Shown: positions 1 through 64,000 of the stretch, in pieces
Layout of the letters: each line of letters begins with the position of its first letter
Position numbering within the stretch: the first letter of the stretch is position 1
Notes under the pieces: model-generated
Databases searched by the model: none
Seen by the model: only the letters and a program-made list of their open reading frames with translations
What the model was told of the DNA's origin: nothing
Assembly (NCBI GenBank): GCA_977030845.1
Contig: OZ365118.1
Span: 22,940,001-23,004,000, forward strand
DNA length: 64,000 nt
From: Fimbriosthenelais zetlandica
Lineage: Eukaryota
Reading direction: 5' to 3'
Translations under genes and position numbers: made by a program

Positions 1-3000
1 GGGCTGGATGTACAAGACTAAACCCACCACATCCCTCTATACCGTACATATAACATGGATACAGTCTGTCACTGTCACACGGCTCACCCAGTCCCCCACT
101 GAACACCTCTATCATGTTTATACCAAAAACACTTGTATCTTCAAAAACACAAAAACCAGAAGAGTAAAATGTCTGTCCTCATTGTTGCTGGATGTGAAAG
201 GAGACCCGGGCTCCGTGAAACCTGAACCTGACTACAAACAGCATTTAATTTAACAAACTCACATAACGGCCAGAAGCTCACGGTGGCCTACATGGCCTAC
301 ATGGCTTACATGGCCTACATGCTGCTCACTACATGTGTTGCTCACTAAATGCTCCACCAGTAACATGACATTTTATGTCAAGGTTCATAAGAAAACATGA
401 TGACAATGGTTGTTCCCAGGTTAAAGAAAGGCAGGAGAAGCCGGGGTCGAGTTACAGGATGAAAACAAGGTGTAAAGTGATCTCACTGTGAGAGATTCAA
501 TAGTAAAAATACACGCCACACAAACACCCGCCACACACCCGCCACACACCTTGATGAAAGAATGAGGAATTATAACAGGGACAAGGTACAGTGAGAGATG
601 AGGAGACGAGGAGGGAAAGGGACGAGGAGGGAAGGGAAGGACGAGGAGGGAAGGGAAGGACGAGGAGGGAAAGGGAACAGATAAAAGGAAGGGAAGATGA
701 GTTGGAGATAATGAGGGAAAGGAAGGGAGGGAGATGCTACTTTTCTACATATTCACAACCTTTCTTCCCAGTGGAAAGAAAGGTTGAAGTTGCAATACAA
801 TGATTTTTTGATTGCCTCCAAGAAGCCTAAAGGGAAGCAGCAGGACTTGGTGGTGGAAGGAGCTACAAGCCTTCACGCCGACTGCCGGGCCACACACAAA
901 CACTTCAAAGACTGACATTTTTCTTTTCACATTGGCCAGATCAGCTCCAAGGAAAACAATGAGAGTTAGAAGTGGAAGGTGGTGGGGGGGGGGGGGGGGG
1001 GGGTGGAGGGGGGGGGGGTTTAGATCTGCACCTGCAGTGAACCAGAAGCCCCCCATACCTCCCCCCCCCCACCTTCCATGTTTAAACTAGGTGTGATGAT
1101 TTTTAAGGTGATCTCTATGAACACTCAGGGCTGTATTTGAGGAAGGTTTTAAGGCATTCAGTGACTGTCTACTGTACAAACATCATCCATCGTGGACTCT
1201 CTACTCCTGATTACTTCAATCATAGTCAAACATAGACCCACACAGAGACTGCACCCACTACCCTACAGCCCCCAAGGCCGGCCTATAATACCAATGAACA
1301 GTAACGTCACAAATACATCACAATAAAGAGGATGAGATTTTAACCTCAGGTTGGCCACCTGGCGGGTATTAAAGGAATCACTTTGTATTCTGACATTGAC
1401 TCCCACTCTCAAAGTACCCGGATGATGTTTACAAAACACACCGCTAGAGGCCCCCCTCTCTACTCACCAAGGTCAAGGTCACGTTTCTACCGAGTGTAAA
1501 CATTTTATGGTTGATTTTCACTCTCAGGGTGAAATATCATAGTCTGATCTCAGCTAGGCTCATCTCAACTAGTCTATTCTCATCTCTGTGCTGTTTTCTA
1601 TGCTGTTTTCAGCAGGCAATATTCAGGTTTCTTCTCGTATTTTGATAACCTCGCTGTCCATATCAGAAATCAAATGCCAACAGAAGAAAACCTTGGATCA
1701 TTGGTTTGTGAACTTGGCAGAATATTATATAGAAATCTGAGCCATTTCAGTCAGAATAAGGCTACGTAACATACGATAGTTAAGTGAGGGATTGTGTGGA
1801 TGTGAAAAGGTCTATTATTAAATCATTGACAGTGTATGAAGCTATAGTCATCTCTGTGCACCTAGTGGATCAGTTAAGTATGGAGGGAGGCATCTATGTG
1901 AATGTGGTGGAGGTATGATCATGTCATGTAATGTTAGGTTTATAATCCCCGCACCTCAACTCCGTTATTGTTATAGAGACCTACAGGTATGAACACTCTA
2001 TAAGGGTGAGCTAGTCCACCTATAGTGGGAGCTGCTCGCTGGGCGTGTGGAGCGGGTGTGAGCAGCTCCTCTCACAGTGAGATGGTATAACTGTGGGTGG
2101 TGAATCTCTCATAGTGAGATGGTATAACTGTGGGTGGTGAATCTCAGTATGATATGATTGGGGTGAGACAGACACGAACCTCTAATACATGACCCACACC
2201 TCACTTACAATTGATGTGATTCTTGCATGGTACATCTTTCTCTCTCACACTCTCTCCCTTCTCTCGATCCATTCTCTCTCTTACCTCCACCATTTCTCAT
2301 TGAATCAGTGGCCTATAATGAATTACATGACCTCCGTGTAATTTTACATGACCTATATATACAGTGTGGTGCAGTGAATGTCTCATCAGGTTTGTCCAAT
2401 GTTTTAGGACCATTTTATGCGCAGACAAACCGTATGATGGTGTTTATAAATGAGAGAATGAGCGAGGGTCGAGCAGTAAGCCTGGATCAGGAGTGTTTCT
2501 CTCTATACTACTACCATGATCTGACTCCACCCAGCCCACCCAGCCTCCTGACTCCAAGCCTACCACCCAGCCTCCAATCAGCCGAGTATTACTAGTGTTA
2601 ACCGATACACCCGTCAATTAGATGTAGACTCAATGATAGGGCGGGTAGGTTAGTCTCAATGATAGGGTAGGTTATAAATGACCATGTTATATACATGTAC
2701 ATCCCACCACCCAGCCACATGTAGCCCGTCAATACCAGGTTAATTCACATCTAAATGGGTGAGTCTGTGGAGGTCTGTCCGTGACGGGTCGTTAGTGTAA
2801 GTGATCCTATTGACGGCCAATTATACACCATTATACAGGCTTATACAGGCATGTATGGTCATAATGATAGTGGGAGAGGCGGGGGGGGGGGGCGGGGGGC
2901 GGGGAGAGGGGGATCCATGCCCTCTATATACATTAACTATAGAGGTACACAGGAGTATGACATGGTGGGAGTATGGGTTGGGAGGCGGGGGTTGGGGTGG

Positions 3001-3060
3001 TGGTTAACAGGTGGTAGTCAGGTAGACTAGCACTAATTACAGGTGACTGTACTATTCATG

Positions 3061-3229
3061 ACGTGTAGAAGGTCGCCGGTTCGAATCCCGGCCCTGCCAA
3101 ACCAAAAACTTTAAAATGGTACTAATAGCTCCTCGCTTAGCACTCAGCAATAAGATGACATGTAGGATATCATGAGATACCTGAGCAAGTGTTGAAAGTG
3201 ACGTTAAACCCCATTAGATAAATGAATAA
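3061..3229 (+). mobile_element. tRNA-derived SINE fragment, MetaSINE/MESC-like core
   Basis: Pol III B-box GGTTCGAATCC (3078-3088), then CCAAACCAAAAACTTTAAAATGGTACTAATAGCTCCTCGCTTAGCACTCAGCAATAAG (resembles the Meta/MESC central domain, from memory), a GTTGAAAGTGACGTTAAACCCC tail and an A-rich end. No clear A-box. Confidence 0.6.
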
Positions 3230-4685
3230 CTTATCACTAAAGGTACTAAAACTCATTACAGGTGTAGGCCTATAAGGTACAGGTAGATTTACTTGGATTA
3301 ACCCGGCTTATAATGGACAGTGACTAGATGTAGCGTGGCTGTCAGAGTGGCCAGACCATGGAGCATCGATCCAGGCCCTGTGAACGACTTTGCATGTGAA
3401 ATCCTTCCAAATAAGATCATTCATTGGCTGAAATTTCACAAAAAAAGTTCTGATAAAGTTCTTTGAGGATTTGGAAAGGATGTGAACCCCTGTGATCTCA
3501 GGGAAGTCTGAGAGGTTGGGGAGAGGGGGGGAGAGGGTGGGAGAGGTGGGAGAGGGGTTGGGGGAGGGGGTGGGGTAGGGGGCTTGAATGGGGAGAGGGT
3601 ATGGGGGTGGGGAGAGGGTATTGGATAGTGATTGGTGTATTGATTGTCAGGAGGCCGTGTGGAGCTGTGTTGAGCTGTGTTGAGGTGTTATTAGTGTTCT
3701 ACCTTTGATCACATTAGGTGTGAAGACCTGGTGATCAGGGAGCTTGGCATCCGTCCATCCTCCATCCTCATCCTACATGATGCTAATTACAGCCTCCTAT
3801 TATCCTACCTCAACCCGGGCCTCAATCAGATAACCAGGGTCTACCTCAAAACAGGCCAGCTTTAAAACAAGCCCACCTCAATGGTACAGTATAGGAACTT
3901 ATTTCACTTCCATTTTTAATGATAAGGCCCCCAAGTTGTCTATACTACTTGTGGTTCTCCCAGGATTCCACCACATACATGTATCTTGTTCATAATATGG
4001 ACAAGCTTTGCCATGGGACAATGAGAAATGTTCTAAATTATCTCAATTGTCAATTGTCTTATATCTCAACTGACCAAACGATGACCTTTATGGACAAAGA
4101 ATGGTCAAATAAACACCTTATAGACAGGACTTACCTGTCTTATTAACAAGGTTAGTTTGACTAGAGGTAAGGAAGTGTACGCCTGTCTTATTAATGTGTT
4201 TTATACTGACTCACATTGTGTGATTAACACCTGGCATTAAGTCCTTGTCACAGGCTCTTATAGAAGTGAAGACATTGATTCATGTAGAGGCCTGTAGAGG
4301 TGGCGAGATGAGGCTCATCAAAATCACACAAACTCTTAACTTGTATTTAATCACAGTCTCTCCCTCCTACTGCTCGTTCTGGTATAAATTCATATCATCC
4401 TCTCAGTCTACAATGTCCCGCTCCTCCACCCTACATCTGAGAACCAATCTGATACAAGAAAAATAGAAAAAAACCTACACAACTTGTACAAGACACATGG
4501 GCTGGGGTAAGGTGTGGGTGGGGGTAGGGTAAGGTAAGGCGAGGTAGGGGGTGGTATGGTAGGGGTAAGGTAAGGGGAAGTAGGGGGTGAGATAGGTGGG
4601 GGTAGATACATGGAGACTAATTGGAATGTGGGAGATTTAGCTGTGTAGTTCGGGTGGCGTTGATTTGAGAGTTTCTGTAGGAATT

Positions 4686-4743
4686 GACCATGATAGAACG
4701 CTCACGACCATGATAGAACGCTCACGACCATGATAGAACGCTC
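4686..4743 (+). repeat. 20-bp tandem repeat x3
   Basis: GACCATGATAGAACGCTCAC. Confidence 0.9.
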
Positions 4744-7700
4744 CCATCGACAAGTAGTAACATGGCGATCAGATGAAGGTCACTGAGGTCATGATGAGCG
4801 CTCACCTCGCCACCAGGGGCGCTCACCTCACTCATGATTCAATGTCAGGGTGAGTGCAGGTATAAAACGCTCCTAATTCACATCTACCTGATGAATGACC
4901 AGCGTCTTATAACCACTCACTCCCCACCACTGACACCTCCCTCAATCTTACTCAACTTTCTTATTAAAATAAAGTAACGCCACGAAAAGGGCGTTACAGG
5001 TGGACTATTTCTTGTAATAGGTTCGAATTTCGTTTATAAGTTCAGATTGATATTATAATAGTAATTTCCTTGCATGACATGCTGGGATTGTAAATGACAT
5101 GTATTTCCTAATCAACAATAATGTCATTCACATATTGAGGTGGATGGGTGGGAGAGGAGGGGATGGGGGGAGAGCCTTAAAAGGCCATGTTAAAGCTTTC
5201 TTACCAGCCCTCCTTTACGAGCACCAGTCTCGAGACTCGTACATTGGTTTTAGTGAGAAAAAATAGAAGGAGAGAATGTCATGACGAGCGTGGCGGGCGG
5301 CCGGGCGGGCGGCGGGTAGTACTGGAGGAGGGTTTAGCTGAACTCTGTGTAAGTGCGGCTTTTTAAATAACGTTTTTACATCCAGCTGGCAATATTAGCC
5401 ATTATAGGTTATGGACTGTTATCACAAGCCACTGATTCTGGGTGGGTAGGAGACTGGGGGAAGGAGAGGAAGAGGGGAAGGACAAGGGGAAGAGGGGAAG
5501 GACAAGGGGAAGAGGGGAAGGCCAGAGGGAGGAAGAAGGGAGGGAAGGAGGGTGCTGGCAACGGTTGGGGCGATTTTCTTTCTTTCATTTTGACTTGGCC
5601 AGATGGAACATTTCCCAAGCCTAATTGCAGTTTAGATCTTACATAAGTAGACCAATATATATATAGAAATGATACTAATCTTTGATGCATTAGTGATACA
5701 TGTATGACTATGACCATCTGTGGTGTATTATCGTGGGATATATTCAGGTCTGTATTGTCTAGTATTGATGTCTAGATCTCTCTATATAGAGGAGTTCACA
5801 CCTCTCATTTCACTCTCTACTATTGACACTCAGTCAACACTCAGTCTGTATACAGCTCCCATACACTGACTATACCTTACCCTGCATCTCACATACACTG
5901 TCTATACCACACACACTGTCTACCTATACCCTCACCTATACCTATAGCTCTAGTCCTAACACCAACACGTATACCGCCTCTGGTTCGACACAGCCTCCCC
6001 TGAATAACCCACCTTATAAATCTTTAACAGCTTTTAATTCACATTCCAGGCTGAGAATTAAAGGGTAGGATTAATTCTGGTGAGGTGAGAGTTTGTCAAT
6101 TAGCTGTAGCTCGGGTAGTGTAATTGTACGTTAATTGGTGGAGGGAGCTAAGCTCACAGCGGGTCTAATGTTAAAGTCTGGTGCCACCACCAGCTCTACT
6201 GCTTAATTTATCTACTAATTATTCTCTGAACCAGGCCCAGTGTCCCGTCCATCCCTCACTGTGGCTCCCCCCCCCCCCCCCACCCCCCCACCCCCGACCC
6301 GGCCAGTATATAGCTATTGATATTCTACCTGCCTCCTCGCCTCATATGTCAAATCTTACTTATATGAGTCGGTGCTAAATACATGCCTCAAACTGGTGAA
6401 CGGAGCAGAAAAAAATAGTCGGTGTTTTCCATCTTCATTAAGCGGTAAAAAGCAGGTGGAGGGCGATTATGTGATGTGTGATATACCATGATAGGGGGTG
6501 AGATGTTAGAGCCATCCATTTAAAGTGAGTAAAGCCTAGAGATTTAATCTATAAGTCGGGGGTAAAGTCTATAAGCTGGGGGGTGAAGCCTGATTCCTCA
6601 CATGAGCGGAATTAATGATATTTGGGTAGAGAAGCCACAATAGTTTTATGATGTACAGTCACTCAGCAGTCTGGACACTATTCATGCAGTGCACTGTACG
6701 AAACATGGACAACACTGCTGGTAGTTAGTCCTAGATCCACCAGACAGAGAGAGGAAGAGAGACAGAGACAGAGACAGATGATGGAGAGAGTGGGAGATAG
6801 ATGGAGAGAGAAAGAGATGGAGAGAGAGAGGCGATGAGACAGGTGTCTGTGGCTGCTACACACACCTAGACTTCCAAGTCATATAAAGAAGTGCTATATT
6901 TAAAAACTTATCTTTCGTCTGGCTTAGAGACACACTCAACATCTCAATAGACGACTGTGACAGGTATGAATATTTGTAAGACATATGACTGGAGCCTAAT
7001 AGACAAAGGTGAGCCATGTCTCGCCTGTATAGTCCGGGCTGTGACTCGGGGAAGGCTCGTGAATATCGTATTCCACGTTTATAGAGAGTTGGCACTCAAC
7101 AAAGCCTCCACAATCTAAATTCATTAGAGAATTCATTTTAACAAGACCTGACATATGCCCAAAACATCACAGCCGGCTGAAATTTCACCCCAGCTTCCTT
7201 ATCAACGCCCCTCAATCAATAGCGGTATGTATGATGACGGGGGGAGAATGGCCATCTAAGTTGGCAGTGGTGGGAGTTTTTTAAAATCAATCTATCAATC
7301 AATAGTAGAGCAGGTTCACTTTGATCAAGGCGTCACGGGCAGGGCGGGCATGATTGAAACCGGCGGCCCAGAGAATTCCTTATAATGCAATGTGATCACA
7401 CATAGATTAAAGTTATACAGGGAGAAATTCACTCCCCCTTCCTCCTCCTACACCCTCCCCCTCTCTCCCTTTGTCTCCCTTTCTCCCTCTCTACCACTCT
7501 CTCTCTCTATGCTTCAATGGTAGCAAGGGGATAGACTTATATTGGTACAAAGGTGAACTACCTTAGAGAATGAAATAGTTTAAAGTGGAATGAACTTAAA
7601 GGATATAGAATGCACTTAGAACTGTTCAAAAACCTCAATTCCCAGCTCCTATAGCTCTATAGGGAGGCTGGTGTAGGGCTGGGGGTGGAGCCTCATACCG

Positions 7701-10700
7701 ACTATAGAGGTAGTAGTATAGGGTTGGGACATTGACCCGGGTATGAGGGGTAAAGGACTGAGGTTTAGTGTTCACTTAAGATTGTGGATTGAATGAAGGA
7801 AAGGTAAAATTTCCACCTCAAAATACTTTGTAAAAAGGAATGGTACAAATAAAGTGTCTTATAAACTCGACTCAGTCCCAGTTCGTCAATATATAAAGAA
7901 TGTACTTGGAAGCTATCACATACTGCCCACTCGTCTACTATCTGTGTAGGCAGGCCTGTGTAGGGCGGGAGGTGGAGGCTGGTAAAGTCGAGTGTAGCAG
8001 TATATAGTGAGTAAGTAGTATAGGATTGGTACATAGACCCAGGTATAATAGCTACATAACTGACGTTTTAATACCCACTATTTATAGCTGGGGAACTTGA
8101 CTTTGATTTAAGGTGAAATAGGTCACTGAAAACATTGAATGTTGGGAACAAATGGAGCAGGAAAAGTGGAGTTATGAATAATATTCGGCGCTGCAGCATT
8201 ATGTGAGGAAGTACCCAGTAAAACTACCCCCAACCCCACCCCCCCCCCCCCCCACCAGCCACCTCACCCCTCACCACCCCAGCACAGCGTCATGAGGAAG
8301 CAATGAAAGAAATGTGCAGCAGAGAGGGTGGAGGACGGGTCAGGTACAATTGAATAAAGAGAATAAGGGGGAGAAGGAAAAGATATAACCTACTCGCCCC
8401 CCACCCGGGCGTGGGTCAGGCGGGTACAGGCGGGGGAAGGTACCGTACACCCCCACATCAACACCCAATACAACTCATATACCGTATATACAACGGTGAA
8501 TTATAGACAAAATATAGGTCTCATTTAGATACATATCTTTAACATTGAATGGCTGTGCATTACTTGTATCTCTGGGGATTAATTCAAAGAGAGACTTATT
8601 TGGACTGAGCGTTTATAGGAGTGAGTACATGTTGAGTGTATATTAATATTGTATGAGTCTATATAGGGTGGTATACGGTAGGGCGGGTGGGGGGGGGGGG
8701 GGGGGGGGCAGGCAGTCTGAGATTGTACCCACACATTCCTCCACTTTCAGACTACAACACAATTATTCCCTCAGGAAGTGAAATATTCTGACCCAGATTT
8801 TATTTGTGGTTTATTGCTAGTAGATTCAGTCAGTGTGAAATGAACAACTCCGAGCAGCTCATGGAATCTGATCTCTCACGATTCAAAACTAATTCAAATC
8901 TTCACAATGATCAATGCCTTTAAGGCGACTAATCCTGTGAGTTTATCAGGTATAAATCATGAGGTTCATTTAGTTTAAGACTATCAGTATGAGGTGTTGT
9001 GGTGAGAGTGTAGATGACAATGAAGTGAATCTACCCCCCACCCCCACCCCCCCCCCCCCCGCCTCATTAGCACTCTCTACCATCCCCTGACCCCATAACT
9101 CTCCCCTCTCTACCTCTCCCTCCCAAAAAACCCCTCTCCTCGTCCCTGGCCGGGTGGAGGCCTCATAAATCCACCGCCATGCCCGCAAATAAGAGACTTT
9201 TTCCAAAAAAGATGAATAGCATGCTTAACTGGCAACATTGGCGTTTTTTGTTCACTTCCCCGGAAGAGGATCAATTCAGTGGCGGAAGTATGGATGGGGC
9301 GGGGCCCAGACCCCCCCGACTCCCACCCTATAAAATATCCCCACCAACTATGGAGCATTAATTCATTTTCCAATCATATTTTAGTCCGGGGCATCCATCT
9401 TCTGCGGTTCCACTTACTTTGACTAATATTCCTGGTTAAAAATACAGGTTATGGATAAGTTAACATGGAGGGTTGTGGTGGGGTGGAGTGACAATAAAAT
9501 CATAGACTACCCTCTCCTCATCATAGACTACCCTCCCCCCATCATAGACTACCCTCCCACATCATAGACTACCCCCCCCACCATATCACTCACTAACCAT
9601 CACTGATCTAAAGTTCACATCTCATTTTATTTTACCTCTCAGCTCCTCCTCCTGTAATGAATGTTAATAATGAGAGGCGGTCATTAACGAGTTATAATCA
9701 CACACTCTCTCTATAAGCTCTGTTATAATCAAGTCATTCACTGCTTGTTTATAAGCTCTCTGTATCGGATCATCCATTTAGTGAACACGAAAAATGACAA
9801 ATGAAAAAATGTAATATTAGTCATGAGTGTCGCTGACTCATTCCCTCGTCTCTGATTTTCAATTACCACGGTGTAAAATTATGATATAAATAAATAAATT
9901 TTGACATTTGAATCTCTCAAAGACGGCTTTCATATATATTATGGGCATTGAGGAGTGTTTACCTCCCAATGTGAGGTAGTATACCCCCCCTCTCATGTAT
10001 ATATCTGTAGCCGTATACCCCCCCCCCCCCTGTGGACGTTATATCAGTATAGACCATGGTCACTCCATCATTGTCAGACTCTACTCGACATTCATGTCCT
10101 ATTCTCCACCAGGGACAACCCGGCTATAACCAGAAATAGAAGAAATAAAACCTCCATAACCTCATAAAGTATAACAACATCACATTAAAACACACCGCTA
10201 AATCATCCACCGACCACCAATCACTCCCAAACATCGACGAGCAGTTAAAATATCATGAAAAATACATGACAAATGTGGCGTTTGTCTGGGGACTTTTCCG
10301 ATGTTTTAATAACTTCTACCATGTCTTCCAGGCTGTATATATTGACTATGAGATTCTAGCTGACTATATATATAGATGTGTGTAGAGTTTTTGTGAGTTT
10401 CTGTACTCTAGAGTATAGAGTTAACCCCAGTAAGAGCCCACACATCCTCATCACCAGGCCCGGGCCGCTACTAGACCATCAGACCCACCGTTCAACGCTC
10501 CGTTCCACTTGTAATTTGAAAAGTGGCAACTCGTAAAAGAGCGGGAGGTGAAAAAGAGGAGAGAAGAGAAAATTCATGACCGGGAGAAGAGGAAGAGCAA
10601 AAAGTGGAGATCTAAGACGGAAAGGACACGAAGGGCCGTGGATGGGGGGGGGGGGGGGGGGGGGGGGCTGATTCACTGAGAATAAACATTGTGTGGATTA

Positions 10701-10798
10701 CAAGACTAGGTCTGTGTGTATTACAATCATAGAGAAGCCAATAGATAGGGGAAGCCAGCTTACAATGGAAGCCAGGCCACGAGGGAAGTCATGGCAGA

Positions 10799-11104
10799 AG
10801 GGAAGCCACCTCAAAAGGAAGTCAGTTTCTGAGATAGGGAAGCCACCTCAAAAGTCATTCAGTTTCTAAGTTATGGAAGCCACCTCAAAAGTCATTCAGT
10901 TTCTAAGTTATGGAAGCCACCTCAAAAGGCATTCAGATTCTGAGATAGGGAAGCCACCTCAAAAGGCATTCAGATTCTGAGGTAGGGAAGCCACCTCAAA
11001 AGGAAGTCAGATTCTTAGGTAGGGAAGCCACCTCAAAAGGAAATCAGTTTCTGAGGGAGGGAAGCCACCTCAAAAGGCAGTCAGTTTCTGAGGGAGGGAA
11101 GCCA
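10799..11104 (+). repeat. 37-bp minisatellite x8
   Basis: Invariant core GGAAGCCACCTCAAAAG plus a mutually related variable half (e.g. GAAGTCAGTTTCTGAGAT). Confidence 0.95.
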
Positions 11105-12678
11105 GGAGGTTAAGCGAGGAGTGAGAGATGAGGAGAGAGTTAGCAGTAGAGATGGCGTCATAAAGCAGTACATAATAATAAATAATTAATAGCCACCTTA
11201 TTCTCCCCATTCCCCACTCCCCCACAACCTGTCACCACAGTTTATAGAGAGGTGAAATATTAAACAATGGCTGCCCCCAGTCAGGCCCCACTGTGAGGGG
11301 ACATCTTGTATTCATGGGTTGAGGCGGGGGGCGGGGGGGGGGGGGGAGTATGCCATGCCTCCACCCATCATTCCTGCTCTTACCCTAATAGGTGAACATG
11401 TAACCATTGCGCTTTCCTTTTATGTGAGGGAGGCTGAGGGCTGGTGGGGGCTTGTGGGAGCTGGGGGAGGCTGGGGGAGGCTGGTGGGGGCTGGTGGGGG
11501 CTTGTAGGGGCTGGTGAGGGTTGGTGGGGTCTGGTGGGGGGGGGGGGGGGGGTATAGAGGCATGATGGACCGGGTACACATGTAAGTACGGGTAGTCAGG
11601 CAATCACAAAACAACTCTCAGGCTCTCTCTCCCAAAATATCTCCATTCTCTCAATCCTAAATACCTCTCCCTTCTCTCACTCACTTCCAAAATCACTTCC
11701 AAAATCAACTCCTTTCTCTGCCTCCAAATCGCTTTCCTTTCTCACTCCTTAGCTCACTCACTTTCTCACTCCATCTCTCTCGCCTTTCTTTTCCTCTTCC
11801 TCCCTGCTCTCTCCACCAAAAACCCCACCCTGCACTTATTATTGGTCAATAAATGGGATAGCATGTTAATGCGCATTCCATGAGAAATACGGCCATTAAG
11901 CGGGCCACAAACAATGGGCGGGAGACAAGGAAACATTCTACTGACGGCAGATAGAATATTCATGTCCCGCCAGCAGGAGCGGCGCGAGGTGGGAGCAATT
12001 TCCCATAGATTTATATAGCGCCCAGGGGTGTAGAGGGTAAGTAGGGGAAGGAGGGAGGAAGGGAAGACGCCGGGATGCATGGTTCTTCCTTCCGGCGCCA
12101 GGTGGCAGGAGCACCTCATGTGTCCTCAGGTCATCATGGCGGAACCGGAAGTAGTGTCCGGCCACCTAGCGGGGTGGGCTGACACTACATTTGTCAGTGT
12201 GTCAGGGTGAGAGGTGGGTGTGTTCGTGTACCCTGAGGGTTAACACAATGAGGAGTGGGTGGGTGTGTTCGAGAGTTCACACCTTAGAGATTCACATGTA
12301 TTGTCTCTATTATGCCTGCTGCCATGTATAAACACAAGTATGTATAATACCCCTATAACGGCAGCATGTAGCCTCTACCATGGGTTGACGACCACCCACC
12401 TCCACCCACAGACACTTAGCCCTCTTTAAGAATTGTAATTAATTTAAAACTAAGATGGAAGTTTTCCCAGGAACCGCGGGAGAGAGCGTCCTGGCTTCCG
12501 GTCTGTAAGCGGCGCCGATTACAAAATGACATGTCAATTATCATTCCTTATATCTCCCTCCCTGCCTACCTCCCTGCCTACCTCTCTCATCTCACTGCCA
12601 TCTCTCTGCCTGCCATCTCTCTCTCCAACCCCTCTCTCTCCCTCTCTCTTCTCTTATCTCCCTGCCTCCTCTCTCTCA

Positions 12679-12710
<32 letters not shown>

Positions 12711-13174
12711 CATCTCTTTCTCTCTTCCCATCACCTCTTATGAAGCCATTACATGGTAGAGGTATTAAGTAGTATATGGAAACAGGGAAATAAAGATGGC
12801 TAAACCCAGAATAATGACTGGTATTCAGACTAGTCTATAAGATATGTCTCCACCACTGCTCTCTCGCTGTATAATGTCTCTGACGTTGCTGGTATTATTC
12901 GCTACACATGCACTGATTCCCGCACCAACCGTTCCCCGGTGAAAGGCAGTAAATCTGTGAAGGTGTGATTTTTTCAGTTTCACTATTCCAGCAGATGAAC
13001 TGTGTACACAGGGGATGGGTGTGTATTAGATTAAATATCAAATAGATTACCATAGTAATCTAACTTAATGCATTTCAACTGTTCCACTCTGACCTGTTCA
13101 ATTTACTAAACTCAATCCATGCAGATTTAGAAACAACAACCCTGCACGGATTGATTAAAGCTAGTGAGATGCGC

Positions 13175-13223
13175 CGGGGCGGGAGCGGGGCGGGAGCGGG
13201 GCGGGAGCGGGGCGGGAGCGGGG
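13175..13223 (+). repeat. 11-bp GC-box repeat x4.5
   Basis: CGGGGCGGGAG. Confidence 0.9.
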
Positions 13224-14019
13224 CCGGCTTCTAATGGCTTAATATAATCAACAGACATTCAACATTCCTCACTGAAAAGCTCAGATATTGACCTAAATGT
13301 ATTGAATAAAAGCCTGGATTGAGCGAGCTGCTCGCAGTGTGCTGGTGGAGCAGGTTGAGCGGGTGGGTTTAACATGCTCACCGTGCAGGCTGAGCGGGGA
13401 GGGTTGATCGTGGGGAGATGTCATTGATTAGTCAGTTATTACTGATTCACACCTGTTAAAGGTAATTAGAGGGGAGGATGGCACATTAATGACAGGCGGG
13501 GAGTGGGTTCACATAAAACCTACTCCTCCTGGTGGTGTAACGGTGAATGAGGGGCTCACGAGCGACATGTCCCTCCATGTTGGACCGTGGACAGTTATCT
13601 TTTACTTTTTTTAATTGAAGAGGACAGCTTAGCAATAACCGATTGAATTTTCAGGTATTGACAATGTATTTTTGTAGCTGAGCCCTTCATAAATTGTCTC
13701 AGTATTTTAGTAAGTTCCTCTGTTGGTTGTAGTAAATCTATGTTAAATCCTGCCATCAATATTAGCACACAAACAACATGGTCCTATACCGTGATACTGC
13801 CCGCCAGGGGAGGGATTGTAGTTGGTGGGGAATCGACCTGTGGGCAGTGACCCCGTGAGTGGGGCGGTGTAAGGGGCATGTACTGAATACGATCCACGCT
13901 TATAAGAGGGAGAGGGGAGAGGGACAGGGGGACAGGGGGACAGGGGGCAGAGAGCGTGGGAGGGGGCAGGGTAGGGGGAAAGGGGGCATGAAGGGGGAGA
14001 GGGACAAGGAAAAGGGAAG

Positions 14020-14220
14020 AAGGCCATGTAGGAAGCTGGGAGGGGCAGGGAGGGGGAAGAAGGCCATGTAGGAAGCTGGGAGGGGCAGGGAGGGGGAAGA
14101 AGGCCATGTAGGAAGCTGGGAGGGGCAGGGAGAGGGAAGAAGGCCATGTAGGAGGCAGTAAGAGAGCTGTAGAGAGCTGTAGAGAGCGGTAGAGAGCGGT
14201 AGAGAGCGGTAGAGAGCGGT
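14020..14220 (+). repeat. 40-bp repeat x3.3 followed by 10-bp repeat x6
   Basis: AAGGCCATGTAGGAAGCTGGGAGGGGCAGGGAGGGGGAAG; AGAGAGC(T/G)GT. Confidence 0.9.
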
Positions 14221-14740
14221 TGTTATCTGTGAGCATTATTTGTGGGCCATGTGAAGTACACCCGTCCCCCGCCAGGCGTCATCAGCCTCCATTAGCCCTC
14301 ACACAAGTACAAACCACTCTACCCAGGATCAATCTCTACCTTCTCTCATCTTCTCTCTTCCTTTCTCTCTCCTTTCTTTCAGGAAAGTTTTCAAACAGAG
14401 CTCATAAGATAGCATCAATGTCGGGGAGGTGTGGGCAGGTTTGAAGTGGTAGAAGAGAGAGTAGAGATGAGACATGGCCGGCTCTCACTCTCACATTTTT
14501 AATGAGAATTTCTAATAAAACCTTGAGTCTACATGGACTAGTTACCCAGCCATCTCTGTCATTGATTCCTGTTACTTGTCATCCACCTAGAGACTGGAGC
14601 TCTGTCTGTGACCAAGGTCGATGTCACACGGATCAAACCCCTCACAGGGCTTTGATTATTGTCAGAGAGAGAGAGAGAGACAAGCAGAGACAAGGAGAGA
14701 CAAGGAGAGACATGGCGGATAAGATAGGGATGAACAGGTG

Positions 14741-14885
14741 GGTGGATGGGTAAATGAATGGATGGGTGGATGGGTGGGTGGATGGATGGATGGATGGATG
14801 GACGGATGGGTGGGTGGGTGAATGCATGGATGGATGGATGGCTTGATGGATGGACGGATGGATGGCTTGATGAATGGATGGATGG
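14741..14885 (+). repeat. (GGAT/GGGT)n microsatellite
   Basis: Direct reading. Confidence 0.9.
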
Positions 14886-15635
14886 GTAGGGATAGTTAGC
14901 TGTCTGGTCTCTATGGTATACTTTATAACGAGCATCTTCAGCCATCATTACCTGTCACTAATCATCACATTGTTATCATTATTTTCATGGCGTTCTGCCC
15001 ATAACCGGTCAAGGACATTCTGACCGAGAACTTCAATACTTGAAAACTTCTGTGGGGCTTACTTCATGAGCTTATTGCCTCATTAAAAACCTTGGTGCTT
15101 TTTGCTCTAAAAGGACACTTTACCTTCCTTCACATACCATTAACTATAGCAGTTCCTTCACATACCTTTAGACATTCATTTATGATCTATCTTGATTTGA
15201 TCTGGACGGTAAAACAGATGGACTTGTACTTGATATTTCTTTCTCAGTGACATAAAATATTATTATGAGACATGATATATTATTATGACTCAGTAGAAAA
15301 CCAGAAAACGACGCCGTCCATCAGGAATATTCATGTCTGTAGGAGTTGGGGTGGCGTATGAGGGGCAATACGCCAGGCCGGGGCTATATACGCCAGCCGG
15401 GGTACGCCGGAGGTATATAGTGAGATTTATTAAGCAGGTTCAGGGATTGCCTCGTGGCATGTGAGCTACAAGTGGAACCCCACCTTACATGGAGTAGAAT
15501 GAGGACGCATGCCCCTGCCCGCCATCAGGGCTATATATAGACCATAATAAGCCATGAAGAAACATGTAGCCCCACCATAAAACATAAAACCACCGTCAGA
15601 GGGGGTGATTGTGGCGGAATACTGCATACATAATG

Positions 15636-15648
15636 CCACCAGAGGGCG
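15636..15648 (+). promoter_or_regulatory. CTCF core motif (exact)
   Basis: CCACCAGAGGGCG matches CCRSYAGRKGGCR; immediately followed by a partial second site, CCATAGATGGCA. Confidence 0.6.
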
Positions 15649-16660
15649 CCATAGATGGCATACTTAGATATAATACACATCATATATATGTAAACTACTT
15701 TATCTATTGGATAAATATGTCAATTTCGTGCTAATATATTCACCTGTTCAAAGCTAATGTTTCTAAAACATTCAATAAAACTTTTAAGATAAATATCACA
15801 AATCATTCAATATTCTACACAAATAGGCCCACCCACGTCTCTATATGCCCCGTGCGGGATTCAGCTCCCCTCACTATAGCTACCTTAAAGCCACCTTGCT
15901 GGAATATGCAATTGCATTTCATTTCATGGCGATATTGATATTACATCGGGTATAAGGGAATCAATTCATCTCACTTAGGTAAGTGCTAGGCCTCTTTTGT
16001 AATTAAGAAATATGTGTTTGAATGACTTGGAATGAAGACAATAAAAGAAAGTCGGGTGCATCGTGTAATTGGATTTCACCGACAGTCGGACAGTGATGGG
16101 GGTGGGGGGGGGGGGGGGGTAGGGGGGGGGGTGAATGATTGATGATAATGATGTATAGACAAATAGCTGACGTCAATATGAGAAATTTACATCCTATAGC
16201 TATAGTGTAGGCTCCACCCACCTTCCTACTTCAAGATCTCCACCCTATCTCAACCCACAGTACAAACCCCCACCCATGCCTCTACCAATAGGCCTCCCCA
16301 CCCCCTGCCCCCTCAGGCCTGTATGTTTAGGTCGAGGCTCATTTGTAATTAGATTTACAGAATCTATAGCCGTCACGTGATATGACCATCTATAGGTGTA
16401 AGATCACTAATCAGTAATCACTATTATCACTATAACATGATTCTCTATTATCATTATAACATTACATATAAAAGATGAACTTTTCTCCAGTATAATAAAT
16501 AAAGCTTTCTCCAGAGAGTAACCATTACACTTATCAATCACTAGTGTAGTTTGAATTGGCATCACAGGTATGTATATAAACACAAACAGGTATATAAACA
16601 CAAACACATCTCAATGAGAATATGTCAGTGAGAGAGCGACTTGCTTCATCACTTTGGTCT

Positions 16661-16909
16661 TGTTTACATTTGTTTACATTTGTTTAAACATCTTAAACTA
16701 AACCCGCTGCGTATATAGAATACCACAGAATACCAAACCTGGTTCATAAGACATTTAGGAACATTTGTACACAATTTGAGTTAAATGCGGTGACGAGATA
16801 ACAACCGGGAGAGCGAAAACAAACCAAGCGGGCACAGAAGCTGGCCACAGCATCGACCAACGGCCGCCATTTTGTTTTACCTGCGACTCCACGTGGAAAG
16901 TAAACAAAC
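16661..16909. promoter_or_regulatory. Forkhead / YY1 / E-box cluster
   Basis: TGTTTAC x2 plus TGTTTAA at a 10-bp period (16661-16690), GCCGCCATTTTG (16863-16874), CACGTG (16890-16895) and GTAAACAAA (16900-16908). Confidence 0.3.
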
Positions 16910-17074
16910 GGTTGCTAAGACAAATATAACGAGCTAAGACAGATATCTCCGGGTCGACCGGATAGCCTGGGTCATATTGAGGTGAAACACTACTCACTTT
17001 TGGAATGTCACGGTAGATAACGTGGTATAAAACGCCTTTTTCTGCTACCCGTCTCCTCCTCCTCCTCCTCTCAC

Positions 17075-17136
17075 CTGAAGCGGCCATTGCTCAGCAGGGA
17101 GCATTTAGTTTACACGCTTCCCGTGAGAGGCGCGCC
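17075..17136 (-). other. Candidate first exon, copy 2: GCA ATG GCC GCT TCA G|GTGAGA (MAAS, phase 1)
   Basis: ATG at 17087 and donor GTGAGA at 17074-17069; paralogous to copy 1, 184 bp away. Confidence 0.4.
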
Positions 17137-17258
17137 GGTGAGAGGGAGGCAGGGAGGGAGAGAGGCAGGGAGGGAGAGAGGGAGGCAGGGAGAGGGATAG
17201 AGATAAAGAGTGAGACAGGAGAGAGATAGAGAGGATTTAGAGAGAATAGAGGACTTAC

Positions 17259-17342
17259 CTCGTGCAGCCATGGCTGAGCGGGGAACATTTTAGTGTTTAG
17301 CGGGGAGCATTTAGTTCACACGCTTTCCGTGAGGGGCGCGGC
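17259..17342 (-). other. Candidate first exon, copy 1: GCC ATG GCT GCA CGA G|GTAAGT (MAAR, phase 1)
   Basis: Good-context ATG at 17271 and consensus donor GTAAGT at 17258-17253. The 5' part is homologous to copy 2 and runs into the gap. Confidence 0.45.
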
Positions 17343-17470
17343 NNNNNNNNNNNNNNNNNNNNNNNNNNNNNNNNNNNNNNNNNNNNNNNNNNNNNNNNNN
17401 NNNNNNNNNNNNNNNNNNNNNNNNNNNNNNNNNNNNNNNNNNNNNNNNNNNNNNNNNNNNNNNNNNNNNN
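17343..17470. other. Assembly gap (128 N)
   Basis: Run of n bases. Confidence 1.
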
Positions 17471-17852
17471 GAGTGAATGTCTATAACTTCTCTATCCCGT
17501 CTTTTTACATCTCTAGCTCACTGTAAGGTGGCGCTGTGTAACACCCGGGAGAGATGTATGTCAGGGAGAGGTTAAAGGTCACGGTCTGACCTATTCATAT
17601 CCATTTCGAGGCTGTCGCCGTGCAGATGACATGGTCATCTTTACCGTTTAGCCCTGGCGTGGCCTGACCATCCCACATCATTCATACCCACCATTACCCC
17701 ATATACAGCGGGCATTGAATATAAAACCATATTACTCTCCTGCCCTGTCCCCACTTGCTGCCTCCCCCGGCTCCCCCATCCCCCCCCCCCCACCACACAG
17801 TGAGACGATCATTAAGTATAGGGGGCGGTGTAATTAATCGAGTTTGACCTTC

Positions 17853-17865
17853 TCACCAGGGGGCG
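17853..17865 (+). promoter_or_regulatory. CTCF-like motif (1 mismatch)
   Basis: TCACCAGGGGGCG. Confidence 0.45.
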
Positions 17866-18796
17866 GTAGAATAGGAAGCTAACATAATGGTGTGGAGCGG
17901 GCGGCAGTGAGAGTGAAGGTGATATTGTCCAGCACCGCGCCCCGCCACATTCATATCAACCGAGAATTGATATGAATGCTGAACCACTTCATGAATAATA
18001 GACGCCATGTCAGGACGAGCATTCTACAGGAAAGGCAATCTATTTGTCTGGGTAAAGGTGCGGTAAGGAGACGGGGGGGGGGGGGGGCTGGGCTGGAGAC
18101 GGGGGGGGGGGGGGGGGGTGGAGACGGGGGGCTGGAGCGGAAGACCCAGCTCTGAGACGCTCTGTCAGAACTCACCGCTTTGTAAAATATTCATTAATTT
18201 AGATTTATATCCACCAGAGGGTCATCTTGACCAGTGATGATTGATATAGGAGGGTCAAGATATAGAGGGGGCGGGGGGGGGGGGGGGGGTGAGGTACAGA
18301 GGGGACCTAATGCCCAGGCGGTATATAGTATTTATAGCAATACGACTATATCCCTGATGTCTCCTTATATAGTATAACATACACATCATATAGACATGAA
18401 GTAAACCTCAAAGCTGCCGTGTATAGGCCTGGGTATAGGCCCGTATATAGGCCTACAATGATGTGCAGTCTCACATCCATGTCAGGGACACACTAGGCCA
18501 GCCTCATACAAGGCGCTCTAAGCTCACAAACTGCACGTAAATTATCCACAAATAACGGCTGTCTGCCATTTTTAATTTCACTAGAACCTTTGTCTTCAAA
18601 AGAAGGCAGCGCTAAAAGACTATTTTAGACTTGAAGGACGTGGAGAAGCAAAGCATCTCAAGGCCGGCGTGTTGAGGAATCTCAGAGGTCAAAGAGAGGA
18701 CATTCCATGGCCGCCATCTTGTTATACACAGGATGGTCGCTAGGTGGCCACGTGATGAGCCTCGATCTCATAGCGAGGCTGACCCTGTCACTGAGC

Positions 18797-19155
18797 AGAC
18801 GGCCGGTAGAGGGAGAGGGCAGTGTTAAGTAGATGGCCGGTAGAGGGAGAGGGCAGTGTTAGTAGGCCTAGATGGCCGGTAGAGGGAGAGGGCAGTGTTA
18901 GTAGATGGCCGGTAGAGGGAGAGGGCAGTGTTAAGTAGATGGCCGGTAGAGGGAGAGGGCAGTGTTAGTAGGCCTAGATGGCCGGTAGAGGGAGAGGGCA
19001 GTGTTAGTAGATGGCCGGTAGAGGGAGAGGGCAGTGTTAGTAGATGGCCGGTAGAGGGAGAGGGCAGTGTTAGTAGATGGCCGGTAGAGGGCAGTGTTAG
19101 TAGATGGCCGGTAGAGGGCAGTGTTAGTAGATGGCCGGTAGAGGGCAGTGTCAGT
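18797..19155 (+). repeat. Minisatellite, 11 units (eight of 33-39 bp, three of 27 bp), carrying CTCF-like and YY1-core motifs
   Basis: Unit AGATGGCCGGTAGAGGG(AGAGGG)CAGTGTTAGT. Units 1-3 are duplicated as units 4-6 (106-bp block). The 27-bp units contain exact cores CCGGTAGAGGGCA at 19081, 19108 and 19135. Confidence 0.95.
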
Positions 19156-19234
19156 AGTGTAGCATCACGCCGTCTGATGGCGCCACCACCAGACCACAAT
19201 AGTGATGAATTAGGACAGCCCTCCACGACAAACA

Positions 19235-19247
19235 CGCCCCCTGGTGG
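19235..19247 (-). promoter_or_regulatory. CTCF core motif (exact, canonical)
   Basis: Minus strand CCACCAGGGGGCG, facing the plus-oriented array. Confidence 0.6.
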
Positions 19248-21199
19248 TGAGAAAAAGGTGCGAATGGCACAACAATAAGGAAGTTGGTTGGAAAAGGGCT
19301 GGCGATAAGGACAGGCGATTATGATGGAGGAGAAGGTGGGGAGAAGGTGGAGTAAGGAAGATGGATAGAGAGAGACCATCCCCCACCCCCCACCCCCACC
19401 ATGTCAGCTCCCCCCACATGATAATTACGGCAGGTATAAATATGACCCGCCTCATGATGACAGAGACAGAGCATGATTGCCACTCACACACTTTGTAAAA
19501 TGTATCGATAAAGGAAACCACTGTAACATTCTTTATTCCGACTCCTTCAACCACCGCCTTCATTAATACCTAATTAAATGACATCCATCTTTATATTGAT
19601 CATCTCCTATTGCTGGTTTTTAACTCCGTCAAAGTTTGAGTTGTGGCGGAGGGAATGTTGATGGAGGATTAAAAACAAAGAGATGTTGTGAGAGGTAAAC
19701 TAACATGGAACATGGGGCGGTCGATGTGTGACTGGGGGAGGTGAGGGGGAGGTGAGAGGGAGGGGGGGGGGGGGGGGAGAGGGAGGGGGAGAGGGAGAGG
19801 GAGAGAAGGTGAGGATGGAGGCAGGATGAAGACCCTCCACACCACTTGCTTCCATTGATCTTTCTCGGTCATGGAGGACTGTGAAAGCTGGGAGTGTCCA
19901 ATCAATAGAAGCACAATATCATGGCCCACACTTCCTCTCACAATATCATGGCCCACACTTCCTCCTTGGCCCACCTGTTCATGGTAAGATTCACCAGTGC
20001 TGAAGATGGCCACCAATCATTCAGCTTCACAACAGAAAGTGTGATGCGGAATAATGGAATTAAAGTCACCAATAAAACTGTCATAATATGGGGTGAGGGT
20101 GAGGGGGTAGTGGATGGGGGGCCAGGGGGCAGGGGCAGGGGGTGAGGGGTTGGGGTGAGAGTGTCTTGGATGAGTCACTGCTGAGACCAAAGTGGAAATG
20201 GGCGTGAATCTCCTGACTAGATTAGGAAATAATCATCATTGAATTATCATAAATTCGATTTGGAGTTGCACAAATTCACAGATTCTCAGATGAAGTGTTT
20301 TGCTAGGAGACTAAACTATTTACCAATGACTGTGATGACAGCTGAAGCCTCCTGATACCATCAAATTCCTGACAAACCCCAAACCCCCAGATTCCTGCCT
20401 TACACACCCAAATCACCAACCCAAATCACAAATCAAAGCTGTCATATGTAGGTTATAGCTGATGTAGCCTGACAGACTACATGCAGGCTGCTGTGATATT
20501 TTTTGAACCACATTTCCCTACAAGGCAATACTTTTTATTAGCCATGTAAGATGTGAGATGAAGAGAGAGTACCTTCCCCCCTGTCTCTCCCTCTCCTCCT
20601 CCCTCCACACCTAAATAAACCTCCCCCGAGCCTGCTAGCTGAGGAGAAACAAGTAGGTAAACACTTGACCACCTCTCACACGCCACTACCTCCACTTCCC
20701 TCTCTCTCATTTTTACATAAGGCAGACACTCTTATTTACAAACCTGCGGCCCCCAACACTCCACCAAAACCTCTCCTCACATTCTGCGCCACACCATCCA
20801 CCTACCGCCAAGCCCTACTGTAAACACTAGAACCAGCCATGGCATCCGCCTGGGAAATTAGGCATTGCCTTATTGGTTTTCCACTGAGATCATTAGAATA
20901 GTGAATCTTAGTGGTAAGCCATTCATTGACATGGCCATGCTTGGTGTGGGTGCTGGTAAGGCAGCGTGTATTGTGATTGAGGTCCGGGGATCACCTGTGA
21001 CGGACCCAGCTACTGTACACTGCCCTATAATAATAAAATGACCTTATACCGTCCTCCCGGGAGATGGTCAAACTGTGGTATGAGAAGGTGGACATGTCGG
21101 GGTCAGTCTTGACCACTAACTGTGGCATTTACCTTTACTATAGCAGCATTGATACCCCAACATCCAAATCACTGACCACACGACCACAGTCAGAAACTA

Positions 21200-21405
21200 T
21201 GTGACAATATACAGACAACTGGTCCTGTAACATTACAGGAGGGTCATGTATTACACAATGAAACAATGTGACAATATACAGACAACTGGTCCTGTAACAT
21301 TACAGGAGGGTCATGTATTACACAATGAAACAATGTGACAATATACAGACAACTGGTCCTGTAACATTACAGGAGGGTCATGTATTACACAATGAAACAA
21401 TGTGA
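21200..21405 (+). repeat. 67-bp tandem repeat x3 (identical)
   Basis: Each unit contains the inverted repeat TCCTGTAA-CA-TTACAGGA. Confidence 0.95.
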
Positions 21406-22402
21406 GAAATACAATACAGGCGATAGATACAGGCAATAAAATAGGGTCCTATATTTCATTTTACAGAACTGACTCTTGTTACCCATACCGTCCTGAATTT
21501 TACATGACCCCCCTGTATTCTCAGCGTACCTGAAACTACTAACAGTCCATCCTTGTTGTGAGACGACCCCTTTTTATCGTGGTTCATATATTTACTCACA
21601 TTGACATATCGGTCAATAGTTATTGTATTATTGTCTCTGTGACCTTTCAGCTCTATAAGAGTTGGTGTTAAATTATTACCAGCTTTGTAGATGAGCCCAC
21701 CAGCCCGGCTGAGCGCCCACCAGCCCGGCTGAGCCGAGAATCTGACTAATTCCAGGCAGGACTACCAACAAATCGAGCAGCTTTTTAAAAACAATCTCGC
21801 GGCTAATAGAGGACGAGGGGGCATACTCAGCCTTTGTGAATAAACCAACTTTTCAAGTCGGATAATGGCGTTGCTATGGTAACGTGGACGCTAGAGGGGG
21901 AATGGTGGGTAGGCTGTGGGGCGGGGGGAGGGGAGTAGGGGGTGGGGGGAGGGCTGGGAAGTGAGTGCATCTGAATAATGTCCTCTTTGATCTGGCCTCT
22001 AACCGGGTGATGCACTCATCAGACTCTCTCTCCATTCTCTTCTCTTTTTATCCAAACTTCAACAGCAAACAAACAAGCTGTGGTCGTCTATAATTCTCTC
22101 CCCATCTCAGCTAAGCTTCTCTCTAAACTATACTCAACACACACACTAGACGACTATTCCCTTCTATTAATGGTTCCTTACGTATTGAAATAATTCCTCT
22201 TTCTATTAATCAAGCATTTTGTTGAACACCAATGTTCAAAGCTAAGGTCAGGTAAACATCCGTGTATGGCCTACCTCACAGTAACGGTGATGTCTACCAT
22301 TTATAACGTTATAAAGTCATTCATACCCACTATTGTCATTGTTCTGGTTTATTATGGGTTCAGGTATCACTCTAGCCCACCTCACCTTTAGTTACCTGTA
22401 CA

Positions 22403-22415
22403 CCGCCAGGTGGCG
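22403..22415 (+). promoter_or_regulatory. CTCF core motif (exact)
   Basis: CCGCCAGGTGGCG(CT). Confidence 0.6.
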
Positions 22416-22879
22416 CTTCATCTCAATGTAAACCATGGTTCATGGCCGGGAATGAAATATAAAGAAATAACTGCCTTTTGATGTGAGGTTTATATATAAA
22501 AGTCAGCTGGAGGTAGGACGAGGAGGAGGTGAGTGTTAGCTCACAATAAAACCTCAACTTTATACATAAAATATACCAGATTAGTTTATATAGAGAGGCG
22601 AGGTGAGAGGTGAGAGGGCAGGTGAGGGAGGAGGGTCATGGGGGAGGATATTTACACCTACCTGGACATGAATAACCTAGTGACAACAGGTGAATAACCC
22701 ACCTATACCTACTATAGACACCCCTGATCCACGGTGGCCAGGTGAAGACAGGGTAAATGGTGAAAGGACCATCTATAAAAGACCTTTATAAAAGGTGAAA
22801 GATGTGCTTCATTTATGATCCAAAGGTCATAAAGGGTGGTTATTTGTATATGTAACATGTACATATAAGGATGAGTGAG

Positions 22880-22913
22880 TGACCCGTGACCTCTGACCTC
22901 TGACCCGTGACCC
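22880..22913 (-). promoter_or_regulatory. Five tandem RGGTCA half-sites in DR1 spacing
   Basis: Minus strand GGGTCA-C-GGGTCA-G-AGGTCA-G-AGGTCA-C-GGGTCA. Confidence 0.4.
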
Positions 22914-24593
22914 GGTGAGGCTGACTGATATGTGAACATCGACCAGGGTGGTACCTTTACACCTGACAGGTGTTATACAGGTGTACTCAGGTGTTAAATA
23001 GGACTTAAATCCAGCTTTAACACGAGTACTGGACAGTGAGTGGACAATGAGGGGGAGACTGACCACCCACGGGTTATAGCCAGCCATGTGTGACCACTCA
23101 TACACTATAGGGGGCGCCACGGGGGGTCAGGGGTTAATATAATTACCACCCAGCCTATAGAACATGAACCTCCAAATAACTCCTCAATGACTCCTAAAAT
23201 AATTAACTCAATCTAATCAATGAGCAGTTTTTCTCCACCAGATGTTCTTTTCACACTTTCGGGAGGATTTTGTTACCGATCCGTGATATTGTACTCGAGC
23301 CATTACAATACATGGCTGTTATTGTCAGACCATTACAATACATGATTGTATCTTGTTGTTCATGTCAGGCCATTTACAATGATCCACGTGTATTAGATTA
23401 ATTACCTTAATGTGCCTTAATTAGCACTCAGTGTGATATTGAACATGAATCACATGAATCAATATGAACCTCACGGACTATATGAGTATTACTGCAATAT
23501 TCACACTCATTCACGATCCAATCTCAAGGAGAATTGGAAAAAGTTTCAGTAAAGTTGAAAGCACTTTAGAGTACAAGAGGATGAAATGAGAAAGTATTCC
23601 CCGGGAAACAAAGAAGCAATTAGCGGGCGAGGGGTGTTGAGGGGTGGTTGGGGAAGTGGGGGGTGGTTGGGGGGATTCCTGGACAATGGTGGGAGATGTA
23701 ATTAACGAGTACATTAATGGTGTGACACTCACAGCTATTAACTGGCCATCTCCCAAACTACCTACCCTCCCCCACCCTACCCTCTCACCACCCCACCCTA
23801 CCCTCTCACCACCCCACCTTACCCACCCCACAACATCCCAGACAAGGGGTGTTCCATTAAAAGTTCCTGCATCATTACCCAGTGCTGTGTGAGAACTTCT
23901 TGACCTTTTTTTAAAAAACACAATCTGAGACCCGGCCTTGTGTAACAGCCTGAGAGAACATGGCAGGCGGCCAGGACTGCCCGGGGGGGGGGGGGGGGGG
24001 ACTGTGACGGGGGGGGGGGGCAGTATGAGTTATACACCTGCCGGGGGTGGGGTCATCTAGCTAGAGACATGCATTGCATGATGCAATCATGCACCTACAT
24101 GCAACCTCAAATGCATCATTCACCTTCCATCTAAGGTGACTTTTGGTCGCTGTCATAATAAATGTAATAGAACCTTATTGTATTGGTATTGTTTCTCTCA
24201 TTTCTCTGGATTCTGAATTCATAAAATGATACCAGATTGAGAGATGATTCTGTGGCAGACAAAGCTGGCTGAGTGCCGTGTGGAGGTCAGGGCCTTCTCA
24301 CGACAACTATACAATAGTTACAACTCACTTAATGAGAGGGCATTATGAGGCGTTTAACTGAGGCGGGGTGGGTGTTTGTTGAGGCGGGGTCGGTGTCTTT
24401 TATCCATTCAGCCTCTGTTATGAGCGACTCTGGAGTCATGTAAGAGCTACTCGTCACCATGGAGGTTGTCATGACATCGTGGAGGTTGTCATGACATCGC
24501 CTCATTGTGTTTGTCGCTACATGATATCTATTGTCCGCGTGAGGCGCGTGGTCGCGTCATCTTCACGACGCATGCGCACCTCGCGCGTCATGC

Positions 24594-24606
24594 TGCCCCC
24601 TGGTGG
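24594..24606 (-). promoter_or_regulatory. CTCF core motif (exact)
   Basis: Minus strand CCACCAGGGGGCA(GC); next to an NRF1-like ACGCATGCGCA (24568-24578). Confidence 0.6.
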
Positions 24607-24615
24607 TAGCGACCC

Positions 24616-24704
24616 CCGCTAGAGGCGCCCTGGTCGCCGCTAGAGGCGCCCTGGTCGCCACTAGAGGCGCCCTGGTCGCCGCTAGAGGCGCCCTGGTCGC
24701 CGCT
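24616..24704 (+). repeat. GC-rich 21-bp minisatellite x4
   Basis: Unit CCRCTAGAGGCGCCCTGGTCG. Confidence 0.95.
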
Positions 24705-26802
24705 GTGAGCACACGGGGTGGGGGAGAGATGCATGAAGTAAAAGACATGCATGGTTTACACCACGAGAACACAGAAATAATTATAACATGACAACTGATA
24801 CCCTGCCAGCGGGCGGCGAGAGGGGAAGGGAGGGGAGAGGGGAGGGGGAAAAGGGGGTATACGGGAGAAGAGAGAAGAGAGAAGAGCGAGGGAAATAGAG
24901 AAGGGAGAAAGAGAGTCGAACAAGTGAAGGAGGAAAAACTCCTACATGAAAAATTCCTTGATGAACCCATCTCAACTTTTTACCATTATATTAAACTGTA
25001 GGCTAAACCTTCACTGAAGATGAGGCCACTTGTAAAGTGCTTCTCTAACAATAGGCCCCCGCTTGTTAACTCACATTCCTTCTTTTCTATTGCCACATTT
25101 TTTTCAAATGTCATCTAAAATCTTCATGAAAGTCGTGGACACGGCACGGGACAATCACCTTTGATTTTCAAAAGTGTCCAAATTCAATTGACATCTTATG
25201 AAGAATGCGATACGGCGTTTAACAGAAGATGAAAAATGTCACAAATCCCCGGATGTTCAGCTGATGAGAACGCGGCGATGAGATGTCCTCAATGACCTTC
25301 AACTCAGAATGAGAACTTATTGAGGACGGTCTCTATCCTCTCTGTGTACAACACTCAGTTACTATACATCAGCAAGAATCAGCCCAAACGACAGTAACTT
25401 AGGTGAACTTCTATATCAGCAATAAGCAACAGAGGTAAAAATCAGCCAGAAGGACTTTATCCTCAGTAGATTTCAATATAAGCTTAGAGTAAAATGTCAT
25501 TTAAGATATGAGCAATAAACTATCTATAAGGTCTGGATGGCAATCGGAACATTGCATGAAAGTAGCCTGTAGTAGAAAGTAGTATAAGTGTTTTTGTTGT
25601 CGATACTTCTGTGTTTCTGACTGGAGTATAATATATAAATGGGTGGTGTGGGCTGTTGGGTGGCATGCCTGGTGGTCAGCAGTCAGTGACCACTGTCCAG
25701 CCTGATGACCATTGATACATGACCGGGCCAGGATCAAACAATGAGCAGGTATAATAACTCATCATGAGCTGCTCTATACGCCTCCTCCATCAACCTTCAT
25801 TAACTCAACTGCTCCTACAGGGTAGACGTGTGAGCTGGGGGTGGGTGGGGGGGGGGGGGGGGTTAGGGGTGAGGTGGGGGTTGGTGGGGTGAGGTGGTGA
25901 GGTGGGGGTTGGGGGGCAGTATCAACCAGGTTTATGATCTAAGCCATCATATAAAAGTCACACTGATTGACTCAGATCAGTTCTGTGATCAGATCTGTGA
26001 TCAGGTCTGTGATCTGGTCTGTGATCTGGTCTGATCAGGACCTGATCCTATAGTGATGGACCGACCACCGCCGACAAAACATGTGATATGTGTGGTCCAC
26101 GAGGTGTATAATGGATAAATACAGCACGTACATGCGATAACTACTACTGTGCTGCTAAATGCTTCAATACTGATGACAACCTGTAGAGATGTAAGCCTGT
26201 GTTAAGATGGTCATTGTAAAAAAACCTGGCTTTGTTAGCCTTGATACCTGACTCTAAAAACTACCCTGAAAAACGCGTGAGAAGGTGAGTGAAGGCGGGG
26301 GGGGGGGGGGGGGGGAGGGGGGGGGGATAAGGTGCACCTCTGTTTTATGACACAACACGCTGAGAATCATGGAGTGATTTCCACGGTGGATTACGAGCCA
26401 GAAGGCACGAGGTAATGTGGCGGACAATAACGGATATTAGTTTACAGTGCGTGCTACCAGGTACAGGGGGCGTGGTGGCCCCACCTGCCCCCACGCCCCG
26501 CCCCGCCCCACACCCCGCCCCGCCCCGCCCCGCCCCCGGGGCTGTACCACACTCAACACCTCTCAGGTGATGTTTAGCCCGGGGCCCCTCCACACATGGA
26601 CAAATTCAGCCATTCCATGCTAGCAATGAAGAGGCTTGTAATTATAGATGATGCCCGCCCAGGTTTATACCCGTCCAGGTGGGGGCATCCTAGGCCTGCA
26701 GACCTTCACTAATCATACAGCTAACATATGGTAATCATATAGGCCTAGCTAACATATGGTAATCTACCAACACAGAGGGGAACTACAGGTGCTCCACTCT
26801 CT

Positions 26803-26990
26803 CACAATGACTGCTCTGTCATTTTCTTCATCTTGGACCTTCTAAAGGCATTTGACAAAGCTGTGGTGAGATGGGTTGAGATGGGTGGGCTGTGGTGAGA
26901 TGGGTTGAGATGGGTGGGCTGTGGTGAGATGGGTTGAGATGGGGGGGCTGCACCAATCACTAACCACAACTCTCTATTCTTCACATCTGA
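26803..26990 (+). mobile_element. Possible fossil non-LTR retrotransposon RT fragment interrupted by a minisatellite
   Basis: The plus frame reads HNDCSVIFFILDLLKAFDKAV (DLxKAFD RT motif), followed by a 29-bp repeat and then NHNSLF. Very short match. Confidence 0.3.
26860..26941 (+). repeat. 29-bp minisatellite x~3
   Basis: GCTGTGGTGAGATGGGTTGAGATGGGTGG. Confidence 0.9.
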
Positions 26991-27887
26991 AAGACCTGTA
27001 TGATTATACTGAAAAACGTTTACCAGACATTCCTCAATTCATGTGTGATATACTTCTTCACGGGAGATGAAGTTTCCTACTTGCTTCAAGCAATAAAGAG
27101 CATGAAGTGACAGAAGATGTCTTGAAAACTAACCAGAATGGCTCGTAAATTTAAATGATAAAATGAAGTTCGTTCATTACTAAGTCTATCACAGGTTGTA
27201 AATTGTCCTGGTAATAGAGCAATAGATCATTTCTAGCTTAGAGAATATGGTTCCAGGCAGTCAGTCAATCAGTCAGTCAGTCAGTCAGTCAGTCAGTCAG
27301 TCAGTCAGTCAGGCAGGCAGGCAGACAGACAGCCTGGGACCTCATGTTGCATGTGAACAGACTGTCTTTTCAATATTACAGCCACTGTAACCAGACCCCC
27401 TCACCACACAAGACATTGGTAGCTTGATATTTTATAGAAATAAATCTGTAATAAGCAGAAGCCCAGGCGCCAGCTAGATGAGACGGGGAGAGGCATGCAG
27501 CTCAAAGATGGCGACGACAAGGTCGGAAGAGAGGTCGGGATGAGAGGCAGAGAGGCCAGGATGAGAGGCAGAGAGGCATGAGAGGCCTTCTATCTCGTAG
27601 TGTCTTATAGAGACTATGTGAGATACTGTAACATGGTGAGGTAATGAAGGCCGCCCATGTATAGGCCTACAGCTCCCACTCCCCTCACTACCATGACAAG
27701 GTCACAGGTCAAGGTCACATGATCTCTTTTTAATCTCCTTCTGTTACAAGCATTATGATCTCTGTACTGGCGTAGGGCTAGATGAGAGGAGGAGGGGAAG
27801 AGGAGGAGGGAGGGGGAGGAGGATGGGGGAGGGGGGGGGGAGGATGGGGGAGCGTACAGCTGACACCCGGGAGGAGAGCGTTTGATG

Positions 27888-27967
27888 TGACGTCATCATG
27901 ATGACGTAAGTGACGTGTATCCTTGACACCGTCATCACGTGCCGACCTCTCGCGTCATCACCGGAAG
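27888..27967. promoter_or_regulatory. CRE cluster with an 18-bp perfect palindrome
   Basis: TGACGTCA at 27888-27895; ACGTCATCATGATGACGT at 27890-27907; further TGACGT half-sites and CCGGAAG. Confidence 0.4.
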
Positions 27968-28128
27968 CGCGTCTACCTCACTTGTCTCTCTGCCTTGTCT
28001 TAAGAGAAGGCGAGGTAGAAATCAAGGCTTCATGTAGAAGTGTGGAAGATCTCCTATAGACAAACTGTTAATACAGTTTACAGTGATATCAGCAGACATT
28101 AATATCTCAGTACAGTGTTTTAATGGTG

Positions 28129-28552
28129 TAGTAAAACCTCTCCTGGCTGAGGTATAATAATACATGTCCCACTATAGTAAGTCATACATCCACCTATATA
28201 CAGTAAAACCTCTCCTGGCTGGGGTATAATAATACATGTCCCACTATAGTAAGTCATACACCTTTATACAGTAAAACCTCTCCTGGCTGGGGTATAATAA
28301 TACATGTCCCACTATAGTAAGTCATACATCCACCTATATACAGTAAAACCTCTCCTGGCTGGGGTATAATAATACATGTCCCACTATAGTAAGTCATACA
28401 CCTTTATACAGTAAAACCTCTCCTGGCTGGGGTATAATAATACATGTCCCACTATAGTAAGTCATACATCCCCCTATATACAGTAAAACCTCTCCTGGCT
28501 GGGGTATAATAATACATGTCCCACTATAGTAAGTCATACATCCACCTATATA
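28129..28552 (+). repeat. Minisatellite of 72- and 68-bp units (6 units, 140-bp higher-order period)
   Basis: A shared 60-bp core CAGTAAAACCTCTCC...GTCATACA followed by TCCACCTATATA or CCTTTATA; unit order 72-68-72-68-72-72. Confidence 0.95.
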
Positions 28553-30001
28553 TATGGTACCTTTGCGTGTCTTCCACACACCCTTCATACCGTATCGATT
28601 GCCGATCTTCATTTCTTCATATTGCCTTTATATGACGACATGCCACAAAGACTAAAGTAAGAAGAAATGTTAGACTTTAATTAGCCTACTTGTTGCTGCA
28701 CCCCCGGCCGCCATCTTGGCGGGGTAAATTCGTGCAGTAATCACCAAGTGTTTAGGCATGAATGGAGAGTGGTTATTTGCATGTTTTGACCTGGGTGGCA
28801 TATGTAGAAACCTTGCCAGCGGCAACTATATATGTAACGATCATTGCCAAGTGATACTGGAAGGTGGAGGGGAAGGGTAGAGGGGAAGGTAGAGGGGAAG
28901 GGTAGGGGGGAAGGTATATATAGAGGGGAAGGTAGAGGAGGACAGATTCATGTGATAAGAAGCAAGCTCCACTCCCCTGTACCACTACGTCCTACTGGGG
29001 AATATTAGAGAGAAAGACAACAGAAGTAAAGCCTAATGCTATTGTCACAATCCGCCATTGTCATGGTAATGTGTGACGTCATCCGTGCTGTAACCAAGTA
29101 ACCATGACGTGTGTGGCGTTCAGGTTCTGACTTCACGTCGCCCACCAGGTGAACCATAGCACGCCTGGTCCACCAGGGGGAGCCCCCCAGTCCACCAGGG
29201 GCAGCACCAGTCCCGCCTTTAATTCTACACTTGTGTGTGTCTCATCATTAGCTTTAATTATATCCATCCTCAGGGACGGTCGACTTGGTCCAAGCTCGTC
29301 ATCGATTGTGACAAGTGTTTCAGTGTGGATGGTCGGTGAGAGTGGTATCATGAGATTAAACCAGTCTTGATCCACCAGGAGACACAATAAACTACCTGTG
29401 AAAAGGTACAGGCCTCGTCAAAGTGCATGATTCAACCACAAACACTGAGATAGAACATTGAGCTGAGGTGGATATAGGGGCAGATAGTGAGAAGTTACCT
29501 TACATGGGGGAGGGTGGGGGAGGGTGGTGGCGGATGGGGGAGGCAGGGAGATGCAGGGAGAGGCAGGGGGGGGGGGGGGGGGGCTGAGAGAGGCTGGTGA
29601 AGGCTGGTGAAGGCTGGCGTGGGACGATGAGGGGAAGGACCTGCATGACTAATCAACTAGAGGCGGAGATTGGACTGAGAGGATCTAAAAAAAAAGCAGC
29701 GCTACTTTTTGATGATGTGAGAGGAGTGGAAAAGTAGTGGAGGAGTGGTCCGGAAATCAGGCGGCGAGACGCCTCAACGGCGAGGCCAGATCTCCTACAC
29801 AGGGGGTGGGGGGTGGGGGGTGGGGGGTGGGGGGGGGGGTGAAGGTAGGGGAGGCAGAGAAGTGTGAGCCACGTACATTCACCTTCACCGTAAATAGATC
29901 AAAGTGCTTTTGTTTTGCTCGTCTTAGATGACTGCTTTAGATCGCCTCTAACCGCTGTCATTAATGCCGCTTGATTGCTTCAGCTAATTAGTCTGCCCCG
30001 A

Positions 30002-30230
30002 GCTGACACCAACATGGCTGACACCAACATGGCTGACACCAACATGGCTGACACCAACATGGCTGACACCAACATGGCTGACACCAACATGGCTGACACC
30101 AACATGGCTGACACCAACATGGCTGACACCAACATGGCTGACACCAACATGGCTGACACCAACATGGCTGACACCAACATGGCTGACACCAACATGGCTG
30201 ACACCAACATGGCTGACACCAACATGGCTG
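30002..30230 (+). repeat. Perfect 15-bp tandem repeat x15
   Basis: GCTGACACCAACATG; the tandem junction creates CAACATGGCTG. Confidence 0.97.
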
Positions 30231-33200
30231 CCTGGTTCTCTACATCAAGTACCACCTCCACATAAGGTGAATGAACGCCCGGGCGGGGGAGCCACTCAAA
30301 CAAGGCTTATGTTACATTCAAAATACCTCAAATATCTGGTATTAAAACAGCAGACTTTAATTAATAAACAGCAGTTTGATATGAAGGAAAGGTTCAGTGA
30401 CTGAGTTAGTTTAAGGTGGGCAATTAGCTCTCATTGTGGAGGTTCAGATTATTGAGTCTCAGATTGTGGACTTTTAGTATAGTACCAGATCATTGTAGAC
30501 TTTCACATCACTGAGTCTCTCCTCTCTACAGGTGTGGGGCCGGGCGGTTATTGACCGTCAGGTACTGGCTTCATGAAGAGGAAGCTGGGGAAGAGGAGGA
30601 GGGGGAGGGGGAGAAGTGGGAGGAGGAAGCCGGGAGGAGATTATTCATAAGGCATCATGTGAACAAGAATAATGATCCAACATTGATGGCACAGACAACG
30701 CCATGAAGAGGCATGGAAACAAGGTGATGGTAGAGGTGGGTGGGTAGGGGTATAGGGGCTGGCAGGGGGATGGGGCTGAAGCTGGGGGCTGTGGGCTGGG
30801 GGCAGGGGAAGAATGAGGGGGTGGGGGGCAGTGGTTTTCTGACTGAAGTGAGCATACTGTAAAAACTCCCCGGTGGCTGCATCTGACCAACTCTTCATTC
30901 AATCAAATTAAAAACATCTCCTTTCTTCAGGCGTAGGTTAAAAATGCGCCTCATCTGACCAGAATTGAGGCGCGTTTTTAGTGCCTCCATTAACAGTGGG
31001 GCTGGGCATTGGGCCGTGAGCCTTAAAACACAGGACCCGACTCTCATAGAGGCGCATTCCCCCACTCATAGAGGCGCATCCCCCCAGCCATAGAGGCTCA
31101 TTCCCCCACACTCCACCGGTCCGCCAATCTCTGTGGTTTCATTATGATTTTTGAATTATTCGCACCATGCTGTTTGTTACATTGAAACATGGCCCAGTGT
31201 GCCTTTAGGAGCCAGGTCGACCACCAGGTGGTTCTACGACCTCCAGCTGGCCAATCACAATGCAGGGATTTTAGTTACAGTACATCCCGCTGAGTGGCGT
31301 CCTACGGTGGGACGCAATGTAAAAAATAACCGTCTGTAATTAGGCTGGAATTGTGAGCGGGATGCGGCATTTAAACCGTGAATCAGACCTCCATTAAACT
31401 CCAGCTCTGGTCTGATTCGCCCTCGTTGTGCTGTAAATCGGTCTGAACTGCTAACAGTTTGAGGGAATGATAAAGAAGCTGCCGAGGCCGACATGGCTTC
31501 ATGTTCCACCGCCTGGATTAACTCCTGTAACTCTGATGAAAGACAAGTAAATCAAACCTCAAACAATAACATGTTACTGTGTGAAGGTAAAACGTTACCA
31601 TGTCAACGACGTGTAGCCATGGCAACATGACATAGTGAGCGCTTCATCACAGTGAACATTAGCTTCCATTAGATGTTAATAGAAACACTCTCAACAACTC
31701 CAGGCTCTGAGACTCCCCCAGCTCAGCTGTCACTGTCAACACTCGGAGACCCCCAGCTCAACCTGCTGTCACTGTCAACAATCCGAGTCAACCTACTGTC
31801 ACTGTCAACTCTCTGACAGTTAAACTCAACACAACAGACACTGGTCTTTGTGCTGAAGATACTGACTAGAAGTCACTGGTCGCTATAGGGAAACATCCAG
31901 AGTTGCTGAACATAACAAAACTGGTCTTTACAGGGAACACTCAGAGATACTGAATGTACTACAGAGTAACATGTATCAAGAATTGAATCAGAATTCAGAC
32001 CAACTGTTTACCATAGCTAGACAAAGCCTATGTGAGAATGTATGGATTGTGTAAGGATGAAGCCACTGTCCAGTGGCGGGTATAGACATGGCGGACCTCA
32101 ATCAGCCTGGCACCCAAAACACATGGTGTGATATAAAGTAATTAAGAGAGTTGAGACAGTAGATGGAGGGAGAGATGGATGTCTGCCCGTCACGCCAACA
32201 GACAAGATGCTACAGGCTGGTACTGGATATATATACTGGTCAATGTACTCAATAACATCTACACACCAAGTCAGGTCCGACCATAGCTTCCACACTGAAC
32301 CAGGCTCAGCCATAGCTTCCGCATCTCACCACTGTTGTCAAGTCATTTTACTTGATAGTTGAAAAGAGGAAGAAGTAATAAGTTACACTGCTCATGTAAT
32401 GGGCCATGGCAAGCTCTTTTGGATTTTACTTCCATTTGTGTATCATGGTTTAAGCATCTCACCACCGACTTCCCTCATCTCAGTTAATAATCAACCAGTG
32501 TATAACCCTCTAAGCCTATATCCAGCACTACACTCAGCCAAGGTCGTGGATAGAAGGTTTGCCTCTGTAATGTGAGTCAGCTGCCATGACAATGGTGGAA
32601 GAAAGAAGCATGAAGTGGAAATGTTGCTTCTAGATGCTCACAATGGCCTTCAACACAATTCAAGGCTGAATTTTACCATTAGATCATAGAGAATGGTCCA
32701 TGGAGCTGGAGCCCTAAGGCCCTGGACACCCCCCACCCCCACCCACACCCACCCCCGCCCCCCAGGCCACCACCCAAGCTGCCAAAACCAGGATGATGGA
32801 TGAGTGGTGAATATAAGAGCTCCAATCAAATTGTAGAAGCTGTGGATTCCCACCAATGCCGTCTAAGAATAGCTGTCCATACCGCCACAATAATACAGCG
32901 AGAGGGGCTGAGAGGACGAAAAGATATCAAAAATATAGGCACACAGTAGTAACACAGGGGGGGGGGGGCGGGAGTTGTAATATTATAATATACAAGCTTG
33001 TAACAGTACCTTCAGGTCAACGACCTTTACCATGTCCAGCAGGGACTGACTGACCGTAAACAGTAGTACGGTAATATTCCCATATCACACTCATATCATA
33101 TATCAGTATTCACACCATATATACATGGATCAGGCGATCAGGGCATCTCTAGATCAACTATAGGTACTACATTAACTACTAGTAATACTATACATGTTCA

Positions 33201-33614
33201 CTTATCATTCAGTCGGGAGGAGCTTCCCTCCATGGCGTTCTAATTTTGGAAGCCACTTGAATTTTATGAGTCAAGATGGAAGCCACTTGATTAATTTTGA
33301 AGCCACAATGCTGCAGCAATTGGTGAAAGTGAGAGATTGATTTTATAGAAAGTGTTCTGGGATGTCTATGTGAGCCAGGCATTTCATGGCTAGTACAGAC
33401 TATAGCACCCACCTCTGTTATTTCTCTATAATTGTATACGTTTTATTGACCTGGTCATAACGCCCGGCTATAAACATAGTGGTTACATTGACGTTAACAT
33501 CCAACAAACATCAAAACCTGCACTCACACTATAATAAAATACACAGCAAATAGAAAAATAGATAAAATAGTGCATGAAGTGGGCGGTAAAGGTGGAGGTG
33601 GTAGAGTGATATAG

Positions 33615-33732
33615 TGAGCTGGTATTGTGAGCTGGTATTGTGAGCTGGTATTGTGAGCTGGTATTGTGAGCTGGTATTGTGAGCTGGTATTGTGAGCTGG
33701 TATTGTGAGCTGGTATTGTGAGCTGGTATTGT
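33615..33732 (+). repeat. 13-bp tandem repeat x9
   Basis: TGAGCTGGTATTG. Confidence 0.95.
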
Positions 33733-36700
33733 TAGCTGCCTCAGAATACAGTCAGGAGAATACAGCAGGAACGGTCAGTAATCCTGAAGACCTCTATAGG
33801 AATGGTGGAGTAAAGGCGGCCAGCTGGGTAAAGGCGGCCAGATTTATCTGTCAGACTTTTGAATGAAGGCCTACATTGTGGTTTCTCCCTGGTGGAATCA
33901 CCAATTGACACAAGCTTTGGTCGCCAATCCGCCGTGCCGTGAATGGGCCTGCCATGCGCCCTCTCACAACCTTATCCAATCTGTTTCCCAAGCCAACCAG
34001 CGCCCATAAAAACTACCTGTTGCCAACTTCTCCACCGGAGCAAACATAATATGATTGGTCAGTGGCATTATGCCTTTTGTTTTTTACGGCTATTTGTGAT
34101 AAGATCTTAATGAAGTTTTTGGTCAGCATGACCCGGGACGTCAATATGTGATATGGTGAAGTCATTCACGCGGAAATGCCTTCAAGACCTCTGACATGCG
34201 CACTCACTGCCTCACTCATTCAACTTCCGGTCTTGTAGGGAGCTGGGGGTGGGGATGGGGATGGGGATGGGATGGGGGTTGGGGTGGGGGTGACCCTTGG
34301 TATTGGACGGGAGTAGTAGAAGTAGCGTCTTTGTTGGAGGGTTTCACAAACCTGGGCTCTGCTCGCTATTTCATCACAGTCCTGAGTTGGTGGCGAGCTA
34401 ACCCATTTAGAGGAGACATTGAGGAGCAATTGAGAGCAGTTCCCAACAGCCAGGCGAGTCTATGGCTGAGTGTATGCGGGGGGTAGGGTGAGGGAGGGTG
34501 AATGGGGAAGGGGAAGGGTGAGGGATGGGGTGAATGGGGAAGGGGAAGGGTGAGGGATGGGGTGAGGGAAACACTTTAAACATAGTCCTGTGTAACACAG
34601 GGTCAAATACAGGACTGAACTAAAACCAACCTTAACTACATGTCCCCTAAGATTATCCTCCAGAAAACTGATGGTAATTTTCATGTTGATAACCGTACGA
34701 ATGTGTTTTTCCATGAGAATTGATTGGCAGCCTTTAATAATGCACGTACCACCTGTACCAACAGTACCACAAAAATGGCCGCCAACTGTCGGTGAAATCC
34801 TGAAAACTTCAACAGAAAATTATCTGGGAAAATGAGGCCATGTCAGCTTGTGCCTTTTTCACTGTCGCTATTGCATTTCTATTTAATAATGTTTAAAATT
34901 AATGCAAATCCTTACGGACGAAAGATGACAAAAAGAGGCAGTTAAATGACAGTGAAAGGCTGTGAATGTGAATGGTGAAATACAGTGTAAAAACGGCGCG
35001 TATTGACAGCACAGTGACAGCGGGAGGCCACTTTTTCACTGTCACTAGATTGGCTCCACATTTCATTTAATAACAACCACGCCACCTGTGGGGCCAGCAA
35101 ATTTCTTGAGGCAACATTTGGCTGGACAAATTGGCTGGAAAAAGTGGCTTAGAAACTGTTGTTTGTTTTCTAAAATGTTCAACTCGGGTCTCCATTCAGC
35201 AGGGCTGTACTGATGGAGGACCGAAACAAAACTAATCCTCCAAACTTTACACCGAAAAAAACGGTTAATTCGATTCAAATTTCCAGCCGGATCGTAGCGA
35301 GCCATTTCTGAATTTGATTTTTGAAATGTGCTTTGCATTTTGATGTAAGCTGACGACTTGGGGATAATTGGCAGGAAACTCGGCACAAAACAAACGAGTG
35401 TTTTATGGCGGAGTGTGCGTGGTCCGCTTCTTTTGTCAACGTCAGGAAAAACACAAGTTATCTTTTAAAGCTGTTAAAACGAGGAAAAGGGGGAGAAAAA
35501 GGTCAGGAGGGGAGAACAACATGAGGCAGGGGGGAAAAACAGGGGGAGGTAGGGGTAAAACATGGGGGAGGAGGGTAAAAAACAGGGGGAGGCTCATCAA
35601 AACACGACTCAGTCACAAGCTACTTCATGATTAACCATTAAACCAAGATTAACCAATTAGCCATCATTAATATCACCTCTAGTGGTTACATTTATGTCCT
35701 CTCTGACTGCTGTATTAACAACTGTATAAAGATCAGTTGTAGAGTTTGTCCTGCAGTATAATCATTGCTGTTGCTTCAGTTTGTGGTCAGACTATGAGGT
35801 AAAGGAGCATTCACTGCTATAAGTGGCTCAGGTATAAGGTAGGGTTGAGGGATAGAGAGGTGGGAGGGGTTGGGGGGTGTGGACCGTGGAGGATCAGGAC
35901 CAGGTGAGTGTATATAATGACAGGTGTCGGTGATACATGTAGAGGGTCAAATAACCATGGTAACCATGGTAATGAGAGGATCCTAGTGACGATCCTGGTA
36001 CAACTATCACTATCACCTGGTACCCCCATCACTATCTCCCCATCACCTGGTACCCCCATCACTATCTCCCCATCACCAGACATGGCTGGCTGCCGGTCCC
36101 AGGTTAACTACTACCTCAACTCAATGTGTGCGGCGAGCTGCCAGCTTTATTGAAAATTATAGAGGTTTCCCCTGAGAAATGGACAGATTCAGTTAATATA
36201 TCCCTGAACTGACTTTAACCTTCAGAATGAAGCTAATCAACAGTAGAATCAGTCAGTATTCACCACGACTGGCCTCCTGGAAACCTTGACCAGGGCCTTT
36301 TATAGTGTGTTCTTTTCACTGCTCTGTGAATAAAGCGTTGCTCACTTTAGTTGAGGGAGTCATGTCGGGGGTGATTTTTCTGCATGTTTGCACCTATTGT
36401 TATAGACTGTTATAGCCTGATGCTATCTATACATACTATACCCGTCACTGTACGGTCTGATGATGTTGGGGGGTGGGGGGGAGGGGGGGGGGGTATCAGC
36501 CCCCCCCCACCCCACCCCCCCCGTCACCTCCACTTTAAGTATGTGTGTAGATATAATTGGTGTTGACCTCCACACAATACTGAGATCACACGCCGATAAT
36601 AGCCTCCCTTCTCAATGCCGCAAACATTGAAATATTTGTACAGGTAAATTTTAACACCTGAGATCGGTTTTGAAACTTGAGTTAATTTCTTATGAACAGA

Positions 36701-37486
36701 ATCAACTCTGACATTTCCCCGCCTTCTCAGATGACCATACGGGTGTGAAATATTAAAGATGCATATTACAGGGGTTTAAATTTCATTAAATGATTTAATT
36801 TTAAGTGTAAAGTAAACATGTGGGTGTATGTGTATGTATGTGGGTGTATGTGAGCTGTGACTGGGATCAGGGGGTATAGGTGTGAAGAATGGAGTATTAA
36901 TTTACAGATCCTCACTAAATCTGATCCCCCACCTGAAACATGAAGCCCGCACACTGATCTAATTTATTATCCCCGGCCTCCACCCGTTTGTTCAAGTTGA
37001 AAGTAGCCCAACAATCCCCATGTGGTTTCACAGCCTCGGTCGGCGGCCCCGGTCCGCCAGAACCCGGGCTAACTCTGATCATCTGGGGGGCTGGAGGGGG
37101 ACAAGAAGAGGCTAAAATTGGACCCGGTCCGCGGGGGAATTGTGACTAAGAAAGAATCTGATTGTAATTTGCTCGACCTAAAAAGGATTCTCATTGGATT
37201 AAATTCTGGCTGGAGATATGGTTAGAGGCAATGAAAGGAAGAGGAGAGGATGAAAAGCCGATGATTGGTGGGGAAAACAGGAGGAAAGTCTCCACATGTA
37301 AACAGTTTTATCTACAGTCATTCTTACATCTGAACTTCTTATAACATCACCTGTAGCCATGTCAGATTCTCAAACTTTATGTTTGTCTGTTTCGCCAACT
37401 TGTGCCAGTCCTTGTACTGTTTAACTAGGCTATATCTCGATCTGTTTCTCTACCAGTCGCCCTTTCTATCTCTCTCTCTCTCTCTT

Positions 37487-37622
37487 TATCAGGGTGGGCT
37501 ATTTCCCTGTCTGTCTCTATCTATCAGGGTGGGCTATTTCCCTGTCTCTCTCTATCTATCAGGGTGGGCTATTTCCCTGTCTCTCTATGTCTATCAGGGT
37601 GGGCTATTTCCCTGTCTCTCTC
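37487..37622 (+). repeat. ~33-35-bp repeat x4
   Basis: TATCAGGGTGGGCTATTTCCCTGTCTCTC... Confidence 0.85.
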
Positions 37623-38097
37623 TCAGTTTGTTTCTAATACCTTAATGGCGTGGACTCTTCAGTCCGCTGCACCCATCACCTCAAACTTGATGCTCACATT
37701 CACCAAGTAAACCAAGTAAAGGCGACCTACAGTTTATCCTCTCACTATCACCTGGCCCCCTGTACGGGAGCTGTACGGGGGGGGGGGGGGGGGCACCATG
37801 AGCTGTACGGGGGCACCAGGAGCTGCTCATGAGATTCAATTTTCACTGTAAGTTGAGTTAGTAGTGGCGGAGTGCTCATCACCACCAGTTCCTCAATTGA
37901 TGGTCCAGCTTCCAATTTCTTTAAGGCAGTGCCAGGCTCGCCAGGCTTTCCAGGCTCGCCAGTAAACTCAATTGAACTTGTACAAGTGTTGGTTGGGGGG
38001 GCAGGGAGTGTGGGATTGATCGGCGGGTAGTAAGCCTATTTCCGGGCGGGGTGGGGACGCGGTCTGTGATTGTGCTCATCACTAATTACAAATTCCC

Positions 38098-38262
38098 ACT
38101 CACACCGGAAGTGAGCCTCACTCTCACTCACTCCCGTCCGCGTGACTGGCGACGAGAGTGTGCGAGACTGGCGCGAGATTTGTCTCAATCCTTTTATAAA
38201 CGCTGTAAGGGGCGGGGGGCGGGGGGCGGGGGGCGGGGGCGGGGTGAGCGGATGTCACGTGA
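38098..38262 (-). promoter_or_regulatory. Candidate TATA/Inr promoter on the protocadherin sense strand
   Basis: On the minus strand: E-box TCACGTGA (38255-38262), GC-box run (38209-38244), TATAAAAG (38191-38198), Inr-like CCAGTC with its A at 38169 (29 nt from the first T of TATA), GTGAGT donors at 38131 and 38103, and ETS CCGGAAGT (38105-38112, + strand). Confidence 0.45.
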
Positions 38263-41200
38263 TCCATGATGACCTTGACCTCTAGGTTCTCAAGGACACC
38301 GTGGGTGAGATCGATGCGCCACATAGCGGCGACAATAATCAACAATCACACCACCTCACACCACAATCACACCACAGCCAATCACAGAGCCGCCGCCATG
38401 GTTACCACGGCAACCAGCGATACATTAAAATGTGTGTATGAAGGTCAGGTGACCTTCAACTTGTGACCATAACAATAAATAATGGTGAGACGCCGGCCGC
38501 CATGATGGACGGGGGGCAGGAGCAGACCTGACGACTTAACCTTCAACTAGATCTGTGAGACGACAGAGACGGAATGGCTGCCCTTAAAATCTAATAACAT
38601 CACCTGGTCTATTGTGTCAAATTTAACCCAGATTATCTCACAGAAAAAATAAAATACATACTATTAGATACCGTGGTCTTCTAACTATAATGGTAACTGT
38701 TGAGTTGTATAACCTAGTCCAGCCCAACACGCCACTGTCCTCCACTCCATATAAACGTGAAGGGAGATTAGATGATTATTTTTTGTTTTATCATTGTGAT
38801 TTATGCTTTTGATCTCTCAAGTCGGACACATTGGATGGTGGGCAGACTTGATTATGTTGGGATTGGCTTCACCTTGCCGGTAATTTGGCGGAAGTTGCAC
38901 TGTCCGCATCCATTATGTTGCCGCCCTGCCCGCGAGGTGGCGTAGCAGTCCCACTCAGCCTCACTCTCATCCCATTCTCCTACATCAAAGCGAGGCTGAT
39001 GTAATTAACGGCCACCAGGTGACACCAATTGAGTTGGGAGGTGTGTTTCCTGGATCCGCCGTGAGGGGGCAGTGTGGATGGAGGACGAGAGGTCGTGTTT
39101 TAATCAGCTACCAGCTCACAATTGGCGGAGCCCGGCTTTACAAAGACTGGATTGAGTTGGAATTCCATCACTGGTGTCCCGACTTGATCACTTGGCCAAA
39201 TAGGCTTCATCTAAAGCTAAGAGACTCTCAAGTCCTAACATATACCCGGGCAGCTATTCCAGGCCCACTCAGCTATTCCAGGCCCAGAGTCAGCTATTCC
39301 AGGCCCACTCAGCTATTCCAGGCCCAGTCAAGTATATAGTAAGACCAACCGGGCCAGCAGCCATGTCTACTTTACCTCTTTCTTTCTTTGTGTATCTCTC
39401 TCTCCCAATATCTCCCTCTCTCTATATCTGCCCACCTCCCTCCCTCACATTGTCCCCTCCCTCTGTCGCTCTGACTGTCCCTCTCTCTCTATCTCTGCCC
39501 ACCTCCCTCGCTCACATTGTCACTCTCTTACTTGCGAGTTTTGAATTCTTCTTTAACTCAAATTCTTCTTACAGACAGGCAGCAGACGAAAAAAAAAGAC
39601 TTGACAAACATGACAAATATCCAACTACAATTTGTAGAGGAACATTTGTCATATATCTGGGTGAGAAAAGCCAACAAGAAGGTAACACACAAAGACACTG
39701 AGGGAGAAATGAACAGAGAAGGTGGGAGAGCGGGGCCTGGGAGAATCTGATCTGAGGGAGAGGTGTAGAGAGGTGTAGAGAGGTGTAGGGGGAGAATAGA
39801 AAGTATTCTCGCCCTCCTTTACATTCATGTCTCAGTAGAGATGAGAGTGAGAGGTGTGGTAGAGGTGAGAGTCAAGTAAACATGTCACATCTATTCTCTG
39901 ATCACTATGTTTACTCTTAACACTCGTAAACCTCCATATGTCACGTCTACCGCTCACTAAAATAGGCGAGATGAGAACGAGATGAGAACGAGATGAGAAC
40001 GAGATGAGAACGAGATCACAGCGGCCTGATCCTAACATATATAGCTTCATGATCCCAACATAAAGGTCTCATCTAAAAACATATTCATTCATAACTCAGA
40101 GTAGGTTTTGTGATGAACTTTCATGAACATTGAGTGAGTTTTGTATGAGAGTTGATTGTGAGACTCAGTGGTGAAGCATGTCGTCAATATTAGAGCTGGT
40201 TTGTCATTATATGCCGGCCCAGCTGGGGACAAACTTAGTGCCCTATACTCTCTACCGGCCGTCTCAAGGTGGGGTAAGCCCATACACGCCACACCGGCCG
40301 TCTCTAATCCCGGACCCTGGTTACCTATAGCCCCAGATTATCTCGGATTTATGAGTTAAACTTGGTTAATGCGGATTAAACACATGGGGTCCATTATAGG
40401 GCGAGTTATGAGGTAAATATTGATTGACAACCTGATTATACGCCACCACTCTCCTCCTTATACTCCATACAAAAATAGAGCATAATGCGGGGCTGATAGG
40501 ACATGGGGGGGCGGGGGGCGGGGGGCGGGGGGTGTATGTGCATACCAAACGTTGAGTCAACATGATTAGCACAAGGCCTGCCCCTCCTGCCTCTACAACA
40601 CCCTCCTGATTCTCCTACTCTTTGTAAAGGCAGAAGCTAACAGACGTAAATGCATTTAGTGAGATATTACTTGTTCATGCAGAGCGCCATGCATCGCGGC
40701 TCAATATTTTAAACTCTCCTATAAAACCGAGGTTTTTGTCGAGCTCGACATAATGATGGCTTTTGTAAAATTGATGGGTATTTTAATGACGTGCCCTCCG
40801 CCAGGCGGGGCGCAGGTACAAGCCGAGGTGGAGGGGGTGTTACATAACATACATGCTCAATATGCGACACATGGGTCACTGGTAGAACCAGGGGAATCTT
40901 AGATGCGACTGGGGCGTATTTTAGGCGGGTGAATGCTATAACTAGGCTCAGTAAGATAAGCCATGGATACAGACATGTCAGTAATGTGTCACGGATTTAT
41001 TGTGAAACTTTCCCTGGTTTCATCACGAGGTGGAATGGTGTTTAAAATGAGGGACGGACGGGGACAGAGGCAGTGAGCAGACACTAATTAGAGGGGGTGA
41101 GGGGACGAGGGGTGAGGGGGCATGAGGAGGCCCCCAACTACCCCACCCACCCACCTCAAAGATTACATGTATTGATTATAATATAGATCCAGGTACATCA

Positions 41201-42772
41201 ACAGTAGGCCATCAACACACCCCCACACCAATCTCTACCCTCAAGACATGGAGATTCCCTCTACTTATTTGTCTCAATATTCCCCTGAGTTATTAACTTT
41301 TCCCCTCAATAATCATAACTTTTCTCATGGCGTTATCAAAAACCTCATTGCCATCGTTTTCCCTTGGCTGCCTTTGGTTTTAGTTGAATTAACAAGTCAT
41401 TTGCCTGAATCAAAAGATTTCTTTGCAGCAATGGTGAGTTTTCCATCTGCCGTGTGTAATTTTGGTGGAGTGGGTTTAAAAGGGATCTTAATTAAGGCTA
41501 TCATTAATTAGGGTGTGATTAGTGGGTGGTGGGTGGTGGGTGGGGGGGTGGGGGGGGGGGGGGGTAATATAATGATTATATCGGGGTGGTTGTTAGAGCT
41601 CTGTGTGAGAGATGGCAGGTTTTACCGTGAATTAATACACAGCCCCACATCACAGGCTCTCACAGTCAAATCAATAAGAACAAGTTAAACTTTCCATTCT
41701 CTATTGATTTCCAGCCCTCACTTACCTTTCAAGTGTTAATTCTCAAGGCAGGGATTTGCCATTCATCATATTGGTTTTCTATTCTCAGTCTCAAGTGAGT
41801 TTTTAAACAGTTTCCCCTGAAATGCACTCTCTGCCCCTTTGACTTACATTCACGATTTAAACTCAGGAAATGGCGGCATTCTATAAGAGAGGAGAGGGGT
41901 TTAACGTCATCTGATGTAACTATTTCAGATTAGAACATGGCCTTGGTAGATTAGAACATTAATGAGATAAGATCTAAAGATAAAGAGTTAGTGGAAGCAT
42001 CATGTGGGGCCAGACATGCCAGCTTTCTAACATATCTGCAAATCATCCTTGTACTTAGTTTGTCCCCCATTCACCCAGCTCTCAGTCTATGCTATACCTT
42101 CCGGCCTACCTCCCCATCTCAGCCTATATGCTATACCCCACACCTATCCCAGCCTATGTTATGCCCCCCATGCACCCATCTCAGCCTATGTTTGTGGGTT
42201 CTCCAGGGCAGGAATCTGGCCCACCATGGAGGAGGGAGTGAGCATCAGGAGGTAGGATGAGATGGGTGGGATGAGGAGGAGGGAGGAAGATGATGATTGA
42301 AGCCCTGATTGATCCCATCCACCCTTCATTATTGATCACAGATTGTCAGTTCAACAATTAATCAGGCATGAGAGTCGAGCCGCAGTCATCGATCTCCACC
42401 TGGTACTCATCACTATTTAATGTCCTTCAATTCCCCAGTTATACCTCCACCTTCCCTCCCTCCCAATGGTCAGTTATACCTCCACCTTCCCTCCTCCCGC
42501 TGGTCAAGGGGGGGGGGGTACACTCAGCTGGTCAGCCGGGGGGGGTGGGGGTTTACCCAGCCCACCCATCAAGGCTTGCTGCAGTCAGTTGAACACTGCC
42601 CGGAGCCCGTACTGACCATTCTAACTGACCATTCAAACCAGAGGTGGTCAAGCTGCAAATGACCAGCACAGATAACACGGGTGGTCAGCGCGACGTGTGT
42701 TTCACAGTCAGAGCAGAAACTGAGCAGAAAGTGAGCAGAAACTGAGGGGCAGTAAAACAGGCCTTAAAAACA

Positions 42773-42908
42773 CAGGCCTGGTCAAGCCAGCCTTAAAGGG
42801 GGTCACTATACAGGCCTGGTGGTCAAGCCAGCCTTAAAGGGGGTCACTATATAGGCCTACTGGTCAAGCCAGCCTTAAAGGGGGTCACTATATAGGCCTA
42901 CTGGTCAA
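42773..42908 (+). repeat. ~40-bp repeat x3
   Basis: AGGCCT..GGTCAAGCCAGCCTTAAAGGGGGTCACTATA. Confidence 0.85.
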
Positions 42909-43085
42909 TACAGACGGAGCTTGGTCAAGGCAACAGGCCTTGGTTAAGGGGAAGGCAACAGGCACTGGCCTGGCGGGAGGAACAGCAAAAACGTGGGGTA
43001 AAAAAAATGATTGATTGATATAAAACTGGACATTGAGGATCGATATGTGAGACGCCAGGTCTGGTGAGATGCCGTGAATGGCGAT

Positions 43086-43389
43086 AAATAGCAGCAAACT
43101 GGATGATTAAACGGCGACAAATAGCAGCAAACTGGATGATTAAACGGCGACAAATAGCAGCAAACTGGATGATTAAACGGCGACAAATAGCAGCAAACTG
43201 GATGATTAAACGGCGACAAATAGCAGCAAACTGGATGATTAAACGGCGACAAATAGCAGCAAACTGGATGATTAAACGGCGACAAATAGCTGCAAACTGG
43301 ATGATTAAACGGCGACAAATAGCAGCAAACTGGATGATTAAACGGCGACAAATAGCTGCAAACTGGATGATTAAACGGCGACAAATAGC
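43086..43389 (+). repeat. 33-bp minisatellite x9, ~1 kb into the protocadherin intron
   Basis: AAATAGCWGCAAACTGGATGATTAAACGGCGAC; explains ORFs 42925-43392, 42944-43384 and 43103-43498. Confidence 0.97.
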
Positions 43390-44399
43390 CATCTATAGGT
43401 CTCTACTAGACATGGGGAACGTGAAAATAGCTACATTTTATAAATTTCGTTTGAAAAGTAATGGTTTGATGTTTCTTAGACAGGAAATGAAACAGTGAAT
43501 GAAATAAGATGAATAATTAAGTCAATGATTGGCTATGTTGGATTGCCAGCAGGTTGGAGCACACATTTTGTAGCTATATTAGATCAGGTCTCTGAGGGGA
43601 CACGCTGGAATAGATAGTTACAGTGGGGGATTCACGAACCCCAGACCCCCTACATGCTACCAGTCCCCCTACTACATGCAACCAACCCTCCCGGGAATAA
43701 CACAAAAATAACCCACAAAATGAGCTCCCACCAGGAGCGCCACTTCCCATTCTCTTCCTTCTTCCCCTTCCCTTTCATTCTCCCACCTTTCATTCTTCTC
43801 TTTGTATCGCCTAATCCCACATATTTAAATATTAAAACCGGAATACAAATAGCAGAGTTGAATAACACCTTGTGTATCAGTTCTAATATCAAAAGTGCAA
43901 TATCCTAACCTATTGGGGAAAACACGTTGAAAATAATTGAATATTGTCATCAAAATGAGTTGGATGGTCATACAGGAGTAAGAAATGGAATATAAATAAA
44001 CATCTGTGCAAGATTCATTTCATATAAATAAACTGAAGGCAATCAGTTTGTTCAGATCAGGACTACCCATGTCAGAACTTCTAGAGAAGGCTATTTGAAA
44101 ACTAATGATGTTCAGTACTTAAGAATAACCTAGAATAAAATAATGTCTACACAGAAAACATAGTGGAATGACTCAACGACTGAAGGGCTGAAAATGAAGA
44201 TATACCTGGGGTGGTAAAGTCGGTTGCCACATTCAATCTAGAGAAATGTGAACCAATCTGGGCATACATTCTATTCACAGCATTCCTAAAGCAATTATAT
44301 CCAATCTACAAGCCAGTCAGGTTGTCTCCATAACCGTTCCTGGCCAACAAAAGTAGGAAAAAACGAAGATAAATGAAGATTTTAAGAGATGTTGCTTAC

Positions 44400-47108
44400 C
44401 TCTTCTTGTGCTCGTGGCGTTGACGGTTGTAAGGTACTTTTGCCGGCGTTTCCGTTCTCTCCTGCCCCCCCTGACACAGTTCGACTTTTCAAATTGTCCA
44501 TCTCCACGGCCGTGACGTAAGCGTTGGTGGCCTTGACCTTTGACCCCGGCGTTCCGTTGACGTCCTCCATGGGAGGTAGCATTCTCTGAAGCTCTTTTTT
44601 AGAGTTCTCATCGTTGTGTCTTTGTTCAGCGTCTCTACGTTTGATGATGATGATTGTAGCAATGATAATCATAGAGATGATCGCTGTGACGACCACAAAC
44701 ACTATAACAATAATCAGGTTGTCTTTAGACAGGTTCATGGACCGTGACTTGGCGTAACCCGCTACTTTAGTCACGTATATATGTAACTCACCAGGCGCGG
44801 ACAGTAAAGGTTCACCCTGATCCTGGACTATCACCTGGAGGAGGAAGCTATCTCCATCATTCTCCTCTAGTTCTTTATTCACAGATATAGCCCCCGTGCT
44901 GGGGTCAATAGCAAACGCATTGTTACTGTTACCGGTGGTGATCAGGTAGTTGAGGCGGGCGTTCTTACCGGAGTCCGCGTCGTGCGCTCTCAGTTTGGTG
45001 ATCACCTGACCCACCGTCAGTTTATTAGAGATTCTCAGTGAGTTGTTTTTTTGAGTGGGGAAGTCAAACACCGGAGCGTTGTCGTTTTTATCAGCGACGT
45101 AGACGGACACGCTGACGGTGCTGCTCTGACTGTGGTCGTCGTCACTAGACGCTACGACCACCATGTAGTAGACAGGCTTCTCCTCCCTGTCTAACACCTT
45201 CTGTGTAGAGATAGCTCCTGTCTGCGGATCTATCCTGAACATGTCCATGGGGCTGCGGGTGGGATCTAGTGAGTATGAGAAGTGGTTATACGGCTCTGAG
45301 TCTCTGTCCTCAGCCACCACCTGTCCTACCTCAGAGTTAGGCTGCTGGTTCTCAAACGTACCGAACGCATACGTCTCCTGCTGGAACCTGGGAACCTCAT
45401 CATCGATATCTACTATACCGATGAGTACTTTAGCCGTAGTGGAACGCGGGATGGAACCCTGGTCCTTAGCGATGACATGGAACTGTAGCTCAGTGAGATC
45501 TTCATGATCAAACACCACGTTAGCCGTTATACTGCCTGTGTCTTCATCTATCGCCACCAGGCCGCGCGCATCCTCGTCTACCTCGTATTTAATCCGTCCA
45601 TTAGTGTCAATGTCGCTGTCACTAGCCGTGACAGCCACTATAAACTCACCTATGAGGTTATTCTCTATAATAGTCGCGGTATACATGGGCTGGGAGAACT
45701 GGGGGGTATGGTCATTGTCATCCAGGATGGTTACCCGGATGTGGGCGAATGACGTCTGAGGAGGGTCGCCTTTATCACGACATTCTAACGTCAGGTCAAA
45801 GTAAGGCAACCTCTCCCTGTCAAATATAGACGACGTGACGATCTTATACTCAGTCAGGTAGAGTTTCTGTAGGTGGAAGTTGCTGTCACTCAGTGAGCAG
45901 GTGAACTTACCGTTCCTGTCACTGTCCTGGTCTATTATAGAGATATGAGCCACGAATGTGCCGGGCGGGGTGTTCTCTGCTACCTGAGCGTCACCACTTG
46001 TTGTCAGAGTGTTGACAGTGATTTGAGGAGCGTTATCGTTCACATCTTGTACCCTCACTACAACTGTAGACTGGGCAGGTAGAGAGTCAGGCCCGCTGTC
46101 ACGAGCTGTCACTGACAGTAGGTATATAGCTCCCTTCTCATAATCCAGCGGGCTCTGGACTATAATCTCCCCGGTCGTGGAGTCTATGAGGAATAAGTTA
46201 CCGTAGTTTTGTTGTGTGTGACGTGAGAGTTGGTACGTGATCTCACCGTTAGGGCCCGTATCCGGGTCTCTAGCCCTCACCTTGTATATGGTCGTACCTA
46301 CAGCTACGTTCTCCCTCACCGACACCTCATACGTTACGTTCTCAAACACCGGGTCGTTATCATTAGCGTCTAATACTGTAATATCAATAAGAACTGATCC
46401 AGACTTGGCCGGCTCGCCTCCATCCACCGCCAGGATCTTTAACTGGTAGAAGTTTTTCTTTTCTCTGTCTAACTCATCGATGAGCACTAGACGCAGGTCC
46501 GTGGCACCGTCGGCAGTTTCTCTCACTTTTAATTCAAACTTTTTGGAGCCTGACTCTAGGAGGTAGTCCTTGACACTGTTCATGGCGCTGTCTGGATCCA
46601 GCGCGGCCGGGATGCTGAAGCTGGTCCCGGGTAAAGTCGACTCAGAGATCTTATGATTTATACGGCTCTGAGGGAAGTACGGGGCGTTATCATTCACGTC
46701 AAGTATCTCTACAGTTACCTTAATGATCTGAAAGTTCTTCACCGGCCTCACCGCCACATCAAACTTGACTAAACACTCATCTGTCTGTGTACACAGCTTG
46801 TCCCTGTCCAGCCTGTCTGTGGTGGTAATAATCCCTGTGGCTGTCTCTATATCAAAGTACTGTCTGTCTAACTCTGGCTGGGTGAGGAAGCTGAACCGTA
46901 ACTTAGACAGCTCTGATCCGTTATACTTCAGGTTGAGTTTAGCATCTGTGATGATGTTACCTACAAAAGTCCCAGCGATGAGTTCCTCCCTGATCTGACA
47001 CAGGACTGGCTCAATCTGTCTCCGTCTGCGAGCTGCTCGACCAGCCGTGTCTACCAGCAAGAGGAGCAGGAGGTAGCCTAACAAGGCTATACTCTGTGAC
47101 ACTCCCAT
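44400..47108 (-). CDS. Pcdh: Protocadherin (7-EC, delta1-like) large coding exon: signal peptide + EC1-EC7 + TM + proximal cytoplasmic tail (903 codons); gene continues in unidentified downstream exon(s)
   Basis: Lies within the 924-aa ORF 44382-47156, which starts at TTG; the first in-frame ATG is at 47108 (MGVSQSIALLGYLLLLLLVDTAG, hydrophobic leader). Linkers DVNDNAP, DANDNDP, DVNDNAP, DDNDHTP, DIDDEVP and DKNDNAP plus DRE/DYE and DxD motifs define 7 EC repeats. EC1 has the protocadherin-type DRDKLC-x5-C. TM LIIVIVFVVVTAIISMIIIATIIII is at 44643-44717. The donor GAG|GTAAGC is at 44400/44399 (phase 0). The exact ortholog cannot be assigned. Confidence 0.96.
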
Positions 47109-47131
47109 ATTACACTCCCTATACGTCCCAT
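47087..47131 (-). other. uORF2 (14 aa), out of frame and overlapping the main ATG
   Basis: ATG at 47131, 23 nt upstream of the main ATG; MGRIGSVIWECHRV* ends at 47087, inside the CDS. Confidence 0.4.
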
Positions 47132-47136
47132 GTGGG

Positions 47137-47208
47137 TCACCACGCCACCCCGACAACTATACTCCCTGATAGGGCACTAGAGAGCGTCCAAGTCCTCCTC
47201 CAGGGCAT
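47137..47208 (-). other. uORF1 (23 aa) upstream of the protocadherin ATG
   Basis: ATG at 47208 to TGA at 47139-47137 (MPWRRTWTLSSALSGSIVVGVAW*). Relevant only if included in the mRNA. Confidence 0.35.
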
Positions 47209-47632
47209 CTATAGTGGGTGGTAGAGAGTATAGTACACCTGTCTGATCCTCACCTGATCCAGGTGGGGTGTAGGTGGAGATAGCACGGAGATCAATGAAG
47301 AAAGATGATCCCAGATTCACACACACCACTCACTGATCTACTGTTAATCCTAGTCTTATAATCCACTACAGGTATACGTCCAGGTGTGGTGTGTACCTCC
47401 TCCAGGTGAGTCCAGGTAAGGCCAGGTGTGGTAATCACGCCTGGAGTGGTAGGTACAGGAGGAGGTGGTAGGACGGTAGTTGACGCTTGTAGCCCCGCTG
47501 TAGACGCTAGTAGGAGGAGGGATGGTAGAGGCGTCAGGCCGACTGTAGACGTTACTAGAGGTAGGAGGGATGGTAGAGGCGCCAGGCAGCACCTTCAGCA
47601 CGTACATGTGGTCCCACACACAGCTCTTAAGT

Positions 47633-47740
47633 GACTGACGCTTATAGCAAAGCGCCAACTCTCCCTCTCTCTCCTTCTCCTCCCTCCTCTCTCTCACAGG
47701 CCCACGTGGGTTGTGATCAGTCGAGCCTCACTATTGGCTG
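47633..47740 (-). promoter_or_regulatory. Candidate proximal promoter of the protocadherin
   Basis: On the minus strand: Inr-like TCAGTC (47633-47638), GA-repeat tract, palindromic E-box CCCACGTGGG (47701-47710) and CCAAT (47733-47737, about -100). Motif-only evidence. Confidence 0.3.
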
Positions 47741-48296
47741 ATTCATTCCACAATAGCTCTCCCTGCTCCAATTGACTTCTCCCTCTCTCTCCCTCTCTCT
47801 CTGCTTCTCTTTCTGCTTCTCTCTCTCTCTCTGCTTCTCTCTCTCTCCTTGTCTCTCACATCAACTGTAAGTATAAAGGAGGCCACATTTAGTGAGTATA
47901 TAGCGCTATAATTCATGAAGTCAGTGAGGTATAAAATGATGATACAGGGCAGATCGCCTTTTTAAGTCCACACAGGTGTTAAGTAAATCTAGAGATAGAG
48001 CGTCTAATGTATGGAGAATATCCATCACTGACAGGGCACGATTTATTACAGGTCCAAACAAGGGGCGCACACAGGGGGAAAATGCAAACCAATTAGGATT
48101 CAGGGGAAGGGAGGGGAAGGAAGGGATGAAAGGGTGAATTTTGAAGGAGGAGATTGAATTTTTATGAGGTTGTGAGATGGTGGGAGATGTGACTGTGTGT
48201 GGGCCTCGTGCATGCATATTATCACAGTGACACATGGTGAGGGGGTAGGGGGAGGGGGGGGGGGGGTGAAAGTTAACCCCGCAACAATAGACTCAC

Positions 48297-48369
48297 CAAA
48301 CCCGTCTCTCAGATAAAACAATTTGACGCTCCATTATCCAAACTGACTCACGATTCCTCGCTCTATATA
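48297..48369 (-). promoter_or_regulatory. Alternative candidate TSS plus short non-coding first exon
   Basis: On the minus strand: TATATA (48364-48369), Inr-like TCAGTT (48341-48346) overlapping an AP-1 TGAGTCA, and donor TTG|GTGAGT at 48297/48296. The TATA-Inr spacing (~25 nt) is slightly short. Confidence 0.25.
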
Positions 48370-51300
48370 CTTTCACTTTTTTTCTCAGATTACCATATAA
48401 AAACTATCCATTTCTCCCCCAGTTTAAGTGGAGTTAGCCATTTGGCAGGTGTGGACTTTCAGGGCAATTTTCCAGAAAACCAAACAGATAAAAATAACAC
48501 TATTTGTGGATGTATTTGATCAAGATAAGACCTGGAGGATGTGTGGGGCGGGGAGTGATGGGGACTGGTTTAATGAGAGGGTTCACCATGGTCGGTTAGT
48601 TAGTAGGGTTCACCATGGTCGGTTAGTGGATTAATTAACCCTCAGGCTGTGATATGTACGGATCAACCTTAACACCGCATTGTTCATATAGACTTCAAAC
48701 GCTACTTTACTGCCCTTCCTCCCCACTCACCACCCACCCATCTCATTATCAGTATCTAGTCAGCTTCATTCTCTTTATTGATTACATTCCCCGCCCCCCG
48801 GAGATGGTCTCACATTGTTGGCCCGCTCCCCCGGCCCGTCTGAACCCACACTCATTCACCAACCCACCAAACATTCAATGCATTTTTCCAAGAAATTTGC
48901 AACACTAAAAGTCATCTACGTTCTTTAGAATTGGCCGTGAATAGCACATTATGTCAGCCCTAAAACACAAAGACGCGGGGAAATAACCCCGGCCAGGCTG
49001 GACAAAAGGCAGCGTTTTACATTTTAAACTTGTAAATGTCAATATTTTGAGTCTTAAATTTGAAAAAGGGGCGCATAATATGTGATAACGACGTGCATAA
49101 TGGAGTCGGGATGACATTTTTGTCCCGGTGGGGCACGGAAAATAGGTCCTAAATCCCTCAGGAGGAAGGTGGGGGAAGGGGGGAAGGGGGGAAGGGGCTG
49201 GGTGCAGGGGTAGGGTTACAGGAGATGGGGCAATATGCCGTCATGCCTTTGTTCCTCAGTCTATATCTAATTAATCCACTTATTGTCATAAAATATCAAT
49301 ATAGGTTAATGAGTCTATATGTTAGCCGGGGTGAGCTGGGGGTGAGCTGGGGGGGGGGGGGGGAGGTGAGCTGGGGGTTGAGCTGCACCTATATACCATA
49401 CCAGCATTATAATCCGGCTGTAAGTTTATGTGTGTTTGAGTGAGGTATTGTAGGTTTGTGTTTATGTTTTCAATGTTTGCGTGTCGTATGTTTTCATGTG
49501 TTTTTATGGTGTAATGTTTTTTTTTACAGCCTTCACGGCGCCACTCTATGTTAACCCGTGTTACCTGCTGATAATCTGGTAGTCTGAATCCAGGCTGAAC
49601 CTGGTATCACGTCTAAATCCACTAATACTAATCCTTAAATATGTCTCATATGTAACAAAGATTTCATTAGAATAAAATAGGGGGTTGATTCAACGCAAAA
49701 TTATACATAGGCTTATCACTGGAATCTCTTATACACTCTAAGAAATCCTGGTAGTCTTGCCACTAGAGCTTTCATTAAACCAAGCTGGAGTAACAACTTT
49801 TTATGTCTTAAGGTGGGCTGGCGATTTACTAAAGAAAAGTTGATACATCAGGGGCTTTTAACTTTATTCCGACAATTATTCCAGCTAAGCCGAAAAAATT
49901 ACAACTCGCAGGGACCCCTAATGTTATAACTGCACTTATAACCACAGTGGTCACTGGTGCGTGAAGCCAGTGGTCTAATCCCCCCCCCCCCCCTCCCTAT
50001 ACCTTAGCTTTATTGTCGCGCATGGGGCTAGGGTAAAATCAATATCATTATCACTTTTAAAATAATGCTTACAATTGCATGACATAAAGATGACTTTGTC
50101 ATGTATTAGTTCTAATTTATGTTCTTCAAGCCGCGAGCAGGGATAGGAAAAATAACACATGCAAAGTTTGCTTAATTTGGGCCCGATAATGGTGTGCTAT
50201 TGAATGTTGGTATATTTATTTTGATCAGCAATATGCTGTTTCTTAAAACTTCTAAGTATTTTAGAACCTTGTTTTCAAATAAGAAACCGTGAATTATAAA
50301 TTACAAACAAAGAAACTTTATATATAATATAGCCTCGATCAAGACATGCATGTTACAAGTACTCAGTAAACCAACCTATCCTGTTGAAAGTTGAAAGCTA
50401 GCTACCCCAGTACTTCAAAACACTTTAATTTTGAGTTTCTCGATTTTTGATTAATTTCGCGATTCTTAAATTCGCCTTTTGGCAATGTTTTCTTATTCCA
50501 GTGTATTAAAAGTTTTTAATCTCGCGTTTCTTAATGTCACAATTTCGTTTTTAATATATACTTATATGTTACCATATGATCATATAATGTGCGGGGAAGA
50601 GCCACGGCCAGGTGGTAGCTTTGTATATTGGGGAGGGGGGCTAAGGGGAGGGGGTTTGTTGCTGGTGGGTGGCTGGCTTGTCACACCAGTCACTACCACT
50701 CTACCCGCTGCCGGCTTCACATGGTACCTCTCTGCATTCTCTGCGGGTTGTGTGTGCGTGTGGGCGGGGTTGGGGGTTGGGGGTTGGGGGGAAGAGAACA
50801 CACCCAAACTTATAGTTGTATCTTAGCTCTTGAAGAGGCAACATGTGCATGGTGGACACACGCTGTGGAGGACATAAGAGTACAAAAGGTAACACTCTTT
50901 ACATTAACAGAATTTTCGAGTCCATTTACAAGATTCTATGAGTATATAGACATATCGGATGGGATGATTATTTGCACTCATTTCAATAAATATAAGATAT
51001 ATATTATGCTTTACATTTGTTTCAGACTCAAATGACCAATTAAGGCATGATAGATGATTCAAACTGCTTTAGTTATTCTGGTAAGTAAAAGAATTTGTTT
51101 CGATGAATTTATAACATTCCATTTTGCTACGGCAACTGGGATGGTCTAGTAGTTATCATTTCAATAAAGTATGCTCTGCATTTGTTTCAGATTCGAGAGA
51201 AAGGATATATACAACTCTGAGATGAAGGCCCGATGGAGTGACCCAATTTACTGGTTATTCTAAAATACAGGGATATGAAAAGCTGTTAGGCCGCGTTTGC

Positions 51301-51802
51301 ATTGGGATAAAAGGGTTAGTATATATACATATTTATCCCACTAACACCCTGACTTTTCTTCTTGGTGTGAACATTCCCATGGTGATTTCTTATGAGGAAG
51401 AAGGCCGATTGTTTATATGTTTTATTCCTGCTGAATCATATTAAACATAAACCTTTGCTCTTCTATTTACAGGTGGAAACTTCAGAGGGATTAAGAGACT
51501 GGGCAAGGTATAATACAACAAAGACCTGAATCCACTCCCCCAGTCAGACAGAGCCACAGGCGAACAATAGGCGTAGAGAACAAAAGGCCTACATGGACCC
51601 TAAATTTAGAAGTTGGATTAAAGAAATAATTGACATAAGAATACTATAGACTGACTGATAGAAAAATATAAAATTAGGCTTGTCCAGCATTAATTCAGAA
51701 TGAATATTTCATTAAAACATAATGTTTTTTCTTGCAGGAAACATTCCAAAGGTCGGAATAACCGCTTGCCAAAAATCCCCCCTCTCTCCCTCTCCTTTTA
51801 TT

Positions 51803-51846
<44 letters not shown>

Positions 51847-52096
51847 TCCTGTGACTATCATCCACCCGCCTTTCAATGTATACCATATCATCTTCTAGGA
51901 AAAGAAAAGCTCTCCAATCTCCTTTACAAGTGACCTCAGGAATACAAGGAAAATGTCTCATTAGAGTGTGATGAGAAAATGATGAATTATGATGAATGAA
52001 ATTGATGTTGCAAAAAATAAAGTTTAATCCTCGAGAATAGAACAGGGGGTGGGGTGGGTCGGGGGAGGGGGTGAACAGTTGAAATATAATTATAAT

Positions 52097-52213
52097 CCTT
52101 TAATTGCCCTATACCCTAAGCTTTCCACCTGCCCTCATGCCGTCATGCCTGGCCGCGCGCGGCCGTCATGCCTGGGTGGCCCTTTAATTGGCCTAGTAAT
52201 CCTTTAATTGGCC
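52097..52213. promoter_or_regulatory. Three CCTTTAATTG homeodomain-type sites around a 14-bp GC palindrome
   Basis: CCTTTAATTG x3; GGCCGCGCGCGGCC at 52151-52164, flanked by CCGTCATGCCTGG direct repeats. Confidence 0.25.
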
Positions 52214-53478
52214 TCACTGCCATGTATAATTCCCCTTCGTTTATAAAGTTTGGCTGGTAAAATTATGTCATAAGCCCCTGGTTGGCTGGGAATCTCTCAA
52301 CTAATTGTTGAAATTGGGGATTCCGCTATTCCAACAACGGGCACTGGATGAGGCTGGTAATCATGCAATTTTTCTTATAAATTCGTTCTAAGAGTGTAGT
52401 GAGGTGGGTTATGGTGGGGTGGGGTGGGGCTGGGGGTGGATACATAGGCCTATGTTTTACCATGTCTATTAGTGAGTTAACCATGTCTAACTATTCCCAT
52501 TCTCTCCTCACCACTAAACACCATCAGTAATCCGGCAGGTGTCGTATAAGCCGCGTGCAATACGCGCCTACATTAGTATGCACCTTCCAATAGCCGCCTA
52601 TATCAGAGGAAATTACCCTGACGCTGAATAATAAAAAAATCCACCATAGGTAGGAAGCGAGGAGACGAGGGGAGAAGAGGAAAAAGTGGATGTTTTTTGT
52701 CACCTAGGGCGGCAGTGTGAATTCTAATAGTGTAAAATGCGGGAAAGGCATGGAGGTTTGTTTGCTGGAGTCGAGTGGTTCAGGGGGGGGGGGATGGAGG
52801 GGGGGGGGGGGGGGGGGAAGGTGGAATGCCTACAGTTTGTGTACTTTTCATGCACATGTATAGACTTCAGATTGTCCTGTTGATGTTTAAATTTAATGGT
52901 ACAGACCTAGAGACCTCGCTATACGATGGTCCACGACTTGCACTAAAAGACAATAGACAGGGGCAGTACTCTTAATGCTGATAAATCCACTATCTCCATC
53001 CCGGGTCTCCATCCCCGGGTCTCCATCCCGGGTCTCCATCCCCGGGTCTCCATCCACTATCTCCATCATCCCAGTTAAACAATTAAAGTCCGTCATACAT
53101 GACTCATAATCCAGGATGATAGCCATAAAGTGACGTCCTCATCATCAAACCTCCAATACATGGAGGCGTGCGAACCCGTCTGACACTGTATTATCTCCTA
53201 TAGTCAGTCATAAACCCCCCCCCCACCCCCCACCCCCCACCCCCCACTATAGCCTACCCCCCCCCCACACACCCATATAATCCTACATTACTACCTAATC
53301 CCCCTCCATGCTACATGATCATCCATGTAGACATAGAAACAAAAAGTAAATCTGTAAAACAGATTGAGGTATTGTGAGTGTGATCAGTGTGATCCTGATC
53401 CGGGATCACACACGGTGTGTTTATATCATCTCATACTCCAGGTTGATTCACGTTATATGGTTTGTATCGAGGATTACA

Positions 53479-53541
53479 TGACATCATTTTTAACAATGGT
53501 TTGATGACGTCATAATCATCACCAAGGCAATGATGACGTCA
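53479..53541. promoter_or_regulatory. CRE cluster upstream of the protocadherin
   Basis: TGACATCA at 53479 and TGACGTCA at 53505 and 53534. Confidence 0.35.
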
Positions 53542-56500
53542 CTCAGTAATGAGTTCAATACTGATTGGAAACATTAGAACGCCGGGAGGAGATGGGGTAA
53601 TGGCCGGGGTAATGATGGGGGCATCTGTTGGGGGTTTTTACCAAAAGAAATATGAGCAATTTGAGCTTTTACTTTGGGCATACAGCAGTCTATTTTATCA
53701 GTGTATATCCGCGTGTTTTATCAGTGTATATCCGCGTGTTTTTGGAGTGTAGAGGGAGGTGTGAGTTTATGAGACCTTTGTCTCAAGGTTAGAGTAGGAG
53801 GTGAGTGGCAAACATTATCCTAGAACAGTGACAACCCAAACCTGTATGCCTCATATATGTTGTGGGTTGGGGGTCCGGGGGGGGGGGGGTCTGTGACTGG
53901 GTGGGATACCTTACCTATCCCATGGCCATTTAAATCTCAACAAAAGAATCTAAATTTCAAGGACAGTATAGTTATCTTTAGCAGCTAGTACTTTGTAATA
54001 TTAATTCGGATCTATCAGTGATCATTTTAGAAGCCTACACTCTTGAAACAAGTAGATCAGACCACCAGTGGGATCCATGTTGTATCAGAGTGCCCTCTGT
54101 GAGTGGACCCATGTCGGTACAGAGTGCCCTCTCTGTGTGTCGACTGACCACCTTGTCAAGCCCTCAGTGTAGAGGCGCCTCTCAGGAGTGAAAGTAATAA
54201 ATATGATAATCAGAAATATGGTGGGAGGACAGGTGCCTGTGGTCAGCTACAACCTCCACTATACCGACCATATTCATGAGGTGCAATACACCAGACTCTC
54301 CCTGAGGTGGGAGGGGGAGGGGGAGGGAGGGAGGGAGACAGGGGGAGGGGGATAGATGCAGGAGCAGGAGGGAGACAGGGGGAGGGAGAGGCAGAAAGGG
54401 GAGGGAAATAGAAGACAGATAAGATGGATAGAGGAGAGGACAGATTGTGACATAGACATAGGAGACAGAATGAGAAAGATGGCGTCTATCCACCCTATAC
54501 TCCCCAAGTCCTCACACCCACCTTCAGGAAGCCATTATCATTGTCATTTTCTGTGCTGTTTAAATACATTACATTCCTGTATAAACCTGGCCCCACCTGC
54601 CCGGCTCCTGCCTGCCCGGCTCCTGCCTGCCCGGCTCCTGCCTGCTTCTCCACCTCACATCAAGCTCATCTTATTCTACAATTAACACGGTGTCATATAG
54701 CCATGAATAAGTCACTATAAAACCTAACACCATTACCTCCCCACAGCTTTATCTCACGTATCCATAGTCTGGTTGACGGAGATGAAGTGTGTTTGTCAGA
54801 TTCTCAGATCTCTACATACATGTATGACCGTACAAGATTACACCTGTCTTATATAAATCAGGCATTTGTACATTTCACTGCCATGTTGCCAATTGACCCC
54901 ATGATTATGATCCCATAGTGTGCGCCTGGGATCATTCTAATTATATGCTTCAAGCAAGAACCTACCAACTCCACCACACTGCATTCAATTGACCTACCTT
55001 TAGAAATGACATAAGACTAGACAACTTTCCAAACGTATAGATGTACGTTTCTATACAAACCCTAGACATGTCTATAACATTTAGTGATTGGTCTATAGGT
55101 AAACAAAACGTCCAACCTATACATTCATGTATCAGATTGTGTATATGTATATGTAGGCCTTACAGAGCGTGTGTACAGGTATCAACATTGCCTTAACCTT
55201 ACAGCCATATTAACACACACCATCCCGCCTTAAGCTGTCTACGCCATAGGTGTTACTTTACTTAATTACGCCCGCTCTCTACGCCCCGGGGGCTACACAC
55301 ATACACTACACACATACAGCCAACCTATACTCAATGTCTCATCCCTTTCCCTTGTCCCTATCTCTCTCCCTTGTCCCTATCTTCCTACCTCTTCCTATCT
55401 TCCTCCCTTTCCTCCCTATCACCTTCTACCTCCCATCTCCTCTTCTCTCTCCCCTTTTCTCACTATCTATGCTCTCTATGCTCTGTCTTTCTCACTTTCT
55501 CCTGCCCAAGGACCTAAATCTGCAGGTAAATATAATGAATCAACTTTAGAAATATTGCCTTGAACAGCAGTAACTGGTTAAAGCCAGCCTGGTTGAACTA
55601 TAGCTGCAGTACATGAGAAACATGCCACAAACTAACCCATACACTGGATTTACAGCGGATTTACACTAATCCTGTAATCTCCACTCATTATAGAGAGAGT
55701 CATTAATCTACAGAATATTATAATAAATATTTACACCAAGATCTGAGTCTGTGACAGGTTTAATGCTGATGTAAAACATCCACATAAAACCCAATACAAA
55801 AACAGGTTTATAGACAAATTGATGAAACCCTATAAACATTAATCTGGATTATATGAGCTTTGGGGGCAGGGGATAAAGATGATTAATTTGGAGTAAAAAG
55901 TTGGGGTGAGAAACTCGGTATAAAGACAGAAATGATGTAACGCGTCAAAGAGGAGAATTAGAAATCTGTGAGAGGGCGATCTGAGGGCCTGCCGACCAGC
56001 CCCCTCATTAATTACACCATTCTCTTCCTCTTTTCTTTTTGTTTTTTTTGTTTTTTTTTGTTTTCTTTTTAAGATGGCTTTCACTGCAGATAGGATCAGG
56101 CCTGGGGGTGGGATGACATGGCCAGAAAAAAAATTAAGTGGGCTCCGGTATTGCGACTAAAATTAAAAACTGAAAAAAATGGTTAATAATAGAAATGAAA
56201 GCAGCAAGGGCCAGAGGCAGGTCTGTTTGAAACGGTGGTATAGAGAAAGGCAGGAAGAGAGAGAGAGATAAATTCACGTTACAAGCACCTGATATGACTC
56301 ACACAATGCGAATTATATCAACACAGGCGAAGCGAAGGAGAAAGGGAAGGAGAAAGGGAAGGAGAAAGGGAAGGAGAAAGGGAAGGAGAAAGGGAAGGAG
56401 AAAGGGAAGGAAGGAGAACGAGTGTACAAATCACTGATAAAACATCATAAAGGAAATGGGAAGAGAATTGAATGAGAATCTATAGGGCCAGAATGTATAT

Positions 56501-57574
56501 GGGAATCATTCTACTTAATTGTAGGACTACTGTAGAAAATAGGAAGAGAATTCTACATGGGAACTTTTTCAGAGTGTGCTGGGGTCTGCGCACCTTTTTC
56601 AGAGTGTCTATGGATCTGCGCACCTTTTTCAGAGTGTTGGGATCTGCGCCGCACTTTTTCAGAGTGTGTTGATGATTTATTTCGTGCTCAGGTGAGTTGA
56701 CGTGAACACCTATGATGAGTCTTTATGATGATAAATATTGAGTAATAACTGTTATCACAAGACGTGAAAATTAATTAACACACCTCCCTCTAACTGTTAT
56801 AAATAGGGGGATTTATTAGGCCTGGATGAGTCGGGGGAGGGGTGTGTTGGAGGGTGTAGGGGGTAGAGTTGGGGGTGTAGGGGGGTTGGGGCTATGTATA
56901 TAAGTATAGGGCCTATAGTAGTGATAATAATTGTTAGCCTCGAGGCTAAAGATCCATCTTTATCATAAGACACTCTCTCTCTCACTCTCTCTCTCCTTCT
57001 CTCCTGTCTTTGACAGATCGCTTGCAAATTGGAGCATGAGAGGAGAGAGTCGGTAATAATAACTCTCACCTTATAGACAACTGTTACCTTAAACTGTTAC
57101 CTTCAACCTAAAGCTGGTAAACAATAAACCCCCCTGTTTATAGTGGGTGTCTATTAGGTTGTTAAACCCTGTATTGCCAGGACACCCTGATTCTACGTAC
57201 CCCATGATTTCAGGGCAGGTCTACCACCTTTCTTTCAGACCATCATTCTCTTGGCACCAAGTTTGCACCAAGTAGCACCAGAACCAAGTAGCACCAGAAC
57301 CAAGTAGCACCAGAACCAAGTAGCACCAGAACCAATAGCACCAGATTGCCAAGTCACTCTCACCTCAATTAAGCCTGACTTACATCAGTTGTCAGCCATC
57401 TCAGCTGTACATTTCACCTCCACTCCATGTCCTGCCCCCTCACCTTCCTCCTGTCCCCTCCACCACTCTCCAGCTCTCCTCCACCTCTCTCCTGTCTCAT
57501 TCTATCTACTGAATGTTCCACCTACTGCCCTCTCCTGGTCACTTGACTAATTCATGACAATCCTAGAATGCCAG

Positions 57575-57775
57575 GACAGAGGGGAGCATGTATAGGACAG
57601 AGGGGGGCATGTAGGACAGAGGGGGGCATGTAGGACAGAGGGGGGCATGTAGGACAGAGGGGGGCATGTATAGGACAGAGGGGAGCATGTATAGGACAGA
57701 GGGGAGCATGTATAGGACAGAGGGGAGCATGTATAGGACAGAGGGGGGCATGTATAGGACAGAGGGGGGCATGTT
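57575..57775 (+). repeat. 19/21-bp minisatellite x~10
   Basis: GGACAGAGGGG(G/A)GCATGT(AT)A. Confidence 0.9.
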
Positions 57776-58516
57776 AAACATCGTACATCTCAATGTATCT
57801 CTAACATTCAGCTCACCGACACTTCATCCTTTCTCAATCTCACCCAAAAATAAGATCAAAGAGATTGCCTTCCTACTAAGGCCACTTTAGACCAAGAAGT
57901 GTGTAATATTGGTGTTTTGTGGCGGGTGGTGGGAGGGTTTAGGTGGGTGGTGGGAGGGTTTAGGTGTGTGGGTGAGTGGTTTAGGTGGGTGGGTTTAGGT
58001 GGGTGGGCTACCTGAGCCAGCCTGTGGTGAATGTTTCACATTCTCTGAGTGCCTCAGTCGTGATAAAGTTGGTCGGGTGTCTCCTCCATTATGTCACGTG
58101 TCTACTGACTGTAGCAGATTTACCTACATCTACTGCTACATGGCTACAGACTGGCTACATGGCTACAGGCTGGCTACACGGCTACAGGCTGGCTACATAC
58201 AGTATGGCTACAGGTATGACTACAGTATGGCTGTATTGTAGGCCTATTGATTAAAATATTTAAAAAATGATTAAAATATTATTGCAAATATCTGAGCAAG
58301 TGGAAACAATCAATCTGTGAATGTGGGTTGAATGACTGTTAGGATTCTGTGACTAGATGAGGGTAATGTCAGTGTCTGTGAGCGGGGGGCTGCCTCTCCC
58401 TGCCTCTCCCTGTCTCTCTCTGTCTCATATAATCTTTAACAGCTCCAGTCACCGCCTCTCACGACCATATAACGGCTTTTACCGGCCTTCAAAACGTATA
58501 CGACGGCGTGATAACG

Positions 58517-59365
58517 AGCCCCGCTCAGCCCCGACCAGCCCCGCTCAGCCCCGCTCAGCCCCGACCAGCCCCGACCAGCCCCGCTCAGCCCCGCTCAGCC
58601 CCGCTCAGCCCCGCTCAGCCCCGACCAGCCCCGACCAGCCCCGCTCAGCCCCGGCCAGCCCCGACCAGCCCCGCTCAGCCCCGCTCAGCCCCGACCAGCC
58701 CCGACCAGCCCCGCTCAGCCCCGACCAGCCCCGACCAGCCCCGCTCAGCCCCGGCCAGCCCCGACCAGCCCCGCTCAGCCCCGCTCAGCCCCGACCAGCC
58801 CCGACCAGCCCCGACCAGCCCCGCTCAGCCCCGACCAGCCCCGACCAGCCCCGACCAGCCCCGACCAGCCCCGCTCAGCCCCGACCAGCCCCGACCAGCC
58901 CCGCTCAGCCCCGGCCAGCCCCGCTCAGCCCCGCTCAGCCCCGACCAGCCCCGACCAGCCCCGACCAGCCCCGCTCAGCCCCGACCAGCCCCGACCAGCC
59001 CCGCTCAGCCCCGGCCAGTCCCGACCAGCCCCGCTCAGCCCCGGCCAGCCCCGACCAGCCCCGCTCAGCCCCGCTCAGCCCCGACCAGCCCCGACCAGCC
59101 CCGACCAGCCCCGACCAGCCCCGACCAGCCCCGACCAGCCCCGACCAGCCCCGCTCAGCCCCGCTCAGCCCCGGCCAGCCCCGACCAGCCCCGGCCAGCC
59201 CCGACCAGCCCCGCTCAGCCCCGGCCAGCCCCGACCAGCCCCGACCAGCCCCGACCAGCCCCGACCAGCCCCGACCAGCCCCGACCAGCCCCGGCCAGCC
59301 CCGACCAGCCCCGCTCAGCCCCGCTCAGCCCCGACCAGCCCCGCTCAGTCCCGCTCAGCCCCGGC
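58517..59365 (+). repeat. 10-bp GC-rich satellite, ~85 units of three interspersed variants
   Basis: CCGAC/CCGCT/CCGGC + CAGCC; explains the 339-aa and 298-aa Pro-rich ORFs. Confidence 0.98.
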
Positions 59366-59814
59366 TCTGTATTTAAACTGATTGAATCCGTGATGTTCAT
59401 CTAGAAGAAGTGAAGAGCGGTAAATATAGTGAGAGCAGGAGAATAGGGCGGAGGATGGCAAGGATGACAGGAGAATGGGGAGCAGCAGGCAGGTGTGTCG
59501 GTTCTCACGGTGCCTCCTCTCATGGTGTTAGAATACCTGCAGTATTCACTACCTGAACATTCACACACATGACAAGACAAAAACAAGGATCACTGCTCCA
59601 CCATTATACAATATCACAATATCCTTCACACAATTCAACTCTTCCCTGCTCTGCTGGCAACTATTTTCGTAAAATTAATAATTCGGTGAATAGATTCCAC
59701 TTTCAGACAACTAAAATTAACTTGGCAGTGACATGGAACCTGCTTCAAAACCACCATTAGCAATGTTAAGTCTATGGGGAATATTTGGACTGAAACGGGC
59801 CCATGGATTGTTGA

Positions 59815-59881
59815 TTGTATGGTTGCTAGTCTAATATCGCCTGGCATGTGAGGGACCCGGGTTCGAATCCCAGTCAGGGGA
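59815..59881 (+). pseudogene. Degenerate tRNA-like sequence or SINE head (tRNA-Asp-like 3' half)
   Basis: CGCCTGGCATGTGAGGGACCCGGGTTCGAATCCCAGTCAGGGGA resembles the anticodon, T and acceptor arms of tRNA-Asp. B-box at 59860-59870; D arm degenerate and anticodon stem broken. Confidence 0.5.
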
Positions 59882-61845
59882 ATCACATTCTTTCTTTACC
59901 AAGTTAGACAACTTGAAACGTAGTATATCTTATATCTTTCAACCCACAAAAGAGTTCACATTGCCCATTATATTAACGATAGTCTGTAAAGCTCCTTCCT
60001 GATCTATCATAACAAAGGCCGTACATATATTACCATTGAGGGGGAACAGTAACAAAGAGGGTGAGATAGAGAGGGGGACTAGAGGGCCGGGAGGGCGACC
60101 CGGGCCCCGAGGCTTCTCTCATAATGATCCAAAACCAAATACTTCACTCAAATAAAAATAAACATCTCCTCTATAACTGTGAGACATTTCATGTGTGACA
60201 GGAGATAGCCATCTACACGGCAACATATGGTCGTTATTTGTCGTTATTTTTTGGGTTATTTTTCATAAAACATGTTCATCTTTCTCCACTAATTTAGCCT
60301 GACTGTCATGGCTGGTGACTCCATGAACACAGCCTCAGTCATATGATCATTAAAAGACAAGACAATACCGTCACTCTGACATCAATGACAAATCTACATT
60401 CATTAGTCTGTAGAGTAAGTTTTTCTGCCCCGGGGCCATGCCCCCACCCCCCAGCCCCACCAAACGTTTACTAATACTTCAAACACAAATATCTCCTTGT
60501 TCACTTTGTGGGTCAGGGGATGTTTTCCTGGAGTTAAAGGAAATAAAGGATATTGTTTTATTATTTTTTGATATGGTTTTATTTTTTTTTGTGTGTGTTT
60601 TATAGCAGTACACGTGTAGACGACAGGATGTTTAACAGATAAGATGAACAGAGACAAATTGAAGTCTGTAAACATCAGTTCGTCAACTTATTACCATATT
60701 TCTTGGAAGCAGGTGGATACAAGATGGCAGAGGTCATCCCTACATAACGCTGAATAGATGGATAGGCTAGATATCAACTAATGGTATGTTTTCACATTCC
60801 AGGTGTGTTTCTCAGACTTGTCAGATACATCCAGGTAAATCTCATACACCTTTCACAGGTAAAAACTAATGTTACTTTAACAGACAGCAGGATGACCCAT
60901 GCAGCTTTCTCCAGGTTGACCCATGCGGTTTTCTCCTGATAATATATATGACTTCTGTACATTATTTTGGTAAATATTTGAGGCCGAGGGCTAAGCTTGA
61001 GGACATATATTCATGGACTTAGACTACCTCCCATGTCAGAGTGAAGAGTTAAACTTAGCCTGGAGGTCTGGGAAAAAGTCCAACATTAGGTCCGGTACTT
61101 TGCCTTGGTTGTAAAGGACGGATTCAGGCCGTCCCTCTCCCTCCAGGCCTCCACCGAGACCCATTAGTCTCAAAAATCTTTCTCAGGTTTGGTTTAGGAC
61201 GCATGACACCAATTCCTGTCAATGATTTACTAAATATCCGCCTCAAAAAGCGACCAGGGCCAGTCTAGTCAGGACTGTGATAGTTAGTAATGTGTATGGG
61301 AAGTGGAGGTGGAGTTGAAAGATTGAAACTAAAACCTATACTTAACTACAGAGCTAACTCCTCCCACACCACTCCTACATGTCCCCCACTCCCTCCATCC
61401 CCCTGTCCTCTCCCTCCTCCCCCTCCCCTTCCCCCCTGATTAAGGGGTAGCTGGGAGCAATGTTGACCAGAAGGGAATGTTGCCTGACAAAGTGACCGCT
61501 CTAACAGCCGTGAGTGTGAATGGGCTGACATGAACCTATTCTCTCTATATACTTGTACTACATGTCCTACCTTCCAGCTTACACCTGGAATTAGATCTAA
61601 AGAAACCAAAAATGAGAACTGAACCAACATAATGTGAGCCTCACAAAGCTCTCCCCATCAAACAGCAGCCTCATTCATCCACCTTTTGATCCATAACTCC
61701 GTCCATATTTCACCCACTAAGTCGAGAGTTTCTTTTAAGTTTAAAAAATTGACTTGAGTGAGTAAATATTGGTATTGTTGGAGGGAGGCGGGTTATATAT
61801 GACTGTATAATAGATCAAAGCCTGGTTAGAGGGGTGAGAATGTCT

Positions 61846-61876
<31 letters not shown>

Positions 61877-62624
61877 CATCCACACAGTCAGAATCATAAC
61901 CTGATACTCTGACGTACGTTAAAGCTTCCACAAGCCTCAAGGCCGCTCCGACTTTTATTCCTACCCCGCCTTCCGTCCCGTTCCGTCTCCCCCGTATCAG
62001 ATTCCATTGTAGCGGGGTTTCTATGCCACCTCCACGCCTTCTAAACGCCCCCTGGGCCCGGCAATGATATATGAATTAATAAGATAGTGGATTTGATACA
62101 ATGAACATGTCCATGTATTTATTCTGGGTGGGTGGGTGGGTGGGTGGGTGGGTGATGACAGCCCCCCCCCCCCGACCTACCAGCCCGTGAATACATCTTT
62201 TATTTATTAATCTGACTTCTCTCTTAAATTGCGTCGAGGCAATTTAGAACATGGGGAATACTAGTAGAGGGAGAGAGACTGCACTCCTCCTAATTAAAGG
62301 CAAAAACAGTGTGTGGCTTTAATCAATCTTGTAGAGCCAGGCCGCTTCCATCTTAGTAGGATTCGGGTGTGAAGCCTCCTCATCTCTCTCTCCTTTTCAC
62401 AAACAACATACTTGATTAGGAGTATTTCTAACAATACTCGGGGGACGTTCCCGTACTCCGCCTGTCTCTCGGGGGTTGTGGAGGCACGGTGCTGGCTATA
62501 AACAGTCGTACTGTGTAAAACAATCCCATCCAATCATTTGAAGCCATATGCTTTTAAGGCTTTAATATCATAAAGTACAAATAAAGGAAACTTGATCTGA
62601 CTGTACTGAGTAAACATAATAACG

Positions 62625-62896
62625 GGGGTTGTGTGTGAGGGTTGTGTGTGAGGGTTGTGTGTGAGGGTTGTGTGTGAGGGTTGTGTGTGAGGGTTGGTGG
62701 TTGTGTGTGAGGGTAGTGTGTGAGGGTAGTGTGTGAGGGTAGTGTGTGAGGGTAGTGTGTGAGGGTAGTGTGTGAGGGTAGTGTGTGAGGGTAGTGTGTG
62801 AGGGTAGTGTGTGAGGGTAGTGTGTGAGGGTAGTGTGTGAGGGTTGTGTGTGAGGGTTGGTGGTTGAGTGTGAGGGTTGTGTGTGAGGGTTGGTGG
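62625..62896 (+). repeat. 13-bp minisatellite x~20
   Basis: GTGTGTGAGGGT(T/A). Confidence 0.95.
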
Positions 62897-63205
62897 CTTT
62901 ATAGCTCATTGTATGTAGAGTACATGTACATAGATCGCCTACATTAAAGCCTCGTCTATGGTAGGCTCCGTTACGGTTCTACATGAATATATGACTTTCT
63001 TACCGCCGCGTGTCAAAAGCAGGCAATATGAGTAATTGCAGCCTAAAGCGGTCTAACAATTGATGGCAGTTAAAGGTAGGGTAAAAAGCGGCCATCGTTT
63101 GATGTGTCGACCACGTGTGTCGCTGCGACACGGCGAAACCCGAGCTACGACAGAGGTGTAACGCGGGGGAAGGAGAGCATGAAGAAACAGATTAAATTAC
63201 CTCAC

Positions 63206-63595
63206 CTACAAAACATTCAATATGTGGAGACAAAAAACACGGCATCCAATACCGGCCATGATGGATAGACAAGGCGGGGATCGAGGTGGAGGTGTAAAAA
63301 CACGCTGAGGGCATTGTCTTCACGGATCTACAGGAGCCAGGAATCAGGAGCCAGGTCTCCTCACAATGCCACACGGCATCCAGGATCAAACCTCCATCAA
63401 AAGCACCAGCTTCTCTATAGAAATATTTGTTTTTGATGTATGGCCTTTCAGTAGGATTGGAGGAGGAGGGAGACAATTGGCTGCCTGCTGACATGGAGGT
63501 GGTGTTTTGTTTTGACTGGTTGTGACCTTTTGCTGGTCGGCTGAGCTGATCGGGGAGTGAGGAGCACCTAATGCTCCACCCTTGTTCTGCTGCTT
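63206..63595 (-). other. Low-confidence candidate coding exon (390 nt, phase 1-1)
   Basis: Non-repetitive ORF 63192-63644, with acceptor TTTTTATCCGCTGTAG| at 63596/63595 and donor TAG|GTGAGG at 63206/63205. No recognisable domain. Confidence 0.2.
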
Positions 63596-64000
63596 CTACA
63601 GCGGATAAAAACAACCAGATGAATGTCCGACCAGGTTTATACAACGACGGGCGGGGACAGAGGATAGGATGTCATCAGGACAGGGACAGGCGGGAGACAG
63701 GGATCAGATGTCATCAGGACAGAGACAGGGAGGACAGGGAGGAGGCAATAGGGCAAAACATACAACCCCCCACCCACCCACCCATCCACCTCACAAAACA
63801 CTACCCACCCAGTCAAAGGGCAAGACAAACCACCAACAAGCAGGAGGCAATGGGGCAATGCAAAACATGCAACCCCCACCCCTAAACCCCCCCCCCCCCC
63901 CCACCCCCCATGTTGAATTTGTGTCCTCCGTAAAGAGGTAGAGTAGAGGTGATTTGTTAAGTTGAACCCCTGATGTTTTCACTGCCTGTTAGAGATTAAC

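What the first reader, a model, noticed from the sequence alone, without database searches (positions are those of the whole stretch)
15636..24606. Dense CTCF-site domain downstream of a protocadherin exon (putative boundary or loop-anchor hub)
Seven exact matches to CCRSYAGRKGGCR fall in 9 kb: 15636+, 19081+, 19108+, 19135+, 19235-, 22403+ and 24594-. That is five independent sites if the repeat counts once, and I saw no exact match in the other 55 kb. With equal base frequencies only ~0.12 are expected in the whole window (64/4^13 x 128,000). Near-matches occur at 1353-, 12095+, 12160-, 17853+, 18211+, 18737+, 29170+ and 38930+. CTCF/cohesin control of promoter choice is established for vertebrate clustered Pcdh genes; a comparable architecture at an invertebrate Pcdh locus is inference. 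The block also surrounds the duplicated ATG/donor cassettes, so it may insulate Pcdh from a neighbouring gene.
Basis: partly seen in the sequence, partly recalled or inferred. Interest (0 to 1): 0.72.

Follow-up and report, generated by a model that had tools for sequence, protein, structure and literature searches.

The report
Dense cluster of CTCF-type sites
A 9-kb stretch of single-copy non-coding DNA in a spiralian animal holds far more binding words for the genome-folding protein CTCF than chance allows, and the animal has that protein, but nothing ties the cluster to the nearby protocadherin gene or shows that it is a domain boundary.

Summary
All seven exact matches to CCRSYAGRKGGCR sit at the stated places and nowhere else in the window. 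Shuffles predict 0.09 matches; local composition predicts 0.02 in 10 kb. Three matches are units of a private minisatellite; four are separate sites. Their flanks found no other copy in the genome.

The genome encodes a canonical 11-finger CTCF. It holds 4,336 matches against 200 for the reversed control and 470-1,400 expected from Markov models. At the genome's own rate, about 0.01 such clusters are expected genome-wide.

The protocadherin link is not supported. The gene is solitary, with its nearest paralogue 1.1 Mb away. Twenty-one paralogue exons with 1.5-kb flanks hold no exact motif.

Boundary or loop-anchor function is untested. Orientation is mixed, no neighbouring gene was found, and no reads or related DNA could be obtained. 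Several sites sit beside promoter-type words, and one lies in a CpG island.

Best reading: real CTCF sites in local regulatory modules. The scan has noted CTCF-type clusters elsewhere in this genome, some of them repeat-borne; these are not. The N gap at 17343-17470 could not be checked, but it touches no site.

The parts
15636..15648 (+). Exact CTCF-type core CCACCAGAGGGCG, followed by CCA. It lies in AT-rich DNA whose flanks found no other copy, and it is the only exact site left of the gap.
17343..17470 (.). Assembly gap (N). Continuity across it was not testable. No motif site adjoins it.
17853..17865 (+). One-mismatch CTCF-type word TCACCAGGGGGCG
18211..18223 (+). Two-mismatch word CCACCAGAGGGTC; the 5' eleven bases are intact
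18710..18755 (.). Promoter-type words just upstream of the minisatellite: a YY1-type GCCGCCATCTT, a two-mismatch CTCF-like word at 18737, and a CACGTGA E-box at 18749
18797..19157 (+). Private minisatellite of about 11 units. Eight units of 33-39 bp miss the motif by one base; three 27-bp units match exactly as CCGGTAGAGGGCA at 19081, 19108 and 19135. The flank search found no other copy in the genome.
19235..19247 (-). Exact core CCACCAGGGGGCG, facing the minisatellite 88 bp away. This is one of about 9 non-repeat convergent close pairs in the whole genome.
22403..22415 (+). Exact core CCGCCAGGTGGCG, followed by CTT; flanks found no other copy
24594..24606 (-). Exact core CCACCAGGGGGCA; flanks found no other copy. 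It lies inside a CpG island, 13 bp from an NRF1-like GCGCATGCG word at 24569-24577.
24401..24800 (.). CpG island (GC 0.56, CpG observed/expected 1.0, against a regional median of 0.41). It is the only one inside the block.
24616..24704 (+). A 21-bp repeat in 4.2 copies (CCGCTAGAGGCGCCCTGGTCG). Each unit reads as a degenerate CTCF-like word on both strands; none matches the pattern with one mismatch or fewer.
16531..17111 (+). Segment with a single 93%-identical copy 80 kb away (C37:23037248-23037824). It contains an intact 110-aa ORF on the minus strand with no Pfam match.
44382..47156 (-). Single-exon protocadherin gene (924 aa, six cadherin repeats). The block lies 19.8-28.7 kb downstream of its stop codon. 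No CTCF word lies in or beside it.

Best explanation
The block is a real, non-random cluster of binding sites for the animal's own CTCF. It lies in non-coding DNA that found no other copy in the genome, about 20-29 kb 3' of a solitary protocadherin gene in a gene-poor region near the end of chromosome C37. It holds four separate strong sites, one private minisatellite with three weaker matching units, and three near-sites. Shown: the words are there; neither composition nor the genome-wide rate explains them; the repeat searches I could run found no dispersed family behind them; the genome encodes an 11-finger CTCF; and the motif is over-represented genome-wide. Inferred: CTCF fingers 3-7 read the 13-base core and occupy these sites. 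Also inferred: the sites belong to short regulatory modules of promoter or enhancer type rather than to one oriented loop anchor. Several are flanked by YY1-, E-box-, NRF1- or ETS-type words, and one is in a CpG island. On this reading CTCF acts mainly locally, keeping the elements open or unmethylated and tethering or shielding them. This is the role proposed for the CTCF-like motif in open chromatin of the annelid Dimorphilus. Any barrier effect on cohesin would come from the sum of several sites, not from their orientation.
For: Motif matches and chance. Genome-wide counts are 4,336 matches against 200 for the reversed control and against 470-1,400 from Markov models of order 0-4. The flanks of all four unique sites and of the minisatellite find only themselves in the genome. 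The end words of the dispersed 310-bp CTCF-bearing repeat family are absent from the window. The flanks of the sites are unrelated to one another. The CTCF gene lies at C19:38.509-38.512 Mb in six exon pieces with GT/AG joins and 11 C2H2 fingers. One piece aligns colinearly with residues 310-371 of human CTCF (7w1m_H) at 142.6 bits over two stretches, against at most about 40 bits per stretch for the best generic zinc-finger chain. Promoter-type words beside the sites and the CpG island. Literature: a CTCF-binding motif was the most abundant motif in open chromatin of Dimorphilus gyrociliatus, and the authors proposed that it controls gene expression rather than architecture (PMC10658182). CTCF is ancestral to bilaterians, and a CCCTC-like motif is enriched at squid TAD borders (PMC10658181, PMC9023564).
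Against: There are no occupancy, accessibility, methylation or expression data: no sequencing run was listed. Conservation could not be tested, because the only long contig of a relative has no DNA on offer and the 6-kb contigs of the closest relative do not reach the block. No transcript or exon was found that the proposed promoter-like modules would serve. Three of the seven matches are slippage products of a minisatellite and use the weaker CCGG variant. The region is full of tandem repeats (39 TRF rows in 12 kb). Part of the genome-wide excess comes from satellites and dispersed repeats. The genome DNA search skips very common words, so an old high-copy repeat origin is not fully excluded.
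Confidence: 0.5

Rival explanations
1. One reading: the block is an architectural element, a multi-site domain boundary or loop-anchor hub at which CTCF stalls cohesin and insulates the protocadherin gene's landscape from the DNA beyond it.
For: The site density is of the kind seen at strong vertebrate boundaries. CTCF is present with all 11 fingers. The block lies in a large region without recognisable genes, like a regulatory landscape. The wider 144 kb is also motif-rich, with 4 further exact matches in 135 kb, about 3 times the genome rate. Five of about 9 non-repeat convergent close pairs in the genome lie in the last 0.95 Mb of this chromosome. CTCF-like motifs are enriched at TAD borders in a squid and in echinoderms (PMC9023564, PMC13317027).
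Against: The orientation order (+ + +++ - + -) is mixed and locally convergent, not the divergent pattern of vertebrate boundaries. No gene was found on the far side to be insulated from. No CTCF word lies at the Pcdh promoter to pair with. In echinoderms CTCF motifs show no orientation pattern and are not enriched at loop anchors, and direct evidence for loop extrusion in invertebrates is lacking (PMC13317027, PMC10658181). There are no Hi-C data here.
Confidence: 0.25
2. The cluster has no function. It is a by-product of local sequence turnover in a G-rich, minisatellite-prone subterminal region: slippage, gene conversion, or decayed remnants of motif-bearing repeats.
For: Three of the seven matches are minisatellite units. 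A 21-bp repeat of degenerate CTCF-like words lies next to site 24594. The region has very many tandem repeats. The window lies 0.9 Mb from the end of the contig.
Against: Four sites lie in unrelated flanks that found no other copy. Composition predicts 0.02 matches. The end words of the 310-bp repeat family are absent. Three of the four unique sites keep their CpG-containing GGCG end in a genome whose regional CpG observed/expected is 0.41, which is unexpected for unprotected, methylated DNA.
Confidence: 0.2
3. The block is part of a vertebrate-like protocadherin promoter-choice system, with CTCF/cohesin looping between variable-exon promoters and a distal CTCF-bearing enhancer.
For: The block lies downstream of a Pcdh exon, as the HS5-1 enhancer lies downstream of the mammalian Pcdh-alpha cluster (my own knowledge). 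About 21 paralogues share one chromosome.
Against: There is no tandem array here: one exon in 144 kb, and the nearest paralogue is 1.1 Mb away. Twenty-one paralogue exons with 1.5-kb flanks hold 0 exact motifs, and one-mismatch matches number 8 against 10 for the reversed control. The 6-kb contigs that carry the gene of the closest relative (91% protein identity) hold none either.
Confidence: 0.03

Closest known systems
Clustered CTCF sites at vertebrate TAD boundaries and loop anchors
   Same: Several canonical CTCF core motifs within a few kb of non-coding DNA; the host has an 11-finger CTCF; the motif is over-represented in the genome.
   Different: Orientation is mixed and locally convergent rather than divergent. 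No occupancy, cohesin or Hi-C evidence exists. The host is a spiralian, where loop extrusion by CTCF has not been shown (PMC10658181).
CTCF-like motif in open chromatin of the annelid Dimorphilus gyrociliatus (PMC7854359, reviewed in PMC10658182)
   Same: A spiralian host; the CTCF-type word occurs at candidate regulatory elements; the proposed role is local gene regulation rather than architecture; here the sites sit beside YY1-, E-box-, NRF1- and ETS-type words and in a CpG island.
   Different: That finding rests on ATAC-seq in a compact 74-Mb genome. Here there are no accessibility data, no identified target gene, and an unusual density of sites in one 9-kb block.
CTCF sites of the mammalian clustered protocadherin loci (promoter CSE sites plus the HS5-1 enhancer; PMC7811963)
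   Same: A CTCF-rich element lying some tens of kb downstream of protocadherin coding sequence.
   Different: There is no variable-exon array, no promoter or exonic CTCF word at this gene or at 20 other paralogues, and no evidence of constant exons.
Repeat-borne CTCF motifs (SINE- or TE-carried sites in mammals; tRNA-derived and 310-bp repeat families in this genome)
   Same: The same core word; the minisatellite part of the block is repeat-generated.
   Different: The four strongest sites lie in unrelated flanks that found no other copy, and none of the repeat-family end words occurs in the window.

Membership tests
CTCF binding-site cluster | Sequence matches the CTCF core consensus, in excess over chance | tested here: met
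   7 exact matches against 0.09 by shuffles, 0.02 by local Markov models and 0.087 at the genome rate
CTCF binding-site cluster | The host encodes CTCF with the DNA-reading fingers | tested here: met
   Gene at C19:38.509-38.512 Mb with 11 C2H2 fingers and GT/AG-flanked exon joins. One piece aligns colinearly with human CTCF residues 310-371 at 142.6 bits.
CTCF binding-site cluster | The motif is over-represented genome-wide, so it is in use in this species | tested here: met
   4,336 matches against 200 for the reversed control and 470-1,400 from Markov models. Part of the excess is repeat-borne.
CTCF binding-site cluster | CTCF occupancy in vivo | not testable with these tools
   No sequencing run was listed for this DNA
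CTCF binding-site cluster | Sites conserved at syntenic positions in related species | not testable with these tools
   The relative's 82-kb contig has no DNA on offer. The 6-kb contigs of the closest relative end 1.2 kb past the gene. The tool reports no relatives of this genome in its collection.
TAD boundary / insulator | Divergent motif orientation across the boundary (vertebrate type) | tested here: not met
   The order is + + +++ - + -. Orientation patterns are also absent at echinoderm boundaries (PMC13317027), so this weakens only the vertebrate-type claim.
TAD boundary / insulator | Separates two differently regulated genes or landscapes | tested here: inconclusive
   Pcdh is the only ORF with a Pfam domain among those scanned between -40 kb and +104 kb. 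Genes with short exons would be missed.
TAD boundary / insulator | Drop in contact frequency across the element, with cohesin accumulation | not testable with these tools
   No Hi-C or ChIP data were reachable
Vertebrate-type clustered protocadherin regulation | Tandem array of variable exons | tested here: not met
   One Pcdh exon in 144 kb. The 21 paralogues are spread over 1.2-23 Mb of C37, and the nearest is 1.1 Mb away.
Vertebrate-type clustered protocadherin regulation | A CTCF site in each promoter and variable exon | tested here: not met
   0 exact matches in 115.7 kb covering 21 exons with 1.5-kb flanks; 8 one-mismatch matches against 10 for the control
Repeat- or TE-borne CTCF sites | The site lies inside a dispersed repeat with shared flanks | tested here: not met
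   The flanks find only themselves. The 310-bp family's end words are absent. Only the minisatellite units are repeat-generated, and that array found no other copy.

The most novel reading that the evidence does not exclude
The block is the densest member of a series of paired, inward-facing CTCF modules concentrated in the last megabase of chromosome C37 (pairs at 22.917, 22.959, 23.106, 23.445 and 23.736 Mb). Together they would form a multi-site architectural system in a spiralian. That would be evidence that clustered CTCF anchors organising a gene-poor neural-gene landscape arose before, or independently of, vertebrates.
Probability: 0.12. Interest if true: 0.7.

Novelty: new member of a known kind. 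Interest (0 to 1): 0.35.

Why it matters
Whether CTCF shaped chromosome folding in the bilaterian ancestor, or only in vertebrates, is an open question, and spiralian data are almost absent (PMC10658181, PMC13317027). This block is a concrete test locus: four strong sites whose flanks found no other copy, in an animal with an intact 11-finger CTCF. One ChIP or CUT&Tag experiment and one Micro-C map would show whether such clusters are occupied and whether they insulate. The work also removes a tempting but wrong analogy: protocadherin genes in this genome carry no CTCF words at their promoters or exons.

Tried and rejected
- Sequencing runs: none was listed for the block or for the Pcdh exon. 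So there was no read-based test of the gap, of transcription or of occupancy, and read laying was not used.
The 91% relative's contigs are 6 kb and share only the coding exon (77% DNA identity) and one 111-nt piece. They hold no CTCF word.
I therefore could not fetch 10-kb flanks of the paralogues, random background stretches, or the other paired sites on C37.
- Coding or RNA genes in the block: no ORF of 70 aa or more that was scanned has a Pfam match, and there is no Rfam family and no tRNA.
- Composition as the cause: rejected.
- Dispersed-repeat origin: rejected for the unique sites, within the limits of the searches.
- Pcdh promoter-choice analogy: rejected.
- Naming the species: cluster look-ups returned no names. 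The nearest named Pcdh relatives are annelids, Ridgeia at 46% and Platynereis at 45%.
That was only a lead; the hit was then checked against solved structures.
- The gap was neither filled nor looked up.


Full report
**1. The observation**

The pattern CCRSYAGRKGGCR has exactly seven matches in the window: 15636+, 19081+, 19108+, 19135+, 19235-, 22403+ and 24594-. All lie inside 15636-24606. One hundred dinucleotide-preserving shuffles give a mean of 0.09 and never more than 2. With one mismatch allowed there are 25 matches against 3.5 expected.

The two at 18211 and 18737 have two.

The block is G-rich and full of tandem repeats. Even so, Markov models of order 0-2 trained only on 15.0-25.5 kb predict 0.013-0.020 matches. 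Composition is not the cause.

The three matches at 19081-19147 are the three 27-bp units of a minisatellite at 18797-19157. Its eight longer units carry a 6-bp insertion that spoils the 3' end of the word.

**2. The gap**

The N run at 17343-17470 touches no site. No sequencing run was listed for the block or for the neighbouring gene, so continuity could not be tested.

A local duplicate of 16531-17111 and 17280-17342 lies 80 kb away. It aligns only up to the left edge of the gap. I did not look further there.

Only site 15636 lies left of the gap. To the right, 6 exact matches (4 independent) remain in 5.5 kb. The conclusion does not depend on the join.

**3. The genome background**

The window is C37:22,940,001-23,004,000 of a 447-Mb assembly. 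C37 is 23.84 Mb long, so the window is 0.9 Mb from its end.

Genome-wide the pattern occurs 4,336 times, against 200 for the same pattern read backwards. The backward pattern always contains a CpG, and this genome is CpG-poor: the median observed/expected in this region is 0.41. That control is therefore somewhat too low.

Markov models trained on 307 kb of this genome predict 470-1,400 matches. The excess is thus 3- to 22-fold, depending on the null.

Part of the excess is repeat-borne. The first 100 listed places include satellites and macro-repeats. Exact pairs 5-300 bp apart reveal a dispersed 310-bp family with outward-facing words at both ends and a second family on C25.

At the raw genome rate, 0.087 matches are expected in 8,971 bp. 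P(>=5) is 4e-8, and about 0.01 such clusters are expected genome-wide under uniform placement. Real sites are not uniformly placed, so this is a lower bound on how often such clusters occur.

Non-repeat close pairs are nonetheless very rare: about 9 convergent and about 8 divergent in 447 Mb. This block holds one of them, plus three more exact sites.

**4. The sites are not repeat-borne**

Searches of the whole genome with 300-800 bp around 15636, 22403, 24594 and the minisatellite plus 19235 find only the query itself. The sites' flanks are unrelated to one another. The end words of the 310-bp family are absent from the window even with three mismatches allowed.

One caveat applies. The genome DNA search skips very common words, so an ancient high-copy origin is not strictly excluded.

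**5. The animal has CTCF**

The surrounding 20 kb holds six open exon pieces in order on one strand.

Joined at GT/AG sites, these pieces give 11 C2H2 fingers. One piece aligns colinearly with residues 310-371 of human CTCF (7w1m_H) at 142.6 bits over two stretches. Generic poly-zinc-finger chains reach about 40 bits per stretch.

The reading helices of fingers 3-5 (TSGELVRH, VELSKLKRH, PDTYKLKRH) are, to my recollection, nearly identical to the human ones. Eleven fingers is the ancestral bilaterian number (PMC13317027).

**6. The protocadherin link**

The 924-aa ORF at 44382-47156 (minus strand) is a protocadherin with six cadherin repeats. Its nearest named relatives are annelid proteins at 45-46% identity.

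The genome has about 21 full-length single-exon paralogues. All are on C37, but they are spread over 1.2-23 Mb, and the nearest lies 1.1 Mb away. There is no tandem array here.

No CTCF word with one mismatch or fewer lies in the exon or within 5 kb upstream of it. Across all 21 paralogue exons with 1.5-kb flanks (115.7 kb) there are 0 exact matches, and 8 one-mismatch matches against 10 for the reversed control. The 6-kb contigs of the closest relative, whose protein is 91% identical, hold none either.

The defining features of the vertebrate clustered-Pcdh system are therefore tested and not met. The position 'downstream of a Pcdh exon' is true (19.8-28.7 kb from the stop codon), but it looks incidental.

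**7. What surrounds the sites**

I found no coding exon, Rfam family or tRNA in 9-32 kb. Among the ORFs of 90 aa or more between -40 kb and +104 kb, the longest non-repetitive ones were scanned, and only the Pcdh ORF has a Pfam domain. The region is gene-poor by this crude test, which would miss genes with short exons. No neighbouring gene that might need insulating was identified.

The wider 144 kb is also motif-rich. It holds 4 further exact matches in 135 kb. With one mismatch allowed there are 40 matches against 3 for the reversed control.

Close pairs in the order + then - recur, at -29050/-29024, -23327/-23086, 12095/12160 and 19135/19235. Several of these pairs bracket or adjoin promoter-type words:
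- a CCGGAAGT ETS word and an ATGGCGG word between 12095 and 12160;
- a YY1-type GCCGCCATCTT and a CACGTGA E-box at 18710-18755;
- an NRF1-like GCGCATGCG word at 24569, next to site 24594.

Site 24594 lies in the only CpG island of the block. The palindromic CRE word TGACGTCA occurs at 14 places in the 144 kb. My rough estimate is one or two by chance, so the region may be rich in regulatory elements.

**8. Mechanism**

The best-supported reading is that these are real CTCF sites belonging to short regulatory modules in a gene-poor landscape. The step from word to binding is inferred from the conserved fingers and from the genome-wide excess. The step from binding to function is inferred from the neighbouring words and from the literature.

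In the annelid Dimorphilus, a CTCF-binding motif was the most abundant motif in open chromatin, and the authors proposed gene regulation rather than architecture (PMC10658182, PMC7854359). A boundary or loop-anchor role remains possible, but the sequence gives it no specific support. Orientation is mixed, and no partner site lies at the Pcdh promoter.

In the invertebrates studied so far, CTCF motifs at domain borders show no orientation rule and are not enriched at loop anchors (PMC13317027). Evidence in spiralians is limited to a CCCTC-like motif at squid TAD borders (PMC9023564, PMC10658181).

A neutral origin through local repeat turnover explains the minisatellite matches and the degenerate 21-bp repeat at 24616-24704. 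It does not explain four unrelated sites, three of which keep a CpG in a CpG-depleted genome.

**9. Novelty and verdict**

This is a new candidate member of a known kind: a cluster of CTCF sites. It is statistically solid, but its function is unproven. The scan has flagged CTCF-type motifs at several other places in this genome. One follow-up (s1-189678) found them carried by a tRNA-derived repeat; the sites here are not repeat-borne.

The most novel reading still open is a regional one. Five of about nine non-repeat convergent pairs in the genome lie in the last 0.95 Mb of C37. That hints at a regional CTCF-rich architecture.

Noticed in passing
G000:C37:22,916,673-23,735,730 (window -23327 and beyond the window): Five of about 9 non-repeat convergent exact CTCF-word pairs (5-300 bp apart) in the whole 447-Mb genome lie in the last 0.95 Mb of chromosome C37: 22,916,673; 22,959,081-247 (this block); 23,105,915; 23,445,495; 23,735,518. 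Some of the spacers hold CCAAT-, YY1- or E-box-type words.
   Followed up: partly
many contigs, e.g. G000:C1:15954464-15954774, C37:8669785-8670104, C38:2976456-2976766: A dispersed repeat family of about 310 bp whose two ends carry outward-facing CCACCAGGGGGCG words; it accounts for most divergent exact pairs. A second family on C25 (24.8-27.9 Mb) carries an inward-facing pair about 165 bp apart.
   Followed up: partly
G000:C19:38,509,377-38,511,932 (L014:9178-9846 and L015:57-1833): The animal's CTCF gene: at least six exons on the + strand, 11 C2H2 fingers, and finger 3-5 reading helices that look nearly identical to human CTCF.
   Followed up: yes
G000:C37, 1.2-23 Mb (L024-L044): About 21 full-length single-exon protocadherin paralogues (35-47% identical to the window's), all on one chromosome but dispersed, typically 0.1-1.5 Mb apart, rather than in a tight tandem cluster.
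   Followed up: partly
window 16531-17111 and 17280-17342; copy at G000:C37:23037248-23038005: A local duplication 80 kb apart (93% identity). Both copies keep an intact 110-aa minus-strand ORF (8 differences in 336 bp, none a stop) with no Pfam match.
   Followed up: partly
window 58357-59404: A 1-kb block of up to 81% GC that is a tandem repeat. It reads as open frames in several phases (proline/alanine-rich APLSPAQPR-type units) with no Pfam match. It is probably a GC-rich minisatellite rather than a gene.
   Followed up: partly
window 42285-42394: A 111-nt non-coding piece 2 kb downstream of the Pcdh stop codon is 78% identical to the contig of the closest relative (91% protein identity), where nothing but the coding exon aligns. 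It may be a conserved 3'UTR or regulatory element.
   Followed up: no
144 kb around the window (window -40000 to 104000): The palindromic CRE word TGACGTCA occurs at 14 places, and TCACGTGA E-boxes at several more, in a CpG-depleted region (median CpG observed/expected 0.41). This may mark a dense regulatory landscape around a neural adhesion gene.
   Followed up: no
G000:C1:1,217,876-1,354,706 and 1,424,531-1,747,507: Two macro-repeats carry CTCF words. One word recurs every 17 kb or so (9 copies). A triplet of CCGCCAGGGGGCG within 1.7 kb recurs at intervals of about 27-100 kb.
   Followed up: no

What the first reader, a model, noticed from the sequence alone, without database searches (positions are those of the whole stretch)
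18797..19247. Minisatellite that is a tandem array of CTCF motifs, capped by an opposing canonical site
The three 27-bp units contain TGGCCGGTAGAGGGCAGTG, which fits the 19-bp CTCF consensus pattern. The eight longer units carry the GGGAG variant (CCGGTAGAGGGAG) created by a 6-bp internal duplication. Every unit also has a YY1/Pho-type AGATGGC(C)G (AGACGGC in unit 1). All 11 point the same way, and 80 bp later sits an exact reverse site CCACCAGGGGGCG. A YY1 12-mer (18710) and another CTCF-like site (18737) lie just before it. It resembles a miniature CTCF tandem array (cf. mammalian DXZ4/Firre), where copy number could tune insulation; function is inferred.
Basis: partly seen in the sequence, partly recalled or inferred. 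Interest (0 to 1): 0.7.

Follow-up and report, generated by a model that had tools for sequence, protein, structure and literature searches.

The report
Young minisatellite carrying CTCF-like words
A short DNA motif is copied 11 times in a row next to a promoter-like spot in a marine worm genome, but only three copies carry a believable docking word for the genome-folding protein CTCF, so it is most likely an ordinary young repeat and not a shown insulator.

Summary
The sequence observation is correct. There are 11 head-to-tail units at 18797-19155 (+): eight long (33/34/39 bp) and three short (27 bp). A 13-base reverse CTCF-type word lies 80 bp further on, and a canonical YY1-type 12-mer lies 77 bp before the array.

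- The animal (a spiralian, probably an annelid) has a CTCF gene with conserved DNA-reading fingers.
- CTCF-type words are 10-25 times over-represented in its genome.
- The three short units carry such a word.
- In the eight long units a 6-bp AGAGGG duplication breaks the word. That word class is only 1.9x over control.
- The YY1-like word inside the units is only 2.2x over control.

The array is unique to this locus, very young, and not part of a mobile element. It lies 0.88 Mb from a chromosome-scale contig end, in a stretch with about one minisatellite per kb. The nearby protocadherin gene is solitary, so the vertebrate Pcdh-cluster analogy fails.

Tandem CTCF-type words occur at an estimated few dozen other places in this genome. 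The scan already met one on other DNA (s1-203942).

Most likely this is a promoter-upstream VNTR that multiplied a CTCF-type word. CTCF binding and any insulating role are untested.

The parts
18797..19155 (+). Whole minisatellite: 11 head-to-tail units, G-rich on the + strand
   Evidence: Unique in the 447-Mb genome at up to 2 mismatches.
18797..19008 (+). Two 106-bp higher-order copies (units of 34+39+33 bp, twice) that differ at one base (18800 C/T)
   Evidence: family D2, 98%; 1 difference in 106.
18797..19074 (+). Eight long units (33/34/39 bp) in which an AGAGGG duplication splits the CTCF-type word. Best register: TGGCCGGTAGAGGGAGAGG.
   Evidence: Matrix score 12.6-13.1 bits. The word class CCRSYAGRKGGARR occurs 1329 times against 717 in control.
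19075..19155 (+). Three short 27-bp units, each with TGGCCGGTAGAGGGCAGTG (19078-19096, 19105-19123, 19132-19150). The last unit has a private T to C change.
   Evidence: (19.76 bits each). The word class CCGSYAGRKGGCRS occurs 698 times against 66 in control.
19232..19250 (-). Reverse CTCF-type site TCACCACCAGGGGGCGTGT (13-mer at 19235-19247), 80 bp after the array
   Evidence: (15.8 bits). Similarity to the unit beyond the core is marginal (22 of 500 shuffles).
18709..18720 (-). Canonical YY1-type 12-mer AAGATGGCGGCC, a promoter-type word in this genome
   Evidence: Genome-wide 2483 against 24 in control.
18749..18754 (.). CACGTG E-box, about 30 nt upstream of the YY1-type word when read on the minus strand. 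The same order recurs at 16862 and 28706.
18734..18752 (+). Weak CTCF-like word TGGTCGCTAGGTGGCCACG between the E-box and the YY1-type word
   Evidence: 9.3 bits. Its likeness to the unit is not above chance (177 of 500 shuffles).

Best explanation
This is a young, locus-specific minisatellite (VNTR) that grew by replication slippage and unequal exchange in a subterminal, minisatellite-prone part of the chromosome. It lies 77-446 nt upstream of a promoter-like module on the minus strand (E-box followed by a YY1-type word).

Its unit contains a CTCF-type word, perhaps copied from a promoter-proximal site such as annelids commonly have. That origin is inferred. The flanks show no seed copy.

Slippage on AGAGGG produced a 6-bp longer unit that breaks the word, and that unit type now makes up 8 of the 11 copies. 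The remaining three short units and the reverse site 80 bp away can plausibly bind the worm's CTCF. The array as such has no demonstrated or required role. It is one of an estimated few dozen places where this genome's frequent tandem duplication has multiplied a CTCF-type word.

Shown: the anatomy, the uniqueness, the youth, the genomic setting, the presence of a CTCF gene and the word statistics.
Inferred: the promoter, the origin of the unit's word, the direction of the 6-bp change and the binding.
For: Anatomy and youth:
- The higher-order copies differ at 1 base in 106, and units 6-8 are identical.

Not a mobile element:
- The unit and its flanks are unique in the genome.
- No terminal inverted repeats were found.

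Setting:
- The window has 63 arrays in 64 kb (10.6% of bases). An evenly spaced 200-kb sample of C1 has 33 arrays (2.2%).
- The array lies 0.88 Mb from the end of the 23.84-Mb contig C37.

The CTCF word is in use in this genome:
- A CTCF orthologue is present, with zinc-finger exons in order. The finger 5-6 exon is 81% identical to solved CTCF residues 372-418.
- CCASYAGRKGGCRS occurs 1622 times against 64 in control. The CCG variant occurs 698 times against 66.

Only the short units fit:
- Short units score 19.8 bits and long units 13.1 bits.
- The long-unit word class is only 1.9x over control.

Recurrence:
- There are 574 same-strand pairs of CTCF-type 12-mers 8-38 nt apart, against 13 in control.
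- The listed pairs form other arrays, most of them near contig ends.

Promoter-like module:
- Three YY1-type 12-mers lie in the window, all on the minus strand. Each has CAC(G/T)TG about 20-45 nt upstream.
- This word class is about 100x over control genome-wide.
- In the annelid Dimorphilus, CTCF motifs are mostly single and promoter-proximal (PMC7854359).
Against: - Among 96 minisatellites examined, only this one carries a CTCF-type word. It is not a typical array.
- CTCF-type 12-mers stand in close tandem pairs about six times more often than control words do (574 of 7422 against 13 of 1034). This could mean that such arrays are favoured and are more than a by-product.
- The array lies inside a local cluster of strong CTCF-type words. 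There are five non-array hits of 13 bits or more in 15.6-24.6 kb, where about 0.5 is expected from the C1 sample.
- No seed copy could be shown in the flanks.
- No RNA, chromatin or population data could be obtained. The promoter, the neutrality and the polymorphism are all unverified.
Confidence: 0.62

Rival explanations
1. The array is a functional multi-site CTCF element. The three short units, the reverse site at 19235 and the neighbouring CTCF-type sites (15633+, 17850+, 22400+, 24591-) form a promoter-proximal tether or boundary. Its strength depends on the number of intact units, so copy number tunes insulation or promoter activity.
For: - The short units score among the best CTCF matches in the window.
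- Their word class is 10x over control.
- CTCF is encoded, with conserved recognition helices.
- Strong sites cluster locally (compared).
- Tandem CTCF words are more frequent than tandem control words.
- CTCF-like motifs are enriched at domain borders in the squid Euprymna (PMC10658181).
Against: - Eight of the 11 units have the core broken by the 6-bp duplication, and these are the units that expanded most recently. That runs against selection for binding.
- The array is too young to show constraint.
- In the annelid studied, CTCF motifs act mostly singly at promoters with no directional arrangement.
- Orientation-dependent looping appears to be derived in vertebrates.
- No occupancy, accessibility or contact data are available.
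Confidence: 0.2
2. The resemblance is pure coincidence. This is a G-rich minisatellite of the classical kind, and its unit is itself an internal repeat of GTAGAKGGC. It happens to resemble the G-rich CTCF core and is not bound by CTCF at all, for example because the CCGG in each unit is methylated.
For: - The unit contains two 10-nt sub-repeats, GTAGATGGCC and GTAGAGGGCA, that agree at 8 of 10 positions (read). The 'YY1-like' word is therefore simply the second half-copy.
- The + strand is G-rich over most of the window.
- The A to G change at core position 3 creates a CpG at the core position that, from my own recollection of the CTCF-DNA structure papers, is methylation-sensitive.
- CpG observed/expected is about 0.5-0.6 over the array, which indicates partial depletion.
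Against: - A 19.8-bit match was seen in none of the other 95 arrays, nor anywhere in 200 kb of sampled sequence.
- The CCG variant class is itself 10x over-represented, so this species appears to use it.
- The array lies among other canonical sites.
Confidence: 0.15
3. The repeat is part of a coding exon that encodes a repetitive peptide. Open frames run through it on both strands.
For: - Frames of 116 aa (+) and 184 aa (-) are open across the array.
- Most unit lengths (27, 33, 39 bp) are multiples of three.
Against: - The two 34-bp units shift the frame.
- A word search with the 184-aa frame found no relative.
- No cadherin homologue matches outside the large exon.
- Open frames are expected in a stop-poor G-rich repeat.
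Confidence: 0.02

Closest known systems
Classical G-rich hypervariable minisatellites / VNTRs (Jeffreys-type; own knowledge)
   Same: - Units of 27-39 bp lie head to tail and are G-rich on one strand.
- The location is near a chromosome end, in a stretch crowded with other minisatellites.
- The array shows higher-order units and near-identical copies.
- Variant units are grouped at one end of the array.
   Different: - Length polymorphism and recombination activity could not be tested.
- The unit carries a transcription-factor word that the species over-represents.
Other tandem CTCF-type words in this same genome (for example a 21-bp CCACCAGGTGGCAGGTCTGGG array at several C1 sites, a 31-bp array at C3:381985, and earlier finding s1-203942)
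   Same: - They are tandem arrays of 20-60-bp units, each with a CTCF-type word.
- Most lie near contig ends.
   Different: - Those arrays carry the canonical CCA word in every unit, and some recur at several loci.
- This one is single-locus, uses the CCG variant, and has the word intact in only 3 of 11 units.
DXZ4 and Firre CTCF-binding tandem repeats of mammals (PMC3491370, abstract)
   Same: Same-orientation CTCF sites are multiplied by tandem repetition.
   Different: - DXZ4 is a large macrosatellite (kilobase-scale units, own knowledge) whose CTCF binding on the inactive X chromosome has been demonstrated.
- Here the array spans 359 bp, nothing is known about binding, and no sex-chromosome context is known.
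Promoter-upstream VNTRs such as the INS VNTR or MAOA-uVNTR (own knowledge)
   Same: A G-rich minisatellite lies a few hundred bases upstream of a promoter-type module.
   Different: - The promoter here is inferred from motifs alone.
- No expression or genotype data exist.
Clustered protocadherin promoter and enhancer CTCF sites of vertebrates (CSE / HS5-1; own knowledge)
   Same: A protocadherin gene lies 25 kb away on the minus strand, and the + strand words point towards it.
   Different: - There is no tandem cluster of variable exons. The paralogues are scattered over 22 Mb of C37.
- No shared constant exons were found.

Membership tests
Minisatellite / VNTR | Head-to-tail units of roughly 10-100 bp | tested here: met
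   11 units of 27-39 bp.
Minisatellite / VNTR | Signs of unequal exchange or slippage (higher-order units, blocks of variant units) | tested here: met
   Two 106-bp higher-order copies differ at 1 base. The 6-bp indel variant stands in contiguous blocks.
Minisatellite / VNTR | Copy number varies among individuals | not testable with these tools
   No sequencing run was listed. No other assembly DNA could be fetched.
CTCF binding site | Match to the conserved core CCASYAGRKGGCRS or to the 19-bp matrix | tested here: inconclusive
   The short units match at 13 of 14 core positions (G for A at position 3) and score 19.8 bits. The long units lose the C at position 12 and score 13.1 bits.
CTCF binding site | The organism encodes CTCF with conserved core-reading fingers | tested here: met
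   The locus at C19:38.51 Mb has finger exons in order. Its best single-domain match is to solved CTCF (76 bits, 81% identity over residues 372-418).
CTCF binding site | The word class is over-represented in this genome against a reversed control | tested here: inconclusive
   Short-unit class: 698 against 66 (met). Long-unit class: 1329 against 717 (not met).
CTCF binding site | Occupancy in vitro or in vivo | not testable with these tools
   No ChIP, ATAC or binding data could be reached.
DXZ4/Firre-type CTCF macrosatellite | Kilobase-scale unit repeated tens of times | tested here: not met
   Units are 27-39 bp and the array spans 359 bp.
DXZ4/Firre-type CTCF macrosatellite | Every unit binds CTCF, and the array anchors long-range contacts | not testable with these tools
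   No chromatin data are available. Eight of 11 units have a broken core.
Vertebrate-type clustered protocadherin locus | Tandem variable exons, each with its own promoter, spliced to shared constant exons | tested here: not met
   About 21 full-length paralogues are scattered from 1.2 to 22.98 Mb on C37. The nearest one scored is more than 1 Mb away. No further cadherin exon is found in the window.
YY1/Pho site | Canonical AAGATGGCGGC word | tested here: inconclusive
   The flank word at 18709-18720 is canonical, and its class occurs 2483 times against 24 in control. The in-unit word AGATGGCCGG belongs to a class only 2.2x over control.
Promoter-upstream VNTR | Location within about 1 kb upstream of a transcription start | tested here: inconclusive
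   The promoter is inferred only from an E-box and a YY1-type word in minus-strand order, seen three times in the window. There are no RNA data.

The most novel reading that the evidence does not exclude
This spiralian genome holds an estimated few dozen copy-number-variable tandem arrays of CTCF-type words, concentrated towards chromosome ends. This array would be one of them. In the novel reading they are real CTCF landing pads whose unit number sets the strength of a boundary or promoter tether. That would be a natural 'VNTR insulator' class outside vertebrates.
Probability: 0.07. Interest if true: 0.7.

Novelty: new member of a known kind. Interest (0 to 1): 0.25.

Why it matters
As it stands this is an ordinary young VNTR, and its main value is cautionary. 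In this genome, tandem duplication readily multiplies short functional words: CTCF-type and YY1-type words in my own searches, and splice donors according to earlier notes of the scan that I did not check. A row of motifs is therefore not evidence of a designed array.

If CTCF did occupy such arrays, they would offer a natural allelic series for testing how the number of CTCF sites affects insulation in a spiralian. For that group, direct evidence on CTCF function is almost absent (PMC10658181, PMC10658182).

Tried and rejected
- **Mobile-element origin.** A genome-wide DNA search with the array and flanks and pattern searches at up to 2 mismatches found only this locus. The one exception is a single look-alike site at C10:56847437. 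BLAST of the flanks against 27 other loci gave only low-complexity hits. Inverted-repeat hits were poly-G/C, apart from one 21-nt partial unit copy. Rejected.
- **Degenerate seed units in the flanks.** Upstream similarity is not above shuffles (177 of 500). The reverse site is marginal (22 of 500). The direction of the 6-bp change and the origin of the unit remain undecided.
- **Relationship to the 31-bp C3 and C10 arrays.** They share TAGAGGGCAGT and TAGGCCT, but there is no flank similarity. I treat this as a shared motif, not shared descent.
- **RNA or DNA reads.** No run was listed.
- **Orthologous region.** The 82-kb contig of a relative with 79% protein identity could not be served.
- **Search with the array-spanning open frame.** Blank.
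- **Metagenome pattern scan.** Blank.
- **Wider unbiased genome sample.** The baselines therefore rest on C1 only.
- **Pfam on ten nearby open frames.** Nothing.
- **Rfam and tRNA scans of the window.** Nothing.
- **Bacterial promoter and terminator scan.** Irrelevant for an animal genome.
- **Helical phasing as in Helitron minisatellite insulators** (bioRxiv 10.64898/2026.08.08.743475, abstract only). Units of 27 and 33 bp are not multiples of about 10.5 bp. I did not pursue this.

Full report
**Observation.**
The stretch 18797-19155 is a clean minisatellite on the + strand. It has 11 units of 34, 39, 33, 34, 39, 33, 33, 33, 27, 27 and 27 bp. All begin with AGATGGCCGG, except unit 1, which begins with AGACGGCCGG.
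- Units 1-8 read GGTAGAGGG-AGAGGG-CAG, so the extra six bases are a perfect tandem duplication of AGAGGG.
- Units 9-11 lack the duplication and read TGGCCGGTAGAGGGCAGTG.
- The other variants are one extra A (units 1 and 4), an AGGCCT insert (units 2 and 5) and a T to C change in unit 11.
- Units 1-3 and 4-6 are two 106-bp higher-order copies that differ at a single base (18800).
- Units 6-8 are identical. The array is therefore very young.
- The reverse word CCACCAGGGGGCG lies at 19235-19247, 80 bp after the array.
- AAGATGGCGGCC lies at 18709-18720 on the minus strand.
- A weak CTCF-like word lies at 18734-18752.

**What animal, and does it have CTCF?**
- The one large open frame in the window (44382-47156, minus strand, 924 aa) has six cadherin domains.
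- Its nearest named relatives are annelid protocadherins, from Ridgeia (46% identity) and Platynereis (45%). Earlier notes of the scan call the genome spiralian.
It was used only as a probe.
- One hit, at C19:38.51 Mb, stood out at 74% identity within a short exon.
- That locus holds exons for fingers 1-10 in order.
- By reference, its finger 2-4 exon aligns colinearly to solved CTCF residues 310-371.
- Its finger 5-6 exon gives a single-domain score of 76 bits and 81% identity to residues 372-418. Generic KRAB-type fingers reach at most 40 bits.

The animal therefore has CTCF, with the core-reading helices conserved.

**Is the word used in this genome?**
Each count below is compared with the same pattern read backwards as a control.

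| Word class | Count | Control | Ratio |
|---|---|---|---|
| CCASYAGRKGGCRS (canonical CTCF core) | 1622 | 64 | about 25x |
| CCGSYAGRKGGCRS (variant in the short units) | 698 | 66 | about 10.6x |
| CCRSYAGRKGGARR (A at position 12, as in the long units) | 1329 | 717 | 1.9x |
| AARATGGCGGCC (canonical YY1-type) | 2483 | 24 | about 100x |
| ARATGGCCGG (the word inside the units) | 1261 | 581 | 2.2x |

- The long units score 13.1 bits, and the reverse site scores 15.8 bits.
- The best sites in the window score 20-23 bits.
- The array therefore offers three credible CTCF-type sites, not eleven.
- The in-unit 'YY1' word is better explained by the unit's own structure. The 27-bp unit holds two 10-nt sub-repeats, GTAGATGGCC and GTAGAGGGCA, that agree at 8 of 10 positions.

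**Is it a mobile element or a dispersed family?**
No.
- The array with its flanks, and both unit types at up to two mismatches, occur only here in the 447-Mb genome.
- The one exception is a single look-alike site on C10.
- The flanks match nothing else that I fetched.
- No terminal inverted repeats frame the array.

**Setting.**
- The array lies 0.88 Mb from the end of the 23.84-Mb contig C37.
- The window holds 63 arrays with period of at least 10 bp and at least 3 copies. That is about one per kb and 10.6% of its bases.
- Twenty evenly spaced 10-kb samples of C1 hold 33 arrays, or 2.2% of their bases.
- Genome-wide, 574 same-strand pairs of CTCF-type 12-mers stand 8-38 nt apart, against 13 for the control.
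- The pairs listed form other arrays. Examples are a 21-bp unit at several C1 sites, a 31-bp unit at C3:381985 and another at C10:1476773. Most lie within a few Mb of contig ends.
- From the first 100 listed pairs I estimate a few dozen such arrays in the genome.
- The scan had already met one on other DNA (s1-203942).

**By-product or favoured?**
- CTCF-type 12-mers number 7422 against 1034 in control.
- That puts 7.7% of them in close tandem pairs, against 1.3% of control words.
- A few large arrays and repeated families inflate the first figure.
- Counted as independent arrays, the two rates look similar, but I could not count the control arrays exactly.
- Among 96 arrays examined directly, only this one has a CTCF hit of 8 bits or more. 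It is therefore an unusual array, though not a unique one.
- It also lies within a local cluster of strong CTCF-type words (15633+, 17850+, 19232-, 22400+, 24591-).
- That is five hits of 13 bits or more in 9 kb, where the C1 sample predicts about 0.5. The interval was chosen after the fact.

**Local function.**
- The window has three YY1-type 12-mers (16862, 18709, 28706), where 0.01 is expected.
- All three are on the minus strand, and each has CAC(G/T)TG about 20-45 nt upstream on that strand.
- Two start-codon-plus-donor cassettes on the same strand lie at about 17.27 and 17.09 kb. They were first noted in s1-214116.
- I therefore read 18.70-18.76 kb as a promoter-type module that faces left.
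- On that reading the array lies 77-446 nt upstream of the YY1-type word. This is inference from motifs only.
- It agrees with the annelid Dimorphilus, where CTCF motifs are the commonest motif in open chromatin. There they lie mostly at promoters, singly, and without directional arrangement (PMC7854359).
- The protocadherin open frame ends with a strong donor, GAG|GTAAGC, just before its stop codon.
- That gene may therefore continue leftwards, and the array could even be intronic.
- No further cadherin exon was found by homology.

**The Pcdh and DXZ4 analogies.**
- The roughly 21 full-length protocadherin paralogues are all on C37 but scattered from 1.2 to 22.98 Mb.
- This one is the most distal, and the nearest paralogue scored is more than 1 Mb away.
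- The vertebrate cluster logic therefore does not apply.
- DXZ4 is a macrosatellite with demonstrated CTCF binding (PMC3491370). Here the whole array spans 359 bp.
- The orientation rule behind 'capped by an opposing site' has been shown for vertebrates only. It was not found in echinoderms (PMC13317027).
- For spiralians, only squid domain borders with CTCF-like motifs are known, and motif directionality could not be identified there (PMC10658181, PMC10658182).

**Verdict.**
This is a real, young, single-locus VNTR in a minisatellite-rich subterminal region, beside a promoter-like module.
- Its unit multiplied a CTCF-type word. The word is intact in three units and broken in the eight that expanded most recently.
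- CTCF binding to the short units is plausible. A copy-number-tuned insulator is not supported and not excluded.
- No reads, chromatin data or orthologous DNA could be obtained.
- The N run at 17343-17470 was left as it is.
- No contig looked human.

Noticed in passing
G000:C1:1217876-1354706 and C1:1424531-1747495: Large-period tandem blocks, each carrying CTCF-type words. One has nine CCGCTAGGTGGC(+) sites spaced about 17.3 kb apart. The other has repeated (+,+,-) triplets of CCGCCAGGGGGC spaced about 29 kb apart. They look like macrosatellites in the distal 2 Mb of C1.
   Followed up: no
G000:C1:7452008, 68729708, 70547470, 71205843, 71421842; C3:381985-382862; C10:1476773-1477065; C1:70592577: Other minisatellites have a canonical CTCF-type word in every unit (21-bp and 31-bp units). 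Most lie near contig ends. One unit joins the word to CACGTG.
   Followed up: partly
window 16862-16873, 18709-18720, 28706-28717 (all minus strand): Three YY1-type 12-mers AARATGGCGGCC lie in the window, each with CAC(G/T)TG about 20-45 nt upstream on the same strand. Genome-wide this word class is about 100x over control. It also forms a 37-bp array at C1:529721-530548.
   Followed up: partly
window 17075-17087 and 17259-17271 (minus strand), beside the N run 17343-17470: Two start-codon-plus-splice-donor cassettes, ATGGCCGCTTCAG|GTGAGA and ATGGCTGCACGAG|GTAAGT, lie in a duplicated segment of about 210 bp. They may be alternative first coding exons of an unidentified minus-strand gene.
   Followed up: partly
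window 44394-44402 (minus strand): The 924-aa protocadherin open frame has a strong donor, GAG|GTAAGC, five codons before its stop. The gene probably splices on to downstream exons that homology did not find.
   Followed up: partly
G000:C37, 1.2-22.98 Mb: All of the roughly 21 full-length protocadherin paralogues that were scored lie on this one contig. They are scattered, not tightly clustered.
   Followed up: no
window 24616-24704, next to 24591-24609: A 21-bp x 4.2 array, CCGCTAGAGGCGCCCTGGTCG, is a CTCF-type word with one G missing. It abuts the strongest reverse CTCF-type site of the window (22.9 bits) in a CpG-rich patch.
   Followed up: no
window 21004-21026 (minus strand): A lone inverted partial copy of the unit, TATAGGGCAGTGTACAGTAGCTGG, agrees with it at 19 of 23 positions. 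It lies 1.85 kb after the array and lacks the CCGG part.
   Followed up: partly
window 58517-59363: A 10-bp x 85 array, AGCCCCGACC, explains the 339-aa open frame and the GC peak there. It is not a gene.
   Followed up: partly
G000:C19:38509400-38511400 (L017): This is the CTCF orthologue of the genome, with finger exons 1-10 in order.
   Followed up: partly
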